DNA from: Ginglymostoma cirratum
Lineage: Eukaryota
Reading direction: 5' to 3'
Assembly (NCBI GenBank): GCA_024137785.1
Contig: JAHRHZ010000251.1
Coordinates: 4,071,395-4,135,394 of the forward strand
DNA length: 64,000 nucleotides
Shown here: positions 1 through 64,000 of the stretch, piece after piece
Position numbering within the stretch: the stretch's first letter is position 1
Layout of the letters: each line of letters starts with the position of its first letter
Notes under the pieces: model-generated
Databases searched by the model: none
The model's input: the letters and a program-made list of their open reading frames with translations, nothing else
Told to the model about the DNA's origin: nothing
Made by a program: the position numbers and the translations under genes

Positions 1-562
1 TCTTGTAGATGGTACACACTGCTGTTATTGAGCATCACTGGTTGAGGGGGTGGCTGATTATGGATATGGTACTAATCAAGCAGGCTGCTTTCTCCTGGAT
101 GGTGTCAAGCTTCTTGAATGTTGATGTTCTGGTGTAACTCTCCTGTGGTCAGGGTCATTCGCTGTTCAAAGGTAACTCTACAAATAATTGCTTTTGTTCC
201 CTCTACCTTATTTCCTGGATGGAATGTCTGCCTTAGAACCCAAGAATGCCAGCAGGTCTCCAATAAATAATGATAATTCTTGATTTTTTTTTTGATATTG
301 TATATTGACATGTTACTTAACACATGTAGAGACCCATAACTGTGCCCTTCAGATTTTCCTTCAGTATCCATTATGGGCAGTTTGTTGCGTAACAGGGCGC
401 ACAGTACTTTGTTTCATTTTCATTAGGAGGTGTCATTTTCCCGTACAGTTGCCATTTGTCCATAACTACAGCTGTATATCTCAATACACTATGCATTGGG
501 CTGTGACAATGGCATGAAATTTGATGTCCGCATTAAACCAAAGGTAGTAGGTGCAGACCTCA

Positions 563-850
563 AGGAAAAGTGACTCAGCACTTAATACTGCTGTCTCACA
601 GCTCCAGGGACCTGGGTTTGGTTCCACCCTCGGGTGTCTGTGTGGAGTTTGCATATTTTCCCTGTGTCCACATGTGTTTCCTCCAGGTGTTCCAGTTTCC
701 TCCCACAGTCCAAAGATGTGCAGGTTAGGTGGTTTAGCCATGGGAAATGCAGAGTTATGGGATCGGGTTGGGTCTGGTTGGGATTCTCTTCAGGGGGCAG
801 TGATGACTGGATGGGCCAAATGGCCTGCTTCCATATTATAGCAATTCTAT
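563..850 (+). mobile_element. HE1-type V-SINE (tRNA-derived shark SINE)
   Basis: Degenerate tRNA head, central V-domain GTTTCCTCCAGGTGTTCCAGTTTCCTCCCACAGTCCAAAGATGTGCAGGTTAGG and CR1-like tail GGGCCAAATGGCCTGCTTCC; matches about 9 other copies in the window. Confidence 0.85.
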
Positions 851-1278
851 TTGACAAAAGCCTCCGAGGTCTAGTGAGCTTTATGATGAGATTGTAAAAA
901 TAGGACCAGAGGTAGACCATTTGGATCCTAGAGACTGCTCTACCATTCACTAAAATAATGTTTGATCCATTTGTGTTTGGAATTCCATATTCCCATCCAC
1001 TCCTGTTAACTTTTGATTCCTCAGAGACAACCAGCACTTGGAGTTATCATTCTAGTTGGACCGAAGGATCTGTTTCCATGCTGTACATATCTGTGACTCT
1101 ATCTATAATAACCTCATATGTTGTATTGTTTATTTATTTTGTAAGAAAGGCTTGCAATATTTGTAATTTTAGTAAGTTGCTGTATGTGGTGCAATATATG
1201 GCATAGCTGTGTTTAAACAATCATAATTTCATAAGTCTTCGTTTAATAATGCACAGCCAAGCTTCTCCTAAATGCGTT

Positions 1279-1512
1279 TCAGAGGTAATAGGAACCGCAG
1301 GTGCTGGAGAATCTGAGATAACAAGGTGTAGAGCTATACGAACACAGCAGGCCCAGCGGCGTCAGAGGAGCAGGAAGGCTTACGTTTTGGGTCTAGACCC
1401 TTCTTCAGAAAATTGGTCTGAAGAAGGGTCTAGGCCCGAAAAAATCAGCCTCCCTGCTCCTCTGATGTTGCTTGGCCTGCTGTGTTCATCCAGGTCTACA
1501 TCTTGTTATCTG
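1279..1512. mobile_element. Penelope-like element terminal fragment forming a fold-back hairpin
   Basis: Arms AGATAACAAGGTGTAGAGC...CCCTTCTTCAGA and TCTGAAGAAGGG...TCTACATCTTGTTATCT are near reverse complements; imperfect flanking duplication CTCCTAAAYGC (1265-1275, 1515-1525). Confidence 0.75.
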
Positions 1513-3121
1513 TCCTCCTAAACGCCCTTGTTTTGCCTTTTACTTTTGTTTGCTGTCTCTTTCCTTCCCAGAGTTTGATTTTGTTCTGGTTGGGTTCAAT
1601 TCTACAATCAGCAGTTTGTTGGACCTCATACTCATCTACCTGTGTCATTACAGGAACAGGAAGAGGTCCTCTAGATTGTTCCACAATTCAGCTAGAAAAT
1701 GGCTGATCTCTAATTTAAAAACAGCTCCAATAATTTCAGAAATAGTATTGTATAAAGGCTTATTTTTCTTTATCCACTCATTCAGTGGATGTCCCTGACT
1801 AGGCTAGCATTTATTTTTTGTCTGTAAATTGCTCTGAAGAAGTGAGCTCCATTTCTGAATCACTGCAGTCCCAGGCAGTGCTGTTTGGAAAGGAATTTCT
1901 TCATTGTTGCTATGTCAAAATTTTGAAACAACAATGTAGTTCCAAGTCAGAATGATGAAAATGTTCAGAGCTCCTTCCTGATTGTATACCACTATACCAC
2001 CACCTCTTTGGTGGGTCAGTCCTTGCGATAGGGCAAAACATACTCAGAGCTGGTTATAGTGATATCTGGGACATTGACTGTAAAGTATGATTTAATGAGA
2101 ATGACCATGTCCAGCTGTTGCTTGATTGAGACAGATCTTGCAATTTTGGCACAAGTCTCATATATTTATCAAGAAGACATTACAGTATCAACGGGGATGT
2201 TTTTACTGTGATTGTGCTTGATGCATAAGCCGTGCCTTGTTGACTGTCAGGTTTCATTTCTTCTTTAAACTTCGTATTAGTTTTGATAAAACTGCTATGC
2301 TCTTTCTAGGGCATTTGAATGTTAAACACATTGCTGTGGGTCTGGAGTTGAATGTAGTTCGGACAACGTAAAAGATAGCAGATCTTCCCCAAAGGACATA
2401 GGTAAATCACTAAATGCAGAATAAATGATGTCATACGTGCAAAGTGGAAGTTCTGTCATTGGTTTATGCTAGGAGTATTCAAATGGGCTTCTACAAGAAC
2501 GTTTCAAGGAAACATCCGCACCTTAATCAGAGAACATATAAAATGTAGACCATACTTAATTTGCCCATGTTTTCATGAACTTTTAACTTCATGCTTGACC
2601 CCCATGAACCATTATCCCGTATCTTACTGAATAATCACTGATCATGTGTGTTCTTTGAACATACCTCCACATCTCAACAGAATTGTTGATTAGCAGCAAG
2701 CTTTCCATTAGCTAAGTAAAATAAAAGTAGTAACAAAATATTTAATTGTATTTGTAAGTTTTATGTAGAAAAAATGTGCATACATTGTAACAAAATAGTT
2801 ACTAGAGACAGGTAGAAAAGCTGAAAATGCCAGGGTGACACAATAACATTAACTGTGTGTGCCATTATTACCCCAAAGCAGTTGTCAGCTTTTACTGTAC
2901 ATTTTATGTAAAGAAAGTCTTGAGCAGCCTTTTGTTTTTGACCAATATCGATGTAATTTAAAGAATTGCCATTTCCAATGGTAGTTTAGTGTATTGAATT
3001 AAAATTGATTGAAAGGCCTCAGTTATTATTAGCAAACCTATTTCTTCTTGAATACACTTACCTTTACTGCAGAAACAAATGTTTCTATTTCATAAATGGT
3101 AAAAGGAAAATGGTCTCTAAG

Positions 3122-3293
3122 CAGCAATTTTCCCCCAAATTTCTCTGCTGTGTGCATGCCGTTATGACCCTTCTAAGATTTCTGTGCACATGTGTATCTT
3201 AAAGGGAACATTGGTTGCACACAGTCTGTTCGTTGCACTACAGGGTATATTCTGGTTTGTTGCGCTACTGCACGGTTGAGAGAAAACATTGCT
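3122..3293. mobile_element. Small non-autonomous DNA transposon (MITE, possibly hAT-like)
   Basis: Termini CAGCAATTTTCC and GAAAACATTGCTG are imperfect inverted repeats; an internal AGGGAACATTGG copy of the terminal motif is present. Confidence 0.4.
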
Positions 3294-3825
3294 GAACAGG
3301 AAAGGAGAAATTGTTGACCTTCTTAAAATTTGTTAGGGTTGTAGGTAGAGAGAAGTCTCAATTTAGAGTTCCAATAGTAGTGCTGAAGTGTGCGGAAGTC
3401 TAGCTAACAATGATTAGGCAAAACAAGACGAAGTGCACAAGGTCAGAGTTTGAGGAATGTCAAATTTTGGGAAAGAACACAAGGTTCCAAGAGAGTTCAG
3501 ACACAGTCGTGCAAGTATTTGGAAATAGAAAGGATTTTATATGTGCAGTCTTGGGAAATTGGAAGCTGGTATGGCTTAATGTGGGTGTGAGTGAGATCTT
3601 GCAACCTCAGATGAGACTGTAGAGTTTTAGGCAAGATGAAATTTGAGAGGGTGGAGAAAAATTGGTGAGGGGAATATTGCAATAATCAAGTCGAGAGGCC
3701 ACTAAATTGTGGAAGTGTGTTTTGGTAGTCAGGGATCAAATTAAGGAATGTTGTGGAAGTTAGTCTGTTAACAATGACTTACAGGCATTTAAAGTCAAGT
3801 TGGAGTCTAATTGAGATTGTATACA

Positions 3826-4167
3826 GAGATATTAAGAACTGCCGATGCTGGAGTCTGAGAAAATAGTGTGGAGCTGGAGGAACACCGCAAGCCAGGCAGC
3901 ATCAGAGGAGCAGGAAAGCTGACGTTTTGGGTCAGGACCCTTCTTCAGAAACAGGGGAAGGGAAGGGGGCTCTGAAATAAATAGAGAGGGGGGGGCAGTG
4001 AGAGCTGGTAGGTAGTGGTGGAGATTGGTCAGTGAGGTGAAAGACAAGATGGACAGGTCAAGGAGGCTGGTCTTGTGATGAGGTTGGAGGCGGGGAGATT
4101 TTGAAGCTAGTAAAGCTCACATTGAGACCATTGGGTTGTAGGCTACCAAGGTGGAATATGAGGTGCT
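3826..4167 (-). mobile_element. Penelope-like element 3' fragment
   Basis: Reverse complement of the tail and pyrimidine-rich tract seen at 9480-9921; exact 11-bp flanking duplication GATTGTATACA (3815-3825, 4168-4178). Confidence 0.8.
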
Positions 4168-5382
4168 GATTGTATACAATTAAGTTTAGCCTGAGTATGT
4201 GGCTGGTTCCATCACTGTCCAAAGTGATGGGTTTAGGGTTTGTGGTCCTGGACTAAGATATTAGTTTAATCTTAGAAACATGGGAGCAGGGGTAAGCCAC
4301 TTGGCCATTTGAGCCTGGTCTGCCATGAATCCTGTCTTATGTTCAACTGCAGAATAAACTATACATTCAAGCTAATGTGCAAGGCAGTCTGACAACACAA
4401 AGTCATTCAAAAGATCAGAAGAAGCAATGATATTATCAATGCGTATGTGCAAATTAAAGCTATATCTGCAAATGATATCACTAAAGGGTAGCATTGTAGC
4501 CAAAGAGGCAAATAAATCATTTGAAGAAATCTGACAATGATGGATGTTGAGGGGTTGGGGCACTGAGATTTGATTGGGCAGCAATTAAAGATGATGTGCT
4601 GGCTATATTCAGCTCAGTAGAAATAGAACTGTGTTAGAGTACGGTGCCTGATGAACTTTTTTGAATGCTGCACAAGTGGTCAAGGTGGGATAAAGATTCA
4701 CAGTTGCCAAGGATATCATTCTTGATTTTTGCTTGCTTTTTAAACGACAATAAATTTCTTCACCCAGATAAAGTTGAACCTGTGTAATTCGCTACCAGAG
4801 AAACCAGTCGAGGCCAAAACGTTGTATGATTTCAAGACGGAGCTGGATATAGCACTTGGGTCTAAAAGGATCAAAGGCTATGGGGGGGGAAAGACTTGAA
4901 GGTCTGAATGGCCTGATGCAGTTGCTGTGCTTCTATAAAGACAGAATTGGATAGGGGGATTCGAACCAAGATTTCTGCAAGTTGGCAGTAGGTTGGAGGA
5001 GTGTAGTATAAGGACGATTTGAGGAAAAATGGGGATTTTAAAAAATGTAGATTCTTTGGAATGGATAGATAGCTTAAGGTTGACTTGATTTGAAGCAGTG
5101 TAATAATTATTTTGAAAGATAAGTGGATGATGCTTGAGACAAGGAAGTCTTCAAACCAGAAACGCAGAATATCTTCTTGTGCATTGGAACAGAAATAGTC
5201 TGTTCAGCCCATCAATCCTGCCCTGCCATTCAATTACATAATGCTTGAACGTCTGCTTCAATGTCACTTTCCCACATTATGTCTCCCAGTACCATTGGTC
5301 TACATTAGCCTATTAATTTCTATCTTAAACATGCTGAATAATTGAACTTTTACAGCTCCTTGGTTAGAGAATTCCAAAGTTT

Positions 5383-6955
5383 GGAGGTGATAAATGGGCA
5401 CTTGGATAATAATGATCTGATTGGACTTAATCATCATAGATTTGTGCATGGGAATGTCTGATAAACTTGGAGTTTTTTGAGAATGTTGCTCACAAAATTG
5501 ATCAGGTGATTCATTAGATGTATAATACTTGGATTTTCAAAAGGCTTTGAATGAGGTCTCCACTGGAGGTTGGTTAGCAAAGTTAATGCACATTGGATAG
5601 GAGGCAATGAATTAAGGTTTACCCAGCAGGAAGAAAACAGTAGGAATACATGGATAACTCTTGTGTTGGCAGGCTGTGACTTTTAGGATATTAGTTTGGA
5701 TGTAGAGATCAATTGTAGTATTTTGAAATTTGCAGATGATACAAGGCAAGGTGGGAAAGTGTGTTGTAAGAAAGATGTAGTGCAGCTTCAGAGGATTTGG
5801 ATAAGCTTAATGGTGGGCAAAAACATGGCAGATGGAATATTATGTGGAAAGATGTGAAGTTTTCCACTTTGGTAGGAGGAACAAATGTGTAGAGTATTTC
5901 TTAAATGGTAAAAGATTGTAAAGTGTGAAAGTACAGGGTGACCTTGAGTGTCCTTGTTAATAAGTTACTGATAGTTAACGTGTAGGTGCAACAAGCTGTT
6001 GAGAAGGCTTATGAAAGGCTTATGCACTGACACAGTAATTACCACTGCTGCCAGGGATCTGGGTTCAATTTCGGCCTTGGGTAACTGTCTGTGAGGAATT
6101 TGTACATTCTCCCTGTGGTATCCTTGAGGTGTTCTGGTTTCCGCCCACAGTCCAAAGATGTGCAGCTTAGTTGAATTGGTCATGCTAAAGAAAATTGGCC
6201 AGTAGTGTGCAGGTTAGCCATGCTAAAAATCCTGTACGGGGTTACAGGGATTGGGTGGGAGTGTGGGCGTGGGTAGGATGCTGGTCGAAGGATCAGTGCA
6301 AACTCGTTAGGATAAATGGTCTCTTTCTGCACTGTAGGAATTCTGTGATTCAGCATCATAAGAGAATTTGAGTACTGGTATAGTAAAGTCTTGCCTAACT
6401 TACATAGGACATTGATTAGACTGTACTTGGGGTACTGTGTGCAGTTTTGATCTCTTTACATCAGAAGATATTGTAGCCATGGAGGGAATGCAATGAAGGC
6501 ACAGCAGATCTGTTCATGGGAAGGTTGGGCCTGAGCTATTGGTCAGGAGTCTGTATTCTGTAGAGCTTCAGGGAATAAGAGGTGATCTAATTGAAACCTG
6601 CAACATTCTTAAGGGGATAGACCAGGTGGATGCCTGGTCCAGGTAAAATGTATCTCCTGGTGGAAATTCAAGGACAAGGGAGCATGATTTAAAAATAAGA
6701 GAATGGCATTCAGGATCGAAGTGTGAAGGAAGTTTTTTTTTGAACTTGGAGCAATGTGAATCTTTGAAAATTTCTATCCCAGAGGGCTATGGAAACTCAG
6801 GCTTTGAGTATGTTCAAAGTCAAGATAGATTTTGGATTACCAATAGAATGAAGTGTTGGGGGAAAAAGCATTGAAATGTTTGATTGTCCATGATATTAAC
6901 TTGTGGTGCATGCTCGATGGGTTCAGTGGCCTACTCCTGTTCCTATGTTTGTAGG
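5383..6955 (+). mobile_element. Decayed CR1 LINE ORF2 (RT) fragment with 3' tail, interrupted by an HE1 SINE
   Basis: Frameshifted CR1 RT motifs (LDFQKA, KFADDT, WQMEY, HFGRRN) and tail GGCCTACTCCTGTTCCTATG. Confidence 0.8.
6027..6351 (+). mobile_element. HE1-type SINE nested in CR1
   Basis: GGGTTCAATT B-box-like motif, CCCACAGTCCAAAGATGTGCAG V-domain, tail CACTGTAGGAATTCTGTGATTC. Confidence 0.85.
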
Positions 6956-7757
6956 TTCACTGCCCTCTGAGTGAAGAAATTCCTCGTCGCAGTCTTTTAA
7001 ATGGCCAGCCATTTATCTTGAGATTTGTATCCTGATTTTAGACTTATCAGCCAAGAAACACATCTGATCTGCATTCAACCTGTCACACCCTGTAAGAATT
7101 TTATAAATTTCGATGAGATTACTATGCTTCTTTGAAACTCTGGAGCATACTGACCCAGTTTCTTCAGTGAGACCTCAAGACAATCCTGCCATCCCAGGGT
7201 CTAATCTGGTGAACCTATATTGAACTCCCACTTTGGCAAGTATATTCTTCTTTCAAAATGGAAAGTGAAACTGGACAAGAGAGGCTTATAAATGTTGATG
7301 TGCAGGAGGATTTGCAGGCTTTCACACTTTTTTGTATTAATCCACAGGATGTGGGCGTCACTTGCTGGGCCTGCATGTATCGCTCATTTTTAGTAATTCT
7401 TGAGGAAGGTGGTAGTGGGCTGCCGCCTTGAACAGCTATAGTCCGTATGCTGTAGGTAGACGAACAATGCCACGTAAAACTTAAAGTTAACATGCAAGGA
7501 CTGCGAACAGTTTGGTAGGCAAATGGTGCATTAGTCTTTATTGTGAGGGATTGGAGTATAATAAGAGTTAGGAAATATTGCTGCAATTGTGTAGAAATTT
7601 GGTAAGACAACACCTAGAGTACTGTTATGATTTTGGTATCTACCTAAAGAAGGGTATGTTTATTTTCGAGTAGGTTCAGCAAATAAATATTAGATTGATT
7701 TTTGTCCCTATCCCTGAGCTAACATCATTTTCTAGGCTTTCTTTAACTCTCCTCAGG

Positions 7758-8290
7758 ACATCTGCTAGTTCAACTTGTGCGATCCACCTCTTATTCTCTG
7801 AAGCCTATTCACATGAAACCACTGACCACGTAATTTCCTTTCCTGTGCTTTATGCTGCCTGATACAGTCAGTGGTTTGTTCTCAATACTGTCCATATCTC
7901 TCTACAATCTGCCATCAGTCAACTCAGAAAATCCTGTCTTGGCTCCCTTCTGTTTTTGCAAACTGCCAACTTCTTATATCCCACTTCATTTTTCCTCTTC
8001 AAAGTCCTTCAATGTGTTATCATCTCCAAGCTGATGCCATCTTTCCAATCAGGTTTTGTTTCTCCTGCCGGACTCAAGCCAGCCTTACCAATGAGACAGT
8101 GATGCTATGTTACAATGAAAAGCTCTCTGCCCTATGCTTCTCCAGTTGCTTACAGGATTTAACACACTTGACTATGGCATCCTCCTCTGCTGAGTCTTCA
8201 CTATTGTCCAACTGAATTAGGCCATGTACTAATTCAGTTAGTACATGGCCTAACTGAATTAGTACACCTGGTTCCGTTCTACCGTCTTTA
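7758..8290 (+). mobile_element. Old L2-like LINE RT fragment
   Basis: Degenerate L2-type motifs (TTCCAATCAGGTTT = FQSGF; CCTGGTTCCGTTCTACC resembling WF.SYL); no intact frame. Confidence 0.45.
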
Positions 8291-8504
8291 TTTATTTTCT
8301 GCCAGACAGAGCTTGAAGCCTAATCATTGAATGTTTTCAAGAAGCAGTTCTTCAGGCTAAAGAAATCAAAAGGCTTGGGGAGAGGGCAGGAACAGGATAC
8401 TGAATTTGGTGATCAGCTATGATCACATTGGATGACAGAGCAAGCTTGAAGGGCCAAATGGTTACAGAAGGGGAGGAACCAAGACCTAGAACTCTGAAGA
8501 GTTT

Positions 8505-8752
8505 AGAGGCGAGTTTGTTTGGAATTATGTTGTTGAAGACAGAGTTGTAGTCAATAAATAGGAGCCTGATGTAGGTATCTTTGTTGTCCAGAGATGAGCG
8601 TAGAGACAGGGAGATGGCATCTGCTGTGAACCTGTTGTGCCGCTAGGCAAATTGCAGAGGATCAAAGCAATATGGTAGACTGCAGTTGATGTGAGCCATA
8701 AACAACCTCTGAAATCACACCATAATTATGGAGGTCAGAGCTGCCGGGTGGT
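8505..8752 (-). mobile_element. Rex1/Babar-like LINE RT fragment
   Basis: Minus strand reads approximately DPLQFA*RHNRFTADAIS...LDNKDTYIRLLFIDYNSVFN, typical of Rex1-clade RT. Confidence 0.75.
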
Positions 8753-9125
8753 ATGAGGGATTTCAGTTACAATGTTTAGAATTTTTACTCGAAGACCGTA
8801 GCTCTATAGAGTATAGAGTAATGCACTTAAGGTTATGCAACAAATAGACAAATTCTATCAGTTCAAGGTTTCAGTATTTAAGAAAAATGAGACACTGACT
8901 AGAGTCTGTTAATTACGATCATGACAGTACTGTCAGGTGTGATTCTCTTTCACATTGAATAGTGTTCATTTACTTCTTTTTACGCGAGTAAACTGGCAAT
9001 TGTAATACATGGAAATACTGTATGACAGCCTATTCTTATTAATGTTTGTCCTCTGTAAATTATCCTACTGACATTCGCTTACCCTGTCTATAAATTCTAC
9101 AACCTAATGAATTTTTATATTAAAC

Positions 9126-9921
9126 AGAGACAACAGAGTGTAGAGCTGGAGGAACACAGCATCAGAGGAGCAGGAAAGTTGACATTTCGGGTCGGGACCC
9201 TTCAGAAATGAAAAGGGGGAGGGGAGCTGGGAAAAAAATAGAGGAGGGGTGGAGATGGGGAAGATAGGTAGGATGGTGATAGGTGACTGCAGGTAGGGAG
9301 TGGTGGTGATTGGTCAGTGGGATGGGTGGGGTGGATAGGCAGGAGAGAGGATGGACAGGTTGTGAGACCAAGCGTAGACTCGAAGACCGTTTCATAGAGC
9401 ATCTGTGCTCTGTATACGACAAACGACAATGCCTTCTGGTTGCCAACCATTTTAACTACCCCCCTACTTCCTGGGTGACCTCCAGTGTCTCAGTGACGCC
9501 ACCCGCAAACTGGAGAAACAGCACCTCATATTCTGCCTCGACGGCCTAAACATGGAATTCACCAGTTTTAAAAGCTCCCCACCCATGGCGTCATCCCATG
9601 CCCAACCCTCCATCTCATCCCCGCTTCCTTGACCTTACCCAACCTGTCCATCTTCTCTCCCACCTATCTGCTCCTCCCACCTCGCTGACCATTTCCCACA
9701 ACTCCCTACCTGCACTCACCTATTACCCTCCCACCGACCTTCCCCAGCCCCACCCCTCCTCTCTCACTTTATTTCTCAGCTCCCTTCCCCCTCCCCATTT
9801 CCCAAGAAGGGTCCCATTCCGAAATGTCAACTTTCCAGCTCCTCCGATGCTGCCTGGCCTGTTGTGTTCCTCCAGCTCCACACTTATCTCTGAGTCCAGC
9901 ATCTGCAGTTCTTGATATCTC
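9126..9921 (+). mobile_element. Penelope-like element: GIY-YIG endonuclease C-terminal remnant plus inverted 5' copy of its own 3' end
   Basis: ORF 9310-9549 contains ETKRRLEDRFIEHL...VANHFN (PLE GIY-YIG region); 9126-9362 is the reverse complement of about 9640-9885; degenerate duplication TGAATTTT..ATTAAAC (9108-9125, 9922-9937). Confidence 0.85.
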
Positions 9922-11546
9922 TGAATTTTCATTAAACCCTCTTTTAAAGTTTCAATATTGTACATGGGGTTCATTTCACTGTTATTTATGTTTACGAATT
10001 ATATCAGATACATCATGGAAAAGGAGTTTAAATTTTGCTCTTGATACCAAAGAGGGCATGTTAATTGTTCAGAGAACCATAGGAAGCTGAAAAAACACAT
10101 TTATTAAGATTCTTTATAAGCTCACAGTTACCTTTTGTTTTCATTTCTGTGGTATCCCTTAAGACCAAATCTGGAATTCTGTTGGAATTTTTATATATAG
10201 CCTTATCAATCCGAAATACTTTTCGTAATTTCATGGAACCTGTACCCCAAACCTCGTTGAGTCTAACTCAGTTTAGCAAGTAATTAGTGTTTTTTTAAAA
10301 ACTAAAATGTATTATTTCATAAGACACTAGATACTGCTCATCACCTGTAGGCTATTCTGTTACCAATATCGATATTTTCTCTGCAATTCCTTTGATTTGC
10401 TAAATAGCAAGCAATGTCCTCTACTTTGGAATAATCTGCAAATATCAGAATGCCTTCCCCCTTGATCCAAATCACAATATACATAATGGTCAGAAGTGGA
10501 ACACTAGCAAAAACTTGCAATCATTCTCGGGGGAGAATATATCTTAATTCCTAACTTTCATACTTCAGACAAATTAACAGTCTGGTTTGCTGTCTTTCTT
10601 GAATGGTAGATCCCTTAACTTTCCCTAGTGTTCTGCTATGTTGAATGTTTTCCTAATGTCCAGTTGCACTACGTCCACTGTATTTCCAAAATTTACAGTT
10701 TGTAATACATGCTGGCTACTTCTACCTTTTTCTCTCCAGCAGTCAAATGATGTATAAGCAGAATGCTTATTGAATAAAGGAAAATTGAGCCATGGTAATT
10801 CATGCATTTCAATAGCTGGTGTACAGAGTTAGGATTATCTGTGATCTGTTGATTTTCTTACACATCTGGTCACAAACTAGAATCACAAAACCATTGCTAT
10901 CGAATTAACACTTGTTCTGTAGCCTTTCGGGGGCAAAAAGGATTTGTTTGATAATAATTGTTAATGTCAGACGTAGGAACCAATCTAGTTTCATTCTGAA
11001 GTGAGACTGAGAAATTGTTCAGACGGTACATAGTTGTGAAGGAGAGTACGTTATGAACGAGAGTGCATGATGAAGCGTTGGTTGTAAATGGAAATGTAAT
11101 TAGAAGTAATATTACAAGAGAAATATCTCACTGTTCCCACTGGAGCAGCATGTATGTTTCATATATGCAGTGCATAAGAGCACATAGTCTGCAGGCTAGT
11201 CAGTGGATAGGTAATGTAAAATGTATTGATAACATGTATGCACATAGTTTTAGATCAGAACATTTGTAAATCGTGTACTGTAATTTTGCAAGTATATACA
11301 CAAATGTTTCAATCATTTATAAATAGCATAAAAGTGTTCAAACTGCATCCAGGTTTTATTGTTATCGGTACTTGTATATTTTCCTTTTGGAACTAATTAA
11401 CCTGTGTCCCCTTGCACGCTTCAGACTTTTCTGAGCCAAACTTGGAATCATTTGACCACTGTTACTTTACAGGTTGGATACAGAAATGACCATTGATCCA
11501 GCATTGCTCAGTCATTTTGGAAGAGCATGTAGCCCTGTACCAACAG

Positions 11547-11645
11547 GTTCTTGTAGTGCAGAGGTAGTGTCCCTACCACTGGGCTCACGTTCAGTTCCCC
11601 ACTTGCTCCGATGTGTGTCATAATATGTCTGGACAAGATGATAGG
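11547..11645 (+). mobile_element. Short tRNA-derived SINE (second family)
   Basis: CTTGTAGTGCAGAGGTAGTGTCCCTAC...CCCACTTGCTCC; similar copies at about 20008-20105 (+) and 48205-48305 (-). Confidence 0.6.
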
Positions 11646-12714
11646 AGATATTTATACTGTAGTTCTATATTTATTATAGATATTATCCTATTCTTTATTA
11701 TTGATTTTTTTTTTTTGACCCATCATAAATGTTTTGCTTCCAGCCTATTGGAAAATCCATTTCACGATAGGCACTCTTCATGTCAACATCGAACTGATAT
11801 TTGACTTATCCTGTTTCCTCTGTTCAATATAAATATTTTATGATGTTATCATGATACGTTCCTTTAATAAGCATTAAAGTCATGTGTTGAAGTCCTATCT
11901 GTTCCTAGTTTTTTTAACATCACCAGTTTCTTGTGAAATGGTGAATCTGCCAATGACATCAGTGTTTTATTTAGAATTAATGAATATTCTTGATTTATAA
12001 ACCAATTGTTATAAATTGATTTAAATTTGTTATTGCACCTAATGCCTAATTAAGTTGTTGCATATCAGCAAATTTGGTTCACTGAAAAAAATCAGTTGTT
12101 GTGAGCTATGTATGAAAATTAAATTTTAAGGTTTTTGAATTAAAACTTAAATTTCAAATTGAAATAACTGTAAATTAAAAGTTCACATCCTAACTAAAAT
12201 TTTAATGAGTGTAAAAAGCAATTCATGTGAAAAGCAATCCTTTGAATTTGGGACAACTTCAGGACAAGGCAAACTATCAGTATAAAGTATTTGAAATTTG
12301 AGAGTGGTCTACATTGGAGACTTGCTGTTGTGACCTTCTCAGTTCTAATATTTCATCATTTTTTAAACTCCCATTTCTGATGTTAACTGAATGTAATAGT
12401 TATTTTTCTCGTTTAAGTCTGATGTCACAAACTTGAATGCACTGAGCACATAACAGGTGAGACTAAATCAAACGTTATTGTTCTTCACTGTCCAACTAAA
12501 TCCGCCTATTACTTCATGACTGCTGTTGAAGGTAGAGTCAACCTACAAAACGGTTTTGCCGTTATAAGGATTTCTGAAATCTCTTTTCTGCATCATTAGT
12601 TCATTGCTTGGCACTAGCTGCAAGGAACCTGTGAATTTGGACGGTTTCAAAGGCTGATGTTGTGTTTGTGCTGCCTCTGACATTATCTGTCTTCTGTTGC
12701 TCTTCTGCACAGTT

Positions 12715-13476
12715 ATAGTCATATAGCACAGAAACAACCCTTCAGTCTACTCAGTCCATGCCAAACAGAATTCCAAACTAAGCTAATTTCGCCTGCCTGG
12801 CTCCTGGCTGATATCCCTCCAAACCTTTCCAATTCATGTATCTATCCAAATGTCTTTTAAATGTGGTAATTGTACCTGCGTCCACCACTTCCTCAGGAAA
12901 TTCATTCCATACTTGAACAACCCTTTGTGTCAAAAAAAAATTGCCTCATGTCTTGTTTAAATCTCTTTCCTCTCACCTTAAAAAAATATGATCCCGAGTG
13001 TTGAAATCCCCCATTTTAGGGAAAAGACAACTACCATTAACTCCGTCTATACCTTTCATTATTGTATACACTTCTGTTAGATCCCCTCTCAACCTCCTAT
13101 GCTCCAGTGAGAAAGGTCCCAGCCTATCCAGCCTTTCTTTATCACTCAAACCTTGCACATCTGGCAACATCCTGGTAAATGTCTTCTGATCCCACTCCAG
13201 CTTGATAATATCCTTCCTCTAATTGGATGACCAGAACTGGACACAGTATTCCGAAGAGGCCTCACCAATGTCCTGTACAACCTCAACATGACTTCCCCAC
13301 TACTATACTCAAAAGACTGAGCAATGAAGACAAGCGTGCCAAATACCTTTTTAACCACCCTGTCTATATGTGATGCAAACTTCAAAGAATTATGTACCTG
13401 CACCCCTAGGTCCCTCTCTTCTACAACACTACCCAAAGCCCTACCGTTAATTGGAGAAGGCCTACCCTTGTTTGTT
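12715..13476 (-). mobile_element. CR1 (HER1-like) LINE 3' fragment
   Basis: ORFs 13146-13436 and 12973-13170 give ERDLGVQVHNSLK, LYRTLVRP and LGPFSLEHRRLRGDL, the CR1 ORF2 C-terminus. Confidence 0.9.
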
Positions 13477-15084
13477 ATGCTTAGTTTGCCTGTATTTGCT
13501 TTAACCCTGTCACTTCTAGTCTTACCATCCTAAAGCCCTTTGAATATTAATTGTTTTGTAGGACTTAACTGCATCACCTTTCCCCTTCATTCTTAATCAT
13601 TCAGTTATCTTATCATCTGCATGCTTGCCAAAGTTGTTGCAATTTATTTTAGGTTAGCACCCATCCTGCTTACCTTCAAATTCCACAGTTGTTTTTTCAC
13701 AGAACACCTTTCCCTATCACTGAACATGAAAAGCTCATCTGTATACAGTCTTTCTCGACCTGTCATCACTAACATTCCTTACTTCTCCAAGGTTCTTCAC
13801 TGTCTTCTTGAAGCTTCAGTAAGCCTCTCTCTAAAATTTTAGTTATTGTTGGTGACTTACCTTTATTCCTTCCAATTAGCCAAAATCTTTCTTTCCCTCT
13901 AAAATTCTCACAAATTAACTGGTTGAGTTGGAATCTGTCTGGATAGGGAATTGTGATGCTATATCTAGCACTTACTGCATCAGCACTTCGTGGCTGGATG
14001 CAGGCGTGAATGCTGGAAACGCTGAGTTTGGTCATACTTGTGGAGCAAGGATTTGAGTTTATACTTCACGTTATAACATGTTGCCAGACTGAAGGAACAT
14101 TAGAGAGGAATATTTTAGAAGGATCTAAGCCAGTAAAAACAAACAACGCTAAGATGATGAGACAATAGGATGTGCTTAGAGAGCACAAAATGGTAAAACA
14201 ATAGAGTTGTAATGATGACAAAGTGAAGCAATAAGAAACAAAAGATGTACTTGAGATCAAGTGGATGTGTAAACGTAGAAAGGCGAAGCATGATTGAATT
14301 ATAGAAATGTAACAATGCAGAGGAGGCTAGTGGAAGAGCAGGCAGGCGATACTTATTTTTCAGCATTTTGTTTTCTTTTCCAGATTTTCAGCATCTTCAA
14401 TATTTTTGCATTTTTGACCACTGTTAAAACCTTATTAACTGTTAAAAATTTGACCATGTGTTTGGATTGGACTACAATAATCCACTGTTCATTGTGGTGT
14501 TGTATGTACCACATTCCACTGATCAAATTTTCCTGTTTGAAAGGAAAAGTATTTGGCAGCTTGTTTTGAAGTGATAATGCGATTGTAATAGTTATAATGC
14601 AAATATTCCAAATTTTAACAATCTCTAAATAGCAAAGTCACTTCAATTTTAGTTCTGACTTGGCACTGAACAAGATAAATAATGGTAGCTGTTTAAATAC
14701 AAATAGTTTGCAGTCGGCAGTGAAGCACTTTGTTCAAATTTTTGTAGTAATTAAAAGGATTAATGAAGAAAAGGGCACATTTTTTACAGACTAATGTAGT
14801 TTTGCACTGGACCATAAAGTAGATGTCTTAAATCCAATCTCCAGTCTTTATCTAAAATAGCAGTTTGTTGAGATGGAGCTAACTGCAGGGAGCACTCAAA
14901 CTGAGCTGTGATGTGAAGTCAATATTATTTGCGTAGTAAGTCATTGCTTTGCCTGTATCAGACTCCATAACTTAATATGAGCAAATAGAATTTAATCCAT
15001 TATTTTCCAAATCCATAATCATGATCATTCATGTTTGATCCTTTGTTACTTCTCTTAACTCCACATGATGATATTACATACGTT

Positions 15085-15998
15085 TACAATCTAGATGAAG
15101 GAACTGAGGGCTATGTTGCTAAGTTTGCAAATGACACAAAAGATAGGTGGTGGGGCAGGTAGTATTGAGGGAATGGGGAGGCTGCAGAATAAGAACAGGC
15201 TTGGACTTGGACAGGCTAGGAGAGTGGGCAAGGAAATGGCAGATGGAATACAATATGGGAAGGTGTGAGGTTGTACACTTTGGTAGGAAGAATAGAGGCT
15301 ATATTCTAATTGGGGAAAGGCTTTTGAAATCTAAAGCAGAAAGGAACTTAGGAGTCCTAGTTAGATTCTTATAAGGTTAGCATGCAAGTCAATTGGCAGA
15401 AGCAATATTAGCATACATTTCAAGAGAACCAGAATACGAAAGCTGAAATGTACTGCTGAGGCTCTAAAAGGTTCTGGTCAGGCCGCACTTAGAGGAACCA
15501 AAACATATTACTACATCTAAGGAAGGCATTGGACGGTGTCCAGAGGAAGTTTGTAAGAATGATCCCAGGGATGAAAGGCTTGTCATATGAGGAGCGGTTG
15601 AGGACTCCAGGTCTGTACTCAGTGGAGTTTAGAAGGGTGAAGGGGGTTCTGATTGAAACCTACAGAGTACTGAGAGGCTTGGATAAAATGAACGTGGAGA
15701 AGGTATTTCCAATAGCAGGACAGACGAGGACCCGTGGGCACAGCCTCAGAGTGAAGACAGAACCCTTTTGAATTGAAATGAGAAATTTCTTCAGCCAGAG
15801 GGTGGTTAATCTGTGGAACTTATTGCCGTAGACTGTGGAGGACTGAGTCATTGAGTTTCTGTAAGATTGGTTGGGCCTTGATTGGGAAGGAATCGAGAGT
15901 TACAGGAGAAGATAGGAGCATGTTGAGAAACATATATGAGGGACAATTCAATGGCGGTTCAGACACACATGGCCTAATTCTGCCCCAAAGTCTTATGG
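15085..15998 (+). mobile_element. CR1 LINE 3' fragment
   Basis: KFANDTK, WARKWQMEYN, LSYEERL, RTRGHSL motifs and GGCCTAATTCTGCCCC tail. Confidence 0.9.
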
Positions 15999-16096
15999 CC
16001 ATGGGCATTTATGTTTGAATGTTAATTGCAGAATGCACAAATATGTATGCTGTTATTTGCTAACTTTTACTCTTGGTTTGCTCTTCTCCTTTCTAG

Positions 16097-16151
16097 CGAT
16101 TACCACAACAGATTGAAGAAAGAAATGAGAAAATGAAAGAAGAAATGCTAG
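16097..16151 (+). CDS. TTC1: TTC1 penultimate coding exon (RLPQQIEERNEKMKEEML-G)
   Basis: Polypyrimidine tract and TAG acceptor at 16094-16096, 55-nt exon, donor G|GTAAGT; peptide matches the recalled vertebrate TTC1 C-terminus and its phase 1 end fits the next exon. Confidence 0.93.
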
Positions 16152-16230
16152 GTAAGTACTTTTGCACTGGTGTAGTATTCCTAGAATTACCTTCATTATG
16201 AGCCAGTGGTATCCACAACTTTCTCTGTAT

Positions 16231-17128
16231 TGTTATGATCTCAGCAGAGACTAGTATTATTATTTTGGAAGTTGGTAAACCCAGGTATTTACTAAAAGAA
16301 TGAAGTCACAAGGTTCACAGTTTACAACAAAAACCAAAATTAATGTATTCTAATAAGGCGGCACATTAGTTCAGTAGTTAGTATTGCTGCCTTTCAGCAC
16401 CGGAAACCCAGGTTGAATTTCACCCTCAGGCAATTGTCTAAATAAGAGTTTGCATATTCTCTCTGTGTTTGTGTGGATTTCCTCCTGATACTTTGGTTTC
16501 CTCACGGTCCAAAGATGTGCAGGTTAAGTGGATTTGTCGTGCTAAATTGCCCATAGTATCCAGGATGTGCAGTCTAGGTGGATTAGCCATGGGAAATGCA
16601 GTGTAACAGGGATAGGGTAGAGGGGTGGGTCTGAGTGGGATGCTGTTTGGAGGGTTTGTGTTTTATTTGATGGGTCGATTGCCTGCTTCCACTCTTTAGG
16701 GTTTTTATGAATAACTACATTGTCTTAGATATTAACGTTAGAATTAAAATTGCAATGAACACACTTACTTTATAAACCAAACTCTTGACGCGTTTCCTTC
16801 TGCACCTATTTCACCTATACCTCAAAAACACAAGTACTTATCGAAATTTGGAAGGTTATCACTTGGTCTCATTACCATATTAAAGATTTGTCGAAGAGCT
16901 GAGGTTTCTTGCGCTTTCTGCTTATTTCTAGCAAAGTTGGCCCTTCAAATCTTTGAGAGAAGAAACAAAATTTGGTAATTTAGTAGTATAGGTACACTTT
17001 ATTTGCCATTATTACAGCCATATAACGAGGAGTGAAATGACGCACCTCTCTTCACCTGCTTTGGTTGGCCCAAACAAATGTTGAAAATTATTTTCTAGCA
17101 CATGGCCATACCTCTCTCTGACATAACA
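16231..17128. mobile_element. Candidate solo-LTR-like element containing an HE1 insertion
   Basis: Termini TGTTATG...CATAACA form a 7-bp TG...CA inverted repeat; the start resembles that of 34278 (TGTTATGATCCCAGC). No clean target-site duplication. Confidence 0.45.
16356..16711 (+). mobile_element. HE1-type SINE
   Basis: GGCGGCAC head, V-domain, CR1-like tail. Confidence 0.88.
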
Positions 17129-17547
17129 TACAGTTATCCAATATTTATTGCCTGCCATGAGATCTGGACTGTGCATCTGTGATACATAAATTCTATCAGC
17201 GGTGCTTCTGCTGCAACCCCTGGATCTGTTGGAAGGGCTATCAAAGGCTGCTGTCCTTTTTGAACTCCGCTCCACAAGCTTTCAGGCAAAACTCATGCAA
17301 AGTCAACTACCGTAAAAGGTACAGAATCTGGAAAGTTAAAAGTTGTATCCCCTCACCAGGTCCTATTTTCACATCTCTCAAGTAACCAGTATTCTAGGAG
17401 AGGGCTTCCATCATCTTATTTGAATGCCTGGGACTTTGGTGGCCTGAAATGATTTTAAAGAGGAAAATCACTGCCTTAAAAAGGCCTCAGCAATCATCTG
17501 ACCACAGATTGGCTAGGAGATGAAACCAAAGTAAAGATAAACAGACA

Positions 17548-17735
17548 TGGCTATCAGTTAGCTGAATTGGTTGAATAGCTGGCTTGATGTGACGGTTGAG
17601 TGATGCCAGCAGTGTGGGTCTCATTCCCACACCAGCTGAGGTTACCACGAAGGACTATCCTCCTCAATCTCTTCCCCTTTCCTGAGGCATGGAGACCCTC
17701 AGGTTAAACCATCACCAGTTGCCCCTTCCTAATGA
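17548..17735 (+). mobile_element. tRNA-derived SINE (third family)
   Basis: CAGTTAGCTGAATTGGTT A-box-like head and body CCTGAGGCATGGAGACCCTCAGGTTAAACCATCACCAGT; opposite-strand copy at about 18345-18525 and a fragment near 44395-44475. Confidence 0.65.
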
Positions 17736-18647
17736 AGAGCCAATTAGCGTTTTCTTGAGTGAAACAAAGAGCAATTTTGTTATCCATTAACCCCAAGAAG
17801 AAAATTGTAGACATGAAGTCAAACGTATACACAGCTATCGAATTAAAAACTGACAATCTCCAGAACAAGGGTAAGATGGATGGAATATACTGTTTAAAGT
17901 TCTTAAGGTGTCCTTGAGATGTAAAGTATTAACATAAGGCCATTGTAGTTTAACTGATGTTTTGTATCTTGGAGGCAGCAAATATTTCATTTGTCCCTTT
18001 TGAGCTCACTGTGATCTTAACTAATTCTGTTACCAGGTATTTTCCTTGAGAGGTCAAAAGGTTGCTTTTTCTTATTCTGGTTAGAGTCAAAAGTCCTCTG
18101 CTGTGCCAGAAACATTTCCTTGAAATTCCAGCTTGTCTTGTACACTCTGTTTATGGGAGCTATGTTTCTTTTATACTTGATAATTGTTAAGTGAGGTTCC
18201 ATCTTCAATATGTGAAAATTTGCATTAAAGTGTAAACCAAAATAGGAGAAAAAGGTTTCTTCACATTTGACTGGGTGCAATGTAGACCCTTTTGATAATT
18301 ATTCATTTTGCTTCACACTGTCTTTATTTAAAGTAAGGTAAAGTCACAATAGTCTTACCAGACCAAAGAACTGTTCTCACAGTAGAGAGAGATGACTGGT
18401 GGTGGTTTAATCCAAAGGTCACTGTGCCTCAGGTGAGGGGAGAAGTTGAGAAGGAGAGTTCTCAATGGCACCTTCAGCCAGTGTGAGAATAGAACCCACT
18501 CTCTTGGCTAACAGAGCTAACTGATGCCTGCCTTTGTTTATCTTACTTTGGTCTCATGACTTGGCCAACCTGTGGTCAGATGATTGTTGAGGTCATTGTA
18601 AGACAGTCATTTTCCTCTTAAAAATATTTCCAGGCCACCAGAGTCTT

Positions 18648-19200
18648 GATTTGATTTGATTTTTTTGTTATCACGTACCTAAGTACAGTGAAAAGTTTTG
18701 TTTTGCAAACAGTACAGGCATTTCATAGGGCGCTTAGAGCGAGGCACACAAGGTTACGGCTGCACAGGAGGTGCACGAAGCATGATCAACATTAATTTGA
18801 TATTATATAGAATATTTATATAGAATGGTAATTATTGTCCTATATTAGAGAGGTTGATTCAGCAGTCTCTTAACAGCAGGGAAAAAGCTGTTCTTGAACT
18901 TGTTGGTGCGTGTTCAAGTTTCTGCATCTTCTGCCTGATGGAAGAGTTTGGAAAAGTATTACCAGGGTGGGAGGTACCATTGATGACTTTGGCAGCCTTT
19001 TCGCAACAATGGGAAGTGTAAGTGGAGTCCGTGGATGGGAGGCTGGCTTTCGTGATGGTTTGGGCTGTGCACACAACTTTCTGTAGCTTCTCATGATCCT
19101 GGGCAGAGCAATTGCCGTACCAAGCCATTACGCACCTGCATAGAATGTTTTCTTTCATTCATCTGCAAAAGTTGATGAGGGTCTTTATAGACATACCCTA
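18648..19200 (-). mobile_element. Rex1/Babar-like LINE 3' fragment
   Basis: ORF 18859-19158 ENILCRCVMAWYGNCSAQDHEKLQKVV, plus LPSGRR; (GATTT)n tail at about 18648. Confidence 0.85.
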
Positions 19201-20570
19201 CATGGACAAAATAAGATGGTGGAAGTCCTTTCCTAGAATGCTGGCCACTTGAGAGGTATAAAAATAGGACCTGGTGGGAGGGAGACAATTTTTAACTTTC
19301 CAGATTCTGTCCCTTCTAACATAGTCGATTTTGCATGAGTTTTGCCTGAATGCTTCTGGAGCTGGGTTCAGAAAGGACAGCAGTCTTTGATAGTCCTCCC
19401 ATTAAATCCAAGGGTTTCAGCAGATTCATTGCTGATGGAATTTCTCTAAGTATCACTAATGCACAGTCCAGATCTCATGGTAGTCAACAGTATTGCAAAA
19501 ACACAGTTCTGTAGATGAAGGCTATTATTAACTTGAAAAGGCTTGTTGTAATTTGTAGAAAGCTGAACGGTTCATCAATCCTGTACTGGATCTTTGTCAG
19601 TAATGAACTTTTAAGAGAAATAGCTGCCATAAATGTTCAGCATATGTTTCCTTCATATATAGGGGATGAAATATTGGGCTAACTGGGTGTGGATTGATAT
19701 GAAATCGTACATAGATTGTGTCACTGAATTATTATTAACAACGTAATCCTTTTCTATCTGAATTGGCGCATTCAGAAGATTTGATCTTGCATTTCCCTGG
19801 CAACTGGTGGCAGTAACACCGGAAACCCTGGAGTTACTTGCCAAACTCCTAGAAAATTTTGGGAAATGAACAAATGAATTGGAAAATTTATTACAAAATT
19901 TTAGAGAATGCAGTCTTATTTAATATAACATTTAACCATTGCATATCCTTGACCGAAAATTGTATTGATGATAAATGATGTATTTTATCCATAAGTGCCA
20001 TGCATGCTGTTGTGGCGCAGTGGTAGTGTCCTTGCCCCTGAACCAGTTCAAGCCCCATCTGTTTCAGTTGTGTGAAATGCCTTCTCTGAACAGATTGATT
20101 AGAAAAATGGGTTAAATAAAAAGATATATTGGATTCATCCGTAAGTACATTGGTTTGCTGTTTAAAACAAATTCATTTAACTGGAGGTGTCTTCTGCTAA
20201 TTGGAATGTTGTTTTCAAGAAAAATATTGCTTTACTGTTCTTTCTGAAAGATATTCACTTTCCACAGATATTAAGAATAGAGTTTGATGTTTCAGTTTTA
20301 TGCACATAATATTGATGCAGATTTGTTGCACATTAAGGTGATATATGTTGTAGAGGATATGAAGAGGTGATCTCTTTTTAGAACAGCAAAACAAAATCTT
20401 TGATTTTCAGGGTGTGAATACGGGACAGGAATGGTTTTAATTGTTTTGTTTAAGTTTATTCTGTACCAGTTTGGTTACTGAGGAAACGCCCGAGAGATTT
20501 TCTGAAATGTTGGCTAAAATTCGTTGTTTTTTAAAACAGTTATTTTGCTATTATGGAATTTACTTTTCCA

Positions 20571-20921
20571 TAGAATACCTACAATGTGAATAGAAGCCAT
20601 TCAGCCCAATGAGTCCACACCGACTCTACGAAGAGTATCCAACCCAGATCCACTACCCTATGCTGTACCTGTAACCCTGCATTTTCTGTGGCTAACATCC
20701 CTAACCTACATATCCTGGAACACTATGGGTAATTTAGCATGGCCAATCCACCTAACTTGTGCATCTTTGGACTATAGAGGAAACCAGAGCACCAGCAGAA
20801 ACCCTCGCAGACACTGGGAGAATGTGCAAACTCCACACAGACAGTCACCTGAGGGTGGAATTGAACCTAGGTCCCTGGTGCTGTGAGCCTGCAGTGCCAA
20901 CCACTGAGCCACCATGCCACC
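20571..20921 (-). mobile_element. HE1-type SINE
   Basis: Reverse-complement head CCACTGAGCCACCATGCCACC, V-domain and tail. Confidence 0.9.
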
Positions 20922-21457
20922 CTTTCGTTATGAGGACATATAATTTCATTAAGTGTGAACATTTAATTTGTACTTTCATAGTTTAAAAATATTGTACTGA
21001 TTGAAGTGAGAAATGTCTGTACGTCCAAAAATTGTATAAGTATTATACTGTCCAGCAGTGTTCGAAAGAGAGAATGCCTTGAAGGGTCTGTTACAGAATC
21101 CAGTTGGTTGGAATTGGGAACAATAAATGAGTTATTATGCAACTTGATGTATGCTATGTGCCCCCAGAGCAGTGTGAACTTGCACAAGGAGTAGATTTGC
21201 AAGGATATTATTGGCAAGTATAAGACCTGCAGAGTAGTGATAGTGGCAGACTTCAATCACTCAATACTAAGTGGAAGCATAGATTGTAATAAGGGCGAAT
21301 GAGCAGACAAATTTCTGAAGTGTGTTCAGTAGACTTAATCTGTATGTTTTGAATCCAGTAGAGAAGGAGGTATTATTGCTAGCGCTAATCCTTGAGAAAT
21401 GAAGCAAGTGAAAAATGTAACTGGGGGAGCATTTCTAGACTAGTGGTCATAGTATTG

Positions 21458-21660
21458 GGGCAGCATGGTGGCACAGTGGTTAGCATTGCAGCCTCACAGA
21501 GCCAGGGACCCAGGTTCAGTTCCAGCCTTGGGCAACTGTTTGTGTGGAATTTGTACATCCAAAGGTGGGTTAACAGTGGCCATGCTAAATTGCCCCTCCG
21601 TGTTCAGGGATGTGCAGCTAAGTGGGTTAACTATGGTGAATGTGGGATAACAGGGATGGC
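21458..21660 (+). mobile_element. Truncated, internally deleted HE1-type SINE
   Basis: GGGCAGCATGGTGGCACAGTGGTTAGCA head and GGCCATGCTAAATTGCCC core. Confidence 0.8.
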
Positions 21661-21753
21661 CAGAATTACTTCGTTGAAGAAAGAATTAGCTAGTATGAGG
21701 CAGCAGCAAATTAGGAATAAATGGATGATAACTAGGTTGAAAGATACGATGGA

Positions 21754-22244
21754 ATAGAATAGAACAGCTTTTATCGTCAATATACTCAATGAGTATAGTG
21801 AAAAGTTTATACGTCGCCAATTACAGTGCCAATTTAGATACAAAATACCTAGGCGCATCCTCTTTAGTTGAGCTTTTAGACAAGAAATAAAATGTCCAAC
21901 ATTACAGAAGAGTTCAATATAGCAGAATACACTGGCTCTTAGCTTTCAGTCAGCACCGGGCCAGCGACACGTCACACTGGGAGGCCGCTGCAGGAGGCCA
22001 GAATGTTGCTGCCCCAGGCTGAGGTGCCAACACTCTGATGCTGCTGCAGGCCGCCGGGAGGTCGCCATTCATGGTGGCTGGGGATGGTCATTCTTTGCTG
22101 CAGGTCGTTGGAGGCCAGGAGTTGAAAGGAAAAAATGAGAAGAAGGAAAACAAGCCCTAGGTGAAAGAACAAGAGAAGAGACCGAAGAAGAGCAGGCAGA
22201 GTGGATGAGCTCCGGCAGGAGCATCCTACTCCGCTGTCATCTTG
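21754..22244 (-). mobile_element. Non-autonomous retroelement with LINE-like 5' end and Rex1-like 3' tail
   Basis: Minus strand starts CAAGATGACAGCGGAGTAGG, has a GC-rich body and ends in a tail sharing TAYAGTGAAAAG with the Rex1 copies, followed by (TTCTA)n; near-duplication GATACGATGGA / GATAGCATGGA flanks it. Confidence 0.5.
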
Positions 22245-22879
22245 CAACATGATAGCATGGATATAAAGTTGGTTCATCAATAGGATTGTGGTAAATGGTT
22301 GCTTTTCAGACTGGCCAAGAGTGTATTGGAATAGTCAAGCTCACAAAGTCAGATTGGGATATCTGATCGGCGCGGATGGGATGGACCAAAGGGTTTGTTT
22401 CCATGCTGTATGACTCTGTGACTCTAATTCCAGAGGTGATAGATGGGTAGATGTGGTGGTAGATGTTGAACCAAATAGCCTATTTTCTGTCCTGTATATC
22501 CAGTGTAATGTTATTTAATGAACTGAGGTAGAGACAATCACCAACAAAAGTCTGATTTGGCCTTTGACAGTTGTTGGAGGAATGTAGTTATTAAAGAATG
22601 AACAGTGTGGCAGTTCATTTCAGTATTTTTGAATATACATTATAAGTGATAACCTCATCGTAAGCATGCTGTAAAATAATTATCCCTCACCTGACGTCAA
22701 TCAATATAATTTCAACCTAGCTCGCATTCTTTGACGGAAAAATTATTTACATCATGCAAACTAACATATCTAGATTTTCACTAACTCGTTACCATATTTT
22801 GAGGGCGCACATGATGTTTGAATGCATTAATTAAATTGTGGCTATATTTCATCTTCCCAAATGATTTATAATTAGAGAA

Positions 22880-23643
22880 TAATAGAGATGTACATCACTG
22901 AAACAGACCTTTCTGTCCAACGCGTCCATGCTGACCAGATATCCTAAATTAATCCAGTCCCATTTGCCAGCATTTGGCCCTTATCCCTCCAAACTCTTCC
23001 TATTCAAGTACCCATCCAAATACCTTTCAAATGTTGTAATTGTACCACTCCCCCGGCCATTCATTCCATTCACATACCACGCTCTGTGTGAAAAAGTTGC
23101 CCCTAGGGTACCTTTTTTAAAGCTTTTCACTCTCACCTTCAACCCATGCCCCCTTTATTTTGGGCTCCCCTACCCTGGGGACAGCCTTGACTGTTCACCC
23201 TGTCCATGCCCCTCATGATTTTATAAACTTTTATAAGGTCACCTCTCAACCTCCGATGCTCCAAAGAAAATCGTTCCAGCCTATACAGCCTCTCCCTATA
23301 GCTAAAATTGTCCAACACTGGCAACATCCTTGAGTATTTTCTGAACCCTTTCAAGGTTAACAACATCCTTCCTATAGCAAGGAGACCAGAATTGAACACC
23401 GTGTTCCAAAAGTGGCCTAACCAACGTGCTGTACAGCCAGAACGTGACCTCCCAACTCCTATACTGAATGGACTGACCAATGAAGGCAAGTTTACCAAAT
23501 GCTTTCTTCACTACCCTGTCCATCTGCAACTCCACTTTCAAGGAACTACGAACCTGCACTCCAATTACCTTTGTTCAGCAACACTCCCCAAGACCCTACC
23601 ATTAAGTATGCAAGTCCTACCCTGATTTGCCATACCAAAATGT
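22880..23643 (-). mobile_element. CR1 (HER1-like) LINE 3' fragment
   Basis: LYSTLVRPLLEHGVQFWSPCYRKDVVNLERVQ and FSLEHRRLRGDLIKVYKIM in ORFs 23302-23559 and 23139-23498. Confidence 0.9.
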
Positions 23644-25154
23644 AATTCACCCCTTAGTTTTGAGGGTTTCTATAGGCAAGATAAGAGATTTAGTTAATCA
23701 AGGGACGTAACTAACTTCCTGGGGTAAGTAATTTTTTTTCAGTCAATAAATAAGTTACAACATTAAATTTTCGGTAGCAGTCACCATGGATAGGATTCTT
23801 TTAAGACAATAATGTCCTTTTATAAATGTTATTTTACAATTTTAACATTTAAATACATCATTCATAATTCTGTTGTAAGACTGTGCTTTGGTGAATGTGC
23901 ACAAAATAATTGGTGACAGTGCAGAAGACTAAGTTTGAACCAGGTTTCTTTTCGAACAATTCACTTGGAAATTTGGATTCCATTATTAATGACACTGTAT
24001 GTTCTGACTAGCATCGTCCATCTGTTTTGTTTTCTGCCAATCACATGGCTGTGTCACGATTGCTAGTATTCTCCACCCACCCCCAAGCTTCCTTCTCAGA
24101 CTGACTACTTGTATATATTGCCTTGCACTTTGATACAGTTTTTCCCCTCTGCATCTGATCGCAGGCCATGCATCCAGCCTCATAACTGGATTGGTAGGAT
24201 TTTACAGACTACTTCAGTAATTTTGAGATCACTTCAATATCTGCACCATGAAATTGATTTGCGCCTGTTTGACCACAATTTGTAATCTGGCCAGCAGAGA
24301 ACAATAATATTACAACTCTGATTGAAGACAACTAAATTCAATAAATAAAGTAAAATAGTTTTTGTATGTAGATTTTCTCCTACCCGGCTAACTAAGGCGC
24401 ATTTCCAAAATAGTGAATTATATCTTTGCTGTTGTACTGGAGAGAAACCACTATACTTCAGGACCATATCCAACCAAGGAGTCAACTCTGAGCACATTGG
24501 CAAGAAAAATTATCAGGAGAAAGGATCAGGTGGGATTGTTGTTGGTGGCTTAGGTGATCGAGAGTCAGAGGACAAAGGAGAATAAAATTATTGATCTCTG
24601 AATTAGTTTTGTTCAACCGTTTCAAGTCTCTGCCCTTATTGTCACATTTTAATTTGTTACGTTATCTCTTGTTTGGATTTCATCTTTTACTTTAATGTCG
24701 ATATAATTTGCTTCTATGCATATTGCTTTTGCTGAATCCTTACTCCTGCAAAAGATGCTGAAAAGTCAGTGCAATTTCATAAACAATGCTATTTATCTAA
24801 CGTAATGCTTTTACATGCAAAATCTTTGAAATTGTGATCTTTTTCTTGCTCGTCTCCCCTTAAAGCTGTGGTTTGAAATGAAGAAAATTGATTGACATGT
24901 AATGTCCCGTTTACAGAAAATGCCGACTGCATCACCTTTTGTTCATAACGTACTTGTAGACTGTTTGCTGCAATATAATTTTGCATTTGGGCTATTTAAC
25001 ATACTGAATTTAGATGTTTTGATTAAGGGTTTGTATGTTTCCCAAAAAGACTTGTCACTGATCTTGTACTTTTTTTAAAGTTGTCCATATCTGAGTCCTT
25101 TGATGTTACCTTGAGATATTGCCCTACCGTTTATTTTCTGTTTTTTTATTGTAG

Positions 25155-25291
25155 GCAAGCTGAAAGATCTTGGCAACATGGTTCTGCGACCCTTTGGCCT
25201 GTCCACTGAAAACTTCCTGTTAAACAAGGATCCCAACTCTGGCTCATACTCTATCAACTTTGTGCAGAATCCAAATAACAATAATAGATAA
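25155..25291 (+). CDS. TTC1: TTC1 last coding exon ([45 protein letters not shown])
   Basis: T-rich tract and TAG acceptor at 25152-25154; in frame with the phase 1 exon at 16097-16151; TAA at 25289-25291; peptide matches the recalled TTC1 C-terminus. Confidence 0.95.
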
Positions 25292-25891
25292 TGCTCAATT
25301 TGGAAAACAGCTCAGTGCAAGGATATGCTGTTTAAAAAAAGTTATATAAAAGTATTGCTTTTCTAGGCATACAAGAAACTGATCTGTTCCAATTTTTGCT
25401 ATAACATAGCAAGCATTTGTTTACAATTAGAATCTGCACAGGTTTCAAGACACTCTGCTTGATGAAAGTAAAAGCCAGCAGTGAAACCATAAGTTTTATT
25501 TTGTCATTACATCTGGATAAATGTTAACCTAAGTGTGACATAGTGTTAATGAGCAAAAACAATTCATCAGTTAAGTTGCCATGTTACCACTAGGTAAATT
25601 TTTTGTTTGCCGTGGACATTTAAAATTTGCAAACTGCTGAAGCTTGATGTTTAGCTTAATACTGTTGATCATGCTGAATATATCAATATTGCCCATTGCC
25701 TTATTTTCTGTAGATTTAAGAAATTGTTTGAATATGATTCAGCATGATTCAGAGAACTTCCTGGAAATAAAAATATCAAAATTGTGGATTTTTTTCCCCG
25801 TGAATCTAGTATTGTTTCAATATGCATTTGGAATTCACTTGGAACAGTTGGTCTTGTCAGAACTTCATGAAGCTTAACCATCTAGATGGAT

Positions 25892-25897
25892 ATTAAA
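25892..25897 (+). terminator. Candidate proximal TTC1 polyadenylation signal (ATTAAA); distal AATAAA at 28370-28375
   Basis: Hexamers downstream of the stop, each followed by T-rich sequence; actual usage cannot be determined from DNA. Confidence 0.35.
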
Positions 25898-26235
25898 AGC
25901 ATTTCTTTTTCATATACATAATGCAGAAACTGGCTTTTCCACTGAGCAGATCCATGCTGGCATTTATTATCCTCAGGCATCTTCCCACCCATTCTACCTT
26001 AGTCACCCCAAACAAAACCTTCTGTTGTATTTTCCCTCACTTGTTTATCTAGCTTCCCCTTAACTATATCTCCACTATCTTCCTGAGCAGCAGTTGAGGT
26101 AATAAGTTCAACGTTCAAAGAACTCCATGAGGAAATAATTTCAGTGCGAACTTCCGAAGAAACTTATGATTGGCTATTTTATATTTCTGACTCCTGGTCT
26201 CACCTGCAGCAACGCTGCCGTCTCCTCAACCCCCA

Positions 26236-26241
<6 letters not shown>

Positions 26242-26275
<34 letters not shown>
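26242..26275. repeat. (AC)17 microsatellite
   Basis: Read directly from the sequence. Confidence 0.97.
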
Positions 26276-26277
<2 letters not shown>

Positions 26278-27600
26278 ATGCGCGCATGCACGCATATTCT
26301 GACCTTAATCATGAGCCTGCTATGTAGTACCTTATTAATTAAGGACTTCTTGAGATCCCAGTATATTAAGTCTGCTACATTACCTATATCTATTTTAATT
26401 CATAAATATTCATTCACTTTTATCAAACGAAACTTCTAATTTTGGAACCTGTACTTTATTTTCTTTTGTATTTCTGTTTCTACATGTTTTACTATTGCAT
26501 CTTTGAATAAGGATTCCTTTATCTTTCACACCACTAATGTTAGACGAGTTAACATTGAGCCTGTTCTATCTCCCCATGTTTACAAATAACTTGTCTGCCA
26601 GTTCTGTGACTCTGTTCCTTTCTTATAAGTAATTAGTTCTGAATGTTCCCTATTCTCATTGGCATTTATTTGGACACGATTAGCTAAAATGTATCTCCTT
26701 CTAAGATTGTTCTGCTTGTGACTGTGAGTATGAATGTTCAAATCTGTTGCATTCTGGAAATAATTGAAAGATTCCATTAAACTAAACTTTGTTAGAACTT
26801 GTGACAGGCCAGAGGAATAAAAGTCCTTCATTTATTCAGAAACATAGTCATTGTTCATCCTGACATTCTACAAGCATTGAGGGTGCTCACTGTCTTCTAG
26901 ATTGGAATATGGGTGCTTTTCCTGTTTAAGTAATTGTGTGTTGAACTCTGATAATCTGCTAAATAGTATGAGTTCAAGCTCCGTAATCCATATCCATTTC
27001 CGTTTCCTGCCTCAACAGTTTGTTGTATTCCTTTACCAAGGGGGAGAAGAAATTGCCTTTCCCATTTCTCTTTTTTGTAAAGTTTTAGTCCTCTGTGAAT
27101 TCTGTTATTTGGGAAAAAAAGTAGTTGCAGTTTGAATTGCAAGGAAGTCACATTATTTGTATTTTTACTTGCAGTGTTTGTTTATGCTGTTTGCATCTGC
27201 ATTAATTTGAGGCTTCCTTCAGTTGATTTGATTTCCATTCAAGTCTACTATGTAACCTCGGGTACAATACTGGTTCACATAGACCTCTGATCCTTTCCAG
27301 CAATTGACTATTGACCTCACTCATGACTGCCATCATGCACTGTTGCATAATGCTGTAATGTGTGAAAAAGAAATGTTCGGTGCAAGCCTAGATCTATCAT
27401 GTATTGTTCGCTCATATTGGCAAGGTGCTATCAGAGACCAGTGTTCTCCTACAAAACAAAGTAAAAACAGAAATTGTTGTGATATGTAAAAACTGGGGAA
27501 GAAATAAAATACCCCACTTAAAATTCTGTCTATCACATGGTTTTAGAGATTGCTTTTATGTTTTTGTTAAAGTAGCACTGCCTTGTTTCTTGTTAACTGG

Positions 27601-27930
27601 AATCATAGAATCCTTACAATGTGGAAGCAGGCTATTGGGCCCATCAAGTCCACACCAACACTCCAAAGAGCATACCAACCAGACCCACCTCCCTACCCAA
27701 TCCCTGTTACACTACATTTCCCCTGGCTAATCTACCTAGCCCGCATATCCCTGGACAATTTTACATGGCAAATCCACCTAAACTGCACATCTTAGAACTA
27801 TGGGAGGAAATCCATGCAGACGTGGAGAGAATGTGCAGACTACACACAGGCAGTTGCCTGAGGGTGGTATCCAACCTGGATCCCTGCCGCTGTGAGACAG
27901 CAGCGCTAACCACTGAGCCACTATGCTGCT
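27601..27930 (-). mobile_element. HE1-type SINE
   Basis: Reverse-complement tail ATCATAGAATCCTTACA and head GCTAACCACTGAGCCACTATGCTGC. Confidence 0.88.
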
Positions 27931-30068
27931 CTCAAAGTGATTATAAAATATGAGAAATGCATTAATCATGTGATGTATTCAAAGTAGTTACAAATATTTG
28001 AGGTACGTTTCAAAGCCGCCTTCTCTTTTAAGTTTTGAAGAGGAGCTTACCTTTCATCATTTTTAATTGCTTGTGTTTTAATACAAATTTGCTATTAAAT
28101 GGCTGTCAAAGTTGCCTTGCATTAGTGCATCTTTGGAATCATGTAGAAGTAAGGCTAACAGTTGGCATGAAGCTATTAATAACATTAAGCAAATCCAGTA
28201 CTACTTAGTAATTTCTGGGCCCAAGACCAGTGAAGCAGTTGTGTATTACTTTTATCTTAAAATGTGTTTGAAGCCAACAAGGACCCAGGGCCGTTTCAGA
28301 AGTACTTAAGCAAGGTCTGTCTTTCTGAAGGTTTTTAGAATACTAATTTTAGAATGTTATTTTATCCAGAATAAAAGTTTTATTGATTTCTGCTGTTATA
28401 AGAATGTTGCTTTAATTCTAGCTAATTATGTAATATTGTATCCATTCAAAACTAAGGTGCCCTCAACAGCAGCCTTGGTAGTAAGATGGCAGTGGTTGTA
28501 CACCATTCATGAAGAAAGGTTATATTATGTCTTGATCCTTCAAACGGCCACAACAGCCTGCATATATATACTGGCCTGCCGCATAGCAAAATATCTTTGG
28601 GTGCTTCATGGGTGTTATTGAATGAAGTTTGACACGGAACCACGTAAGGATGTCGGAACAGGTACCAAAAGCTTAGCCAAAAAAAGTAACTTCTAAGGAA
28701 CATCCTGAGAGAGGAGGAAGAGGTAGAAAGTTGGGCTGTCTTAAGAAGGGAATTCCAGAGCTTTGACGCTAGGCAATATGGGACATATAACTGCTCCTGG
28801 TGGAACCTGACACGTTTTTGGATGATATTGCTGAAGGGCAGAAAGCAGATGAGACTCCAGAGGTAGCAGTCCAGAAGCGAGAAAGGAACCCATTGCAGCT
28901 ATTTCATTAAAGGGATGAAAATGGAACTGAGTGAGGACGCTTGCATCCAGCTGGATGATGGGAAAGAGGTGTAGGAAGTGGCTGGCACAGTCAACAGTTG
29001 AAGGTCGCAAACATTAAGGACGGTTTACCATGTTCACAGATACGGAAGTATCATTTATGACTTTTGTAGGATTTTATTTACGACTTTGGTGGGGTGGATG
29101 TGGGAAAAATAATGACTAGAGTTGGGAAGCAATGGCATGTTCAAGCACTTGGAGAGGAAGAGAGAGATGAGTCAGTACCTTGCATGGAGCAGCAGCGGTT
29201 CAACCAGGCTTATGTTTTCAGGGAAATTATGGTTGCAAATTTGAAAGAAAAGTGGACCATACTAGGAGAAAATGCTATGGTCCTTGTTTTAATTTGTATC
29301 GGTTTTCACATTTAACTGAATCAGCAGTTATTCTGAAAGGTTGAACATTTTCACAATAAAAATGCTGCCATGTCTATCTCTAGGTTGGTAGTTAATCTGC
29401 ATGGGAAACAATTTAGCCTTTCTTACATTCTAAATGTCTTCAGACAAAATGTATTTTTGATTTCTGTAGTGGAGTAAAGAGAATTCAAAGGAACAAAATA
29501 ACTGAACCAGTGTTTGTCAAATCTTTCCAGTTTTTTTTTGTTTTTAATTCACGCCTTTTGTTGGTGCACAGTAATTCATTTAAACTATTTTTCTCTCAAG
29601 ACATATGACTTGCCTTTCAGTAAATGAAAAACAAACTAACTGTGCTACAAACTCAAAATCATAATTAACTATGCTAAGTGCATGAGATATGGATACTTTT
29701 TAAAGCTGTTTCCCTAAATAGTATGTATTGGTGATATCACAAGAAACCCATTTAACATTATTGAGCTCAGTTTTTTAAAACACAGGAAATTTGCAAGTAA
29801 TTTTTTATAATGCTAAATTAATTCAAAATAAGTTTTTGTTCAAGCTGTTAATCTAAAATAACAACAGTTTCCCCACAAAGCAAGAGGAACATCAAGCAGA
29901 AACCAAGAAACTGACATAGGAACTGCAATGGATGCAGACAGCCAAGTAGGTACACTCACCCGCGTTATAACGTTGATCTTTGTTCCTCCCTTTTTTCAGA
30001 GGAATACTCAAGTTTTCTGAAGGGTTTTACAATTTTGTCACTTTATGAAAGAACCCATTGCCACATTT

Positions 30069-30418
30069 AGGGTGGCACAGTGGCTTAGTGGTTAGCATTG
30101 CTGTCTCACAGTACCGGGGACCCAGGTTCAATTCCACTCTCGGGCGACTGTCTGCATGGAGTTTGCATTTTCTCCTCGTGTCGAGGTGGATTTCTTCCAG
30201 GTGCTTTAGTTTCCTCCAAAGATGTGCAAGTTAGGTGGATTGGCCATGCTAAATTACCCCTTGCTGTCCAGGGATGTGTAGGTTAAGTGTGTTAACCATG
30301 GGAAATGCAGGGTTACAGGGATAGGGTAGGGGGATGGGTCTGGTTGGGATGATCTTCGAAGGGTCGGTATGGACTCACTGGGCCAAATGGCCTCTATCCA
30401 CACTGTAGGGATTATGGT
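30069..30418 (+). mobile_element. HE1-type SINE
   Basis: GGGTGGCACAGTGGCTTAGTGGTTAGCA head, GGTTCAATTCC B-box, V-domain, tail CCACACTGTAGGGATT. Confidence 0.92.
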
Positions 30419-31087
30419 TCTTTTGAGATGTTTGTTTAAATCATTTGTGGCATATAAATGTGCCTAAGCAAAACCAGCATTTATTGTCCATCCCAATTGC
30501 TCCTGATGTATTGTTAGCAGTGTCAAAAACAGTGACTCCCTATCATTCAGGGATTAGTACACCCACAGAGCTGTTACAGACTGAGTTCTAGGATTTTGTC
30601 CCAGCAATAGTGAAGAAACAAAAATACAGTTCCAAGTCAAAATGTTGTATGATTTGGGGAGGAACTTGTAGGTGGTGAGATTCCCATTCATCTGCTCTTC
30701 TAGGTGCTATAGATCACAGGTTTGGAAGCTGCTGTTGAAGGAATCTTGGAAATTCCTTCAGTGTAGATGGTGTACACTTGTTGCTTGGTGCGTGGGGGGA
30801 GTGAATGTTTAAGGTGACAGTGGGTTGCTGATATAGTTGCTGCCTAAGAGTCATTGAGGTCTACAGCATAGAAAATGACCTTTCAGTCCATTGAATCTGT
30901 ACCAGTCTAAAATGTCTATTGAATATTTTAATCCCAGATCTAATCCCTTATTCTGGTTTGTTGTGAACTATAAGGTAGTGCACTTGTAAGAAATAAGGGA
31001 GTGGAACAGCATAAGTTTAGAATGATCTGTGTCTCTGTAGATTACAAGTTTGTAGGCTTCAAGTGTTCTTTATATGTACAGTTTATG

Positions 31088-33212
31088 GTCTGATGTGTAA
31101 TGGGGTAGACTTGATTATAGAGCTTATAGCCAAGGAACTCCTAGGGTCAGTGACCATAATATAGAATTCACCTTGCAGTTTGGGAGGGAAGAACTGGCCA
31201 GAGTTGATTAGAAGGGGAGGCTATTGGAGAAGACAGTGGAGCACCAACGGCATCAGTGTCTGGGGGTAATTTGTGAGGCACAGCAGAAATTCATCCCAGG
31301 CGAGAAGAATATACAAAAGGGAGGATGAGAAAACATAGTAGACAAGGGAAGTCAGGGACAGTATAAAACCAAAAGAAAAAAACATTCAAAGTATTGAAGA
31401 TTAGTGGGAAGCCTTTAAAAACCAGCAAGGGATAACTTTTTTAAAAAAAACAATGATGGCGGCAAGATGAAATATGAGGGTGAGCTAGCTTGTAATATAA
31501 AAGAAAATTGCAAGAACCATGAAAGGTAAGAGAAAGGCAAGAGTGGCTATTGGACTGCTACAAAATGAGACTGGAGTAAAAGAAATGGCAGAGAACTGAA
31601 TAGGTACTTTGCATCAGTTTTCACAGTGGAAGACACTGCAGCATACCAGAATTTTAAGAGACCCAAGAGTAGAGGTGAGTGTAATGGCTATCAGTATGGA
31701 GAAGGTGCTGGGGAATCTGAAAGATCTGAAGGGGATAAATCACCCAGACCAGATGGGCCACACACCAGAGTTCTGAAGGAGATAGCTGCGGAAATTGTAG
31801 AGACGTCGCTGGTGATCTTTCAGGAATCACTGGAGTCAGGGAGGATCCCAGAGGACTGGAAAATGGCAAATGTAACATTCCTGTGTAAGAAAGGAGGGAG
31901 GCAAAAGACAGGAAACTATAGGTGGGTTAGTCTGACCTCGGTCATTGGTAAGATTTTGAACTCCATTATTTAGAATAAGACTGTGGAGTACTTCAAAGTG
32001 TATGGCCAAATAGAGTGGATTCAGCAAGGCTTCATCAAGGGGAGGTCATGCCTGATAATCTGTTAGCATTCATTCAGGAAGTACCAAGCAGGTTAGACAA
32101 AGGAGAGCCAGTGGATGTCATTTATTTGGATTTCCAGAAGCAATATGACAAGATCCCATAAACAAGGCTGTTAAATAAAAGCCTGTGGTGATAACGGCAA
32201 GGTGATGGCATAGATAGAGAATTGGCTGACTGGCAAGAGGCGGAGAGTAGAGATAAAGTGGTCTTGTTCAGGATTGTAGCCAGTGACTAGTACAGTTCTG
32301 CAGAGGTGTGTGTTGAGACCACAACTATTCCTGTTATACATTAACAATCTGGATGACGGAACTGAGGGCATTGTTGCTAAGTTTGCAGATGACACAAAGA
32401 TAGGTGGAGGGACAGGTAAGTGTTGAGGAAGCTGGGAGGCAGCAGAAGGACTTGGACAGGATAGAAGAACAGAGATGTAGACTGTATTCTAAACGGGAAA
32501 GGGCTTTGGAAATCTGAAACCTAGAAGGGACTTTGGAGTCCTAGTTCAAGATTCTTTTAAAGTTAACATTGCAGGTTCAGTTGACAGGAAAGCAAATGTA
32601 ATGTTAGCATTTATTTTGAGAGGGTCAGAACACGAGCAGAGATGTACTTCTGTGGCTGCACAGGGCTCTGGTAAGACTACATTTAAAATATTTGGAGCAG
32701 TTTTGCACTCTGTCTCTAAGGAATCATGTGCTGGTGTTGGAGGGGGTTCTAGAGGAGGTTTACAAGAATGAATCTGGGGATGAAGGGCTTGCCATATGGA
32801 GCAGTTGAGCAGTCTATGTCTGTAATCAGTGGAATTTAGAAGGATGAGGGTGAAGATCTGAGTGAAACTTACAGAATACTGAGGGGCCTGGTTAGAGTGG
32901 CCATAGAGAATATGTTTCCAGTAGTAAGAGAGACTAGGACCTGAGGGCACAATCTCAGTGAAGGGACAACCCTTTAGAACTGAGATGAGGAATTTCTTCA
33001 GCCAGAGTGTGGTTCATGTGTGAAACTCACTGCTTCAGAAAGCTGTGGAGACCAAATCATTGAGTGAATTTAAGAAAATGGTAGGTTTTGTTCAGTAAGG
33101 CGATCAAAGATTACGGGGAGAAAGCAGGAGAATAGGATTGAGAAACCTATCCGACATGATCAAATGGTGGAGGGGACCGAATGGCCTAATTCTGTTCCTT
33201 TATGTTATATCT
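31088..33212 (+). mobile_element. Long decayed CR1 LINE ORF2 fragment (end of endonuclease through RT to 3' tail)
   Basis: DKSPRPDGPHTRVLKE, IPEDWKMANV, GNYRWVSLTSVIGK, YLDFQK, KFADDTK; multiple stops and frameshifts. Confidence 0.92.
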
Positions 33213-34277
33213 TTTAGTGTTTAAGGAGTATTAAACAAGATTCTTAACCTGTTTCTGCATTCTAACTTTGTGGGATCTAAATGTGTCTTGTGTCATTTTA
33301 ACTTTTTCCAAAATTAGGAACCATTTGTGTCACTAATTGATTTCCGGACAGAATCTGTACAATGTCTGTTCTAAATGGTATATATCATATTGTCGTTCTT
33401 TGCTTCATGCTTGTACTTGTGGTTCAAAAACCTAACCTGGTTTGTCAATTGCGGCAGCCCTTGGCTATTGGCAATTCCTTTGAAAAGTGATTTTCGAACA
33501 TTCTCCTCTGCTCACAGTAATTTCCTAAATGCTTTTATATTTATAAACTTGAGTTCCAGGCTTACATTTCTCTGATTCTTGCTGGTCTTTCATGGTGATC
33601 CTCTAAATAATCTTAATATTTAAAGAAATGAGCTGGATTCTGTAAATTAACTTAACTACAACATGGCATTTATTTCTGGTGGTGGTTTTCTGTCTCTTGA
33701 TTCCCTTTGACTAACACACCTTGGTTCATTTGCTGTGGTTGTAGTCACAATTTCTACTCAAGTATCCTTACCTAATTCCATGTACACTGCATTCTAAATC
33801 AGCTTTTCAGCAACAGTTTATTTCAACTGTTTTCTTTAGCATACTGTTTGTAAATGCATTATTATATTAACAGATATTTTTCTTAGATGGATATAATTTG
33901 TCAAACTAGAATCTAGTGAGTTCAAGAACATTGAAATGACTGATCATAGGACCATTCATCATAGAATCAACTCCATTTTGTTCATTTCTTCTTATGGACA
34001 TGGGAGTAAGGCAGATTGAACTTGCCTATTCTCACTTCTGTCTGTAAAGTGTATGTTTTTATATTTATGAAGTCATTTTAAAAACGACCTCTGCGTGAAC
34101 AGTTTGAATAAATAATATTTTTGACTTTCAATCCAAGGTGGTCTTCGCACCTTTTAACTTGCACACAAACATGTGCATGCATTAGAAGCAGGAAAAACAA
34201 ACTTTTTAACCATAAATATTAACATAAAGAATTTAGATTTTAACATTCATTATTGTCGTTAAACTTCCTGTACTAAA

Positions 34278-35676
34278 TGTTATGATCCCAGCTGATGTTG
34301 TTACTGGACAAGTTAGATCCCAGACTGAAATGTGGCTTCATAGAGATGTGCAGCACGGACACAGACCCTTCGGTCCAACTTGTTTATGCCGACCAGATAT
34401 TCTATATTAATTTACTGCCATTGCCAGCATTTGGCCCGTGTACCAGCTTCCACCACTTCCTCTGGCAGCTCGTTCCATACCGGCACCACCCTCTTCATGA
34501 AAAAGTTGCCCCTTAGGTCCCTTTTTAAATCTTCCCCTCTTACCTTAAACGTACGCCCTTTTAGTTTGTGATCTGGGATCCGGTCTGTGCGATTATGATC
34601 CACTGAATGTATATGCGATCTAGAATCCAGTCTCTCTGAGTATGCTGTACTGTGTGAATCAATAAAACCAAAGTTTATTGCACAAAAAAGTTATTTACAA
34701 TGTTTTCTACATTAAGTGCAGTTTGACAGATTTCAAAACGTGACAAAACAAAATCTTATCAATCCCAACACCATTAATTTACACTCACATGCTAGAGAAA
34801 ATGTTCTCTTTTCTAGTGCATTTATAAGTTTGAGTGAACTGTTTCTTTCAATTTCCAGTCTTAAAAATTTCATAGCCTTTTTTAAATTATTCACACAATT
34901 ACATGTAAGTTTTCTTAACTTCAAATCATCCATTCAGTGTGGGAAATTGATTTAGGCACTTACTTTGATTTTGCAGGGTAATACATCTCCCTCTCCTGCT
35001 ACATATCCAAGGTAAACACCATGGCCTTAGCAACTTTGTTTTTCATCAAGTTTACTGCAAGGTTTGCCACTAGATCGGTGCCTCCAGGTGGTCAAAGTGA
35101 TAACTCCAGATATTGCTGATATATGAGCCATCTTGAATGACAAAGCTGAGAGTTCTCTCCCTCTGGGTTAAAGGGAACTTGCCAGTAGACCCATCTGGAT
35201 TGTATAGTCCTTAATGTATGAGATTGCGTGGGATCTAGTCATTGCATTTGCTTTCTATAATGTAGATCTGTTTTGATCCATTTGGCTTCAGGAGCAATAC
35301 TGAAGGGAAACTTCAGCTCTTCTGGCTGAGTTGTCTAGTCGTCTAGTGTATGGAGGATTTTCTCCCTGACATGGGCCAACACGTTAGGCTCAGCCATAAT
35401 AATCTTATTTGGATAAACCAGTGAAGGGTCATAAGAACAGATAACATGGTAGATTCTGGGAGGGGAGAAGAAGTCTGGATTATCCAAATAATTCATCAGC
35501 TGCTTACTGATCAAACAGTAAGATACTGGCTCAGATTTTGCAGTCATCAATGAAGTGGAAACGCATATCTGCTGATTATATTTAACATCACATTTTTATT
35601 TTGTAGACTGTAGCTCTCCTGGCTGCAGCATGAATCAAGCTGATGTATTGAGCTGAAGACCTGTAGCTCCGTGACA
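34278..35676. mobile_element. Candidate solo-LTR-like element, with a CR1 tail fragment nested at about 34340-34570
   Basis: Starts TGTTATGATCCCAGCTGA like 16231 and possibly ends CGTGACA; the nested piece reads RDLRGNFFMKRVVPVWNELPEEVVEAG on the minus strand. Confidence 0.35.
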
Positions 35677-36039
35677 GGTAAATGTAAATTGAATCCTTGC
35701 TCTTACCTTTAATTCCAAACGCCCAACACCCACTCGTCCCAGAGCTCTACTACTTTGTTCAACCCACACTTGCAAAGAATATCAAAATCAGCAAAGTATA
35801 TTTTCACAATGACATTGATAAAAAGAGGGTGGGCTTCTTAAACTGACATGGTGACATTATTATAGAAGGCAAGGATAAGACAGGCATGCTTGAATTGCTT
35901 TCTCCTATGTCAGTATTTGCAATACAGAAAGAGGTCGGCATGCCAGACCTCCCCAGGAAACTAATGTTGGACTGTGGACAGGGTCTCACTGCTGTTAATG
36001 TAGACAAAATAATTAAATAATGCTCTGAAAGAGTGGTAA

Positions 36040-36780
36040 ATCCCCTGAATCAGACAGACCGTTTCCAAGAGGTGGATAAAGTTGTGTGCAGGTCAATGTC
36101 TAGAGATCTAGTTTGTGTGGACTCCCATCAAGCATTTGATAAAGTTGTTCACAAGAGACTTCAATTCAGCTTCAACTTTAGGTTAAAGGTAAATTACCAA
36201 CATTTAGGAAGTTGTTTGCACAGGAGACAGCAGAGCTGACAGGCTGATGATCTAATTGGCATGATGTGCCTAGAGTTTCCAGAAGGATCTGTTTGAGGCC
36301 TCCACTATTTACAGTAATCACTAGTGATCTAGACAATGTGATAGAAATCCATATATGCGAATTTCCTAATGTCACTAGGATAGATGGCATGGTCAGTGTC
36401 AATGGAAGCTGAAAGTTACAAAGATATTGATAGATTAAATGAATGAGTAAAATCATGGCAAATAGATTTCAGTGCAGGCACTTCGAACCTAAAACGGCAT
36501 TTAGCGTATGTTTTGCTGCCTGAAAAGCTAAAAACAGTGAAGGTCCAAAATCCAGCTGTATAGCTTATTAAAAGGTACAGAAAATAATTTTAAAAATCGA
36601 ATAGAATATTGGCCTTTATGTTTATAGAACTAAAATACAAGGTTCGGGAAGTTATGTTTTAGGTGTATAAAACACTGGTTAAACCAACGTGGAGTATTGC
36701 ATGCAGTTCTGGAAGTGCATATAAGAAAGGACATAATAGCCTGAGAGAGAGTAAGTTACCAGCGTGAAACACCAGAATAA
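36040..36780 (+). mobile_element. Highly decayed CR1 RT fragment
   Basis: DSHQAFDKVVHKRL and later YKTLVKP-like motifs. Confidence 0.65.
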
Positions 36781-36864
36781 AGTTATAAGATGTAAAAGTA
36801 GGTTATTTGGCCCATCGAGTCTGCTTTGCCATTCAGTGCAATTGGGCTAACCTGATAATTCTCA

Positions 36865-36957
36865 GGACGGGTCACCGGACCTGAAACATTAACTCTGTTT
36901 TTTCCTTTACAGATGCTGCCAGACCTGCTGAGCTTTTCCAGCAACTTTGTTTTTGTT
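36865..36957 (+). mobile_element. Penelope-like 3' terminal fragment (second subfamily) nested in a CR1 tail
   Basis: GAAACATTAACTCTG...GATGCTGCCAGACCTGCTGAG; perfect 14-bp duplication CCTGATAATTCTCA (36851-36864, 36958-36971). Confidence 0.8.
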
Positions 36958-37400
36958 CCTGATAATTCTCAACTCCACTTTCCTGTTTTACCCCCATAAC
37001 ACTACTTACTGATTAAAAATCCGTCTATCTCAGCCTCAGACAATCCAGCCTTGACAGCCCTCTGTGGTAAAGAATTCCACAGGTTGGTTACCTTTATAAG
37101 GGGGGGGGAAAAGAATCATTTCACACTAGGATGGCATTCCATCAAATTTGGGAGGTTAAAGGGTGATTTCATCAAAGTTTTTTGTTAGGGGAACAAGGAT
37201 AGTCAGGGAACCTTTCCTCTCCTTTGGGAGTCTAGGAGCAGGCAGCATAAACGAAAATTTGAGCCAAATATAGAGTTAACTTGGGCAATACTTACACACC
37301 TTATTTGAAATGTAATAAGACAAATATGACTGCCGATGGCAGGACAGGAGGGTGCTACTTTAACTCTAGTGTCAGGAGCTGCAGTGCATACATAGTGGTT

Positions 37401-37735
37401 GGGAGCGGCACGGTGGCTCAGTGGTTAGCACTGTTGCCTTACAGCGCCAGGGACCTGGGTTCAATTCCGCCCTCGGGTGACTGTGCAAACTCCACACAGA
37501 CATTCTCCCCATGTCTGTATGGGTTTCCTCCAGGTGCTCTGGTTTCCTCCCACAGTCCAAACATGTGCAGGCTAGGTGGGTTGGCCATGCTGAATTGCCT
37601 GTAGTGTTCAGTGATGTGTAGCTTAGGTGGGCTATAGGGGGATGGGTCTGGGTGGGATGCTGCAAGGATCATAGTGGATTTGTTTGGCTGAAGGGCATGA
37701 TTCCACACTAGGGATTCTATGATTCTATTCTATTG
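37401..37735 (+). mobile_element. HE1-type SINE (well preserved)
   Basis: GCGGCACGGTGGCTCAGTGGTTAGCA A-box, GGTTCAATTCC B-box, V-domain, (ATTCT)n tail. Confidence 0.93.
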
Positions 37736-37984
37736 TATGCTCAATGCAAATTGTGTGTGTGTAGAGTAGGCACATGTCCCACCTGTAATTGTGTGATGGT
37801 ATGGAATTGCTCTCCCTAGCCTGCTACAGTAGCTGATGATTTGTTGCAAGTTCAACATAAATGTCTTTAAAAAATTAAGCATTGAAGGCGTAAAGGTGGT
37901 ATGGCTGACGTTACAGTATGTTCCAATGCTATTCTAGGTACATAGAGTATATAGATATCACAATACATTTTGTTCACTTGATTA

Positions 37985-38395
37985 ATTGATAGGAAGGTAA
38001 TGGGAGTGGAGTGTGGATGGGGAAGGGCTGTGGGGGAGCGAGGGATGTGGCTGGAGGGTGCGGTGTGGATGTGAGTAGGCTGGGGTGGGGGGGAGGAGGG
38101 GTGCAGGGGTTGGTGAGGGAGAGAAGCAGCGTGTGGATGAAAGTGTAGTTGGGGGAGGGAAGTTGTGGATAAGAGGAGGGTGATGGGGAAGGGCTGTGAG
38201 AGAAAAGTTCTGGAATGGGAAGAACTGTGGATTCAAGAAGGGTGATGGGGAAGGGTGTGTGTGGATACAGGATTGTTGGGGCAGGGATTGTGAATGAGGG
38301 AGGGCGATGGGGACGTAGTAAGGAAATGATAGGGGCAGTATTAGAATGTTTGATTGAGGTGATTTGAAAATAGTGCTGGAGGTGGACAAGGTGCA
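37985..38395 (+). repeat. G-rich low-complexity tract
   Basis: Repeated GATGGGGAAGGG and GTGTGGAT units with a strong G skew; the Pro/Ser/His-rich minus-strand ORFs here are artefacts. Confidence 0.75.
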
Positions 38396-38481
38396 TTCAG
38401 GCTTGGGCGCAAAGAGTAGGAGGCAGTGAAGACATGGAAAACCTTTGAAAATTTTTGTAATTAACCAGGAGAAGTCATGTT

Positions 38482-38762
38482 AGAATGGTAGTGTCACTGG
38501 ATAAGTGTTCCAGAGGCCCAGGATAATGCAATGGAGACGTGGGTTCAAATCCCAGTGAAACTTGAATTTAATTTTTTTAAAATCTGGAATGTTTTTGTAC
38601 TGGTGGCCATGTAACCGCTGTTAATTATAAAAATTCATCATGTTCACTAGTGCCCTTCAGGGAAGGAAATCTGCTTTTCTTACCCAGTCTGGCCTACATG
38701 TGACTCCAGACCCACAGTAGTATGATTGACTTTTAACCGCCCTCTGAAATGGCCAAGTGAGA
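38482..38762 (+). mobile_element. tRNA-derived SINE (fourth family)
   Basis: TGGTAGTGTCACTGGA head, GGGTTCAAATCCCA B-box, GGCCTACATGTGACTCCAGACCCACAG body; reverse copy at about 54540-55068. Confidence 0.7.
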
Positions 38763-38803
38763 TACTTGTATTGAAACATTCAGTTTCGTTCCTTTCATCA
38801 GGC

Positions 38804-39285
38804 TTAGTAGTCAGACTGGAAGGTTTGAGTTATAAGGAGGTTAGATAGGCTGGGACTTTTTCCTTGGAGCATAGGAAGCTGAAGTATGACCTTATAGAGG
38901 TTTATAAAATCATGAAGGGAACAGATGAGTTGAATTGTCAAGGTCTTTTCCCGAGGGTGGGAAAGTCCAAAACTAGAGAGCATAAGTTTATGGTGAACAA
39001 GGGAAGATTTAAAAGGGACCTGAGGGACAACAATCTCACATGGTGGAGCTGCAGGGGGTAGGTTGGGGGAGCCGCCACATCGAGGAGGAAAGAGTGCATA
39101 TATGGAATGAGCTGCCAGTGGAAGTGGTAGAGGTGCATACATTTAAAAGACATTTGGACAAGTACATAGGTAGGAAAGGTTTAGAAGGATATTGGTCAAA
39201 CGCAGTGAAATTAGACCAATTCAGCTTAGCAAACCTTGACGTGGACAGGTTGGGCTGAAGAACTTGTTTCCTGTGCATTATGTAC
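38804..39285 (+). mobile_element. CR1 (HER1-like) LINE 3' fragment
   Basis: EHRKLKYDLIEVYKIMKG and WNELPVEVVE...FKRHLDKY. Confidence 0.88.
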
Positions 39286-39961
39286 CTTAGTTGAGATGTC
39301 GTCTTACAGTAGTTATATTGCACTCTCAGACTTCGTGTTTGGCAGTAGGTGAATGAAGGGGACTGAGGAACATTTTACCTATTAGGGCAATAATATGGTA
39401 GTGTTACACGTCAATCTTTATTGGATGTCATATAAATGCACATTTAGCATCCAGTGCTGTCTCCATATGTGAACTGTCAAGCAGAATGGCCAAGGAGTGA
39501 GATGTTAACATGCTCATACATTCACGGCTTTAACAATGTGGACAAGGAGCACAGAAATGACTTATGATAGCTTCATTTACTTCAGGATCTGTCCAGAGCC
39601 ATTAGCCTCAGCAGTAGTCATCTCTTTTTAGCCTGTTAGAGAAAATCCATTCTCCTTCGTCTTCAAGGGGGTAGAGGGTGTATGTAATGAGAGGGCTCTG
39701 GATGGTGGCTACCAGAAGTGTGTGCACCGTCAAAGTTGGCAAAAGCTTGCAGATTAGGAAATGATGATGGTCAGGTACATGCATTTCTTGCAGTCAGAAC
39801 ACTTGAACATGTGTTGCTGATCACCTATCCCATCTCTGCATTGCTGTGCCATCAGGGAGAACTTGTGCAAGATCTCAGTTCTCCTTCTCTTCTTGTTATG
39901 CCGGGTGTGCTCTGTGATCCACATTGTAGACTCCCCTGAATCAGTCAAGGCATCAGAAATA

Positions 39962-40159
39962 AGAGATAACAAGGTGTGGAGCTGGATGAACATAGCAGGC
40001 GAAGCAGCATCAGAGGAGCAGGAAAGCTGACATTTCAGGCCTAGACCAGGCCCGAAACATCAGCTTTCCTGCTCTGATGCTGTTTGGCTTGCTGTGTTCA
40101 TCCAGCTCTACATCTTGTTATCTCCGATTCTCCAGCATCTGCAGTTCCTTCTATCTCTG
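39962..40159. mobile_element. Penelope-like fold-back hairpin insertion
   Basis: Inverted arms of about 75 bp; perfect 15-bp duplication AAGGCATCAGAAATA (39947-39961, 40160-40174). Confidence 0.85.
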
Positions 40160-40411
40160 AAGGCATCAGAAATATATTTTGAACAATCTGATGGTGTACT
40201 CTTTTATAATTGACCTTGTTCAGTAGTGTACGATTTACTAAGGGGATTCTTGATGCCAAGGTTCAAGTCTGTCATAGCATGTCTGAACAGTTTGATTTAA
40301 AAAATATTGTAATGTTTCTTCAAGACTGTGGTAATTGCTGTCATGAGCCACAATCTGAGGGATTGCCCTCATCACATAGAATGCAAACATGAACTTGGGT
40401 GTGGGACTCAT

Positions 40412-41113
40412 TATTGATTTATTGTCACGTGTACCAAAGTACACTGAAAAGCTTTGTTTACAAGCAGTACAGTCAGATCATAGTAAGCAAGGATGTAAAA
40501 ACCAAAAGGTTACATTGCACAGGGTGTGCACTAGGCGAGATCAGTGTTACCAAGATGAGCATTATTTGACGCTAGAGAGTCCATCCAGCTGGGAAGAAGC
40601 TGTTCCTGAACCTGCTCATGCAAGTGTTCAGGCTCCTGAAGAGGTTGCAGGTCATTTCCGGTGTGCAATGGGTCTTTGATGTTGGCAACCTTCCTGCAGC
40701 AGCGAGCCATGTAAATGGAGTCCATGAATGGAAGATTAGCTTCCATGATGGTCAGGGCTGTGCACACCACCATCTGTAGTTTCTTACAGTCCTGGGCAGA
40801 GCAGTTGCCATATCAGGCCATTACACCATTGAAAGCATACTATCTGGGTGTGTATCTGTAGACATGCCAAATTTCCTGAGGAAGAAGCAGCATTGTTGTG
40901 CCTTTTTGAATGTCACATCTCCGTGTGAAGTCCAGGATATGTTGGTTATCTTCACTCTGAGGAACTTGACACTCTCCACCCTCAGTTCCATTGACGTTAA
41001 TGGAGGCAGTGTTCTGTTCCTCTTTCTGAAATCAATGATCAGTTCTTTAGTTTTGCTGACATTGAGAGAGAGGCTGTTATCATCGCACCATGTCACCAAG
41101 CCCTCTATCTCCC
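40412..41113 (-). mobile_element. Rex1/Babar-like LINE 3' fragment
   Basis: WCDDNSLSLNVSKTKELIIDFRK...VESVKFL...KKAQQ; tail TTTATTGTCACGTGTACC...AGTACACTGAAAAG. Confidence 0.88.
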
Positions 41114-42726
41114 CAAATTAGTTGTGGTAACTGAGAGAGTTCCTTAAAATATCTTCGGAAAGATCTATGGGAAGTAAGCACGTTTTGCATAATTCTTTTC
41201 TGGTGGTCATAGATAACAGTAACATGAATGTTAAGGGAGTGGATACTGTGATTCAGTTGATTACAACCTGCCCTAGTTGCTTGGCCATCAATATCTGCTG
41301 AGAATCTGATTAATGGCCATTTATCAACTATATGTACATAGACATAGCTTGGGAATTTGAAACGTGGCCCTAGCAGCACCCTGAAATATGTCACTGGCAG
41401 AGAAATTTGGGGCTGTAGTTATTTTGAGGGCATCTGACATGGGTTCCTTCAAATAATGGGGCTGCAGATGTGCGTACAAGTTTGTAACTACCTTCAAAGA
41501 AAGCTGTAGCCATTATCTCTTAGACATCCAGTGAAGTTGGTACTTTGAATATAATGCTCGTGCTCTTCAGTGATGAGGCCTGCCCTACTTTGGCACTTTC
41601 TGAAATCCCCACATGACCTTATGGTCTAGGTTGTTGTGAAACTAAGGCACTCGTCTGAATCCTTTTCAACAGGTTCCCAAAAGATTTGTTTTGGAGCAAA
41701 AGAAGAGGTGAGGGTATATGAAAATCTTGAGAATTATAATTAATGAAATATGAATGAAACTTTCTACTGGTTCTGCTCATCAGTACTGTAAGTTAAATCA
41801 TTAGAAACCCAAACAGATTATAGAGTAACATTGTGTTTTCATACCTAGATGACTCTCTGCTCAATTTAAAAAAAGTAAAAGGTAGTTGATCTCAGCATTA
41901 CTGACTGCAGGCAAGATCAAGAAATATCTCTTGGAGCATACTCTGGGCCACGTGAATCTCATTCATCTGTTTTCTTAACAGTTCCCCATAAAAGACCCAA
42001 CATCAATCATTATACAATCTAAATTTTAATCTCTTGAATATTGTTTTACACCACATTCTTAAAACATTCAATTTTATGCAAACCTTAAAGCTGAATCACA
42101 TAATTAAAAAGGTATTCAAGTCCACAAAATAATTGACATTGGGCTCCTTTTGATATGAAGACAAAACTAAAATGTGGACCATAGCTTAAATATTAAGCAA
42201 CTAAGCAAAACCAGTGGAGAGCAAATACAGTACTACATGTAAAAAAAATCCCTGACAAATGGTTCAATTTCTAAAACTGAATTCATAATTAAAATCCAAC
42301 TCTCAGGATTTATATAAAAAATAAAAAAAGGACTACAGTACTTGTAAGAAATGTCTGGGTTCATTTAACTGTGGACTCATCCAGTGACCACGTTTTAAAC
42401 CGGGCACATCACATGAAAAGAATTTCTAAGAAAGAACTCGCCATTTCAAGTGGGTCATATATACTTATGTCAGAAAAATCTCAACATGCATTAAGAACTG
42501 CAAAATCTTTTTTTAAAAATATCTTCCATTTTCCATGTGAGAAAGCAATGTACAATAGGTACAAGTGTCATGTTTATTTCAGTTATGACTACTCAGTCAG
42601 AATTTTTTTTCCTCTCCAGCAACCCTCCCCACAAACTCTGGACAAGATGACATATTGGGTGTCTGAACGTTGCAGCCCAACAAATGGCAGTGTAGTGGAC
42701 ATCTTAAGAAACAGCAGCCAGAACCT

Positions 42727-42740
42727 TTAGTGTCGACGGG
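42727..42740 (-). CDS. PWWP2A: PWWP2A distal terminal exon, coding part of the short isoform (A-R-R-H-stop)
   Basis: Strong acceptor CTCTGTTTGTTTTCCCTTTTTAG| then CC CGT CGA CAC TAA, in frame with the phase 1 donor at 50023; followed by AT-rich UTR-like sequence with a minus-strand AATAAA at 42573-42578. Confidence 0.72.
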
Positions 42741-44005
42741 CTAAAAAGGGAAAACAAACAGAGTCAAACAATACATATATAATTCCATTAAATCACAACA
42801 GTAATATTACATGTCAAAATGATAACTACTGGTCAAATCTATTCAAGACACTGCATTTAAGTACAGATCAATTATTGTGATTTTGTTTGAAATGGATGTC
42901 ACCTCTTGGTAATGTGTGCATACTAGTGAAATGGGATTTGAGACCTTCTTTTCTAGACCATAACCTATTGTTGATTTTCTTGATGATATGACTTTAATTG
43001 GGAAGAGGTAGACATCATCCTTAAATAGAGGAATAGTTGGCAAAGAATTCAATAACGTCTACACCAGAGCACAGAAAAAACTCAATTACAATTCTTCAGA
43101 TTTGAGTGGGAAAACGTGGACAAATGTATCTTCCCAAGTTATTCAACCATAACAAGAAGGTTGATAGCACTTTACGTAATTGTATATAGCTGTCAAATTG
43201 AGTTACAAATCACATCTGCAAGTTGAAAATGAAGTATAAATATCATAAACTGCTAACCAAGTGAGAAGTTGCCCCTCAAAAAGTAATTTTTTTCTCTCTT
43301 TCTCCAAACACCACCCCCACTCCCCAAAATACAGGATCTAATGGACAAAAGAAAACAACCATTGAACAAGAAGTGCTAAGTACTAGGTGGTATTTCAGAA
43401 ATAGAAATCAAGTGCCATGCCTGGTAAGTATTCTAAATTACATCATGGAATGATATTAATTAAAACAATTCTCCACAAATGGAGGATATAATGTTGACAA
43501 AAAGAAAGATTGGTTTAAAAAAAACCTGACCATCTGTTCCCTAGTATAGAGAATACTAACTTGGCAAGAATGACTGTCCAATTTTCAGTTGAGCATGTAT
43601 ACAAATGACATAATCCTCTCGATGTGTTTTCGTGTAATTCCATTACAAGTTTCAGGAAAAAAAGTCAGTGATTTGCCAGACATGCAACATCACTAATACA
43701 GGCAACTGAAGGTGATGACTTATTCCGATATCGTTAATCATGGGTGTGCTATTTGTTTGAGTACCTTCCATTTATCTCAGTCTCTCAATTCCAATGTGCA
43801 TACCTATCCATGGACGGTATAGGTCAAACTTGAAAGTTCATGGTTATATAGGGCTGGCTGAATGATGTGAATGAATGTGTTGAATGAACGTAGTGTGACA
43901 TTCAAAATTTGTTCTGTTTTTTTAAAAACTTATGTCTTGTTAAATAATGTTAAATCATGCATTACAGTAGCTGAGACAAAGTAATTTGCTAAATAAATAA
44001 GATGA

Positions 44006-44256
44006 TCATAGAATCCCTAGTGTGGAAACAAGTCCACACCAACCCTCGAGCATCCCACCCAGACCCATCTGCCTAATCTACACTATCCTGAACACTATGG
44101 GTAATTTAGCATGGCCAATCTACCTAGCCTACATATCTATGGGAGAAAATCTGAGCACTCGGAGGAAACCCACACACAGTCGCCCAACGCTGGAATTGAA
44201 CCTGGGTCCCTGGTGCTGTGTGACAGCAGTGCTAACCACTGAGCCATCATGCCGCC
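44006..44256 (-). mobile_element. HE1-type SINE (internally deleted)
   Basis: TCATAGAATCCCTA tail and GCTAACCACTGAGCCATCATGCCGCCC head. Confidence 0.85.
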
Positions 44257-44675
44257 CACAGCAGAAACAAGAAACCAGAGGTAGACTAAATAACAGTATT
44301 TCAGATTGAGTTCAGGTGTCGAATATTTTAAGTTTTGCCAACTGATAATTTTATTTTATATTCAAATAAAAATTCATTTTAAAGTTACTACAGTATCAAA
44401 GGACCATAGGGCTGCCCCGTTACAGAAGCACAACTAGTCGTGAGTTTAACCTGATGGTCACCGTTCAGAGGGCAGGAACTGCCTGTAAACGTCATACTCG
44501 TTCCTGCATTACCATTGTGTTACGTGAAGTCTCCACTGTAAAGATTATCAGCATCCGCAGTTCTTTTTGGTTTTTAAAAGATTCAGTGTCCAGATTGTGT
44601 GTTGGCCTACTTCTTACCCCAGCATTATTTGAACATTCCCTCTATTTCAAACAGTTTGCCTTATTTATACGTTTA

Positions 44676-45132
44676 CAGGATGGTATCCTTTATCTGCATG
44701 TCTGAAAACCATGATACAGAGGTGCCAGTGTTCAACTGGCATGGGAAGGGGAGAAATCACATAATACCAGGTTATAGTCCAAAGGTTTTCAAGTAAACCT
44801 GTTGGACTATAACATGGTGTTGTGTGATTTCTAACCTTGTCTGAAAACCAAAAACTGAAGGTCTTTTTGAAAGCAGGCCTGAACAGACTTGTAGACATGC
44901 TGAGTTCAGAGTTCTGGAAAAAGCTTCACTTCTAGGTTTTTTTTTGTCTAAAAAGGCCTGAACTCAGCATATCGGGCTCTTCAGGGCTGAAAATACCTTC
45001 ACTTCTAGGACTGTTCAGATTAAGTGAAGTCATCCCCCAACATCCCAAAGGGCCCATGCTGATCTATAGAAGGGGCAATTATATCCAAAAACCAGTGGTC
45101 CTGAGGTTTTCAGACAAAGGATTCCTGACTTG
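44676..45132. mobile_element. Tigger/pogo-like MITE with a nested hairpin insertion
   Basis: TA|CAGGATGGTATCCTTTATCTG ... CAGACAAAGGATTCCTGACTTG|TA; internal inverted pair ATGCTGAGTTCAG / CTGAACTCAGCAT. Confidence 0.55.
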
Positions 45133-46884
45133 TAAAATATTTCATTATTATTGTGCAGGCCTTTATAATGTGGAACTCTATAGGCCTACAAACATTGCTT
45201 TGTAACACTGATTTGATAGCTTCTGTAATTTTCATTTTTAAAAAGTATGATGTGCTAAGATATGCAGGTTTATTTCTCTCACCTAGACTAGAACTTCAAC
45301 AGATTTAGAATTATTTTTCATACACTACAAATGCAATATATTCAAAGCAGAAAGGTAGATACATTATCAATCAATCAGTAAAAGTAACTCATAACATTCC
45401 CTTCAACAGCAATGCATTGTCTTGCCAAAGCAAACTGATTTTTTTAAACTTTCTGAATGATGGTGTTGCAGCACTCTGATCATTTCCATTTTAATTCAGC
45501 ACAGTATATTTATGAAAAGTTAGCAAAACAAACAGCACTAAGGATTATCTTACTGCAGCCATTTTCTTTTCCAGACTAGTAAAGGGGCATGTCAGAGAAT
45601 TAAAGCCAAATTCCTTCACTCTTCATAGTGAGCATTTTTAAATGTAACCACTGACGTAGCGCATCACATTTTTCGTTTGTTAGTATTACAACCTACAAAC
45701 AAACTTTAAGAAAATTAAGTAGTACTTCACCTCAATGTTGGCATTAGTCTACATGTTCTCTCCTTTCTGTAACCTGGCCCAATATCCAGGCTGCATGTGG
45801 AACTGTGGCATATAGAATAGGCTCACTATCAGCTCAACCACCATCTAACTCAGAGGGGAAAAAAGCTTAGAAGTAGGCAGATTAAAGAACTTAACCCCTA
45901 ACCAGTTGAAATTTAGTTTAGAATTCAAAAATCTTAAAATGCACAATAACATAACTGTTTATGTGGTAATGTTGACACTTTGAAAGTAATAATTTGAACA
46001 GAAATATTCAGAAAGATGGTTATTGCTCTGCACATTTGAGATTTATAAAGTTTAATCATTGAATTGGCAATATTTTACAGACAAAACATTGAGAAAAATG
46101 TTACTCTACATTGTAACTGAGAGGCTGGTCCAGTACTGTACACACTTCCAAGCTGAGTTTGCATGTTTAAAGCATAACAAAATAAAATGCAACATAAAAT
46201 CAAGCAACGAGGGGACTGGATGGCACAATTCTAGTCTTCAACTCCACTCAGCAATCTTGATCTGCTGACCAAGTGTCCTGCATGAAAGGATTTTGCTTGA
46301 CTCAATCCAGCAACTATGAACTTAGCTGAATTTTTGTCAGAAGCCCCTGGATGGCATGCAAAATTGTCATCTCACTCCCAGTTTCAAAAAAGTCACCATT
46401 AATACTGTGACACACTCCAGTACGGGAGGGTTTTATTTACATTTCCTTTTTTAAAAACACTTAGCTAATTCTGGTTTTCCGTGAAGGAAGGGAACCTACT
46501 ATCTTATATAGGTCAACACATGAATGATGCTGCAGGACTGCTAAAAATTTGCAAATAAATGGCCTTTCTAAAGTTGGCTGTGACCTGATCAATGGGCTTC
46601 TGAATACTGAAGAGCTTAATTTGCTATTAGTAACATTGACTACTTGTGTCTTATGTTCACAGATAGCAGCAGGAATTCACTCTATTCTTTTCACAACAAT
46701 GGATTTGGATTACTGTTGCAATGACGATATTTCCATTGTTGTTATCTGCGATGCTGTAAAGTTACCACTGTCATAAAGATTCTGCATTCTTTCCATTCAG
46801 CACTTCTCTCTTTGTTAGTGTCCAGAGGTTTTGCTACTTGAACCGTTATTTGGAACTGAAGATAGCTTTCATTAATGTAGTGTC

Positions 46885-47000
46885 TTTTAAGACTACAGAA
46901 CATCACAATGCCCTTTTACAACCAATAATCAGGTACTTTCGAAGTGCAGTCAATGATAAAGGCAAACATGGCAATTAATTGAGTAGCAATGTTCCAGAGT
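46885..47000 (-). mobile_element. DeuSINE (SacSINE1/AmnSINE-like) 3' remnant
   Basis: Reverse complement resembles the recalled AATTGGCTGCC...GACTACACTTCAAAAGTAC...TTGGCTGTAAAG segment; strongly diverged. Confidence 0.45.
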
Positions 47001-49324
47001 TATTACAGAATTTGAATTTTGCACTCATTAGGACGAATGTCAAATTTCAAATTATTAACTTGTGAACAGGAGTAAAAGGGTGCCAGAAATTATTAGCTCC
47101 CCATGCTCTTGGTAGTACAATAGAAGGTTTAAGACTTGTACATACTGCTTTGTTTTACAGAAAACTGCCTGTATGTAGTTTCTAGCAAGCGTACATGTGT
47201 TATTAACTACCACGAAGATGAGTTGAGCTATCCCTTTCCTCAACGTGCTTGTTGCTAAACCTGCGATGTTTTCTCTTACTGTCTACTAGACAGTAACCTA
47301 CCTTTACCAATCACTATGCATGCTGGGAATCAGCAGCTTCATATGCTAAAACTTTGAGCTTTAGACGAAATTTTGTAAATGATGCCCTAGCCATTTGCTC
47401 AATTTGTAAACCATTGCACAGCATTCTATGGGGGTAGCAACTATTATGAACAGATCACTATTATCAGAAACTTGAAAATGGATCTGAAAGAAGCCAGGTT
47501 TCTGTCATTACTGTGAAAAGATATTGCAGAAATTTGAACTTCAGGTTAAATGGTGTTCCTGCTATTATCAAGCTGTAAGGCAGGTGGTATTTTCCACTAA
47601 CTGGATGCCAGTTACACAATTCAGCAATGTATTAATTTCAGTGCCAGTGACATGTTAGGTGCATAAGGCAATTCATCCCAATAATCTGTTCGAATCTAAC
47701 GGATCTTCCTTCCAAAAACAAAAAAGGCAAGCCCAAGCTAACAAAATCCAAAACAATGGGTTAGTGATTCTGCAATTGGGTAGCATGTGCTGAACAGTGT
47801 GCTAACAGCTACATTATCAATTAGAGATATTTAGGATTGTAGCACTACCAAGAAGCAAGGTAGACCAGCTTTCTACAAATAAAATTGCCATGTTCAAACC
47901 TTACATCTTTTAGTAACTACCCAGGAGCTTGGAAAGCTTATGTAGATCTATGCTTTCTCAATGGTAATAACTCAGCCAATCAGCAACCTTTTCTCCTGTT
48001 GTGTAAGTCGTTGTGAATATTGGTAATGTCAAATAATGCATTTTTCCTGTTGAGTGCAAGACAAAAAGCATGGGCAACATTTTCCTTTCCCTTCCAGCAA
48101 AAGATAAACTTAAATAGGAAGATGGACTAAAAACACTTAGCAGGTCAGGTACGTCATATGTAATGTTTCAGGTTAATTACCTTTCAGCCATAGATATTTT
48201 TAATCAACCTGTTCAGAGATATTATGATAACTCTGGAGCAGGTGGGACTTGAAGGCAGGTCTTCTGGCCCAAAGTAGGGACACACCCACAGTGCCACAAG
48301 GGCCCTTTTCATCCATCCTAGCCCAACCCACAGATGCTACCTGATGTGCTAAGCATTACAAGCATCAGTGATAATTTGGATTTATAGGAGGTTCATGTCT
48401 TGATTTGATGGCTTAGTTTTGTAACAATCATTGCAGTTTTAAAAAGTTCTAATCCTTTAAATCCATCAATTGGATAAATGAATTCAAACTTTCATTGCAG
48501 TAACATTTTCAACAGCACATCCAAAATAGATGGTCTACAGTTGGTGTCAGCTAACCCACATTTTGACAATAGTTCATTTCAAACTACCCAGCTTGAATCA
48601 CTGATTTAGACATCAGTTTTAAAGATTTTTTTTTAAAAGCATAACCAGGTAAATCATGGTAAAGCATCCATACATTATCAATGAACCAATAAACTTGCTT
48701 CAGTTTTAACATGACCATACTCCAAATAACAGCACTTGAGAGTTGCCCAAAGTATATCTGCACCAATCAATCAATTCCATGGCTCATTTTGATCCTTAGC
48801 ACTAGAAAGAATTTCAAAAAGAAGCTTTTTAGAACTGATAAAGTAACAACTACAAGGGCTGTCTCGATGTGTTGACTGTTTTGGAGCCAATTTTTAAATG
48901 CTTTTCCCTGTTGGGTCTAGAATACAAAAATTTCATCTTAAGCATTCTATTCAAAAGGACAGGAACTCCATAATAAAACAGCCAGCACACAGTCCTTCCA
49001 GGTTTCAGCTCCTACATGTCCAACTTGTGAAATGCTTAAGGCAACTGGGCCTAAAGAAATTAGGGTCTTTCTTGGATTTAAGATTGGTTTATTTGTCCAC
49101 CAAATTCCTGCCTTTAATGCTGAAAATTGATAAAGTAAGTAGATTTATACCCCCTTAGTGTTATAATAGCCAGTAGCCATCCTCATTTTAAAACTAACTT
49201 TGAACTGCATTCATTATACCATTGAGCCTAATTTGATGTTTTACAGTTTGTTACACATATTTAAATTTGGGCATCATTTTAGTGGAACCCCAGCCACTTG
49301 ACTTGCCTACCTTCTTTGATGTTT

Positions 49325-50984
49325 TCATGTTTCAAACTGTGTCAGCAGGGCCCGCACCTCAGGTGTCAGCTGCTTTGCAGCCTTGGCTGCCTCTGTGATG
49401 GCCTTGCGGTAAAGGCCCTTTCTCTTCTTGTTAAACCGTGACTGGAAGTTTTCTAAAAACGGGGAGACTTGTGAAAGAGCCAGGAAAGATGTTGTTGGGG
49501 ACCCAAACCATGAAATTCTGGCCTCCTGTCTTACTAAAAAGCCATTATCTTTCCGGCTCACAGTTATAGTAAGTATGCGGGCAGGCCACCAGGGGAAGCC
49601 GTAAATCTTGGCCCAAACAATGTCCCCTACACATATGGTCTTGCCATCTGGAGTCACACATTTAGAGACATTTTTGGTAAAGACTTTCACTTTCAAGGAA
49701 TTAGTGAGCTTGTCTTCTTTTGAGGAGGAGCAAGGTACATGCATGCTGCCTGGAGGAAAGTCAAATGTTTCAGTAGAACTACATTCTGAGTTGGAGGATT
49801 TTATATCATCTGCGCTATCACTACTACAAACTGAAAAGGCAGAAGAGTCGGATTTATTTTGACTGTAGGTCATATAAACAGTTATATTGCCTCCTCTGCC
49901 CCTTTTCCCCAATTGCTTTTCATCTTGCTCACAAGGCCATTTTATTTCCCTGGTGTCTTTATTCTCATCAGTGGACTGTTCCAACCCTTTTGTGGGACTA
50001 TCTTTTTCAGAAGGCTGCTCACCTGCTGAGCGGGAAGAGGTACAGCGAGGCGGCGCTTTGGACGCTGTCTTACAGCTGCGTAGTCTATCAAGTTTAGCTT
50101 TGTAAACAGAGTCATTTTCTTCATTTCTGTACCTTTGTGGCTTTAAGCGAATCCGTGGAGGGAGAGAGCCGGAGTTGGTTGTTTGAAAGCGCCGTGTAAA
50201 ATGAACTTTTGGAATGGTACCACCAGAAGATGAAACTTCCTGCTGTTTCTTTTGAACTTTCTCTTTGGCCATTTTTAGTACTTCCCTGGCTTTTGAGTGA
50301 TCTACATTCTTGTTCTGTAGAACTTTTTTGGGATTCAACTGCACTTTAGAACTATGTACTTGAGAAGAAATCTTGACTACTTTGCCCTTGCCTGTAGTTA
50401 GATTTGAAATTTTAATGACTGTATTTCTCTTCTGACCATCATACTGCGTTTTTGCTTCCAGTTTGTGATCTGTTTTCAGTCTCTTAGACATAGCAGGCGC
50501 ACTGTCATTTTTTCGTTTCTTGTCCTCATTTCGAGAAGTGTCATTTGTGCTGCCACCCCTTCTCAACTCTCTTTTATCTGCAGAAATACTGTTTTTGCAT
50601 CGATCACATAGAACTTGTCTTGGTCGGAGTTTAATAGAATTCATTATGGAAGTAGACTCCTCTCTGAACATTTTCTTTTTAGGTCGTTTAATCCTTCTCG
50701 GAGGAGGTTGAGGTATGGACTGGTTATACGTGTGTCTAATAAACAGTGGAGGAGGGTAAGGTGCTCCTTCATAAAATAACGGTGCAGGTTTGGCAGTCCA
50801 CAGGCTTTCAACCACACTAGGGTGTGCAGAGGGTACCAAAGACGCTGCTTCACAAGTACCTGCAGATTTTGAACTTTGTTGGATCTGTTGCTGGAATGGT
50901 TCACACTGAAGTTGCACTAAGTCAGTTTTATCCTTGTAGTCCCTTTTTGGAAGCACAGTCACAGGAATTCCATAGGGCCCAAAC
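49325..50984 (-). CDS. PWWP2A: PWWP2A exon 2 (main coding exon with C-terminal PWWP domain)
   Basis: Acceptor TTCTCAG|G TTT GGG; FGPYGIPVTVLPKRDYKDK, GAPYPPPLFIRHTYNQSIPQPPPR, VGDIVWAKIYGFPWWPARIL, ending ALLTQFET* (TGA at 49325-49327). Confidence 0.97.
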
Positions 50985-53794
50985 CTGAGAAGGTATAGCA
51001 CAAATGGATTCAGTCCTACAATCAGGTTTTCACATTTTGCTCCAACTTTACTACCACAATTAAAGGCATTCATCTCCAAGCAACACATACTTTTTGTATT
51101 CTTCAATTATTCAGATATCTTTCAGCTCAATGAGAAAGTTAAAAATACCACTTTGCAGACTGTAGTGCAACACAAGTGACATTGAACTTTTAACATGCCA
51201 CACAAAAGAGTCTAGAGCTACACTTTTTAAGAAAAGGCAGAAGGGACCAGCTTTGATACATAACTGAAATGGACTTGCTCCTCTTCTGCCAGGCAAATAT
51301 AGGATTATAAACGTGCAAAAATATTCAGTTACATCTCGTTATAAACCGATACAGTTCAAGAATATGGCTTTCAAAAGGAAAACTTTATTTAATCAAAACC
51401 TAAAAGATGTCTAGCAGAATGAAGTTCAATTCCATTGACAGTGACGTCCAGAAAAGGGATTTGTGCAGATTTGTTGAACATTACAGTAAATGACCTTTCT
51501 GCTTGCTTACCTGGTAAGTTATCTTTTTTATTTAACAAAGTGTGATTTGGCAGAATTGCAGTGTCAAGTTTTCAATAATTTACAATGCTTTATAAAATTT
51601 CTGAACTAGCAATTAAAGTCCAAAATGGAGATGCTGCAATAAACAGTAAAGTGCTGGGAGAATGTTAATCAATAATTATCTCATCCAATGATTTTTAAAT
51701 ACGATCTCCCTAATTCAATTTTATTTGTACATTAATTATAACTTGCAATTGGAGGTTAGTTCAGAACACCAAGGAACCAACTGGCCTCAGTACACATTCT
51801 TATAAATGGTGCTTTGTTCAAAAATAACTACCTGCTAAATTGTTTATTCACAGTCTGATGTCAAGCATAAGGAATTCTGGACTCTCCATCATAAAAAATC
51901 AAACAATTAATAAAAGATGAAAGTGTCCACTGTAGTGGCAGAGTTGAGAAAAGACTTTTTCTTTTCTTGAATCCTTACCCCCTCTTGCCCATCAAAATGT
52001 CATACTTAGCCTCACATCACCTCTCCCAGGTAAAAACTAAAAAAACTCAACTCCTGATTTTCATATCTTGGTAATGATAAGTTAAAGGTATATACCGGCC
52101 TATGATCAGAGAATGGGATTAATTTAAACTACATTAGATTGTTCCAACTTGAGGCTATAGTACCAGAATTTTAATGCTAGATAGCTCATCACTGGCCAGT
52201 GTGATCAAACCCAAATTTCTTAGAATATTTCTGATAGTTCTTCAGCACAGTTCTGGAATAAATGCTAACATTTTGTGTTAATAGTTCAAAGTCAAGTAAC
52301 AATGATTCTTTTCATACTGTACATTATATGAATTATTCTGTATGCTGACGAACAGAAGAAATCAAGGACAACTCATTCCTACTCTAGTTTAGCCTTTTAA
52401 TTCATTTATGATTTTTCTGGACTAATCACAAACAGTACTTTCACTTCATCTTTCTTTCACACTTCCATTATTTTAAAAAAGTTGCAATTTCAACAGTGAG
52501 AAACTGTATACAATTGCAATTAAACAGGCTTCCTAAGTCCCAAATCAGATTAATGGAACTTAAAGCTACTTTGGTTGTGGACTAGCAATAGGGGATTATT
52601 CTGCAAATAGGGGTGGGGGAAAAAGTGAATGTTTGCTAGTCCACTGAATCAAAGCAGTTAGTAGATGATTCTGCAAATGATACAATAGTTGTCATTGATC
52701 TAAAAATATGCTAAATGTTGTCAAATATATACTTGCCCTACAATCTTCGTATTTTACTCACTTTTTCAGAAGCAAATAAGCCAAAAAAACCCATCAATTC
52801 TCATTACATCCATTTCTAGAATAGATAAAAATTTCACCTTTGATGTTCTTCCAAAAATCACCTGCTTCAACCTTTCACTTTTCTAGCAAAAAGAATGGCA
52901 GTGACCACAGCAAAATGGAAGCCAGCTTTAGACCATGGCTTTCATCCTAATGCTGGTGAAACACCAGCTATAAATGGGTATGTTATATCAGCAGAGTAGA
53001 AGTCTCTAATACGAAGCATTCAAAAAACAGCTGAGTACTACAACATGGGGTATGAAACATTGCCTAATGTTGGAAAGATCAATTCTTCATTACAGAAGAT
53101 GCAGTAATGAAATAAAACATTAATGATGAAACAGATGTTAGCTACACCTGTTCAAATGATACCCAAACATTTTAGGAAAAAAACCTATTGGAAAAAGGCC
53201 TATAATTTGGTTCAACTTCCCTCAAGGATTTTATTCCAATTGCTTGCTTCCATAATCACTATCATGAAGGTCAATAATGTGACAGTAGACAGTACTGCTT
53301 TAGGATGGACTGGCCCAGATTTGTTAACAAACAGGATGTTTCTACATAATGAAATTTTGTATAGTACACAAATGCAAATTAGGCTTGACTGGACAAATGC
53401 TTAAAAAGCTTACCTGTAGCCATTTGCATTTCTCAATGTTATATTTATATATAGGTTACTGTAGCACTAGTCACTGCAGTCTGGCTCTCAGAATTGCTTG
53501 TTGGTTCAGCTCCCAAAATACCATTCCTGGCAATGATAGGGGTGAAATGGCCAGTAAAACCAATTCTAAACTGTGACAAAAATAAGTTTTAAATAGAATT
53601 CATATAAAGTTTCAGTAACTGGAGCAAATAGCTACTTTAAAGAATCCTCCTTTCAACATTTATTTTAAATTGTTAAAAATTAAAAATGTACTTGAGAGGG
53701 AAGTTGGTTCTTTATTTTACAGCAGCTGAGACTGACTAGAAAAGCTGAAGACAATGGATTATGCTAAATAAATCAGCAGTTTTTCTTAAATTCA

Positions 53795-54310
53795 TTTGAG
53801 GATGAAGACTTCAAGGGCTCAGCCAGCATTATTGCTAAACCATAATTATCCTTGTGAAAGTGCTAGCAACCTTCCTTTTCGAACCACTGCAGTCCATTTG
53901 GGTAGGTACACCACCATTGTTGAAATCTTGGAGTGCCCTCCCTTGTGACAGTGAAGGAATCGCAATAAAATGTTAAATTAGGATGGTGAGAGGCTTTGAG
54001 AACATGTACCTGTTGCCGCGTCCTCATGGATGCTAGTGGTAGTGAATTTGGAAGGCACATTCTAAAGCAGACTTATAAAATGCACTGCAAAAATTGTAAA
54101 GTGTTACATACTGCTGCTACCGTGCATCTGTGGTGGATGTGTTGCCAGTCAAGCACTTTTTGTCCTGATTGTGTCGAGCTTAGGGTGTTAATGGAGCTGC
54201 ATTAATCCAGGCAAGTGAAGAGTATTCCATCACATTCCTATTTGTGCCTTGCAAGATAGTTGACAGGTTTTGTGGAGTCAGGGAGAATTACTCAGTGTAG
54301 AATTCCTAGT
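53795..54310 (-). mobile_element. CR1-clade LINE 3' fragment (second lineage)
   Basis: Minus strand ends PNGLQWFEK then a CAATAATGCTGGC tail; related pieces near 1-130, 1790-1960, 7335-7460 and 30435-30840. Confidence 0.65.
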
Positions 54311-54539
54311 CTGAATCTAGATTTCTTAGAGCTTAATTTTAAAACGAATCACTCCAAGGACACAGGATGACTGTAATGCGAAATGGCATATGGCACATTG
54401 ATAGAAGTGTGTGGCTGCTCTTGATGTTGGAGCCTTAGTTTCTGGCTAACTAAAGAATAACTGATCTAACAGTAGTAAAGATTGACAATAGCTGTTTGAA
54501 ACAAAACATTTAATTCCTTAGCACATTTTCAAAAATTCA

Positions 54540-55068
54540 TTCACAAGATGTGTGCGCAGCTGGTTAGGCCAGCATTTATTGCCCATCCCTAATTACTCAA
54601 AAGAGAGTTGAGAGACTACATTGCTGCATCTAGAGTCACATGCAGGCCAAATCAAGCAAGGAAAGTAGATTTCCTTCCCTGAAGGCCATCAGTAATGGAC
54701 TTTTTAATGACAGAAGTTATAAACATAAATTGCTGAACAAACTCAGCAGATCTGGCAGCATGTGCCGAGAGTTAACATTTTGCATCCAGCAAGCCTCTTC
54801 AGAACTGAGACTAAAGATGTTAACTATTTTCTCCCTACAGATGCTACCATACCTGCTGAGTTTCTCCAGTGGTTTGGTTTTGCTTCAGATTCCCAGCATC
54901 TGTATTTTTAAGTGGTTAATAGACTAGCATAGTTTACAATTCCAGATTTACTTTTTAATTGAATTCAGATTTCACCATCTGCCATGATAGAATTCAAACC
55001 CATGCCTTCAGAACATCATAACCTGGAGTTCTGGATTACTGGTGCTGTTACCACTATGCCACCATTTC
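54540..55068 (-). mobile_element. tRNA-SINE (same family as 38482) interrupted by a Penelope-like hairpin at about 54725-54908
   Basis: GGCCAGCATTTATTGCCCATCCCTAATT tail and ATTCAAACCCATG B-box region; the insert has inverted ACTCAGCAG / CTGCTGAGT arms. Confidence 0.65.
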
Positions 55069-55949
55069 CCATCATTCAACCTTTTATTGTAATACCCAGA
55101 AAATATCCCAAAGTAGTGACATTACACCCAAAAATTTACCATCCCACATAAAAATACAAGTTATACTGTAAGAAATGTACCAGGGAACCTAAATTGTTTT
55201 GTTCTCTGGTAATAGGCTGGTTTCAACAGTGCATGGGAGGTTTAAGCTGCCCCACGTACCAGAAGACTTTCCCCAACTCTTGATCCAAGAACAGCACATA
55301 TTACTAAGTTGGGGGCATTTTGGGCTCTCACCAGTTTGAGACAGTGGTGGTGGAGGGAAAAGACACACAGGAAGGTTGACTTCGAAAGCAAATCTGGAGG
55401 CCAGAAAAAACCTTGAGACACATGAGATCTTGACCTGAATGAGTAATAAGGGACTCGACCTGTATTTTTGTTACAGAAGAGTGGAGTCAGAGTTTGTGTT
55501 CGGAGACATACGTTGTCAAGTATAACCAAAAAGATGTATTTATTAGCCTGGCTAACTTCTAATGTGAATGAGACTGCATCACACTGTTTCAATGTATACA
55601 CACAAACCTTGCCTAATGTCGAGGTGCAACACTTTGTTCCTACCACTCAAACGTTACCAGCTACTCAAAATTCATTTTAGAGTGATTTAATGGGAATTTA
55701 AAAATCATTGCAGAAACGAGCTACAACTTCAACTCATTCCCTAAAATCTGCAGGTCGAACTTGTCTCATTTGCAAAACCACGTTATTAACCTTTCGAGAG
55801 ATGCAGATAACCCCTGAATTGAAGAAGTAAATCCAAACAAAATTTTTAAAAAGGCATCTGGGAAGGAAGTTCACACTCTCTTTCTCTGCGTTTCTATTTT
55901 TTTTTGGAAAAAAAGTTGGGGGGGTGGAAACTGATGATGCATTGAATTT

Positions 55950-56830
55950 GGGCGGGGTGGGTGACTATGCTGCGGGAGTTGCTGGAGCCTGGGCTGGGCA
56001 GGGCAGGGCTGTGCCCCCACAAACCCCCCTCTCTCCCTCTGCACGTCCTCTGGCAACGCAGCAACCACAAGCGCTCCAGATGCAGCAGAGCGCGGAGATA
56101 AGGTGCAGACCGCTGTCGCCTGCTGCCCTAGGCCCATAGGTGGCTACTTCTCCTACTCACGCTTCACCTGCCCCACCATCCACTCTCCAGGTGCAACTCC
56201 AGGCCTCACCTGCCTCTGGGGAGGCAGGTTTCTTTTCTCTCTCTTTCTACCCGTTATTTTGTGTTTTATTTTCCCGTACCTTCTGGAAATATCCATTAAA
56301 ACCCCTGAGAAAAGCTTCTCTTCGAAACGCAGGGACACTACCAATGCGTCGTCCACGACGTGATCCACCGTTACCCTAACTTCGGAACCTGCCAGGAGTT
56401 TCAAGGCGGCGGCGGCAGCGGCAGCAGCAGCAACGCCAACACCCGCAGCCGCCATTTTGCTTCCTGTCTGTTCTTGAGCGCCGTTTCTCCTCTGCACCCA
56501 CTCCACAGCTCCCCGGCCTGGCTCCGGGGCGGGCCTTGCAGTATCGCCCGCCTCTCTGCCAACCGCCTATTGGCACAAATCAACAGTCATCTTCTTTTGA
56601 TTCGTGTCGTCGAACTATCCATCAACTGTCGTTGGTGCGGCCTATTGTCCTGTAGCTGCGACGAATTGTCGGATTTGCTGTCAATCTATTGAGGTTCGGG
56701 CACGAGGTGCTGCACGATTGGTCCTGAAATAGCTGCTGCGTTGTCATGAGAACCTGCGTCGCTCAAATCCGTTCTGGGATTTGTGAATGGTGAGACAAGC
56801 TGTCAATCAATCATCTTAGCCCCGAGGCTT
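55950..56830 (-). promoter_or_regulatory. PWWP2A CpG island and promoter
   Basis: The only extended CpG-rich tract in the window; GC box GGGGCGGG at 56526-56533, ATTGG near 56569 and 56717, CTGTCAATCA at 56800-56809, YY1-like GCCGCCATTTT across the ATG. Confidence 0.85.
56280..56455 (-). CDS. PWWP2A: PWWP2A exon 1 coding part (MAAAGVGVA9LKLLAGSEVRVTVDHVVDDALVVSLRFEEKLFSGVLMDISR-R)
   Basis: Strong Kozak context AAAATGG; GSEVRVT..H...DALVVS.RF.EKLFSGVLMD matches recalled PWWP2A; donor AG|GTACGG (phase 2) fits the exon 2 acceptor. Confidence 0.93.
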
Positions 56831-58661
56831 AGAGCAGTTTCTGACTCGTTGGACTACTTGTCAATTATCGGCTACCCAGCTATGAGTAAGGTTGTGGCTG
56901 CTATGCAATTGATTAGAATCAATATCGATCTTTGGCGATTGTATATATTAACTGTATCACCGAAACCAAGATTTGTCAAATGATAACTATTAGCAACGTA
57001 ATACTGTACTTTTGAAAAGTTACTTTGCTTTACCCCATCTGTGAGAGCAAATCTTTTGACCCCTTTACTATTTTAAGGACATTTCAGAAAGTCTTGGGAA
57101 GTTAAATGCAATTGTTGAGGAATTCCGTGAGCTCTTGGAGAAAAAGTTCGCACATTTATTGAATTTTAAGCACTCTGAGAAACTGAAATTCACGTTATAT
57201 AGTACTGAAAGCTCTAAAATGCCCAAATGGGTTGAAATGCCTTTCCTTTCATCCCCTCTTATTTCAATGCATTAGTGATGCGCTTTAAACGTAGGGCGAA
57301 GTAGAAGGGTGTGCATTTACTCCCACTTTTCAGTAATTTGCTCAAAACCTGTTTTCCTTGCTTAAATGAAAGAGGTACGAAACATTTCATTAAGCCTCGA
57401 CTGCAATTAGAAACGAGCACGTGATTTACAGAACAGCAATGTTTCCCGTTCAGAGTGGAGGGGAATGATAGCAAGGGGTGGGGGAAGTGTACCCAGCTGC
57501 TTTAAAGCGTATATTTAAATGTGGAAGCAAGACCTCAGTCTGGTGCCTGAAAATATGTAGGAATGCAAATATCTACAACGATGCCCTTTCAGCCGATTGC
57601 TCTAGGTTGGAAACCATTGATATCCACATGCTCAACAACATTCTGCATATATTTGACCCAACAAAATTCCTGGAAAGTGTTTCACTATAACAGAGCTGTT
57701 AAATTATAGTAATTAAATTTGGTGAGCTCATTCTGCACCAGGGGAAAATAATCTTAAATACTTTTCCTCCTCAACCATTTAAAGGTTGTTAGGTGCTAAA
57801 ATTTATGTTTGTGTCTTTATTGGATAATATAGTGAATAGAGATATTTTTGTGAGATAAGTCCAGTTGAAGAATCATCCTCAGCATTTCTGATCAAATTCA
57901 TCCCTATTTACCATGTAATCATTCTTAAATGAAGCCAGTGTTTCGGACTCAATTTTCCCGTACCCGACCATTTATTTTTGTTATTGATCACTCTTTTCAA
58001 GTAAATACTTCCTGACATATCTGATAAAATTGCCCTTCTTGTTCCCTGTTTTAATTTTTTCTTGTGCTCTAGTCCTTTCCTGGCCATGGTCTTCTCTGTC
58101 TCTGTAACCTTCCCTAACCTAACAACACTCCAACATGTCTGCGCTTTGCAATTCTGGTTGTTTGCATGTTGGGATTTTCATCACCAACATTGGTGGTGCA
58201 ACTTCACCTGCCTCGGCCCTAAGCTTTGGAATTCTCTCTCTATTCTTCTCCATCACTCTGATTTCCATAAATCACTCTTTGAAGCAAAAACTTGCCACTT
58301 TTAGTCTCCTGACGTAATAGATTTCTGTGGCTCCTGTAACATTTTTTATGACATTAAAGGCATTGTACAAACACAAGTTGCTTTGTTATGCATTTTAATA
58401 AAAACATCCCCCGTGATGCACAACTTCGTGGCACGGAGCTCTCATGCTGATCTTATTAGTTCAATCATATAATTAGCCTCTGCATGGCCTGTTATGTCAC
58501 ATTGTCCAAAACTCTGCAGCCTACAGACTAAAGTACTGGATAACGTCAGCTTGGTTGCTGAGGTTTGCGGCTCAACTCATTTGGTAATGTAACCTGGAAG
58601 TCTAATCATTAGTGTATTGACACCTTACATTATTTAGTTAACCAGCATCTTCATCTATTAA

Positions 58662-58843
58662 AGATAACAAGGTGTAGAGCTGGATGAACACAGCAGGCCA
58701 AATAGCATCAGGGGAGCAGGAAAGCTGACATTTTGGGCCAAGAGATTTTCTGAGGAAGGGTCTAGGCCCGAAATGTCAGCTTTCCTGCTCCTCTAATGCT
58801 GCTTGGCCTGCTGTGTTCATCCAGCTCTACACCTTGTTATCTC
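58662..58843. mobile_element. Penelope-like fold-back hairpin insertion
   Basis: Near-perfect inverted arms of about 77 bp; perfect 15-bp duplication TCTTCATCTATTAAA (58648-58662, 58844-58858). Confidence 0.88.
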
Positions 58844-60081
58844 TCTTCATCTATTAAACTCTGTCTTGACTGGTTCTATCCCAACCTCGGAGAATAAATT
58901 CCTCCTGCTTTCATTCTTGGCTGGTGCTGTGACTCATAAGGGGAATTTTTTTTTTGAAGATGTCTCTTTCTGAGAATTGACTGCAGTGCTCACTTACACA
59001 GCGTGAGCTGTACCCAACATCTCAATTTATATGGAACTCTGCCTTCCAAATTCTATTCGACACTGAACTACTTACTTATTGCATCTGCCCCCATTGACTT
59101 CTTCCCATATCCTAATGAAAATCCTCTTCTTTGTTTCCAAACTATCTACATTCTCTCACAACATCCCCATGCCCACGTTCAGACATACACGCAGATTCCT
59201 TTGTTTCACCTTAATTCTGAAAATCCCTCTGGCTTTACATTTCCCTAGCCTTAACTTCCAACCACCTGAAAATAAGTCTGCCCACTGGGGGCTAATCTCA
59301 CTAATTTTCTTTCTGTTTCATATCTCTTTGGAATGCACTGGCCGATCAAGCCGTCATTAATCCACTTGGTTCAGAATGCGTAGAATGTAGTTACAATCAA
59401 ATTTATTAATTCGCCTGTTCATAATGTAGATGAAGCAACCACAAAAAGTGCTGGAGAAATTCATCAGGTCTGGCAGCATCTATGGAAAGGGAAACAGAGT
59501 TAACATTTCAAGCCTGATATGACTTATTCAAACTGCAGATGATTGCATCAATATTCTGATATCTATCTGAAAGTTGGCCTGCAAGTGGTCCAATAGTAAA
59601 ACCTTGCCAGACTGACAATGTTCTTCTCTCTGGCAGGGCAGAGATCAAAACCGTGAAACTATTAAGTTTGTTCTTCCAGTATGAGTGTAAGTTTTGAGCT
59701 TTTTGTGGGTGTTGATTTATTTTGTGGAGAGTTCAATGAGGTATCTACCCTTTGCAGTTGGAAGTGCAGTTTGCCTTCTGGTTGGCAGCTTGGTGCCTAT
59801 CCAAAAAAAAAAATCAAGAGATGATGATTGCAACCAGCAGCTGAGTCCCAAACCAGATATGCATTAATACCATTACCTTGGCAGTGAAAGAGGTACACTC
59901 ACCAATTGTGATTTCTTCATTAAGTGAATTTGTAGAAGAGCTGTAGATTTTCAGTTGTGGATATTTACTGCCCAGGACTTCTCTAGTATTGGATACTTTA
60001 TGTGGCTTCAAGGACCTCACAGCACATATGAAATTTCTCAATAGGTTTGAAGAGAGATGAAACCTAGAACTGCTGAAGAGC

Positions 60082-60227
60082 ATCCAAGGAGCAGGAAAGT
60101 TGACGTTTCAAGTCAGGACCCTTCCCCGAAACATCAACTTTCCTGCTCCTCAGATGCTGCCTGGCCTGTTGTGTTCCTCCAGCTCCACCTCGTGTTGTCT
60201 CTGACTCCATCTGCAGTTCTTGCTATC
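60082..60227. mobile_element. Penelope-like short hairpin insertion
   Basis: AGGAGCAGGAAAGTTGA / TCAACTTTCCTGCTCCT arms; duplication ACTGCTGARGAGC (60069-60081, 60228-60240). Confidence 0.78.
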
Positions 60228-60315
60228 ACTGCTGAGGAGCCTCACTGTTTATGCTGCCACAGCACTGGAATCATTTGCATCCTCCACATTCCTACCTTGA
60301 ATGAATGGGGATCTG

Positions 60316-60619
60316 ATTAGAATCCCTACAGTGTGGGAACAGGTCCTTTGGCCCAACAAGTCCACACCGAACCTCAGAGCATCCCACCCAGATCCACCCC
60401 CCCAACAACCCACCTAACCTACACCTCCCTGAACACTACAGGCAATTTAGCATTGCCAATCCACCTAACCTGCACATCTTTGGACTGTGGGAGGAAACCC
60501 ACGCAGACACAGGGAGAATGTGCAAACTCCACAAAGACAGATGCCTGAGGCTGGAATCGAACCCGGGTCCCTGGCGCTTTGAGGCAGTAGTGCTAACCAC
60601 TGAGCCACCGTGCCGCCCC
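60316..60619 (-). mobile_element. HE1-type SINE (well preserved)
   Basis: TAGAATCCCTACAGTGTGG tail, V-domain, GCTAACCACTGAGCCACCGTGCCGCCC head. Confidence 0.93.
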
Positions 60620-60777
60620 AATGTGCATACTTTCATCACCAACATATTTAGATATAGCAGTAAAGTCAAAAACCACTTTGGGATTTGGAGTAGGATACAG
60701 CAGGTCAAGGTGACTTTGAAGGTGGACACCAGGGGAGCAATCCTCCCTCCAGCTTTGCTATCACATGAATCTGAGGC

Positions 60778-60975
60778 CACCTATCCTCTCCTCTATCTGC
60801 CTCCCCCTCTCTCCCTATTTGTTTCAGAACCCTCTTCCCCTCCCCCATTTCTGATGAAGGGTTTAGGCCCGAAACGTCAAGTTTTCCTGCTCCTATGATG
60901 CTGCTTGACCTGCTGTGTTCATCCAGCCATGCTTGTTATCTCGGATTCTCCAGCATCTGCAGTACCTTTTATGTC
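60778..60975 (+). mobile_element. Penelope-like 3' terminal fragment
   Basis: Pyrimidine tract plus the family tail; perfect 12-bp duplication TGAATCTGAGGC (60766-60777, 60976-60987). Confidence 0.85.
60851..60878 (+). ncRNA. Minimal hammerhead-ribozyme-like core within a Penelope-like terminus
   Basis: CTGATGA-A-GGG(TTTAGG)CCC-GAA-ACGT-C: both conserved boxes, stem II and a palindromic ACGT in place of stem III. Stem I is weak. Confidence 0.55.
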
Positions 60976-63729
60976 TGAATCTGAGGCTGCTTTGTTTACG
61001 CTGGGCAGTCCCAGAGTTTGTCATATAATAAATCTGTGACAAATCTGGCCCCATGATGGACAATTGCTACACAGTCATCTGTGAAAACTGCAAGCAGGAA
61101 GGCTATCAGACAAAAGATTGCAAGCAGACTAAGGGCTGCAGTCTTGTGGTTGGGAGACCACGTCCACAGGACCTGCCCAACTGCTCCATAACAAAGAGAG
61201 CATGTGGACAAAAAGACAATAACTGTTATCATAAAGGAAATTTGCAATTGTTGACCTGTCAAGCCCTCCAGGTTTGAAAAGACGGAGAAAAAGGATGTGG
61301 CAGTAAACTGGCAAATGATAATACAGTCCTCTGAGCCTCCACTCAAATCAATGGAGGAGAAGCTAGCAGAGGGAGAGCTGGGTTGGTGGCTGCTGATCAA
61401 GCAAATCAGAAAAAAGAAAGAGACAAGAGGATTATTGACTGGAGAGATCCCTTTTCTGACATGGAAAACAGGGGCTGTGACCCTTGTGAAAAGGAAGGAC
61501 AAGGAGGTCAAGTGCAGCAGAAGCAGCAAAATGATGAGGAGCTGGAGGAAAGGAAATCTTAACTCCGAAATAGTGAAAACAGTGAAGAAGTCAGAGGAGC
61601 AAAACTTAAAGTGAAATACCTTGCATGGACCAGCTCTGTGAAACCAGAACTAGCAATGCCCTCAAGATGAACAGATTGGAATGATTCAACAAAGTCAACT
61701 CAAACCTTACTGAATACATGCTGCCACTCCACCAACACCTCCCCTCTCTCCCTCTCCATATTACTGTGCTGGACAATGCTAGCAAGAGAGGCTTTCCCAG
61801 TCCAACAACAGTTAGACTATTTGTGAAGATTGCACTTACAGAAAATCAGAGCCAGACATTGCAATATCAAAGACCATAGATCTTGTAGGTGAAAGCAGAT
61901 TTAAAGTGCGGGCATGCTATTCACTCCTTTAATATTGGCACAGAGGTACAAAAGACTAAACCTTCACCTCTTACTTATTGATTTCATTGTCAAGAAGGTG
62001 ATGCTGGGCACAGAGTTTGACATCCTGCGGCCGCATCATGATTTGAAAGACCCGGACTTCAGAGACGTGATTACCTTGTTGACTGAAGAATCATGCACAA
62101 CAATCAAAGACCTATGTACCAGTCTTGCCAAGGTTCAAGACAGTGATGACTTGATGAATACAAGGCACACCCAGTAACAGAACATTGAGGATGTTAATTA
62201 CTTTCCAACCTAGGGGAAAGCATCTCCAGTAGAAGTGAGGTTTTGATTGGTGTCCATACAAGAATAGGCAAAACAGCATTGCATTTCCAGCCATCCACGT
62301 GATCTGATCATCCAACAGCATCAATACAACCATGAAATTGCAACTCTATTCCACTGCTGTATCCCTAGTGGAAAAGTTCAAGCAGAAGAACACCTCCGAT
62401 CATATATCATCAGGCACTCAGTAATTTCCTTGAAGCAGAAAAAGGAGATGATGGTTCTTGGCGGATGGTTCCATGAGGGATAGTCAAAGCCATTTGGCAG
62501 AGTGCTTTCAAACAGCTATCAAGATATAGCTTGGTTGGTAGTGGTGAGAAGGGCCCTCCACATCAGATCCTTCCTGCATGTTCAAAATCTTATCCATCCA
62601 CATGATGCCCTTGAGAAGCTGTGATGGGGAAGAGAGTAGCCCACCTCTTTCTGGAATGTGGCTTTACAAAGAAGAAAAATGCAATGCTGTTGAAGTTGAC
62701 TTAAGTGGCTTTGCGATACATGAGTTTGTGCTCTACAGGTTGTTCTTAGGATGCACACTGTGATAGATATCAATTAGAAGACAATCAATTCAATGAAAGA
62801 TACGATTTGATCTGCCTGAAACCTCCACTGCAAAGTGTTGTTTGCGACTGAATGATGCAGACTGGCATATTTCAAGGTCCAGAAGAACATGCCAAGGCAT
62901 AGACTAAATCACAGAGTGGCCATCATAATAGAATCATGGGCAAAAGCTGCCATCTAAGGCCTTTAAGCCAGAGTACACTGAGGGGCTGAAAACTGGGTAA
63001 AATGGGGTAGAATAGTTGAAATGTAATAAATATCGTAAACGTTAACTGTAAATATGGTAGCATACAGATTAGATTCAATTTGTATCCTATGTCAATTTTG
63101 AATAATCATGAGATGAATTTTTATAAATTTTATAAATAAAGATTGTCTTTGGTTCTATTGCATCAACATGGTTTTTATATCCACTCTCATGTCCTCTGAG
63201 ATGTTTGCCCACTTTGAACACATCCTACTTGTCATATTATTCATAAAAAGCTAGGAACTAATTATTATATGGCTATATATCCTGGGGTGGCACATTCACT
63301 ATTACAATGCATGTACCACATGGAGACCACAAAGAAATACACTTGTGCAATGTTAACATTTTGAATCCAAAGGGTAGTATTTCTAAGTTATAGGAACCGA
63401 AGGCTTAACACAATTTCAACCTAGTTTCTGCTCCAGATATCTTCTGATTCTATCTCTCTAGCCATTTATAACCGATGTGCAGATTTTACACGTTGATTTT
63501 AGATTGTAAAGGAGTCTCATACAGCATTTTGTTTAAGGCCTTTGGAAACCAGCTCATGACACTTCCCTCCCCTTCTCTTCTCTCCACATGCTTTCCCCAC
63601 CCAACTGAGAACAGGCTATTACAGTTAATTATTATAGGATAAATAAATATGTATATTACATATATATATATAAAATATATAACTGAACCATATTCACTAC
63701 AAAGAACAAATTGCCAAAACGAAAGCATT

Positions 63730-63997
63730 TATCATTTAGCTATTTTGGATATGACCATAAGAGACATACAAGGCTGTTGAGGTGCGATCTATGCTTTATG
63801 AAACCATACTGCCTGTCATTTATTTTGCTACTTTCACTCACATACTCTTCCAATTTATTTTTGAATACTGGTCTCATAAGCCTTACAATTATAAAGATCA
63901 GACTAATGGCTATCTTGCTGTCAAATATGGCTTTTAACATGCTTCCTGAATATGGAAACTGTTTGTATGTATTTCTAGTGTATAATCCAGGTCTCAT
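63730..63997 (-). mobile_element. CR1 RT fragment
   Basis: KINDRQYGFIKHRSHLNSL resembles the CR1 QHGF...RSCLTNL motif. Confidence 0.6.
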
Positions 63998-64000
63998 TGA

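What the first reader, a model, noticed from the sequence alone, without database searches (positions are those of the whole stretch)
42727..50023. PWWP-less short PWWP2A isoform encoded by an intra-exonic donor and a distal 4-codon exon
Seen: exon 2 contains a consensus donor CAG|GTGAGC (exon end 50023, at ...SRSA-G). About 7.3 kb downstream a strong acceptor opens CC CGT CGA CAC TAA, giving ...SRSAARRH* (about 383 aa versus about 611 aa) and removing the PWWP domain. Known (recalled, to be verified): human PWWP2A has short isoforms that diverge at TRSAG and end in a similar AQRH. PWWP2A links H2A.Z/H3K36me3 chromatin to an MTA-HDAC NuRD subcomplex. Inference: the splice switch that uncouples NuRD binding from the PWWP reader has been kept since the shark-human split, which suggests function.
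Basis: partly seen in the sequence, partly recalled or inferred. Interest (0 to 1): 0.7.

Follow-up and report, generated by a model that had tools for sequence, protein, structure and literature searches.

The report
Ancient reader-less short form of PWWP2A
This shark's PWWP2A chromatin gene holds a splice site inside its main exon that would join it to a distant, expressed last exon and give a short protein lacking its histone-mark reader; that short form is already known in mammals and annotated in two other cartilaginous fishes, and bony fishes likely reach the same result from a different splice site.

Summary
The sequence features are as described. The donor ends at 50023, the acceptor opens at 42740, and the join would give 383 aa ending SRSAARRH against 611 aa with PWWP. 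The gene is PWWP2A. Human isoform c ends TRSAAQRH; sawshark and chimaera models end SRSAARRH. The short form is already studied in mouse cells (PMC6143588).

Three additions:
1. RNA shows the distal exon is a ~720-nt last exon. It also takes the long form, from a donor 14 nt behind the long stop (3 reads).
2. Ray-finned fishes never end in AxRH (0 of 131). 24 of 43 PWWP-less models break 110 nt earlier, with a tail matching this exon in another frame. The truncation looks kept, not the peptide.
3. The human acceptor-to-donor length is 965 nt, that of circPWWP2A.

The 50023-to-42740 joint itself was not tested in RNA. 17 of 20 cartilaginous species show only long models. Verdict: real, a known kind of isoform, moderate evolutionary interest.

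The parts
56280..56455 (-). Exon 1, coding part (176 nt, phase 2)
   Evidence: residues 22-57 of a Chiloscyllium model match at 100%
50023..50984 (-). Exon 2 from acceptor to internal donor, 962 nt; common to both forms; candidate circle
   Evidence: human equivalent 965 nt
50127..50135 (-). Weaker donor-like site AAG|GTACAG (exon end 50133, KPQR|Y, phase 2), at the place where ray-finned fish short models break; use in shark untested
50017..50025 (-). Internal 5' splice donor CAG|GTGAGC (exon end 50023, RSA|G, phase 1)
   Evidence: homologous models break here; not tested in RNA here
49376..49627 (-). PWWP domain, long form only
   Evidence: Pfam PF00855, residues 453-536 of the exon-2 translation
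49325..49327 (-). Stop codon of the 611-aa long form
49305..49313 (-). Post-stop donor AAG|GTAGGC (exon end 49311, 14 nt behind the stop), spliced to 42740
   Evidence: 3 reads from 3 starts in X21; contig depth 12.2 in X1
49088..49093 (-). AATAAA in the read-through 3' region of the long form; use not shown
   Evidence: a contig runs on past it to 48711
45725..45733 (-). Third donor GAG|GTGAAG (exon end 45731), spliced to 42740; its upstream acceptor is unknown
   Evidence: 2 reads in X21; contig depth 7.1 in X1
42741..42763 (-). Polypyrimidine tract and AG of the shared acceptor
   Evidence: both RNA joints end here
42727..42740 (-). First 14 nt of the last exon: ARRH* in phase 1; start of SPSTLK in phase 2
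42024..42740 (-). Shared last exon, about 720 nt, with AATAAA at 42578 and ATTAAA at 42030
   Evidence: X1 contig 42024-42742 at depth 30.9; X21 depth 4.6-11.3 inside against 0.9 and 2.5 in the flanking bins; signals; skate tail maps to 42726-42670

Best explanation
Exon 2 of this shark PWWP2A gene carries competing splice donors for one shared last exon: the donor behind the stop codon is used in RNA and keeps the full 611-aa protein, while the internal donor at 50023 likely gives a 383-aa protein predicted to bind the MTA1-HDAC core but not the H3K36me3 mark. Shown here: the sites, the reading frames, expression of the last exon, and the 49311 and 45731 joints. Inferred from homologous models: use of the 50023 donor. 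Inferred from mouse and human work: the short protein keeps the MTA1/HDAC-binding region and the linker-DNA part and some of the H2A.Z part, and loses the serine-rich stretch and PWWP. It would occupy one or both PWWP2 places of the deacetylase complex without delivering it to gene bodies, so donor choice would set how much deacetylase reaches gene bodies. Its stop lies in the last exon and the long form's joint is only 14 nt behind its stop, so both mRNAs would escape nonsense-mediated decay (50-nt rule, recalled). Selection likely keeps the cut before the PWWP domain and not the four-residue tail, because ray-finned fish models reach the same exon from another donor in another frame.
For: Identical SRSA|ARRH tails in Pristiophorus japonicus X5 and Callorhinchus milii X2; TRSA|AQRH in human isoform c and mouse X4. 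85 of 287 non-ray-finned entries fetched end in A[QR]RH (entries, not species). 42740 is the best of 513 AGs both for the human tail in phase 1 (22 vs 13) and for 14 eight-residue fish tails in phase 2 (16.0 vs 10.9). 24 of 43 PWWP-less ray-finned models carry that fish tail, including zebrafish X6 and paddlefish. The G and E codons over the donor are G 39/39 and E 39/39 in cartilaginous and 97/98 in lobe-finned long entries. The one change at the preceding residue (A to P, 2 entries) is compatible with keeping CAG. Human residues 148-373, necessary and sufficient for MTA1/HDAC1 binding (PMC6143588), map to shark 12-236 with 141 of 225 identical. The mammalian short isoform binds MTA1/HDAC1 and loses gene-body binding; the complex holds two PWWP2 copies. 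Mammalian PWWP2B short models break at yet another donor, at GDIVW|G (2 models).
Against: The 50023-to-42740 joint was not tested; the laid stretch held no donor side and 262 loose-end rows were not shown. In run X1 the three seen inputs (12.2 + 7.1 + 15.6 unspliced) already exceed the exon's depth of 30.9, so no fourth input is needed; contig depths are flat means and this is weak. Only 2 of 20 cartilaginous species named show an ARRH model and 1 more uses the donor; the two Chiloscyllium species, closest to this window (98% for one), show only long models among those listed, with 5 of 20 members of that cluster unseen. The residues flanking the donor are about as conserved within each clade, so protein columns do not isolate a splice constraint. 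Most homologous models are computational. 49 of 305 entries carry other tails after the donor motif, most of them scattered short tails, which fits a leaky site. The mammalian short-form data come from tagged, transfected constructs; no isoform-specific phenotype was found in the 8 paper searches.
Confidence: 0.55

Rival explanations
1. Tolerated by-product. The last exon exists for the long form's 3' UTR. A conserved protein motif (RCTSxRSAGE) keeps a donor-like sequence, and any donor in exon 2 that reaches the last exon gives a decay-proof but unimportant truncated mRNA.
For: RNA joints into 42740 come from behind the long stop. The shark PWWP2B paralogue has a perfect donor 17 nt behind its stop but no GT at the mammalian PWWP2B internal site, so the post-stop donor looks older than any short form. 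Many one-off tails exist. Three different donors serve three lineages. RCTSTRS persists in catfish, sturgeon and bichir long forms.
Against: The same donor-acceptor pair and tail appear in chimaera, sawshark, reptiles, birds and mammals. The fish donor is shared from paddlefish to percomorphs. Human isoform c carries an NP_ accession.
Confidence: 0.22
2. The donor is kept mainly to back-splice to the exon 2 acceptor and make circPWWP2A; the short linear mRNA is a side product.
For: Human acceptor-to-donor length inferred from the protein is 965 nt, the stated length of hsa_circ_0074837 (PMC11376294). The published divergent primers map to human residues 491 and 213, inside that stretch (PMC6874441). 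The shark equivalent is 962 nt.
Against: No back-splice was tested in shark. No inverted repeat of 25 nt or more pairs the two sides of exon 2. Circle length varies from 944 to 971 nt among the entries. A circle does not need the conserved first bases of the last exon.
Confidence: 0.11
3. The donor is intact but barely used in this shark lineage; here the distal exon is only 3' UTR of the long form.
For: Only long models are listed for Chiloscyllium plagiosum (6 isoforms seen) and C. punctatum. The seen RNA inputs can account for the exon's depth in X1.
Against: The donor is the strongest in the exon and the ARRH* frame is identical to that of sawshark and chimaera. X21 depth in the last exon (4.6-11.3) exceeds that at the end of the long coding region (2.6), which leaves room for it, though 3' bias or filtering could explain that.
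Confidence: 0.12

Closest known systems
Mammalian PWWP2A short isoform (human isoform c, NP_001253964.1, 520 aa; PWWP2A-SI of Zhang et al. 2018, PMC6143588)
   Same: Same donor position (RSA|G), same four-residue tail type (AQRH vs ARRH), loss of the serine-rich stretch and PWWP, MTA1-binding region retained.
   Different: The shark protein lacks most of the first 147 human residues (11 aligned). No homologue of the amniote 40-residue cassette exon was found in the shark intron. Which short isoform Zhang et al. cloned was not stated in the passages seen.
RefSeq models of Pristiophorus japonicus (X5, 382 aa) and Callorhinchus milii (XP_007903753.1, X2, 398 aa)
   Same: Identical SRSAARRH end.
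   Different: Predicted models; their RNA support was not seen here. The sawshark model has another first exon.
Ray-finned fish short PWWP2A models (zebrafish XP_073792090.1 X6, paddlefish, salmonids, percomorphs)
   Same: PWWP-less; tail (S-A/T-A-T-L-K) matches the shark last exon read in phase 2, SPSTLK.
   Different: Break lies at KPQR|Y, 110 nt upstream in shark coordinates, in another frame. Homology of the exon is inferred from peptides; no fish DNA was seen.
circPWWP2A (hsa_circ_0074837, mmu_circ_0000254)
   Same: Length 965 nt equals human exon 2 acceptor to this donor; primers map inside.
   Different: A back-spliced RNA; untested in shark. The papers seen do not give its genomic ends.
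Mammalian PWWP2B short isoforms
   Same: PWWP-less forms of the paralogue (PMC6143588; sloth and loris models).
   Different: They break at GDIVW|G, a non-homologous donor that the shark PWWP2B lacks.

Membership tests
PWWP2A orthologue | C-terminal PWWP domain | tested here: met
   PF00855, E 3.2e-12
PWWP2A orthologue | Groups with PWWP2A, not PWWP2B | tested here: met
   Tree of 17 rows: window with nine PWWP2A rows, 100/99; own paralogue with PWWP2B, 95/97
PWWP2A orthologue | Conserved gene neighbourhood | tested here: inconclusive
   No neighbouring gene identified in the window
PWWP2A short isoform (isoform c type) | Phase-1 donor at RSA|G and last exon opening A-x-R-H-stop | tested here: met
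PWWP2A short isoform (isoform c type) | Donor-to-last-exon joint present in mRNA | not tested
   The laid stretch ended at 49500; acceptor use shown only from 49311 and 45731
PWWP2A short isoform (isoform c type) | Retains the MTA1/HDAC-binding region (human 148-373) | tested here: met
   Maps to shark 12-236, 141 of 225 identical; sequence only
PWWP2A short isoform (isoform c type) | Binds MTA1-HDAC and loses gene-body binding | not testable with these tools
   Shown for the mammalian form only (PMC6143588)
Alternative 5' splice site into a shared last exon | Two or more donors join one acceptor | tested here: met
   49311 and 45731 both join 42740 in two runs
   Long-form joint 49311-42740
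Decay-coupled (poison) splicing | Stop more than about 50 nt before a later exon joint | tested here: not met
   Short-form stop lies in the last exon; long-form joint is 14 nt behind its stop. The rule itself is recalled.
circPWWP2A | Acceptor-to-donor length equals the circle | tested here: met
   Human 965 nt = 965 nt
circPWWP2A | Back-splice joint in shark RNA | not tested
m6A-controlled alternative 5' splice site | Splicing shifts on METTL3 loss | tested here: inconclusive
   In mouse ES cells one Pwwp2a cluster is unchanged (p 0.87), the other untestable; cluster coordinates not seen (PMC8327914 supplement)

The most novel reading that the evidence does not exclude
Jawed vertebrates have kept a PWWP-less PWWP2 product by selection on the truncation itself, through three unrelated donors: RSA|G of PWWP2A in cartilaginous and lobe-finned lineages, KPQR|Y of PWWP2A in ray-finned fishes (same last exon, other frame), and W|G of PWWP2B in mammals. 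One donor choice in exon 2 then divides output among the full reader protein, a reader-less deacetylase-binding competitor and circPWWP2A.
Probability: 0.35. Interest if true: 0.6.

Novelty: new member of a known kind. Interest (0 to 1): 0.38.

Why it matters
PWWP2A carries the MTA1-HDAC deacetylase core to active gene bodies and helps suppress cryptic transcription starts (PMC6143588, PMC7670215). Its short form is known, but the first of these papers says its recruitment needs further study. Depth back to chimaeras, and a likely donor switch in bony fishes that keeps the cut while changing the tail, argue for a function and name silent splice-site edits that test it in mouse cells or zebrafish. 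The link to circPWWP2A matters for fibrosis studies: circle and short mRNA likely share one donor, so their levels and knock-downs may be coupled. None of this is a new kind of system.

Tried and rejected
RNA: no holder listed was on record as RNA in the run search. Of 4 runs laid, X22 gave 0 reads (no test) and X5, a relative, did not cover the last exon beyond its far end. X1 is only guessed to be RNA. Repeat-derived reads at 44027-44257 filled the loose-end table.

Amniote cassette exon (40 aa) against the shark intron: best E 0.11, rejected.

Shark last exon against 30 kb behind the PWWP2B paralogue: best E 0.006 for an A/T-rich 32-mer, no homologue found; the paralogue's last exon is unidentified.

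Rfam on 40000-49400: 0 matches. No long inverted repeats across exon 2 and no tandem repeats.

m6A control of donor choice: no support in the one data set seen; supplement file 1 was not searched and file 4 was cut.

Synonymous-site constraint could not be measured: no vertebrate DNA from other species was available. Protein columns were uninformative.

Neighbouring genes: none found. A first exon-join script used a wrong start motif and was redone.

No amphibian short model was seen; only axolotl PWWP2A long entries were fetched. Earlier findings of the scan: none on this gene. No structure or complex prediction was run.
Full report
1. Observation. The gene lies on the minus strand. Exon 1 codes from 56455 to 56280 and exon 2 starts at 50984. 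Read-through ends at 49325 and gives 611 aa, with a Pfam PWWP domain at 49627-49376. The internal donor CAG|GTGAGC ends at 50023. Joined to the acceptor at 42740 across 7282 nt it gives 383 aa ending SRSAARRH. The donor is the best of 86 GT sites and the acceptor ties for best of 79 filtered candidates.

2. Identity. The exon 2 part is 98% identical to a Chiloscyllium PWWP2A cluster representative and about 63% to amniote PWWP2A. A tree of 17 rows places it with PWWP2A (100/99) and the genome's one other match, L002, with PWWP2B. That the source is a carpet-shark relative is inferred from these identities.

3. RNA (stretch 41500-49500; 4 runs, 2 informative). The distal exon is expressed. A contig of run X1 covers 42742-42024 at depth 30.9. 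Poly(A) reads of X21 (about a quarter of the run read) give depths of 4.6-11.3 inside it against 0.9 and 2.5 beside it. It runs past the AATAAA at 42578 to about the ATTAAA at 42030. Two GT-AG joints end at 42740: from 49311 (3 reads; contig depth 12.2) and from 45731 (2 reads; depth 7.1). The 49311 donor is 14 nt behind the long stop, so the exon is the 3' UTR exon of the full-length mRNA too. The 50023 donor lay outside the stretch and its joint is untested. In X1 the seen inputs sum to 34.9 against 30.9, which needs no further input; in X21 the last exon is deeper than the end of the long coding region (2.6). Neither settles the share of the short form.

4. Relatives with the same donor. 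Sawshark X5 and chimaera X2 end SRSAARRH; human isoform c and mouse X4 end TRSAAQRH. 85 of 287 non-ray-finned entries end A[QR]RH. A skate model breaks at the same donor, and its tail maps onto the shark sequence just behind the TAA (63% over 19 residues, E 5e-4), so the last exon is conserved beyond the coding bases. Against this, 17 of the 20 cartilaginous species named show only long models, including both Chiloscyllium species; 5 of 20 members of their cluster were not listed. These are gene models, mostly computational, and entries are not independent species.

5. Ray-finned fishes. None of 131 entries assigned to them (by name or, for unnamed ones, by similarity) ends in AxRH. 24 of 43 PWWP-less models break right after KPQ with tails such as SAATLKGC (zebrafish, salmonids), STATLTSC (paddlefish) or STTLKSC (percomorphs). 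The shark last exon read in phase 2 gives SPSTLK. Among 513 AGs, 42740 scores best for these tails as well as for the human tail. The shark keeps a weaker donor-like site at the matching place, 50133. No cartilaginous or lobe-finned entry among those checked uses it. Among 79 ray-finned long entries, a residue-G-E pattern was found in 12 within 70 residues of KPQ. Inference: the same last exon is entered from an earlier donor in another frame, so the cut is conserved and the tail peptide is not. No fish DNA was available to confirm this.

6. Paralogue. Shark PWWP2B has a perfect donor 17 nt behind its stop. It lacks a GT where two mammalian PWWP2B short models break. Inference: a post-stop donor with a non-coding last exon predates the duplication, and short forms arose by internal donors more than once.

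7. Circle. Human exon 2 from acceptor to this donor is 965 nt by protein length. hsa_circ_0074837 is stated to be 965 nt (PMC11376294, passages), and its published divergent primers map inside that stretch (PMC6874441, passages). The donor therefore likely closes circPWWP2A. The shark length is 962 nt; no back-splice was tested.

8. What is known. PMC6143588 (passages and supplement legends) states that PWWP2A and PWWP2B make PWWP-less short isoforms by alternative splicing and polyadenylation. The short form co-precipitates MTA1 and HDAC1, loses gene-body binding and keeps some promoter signal; residues 148-373 suffice for binding; two copies sit in one complex. [quoted passage not shown] PMC8908386 (passages) shows competition with MBD3. 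PMC7670215 (passages) links the complex to suppression of cryptic starts. PMC11672872 (passages) lists a mouse Pwwp2a variant made by an alternative 5' donor. PMC8327914 (passages and supplements) shows no Pwwp2a splicing change on METTL3 loss. PMC5838017 (passages) concerns a pseudogene and is irrelevant. Eight searches listed no paper on the evolution of the isoform, the fish donor or the shared donor with the circle; subscription papers are not covered, and the EMBO J 2017 paper on PWWP2A was not seen.

9. Mechanism. Donors in and behind exon 2 compete for one acceptor. Both mRNAs would escape decay. The short protein would fill places in the MTA1-HDAC complex without gene-body targeting. 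I put this at 0.55, a tolerated by-product at 0.22, disuse in this shark at 0.12 and conservation for the circle at 0.11.

10. Verdict. Real and conserved; a shark member of a known mammalian isoform class that is already annotated in two cartilaginous fishes. The new elements are the shared last exon, the likely donor switch in ray-finned fishes and the likely identity with the circPWWP2A donor. Interest 0.38.

Noticed in passing
window 45725-45733 (minus): A third donor is spliced to 42740 (2 reads, one contig). Its upstream partner is unknown. After the long stop such a transcript would have a joint far behind the stop and would likely be degraded.
   Followed up: partly
window 49452-49475 (minus): An acceptor-like site inside the PWWP coding region (TTTTTAG|AAAAC). 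Six fetched models join the RSA donor to ENFQ, an in-frame internal deletion. Use in shark untested.
   Followed up: partly
window 55263-55450 and 53474-53572 (minus): Chiloscyllium, sawshark and other models use extra segments in intron 1, giving several N-termini.
   Followed up: no
L002:1903-1928: Shark PWWP2B has CAG|GTGAGT 17 nt behind its stop; its last exon was not identified within 30 kb.
   Followed up: partly
window 44027-44257, about 44750-44835, about 48200-48260: High-copy repeat fragments (SINE-like, label by recall) with very high read depth in the intron.
   Followed up: no
P0391 (mouse X2), P0373, P0375, P0483: Further donor or acceptor choices: a mouse model breaks later, at VRVPG; zebrafish, grass carp and a catfish join the KPQR donor to another exon, RSENAVKPL.
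   Followed up: no
window 44746-44838 and 40016-40074: Short hairpin-like inverted repeats of 44 and 27 nt; the first overlaps a high-copy repeat.
   Followed up: no
window 1-41500: No neighbouring gene was identified; seven of the window's longer ORFs outside the gene had no Pfam match.
   Followed up: partly
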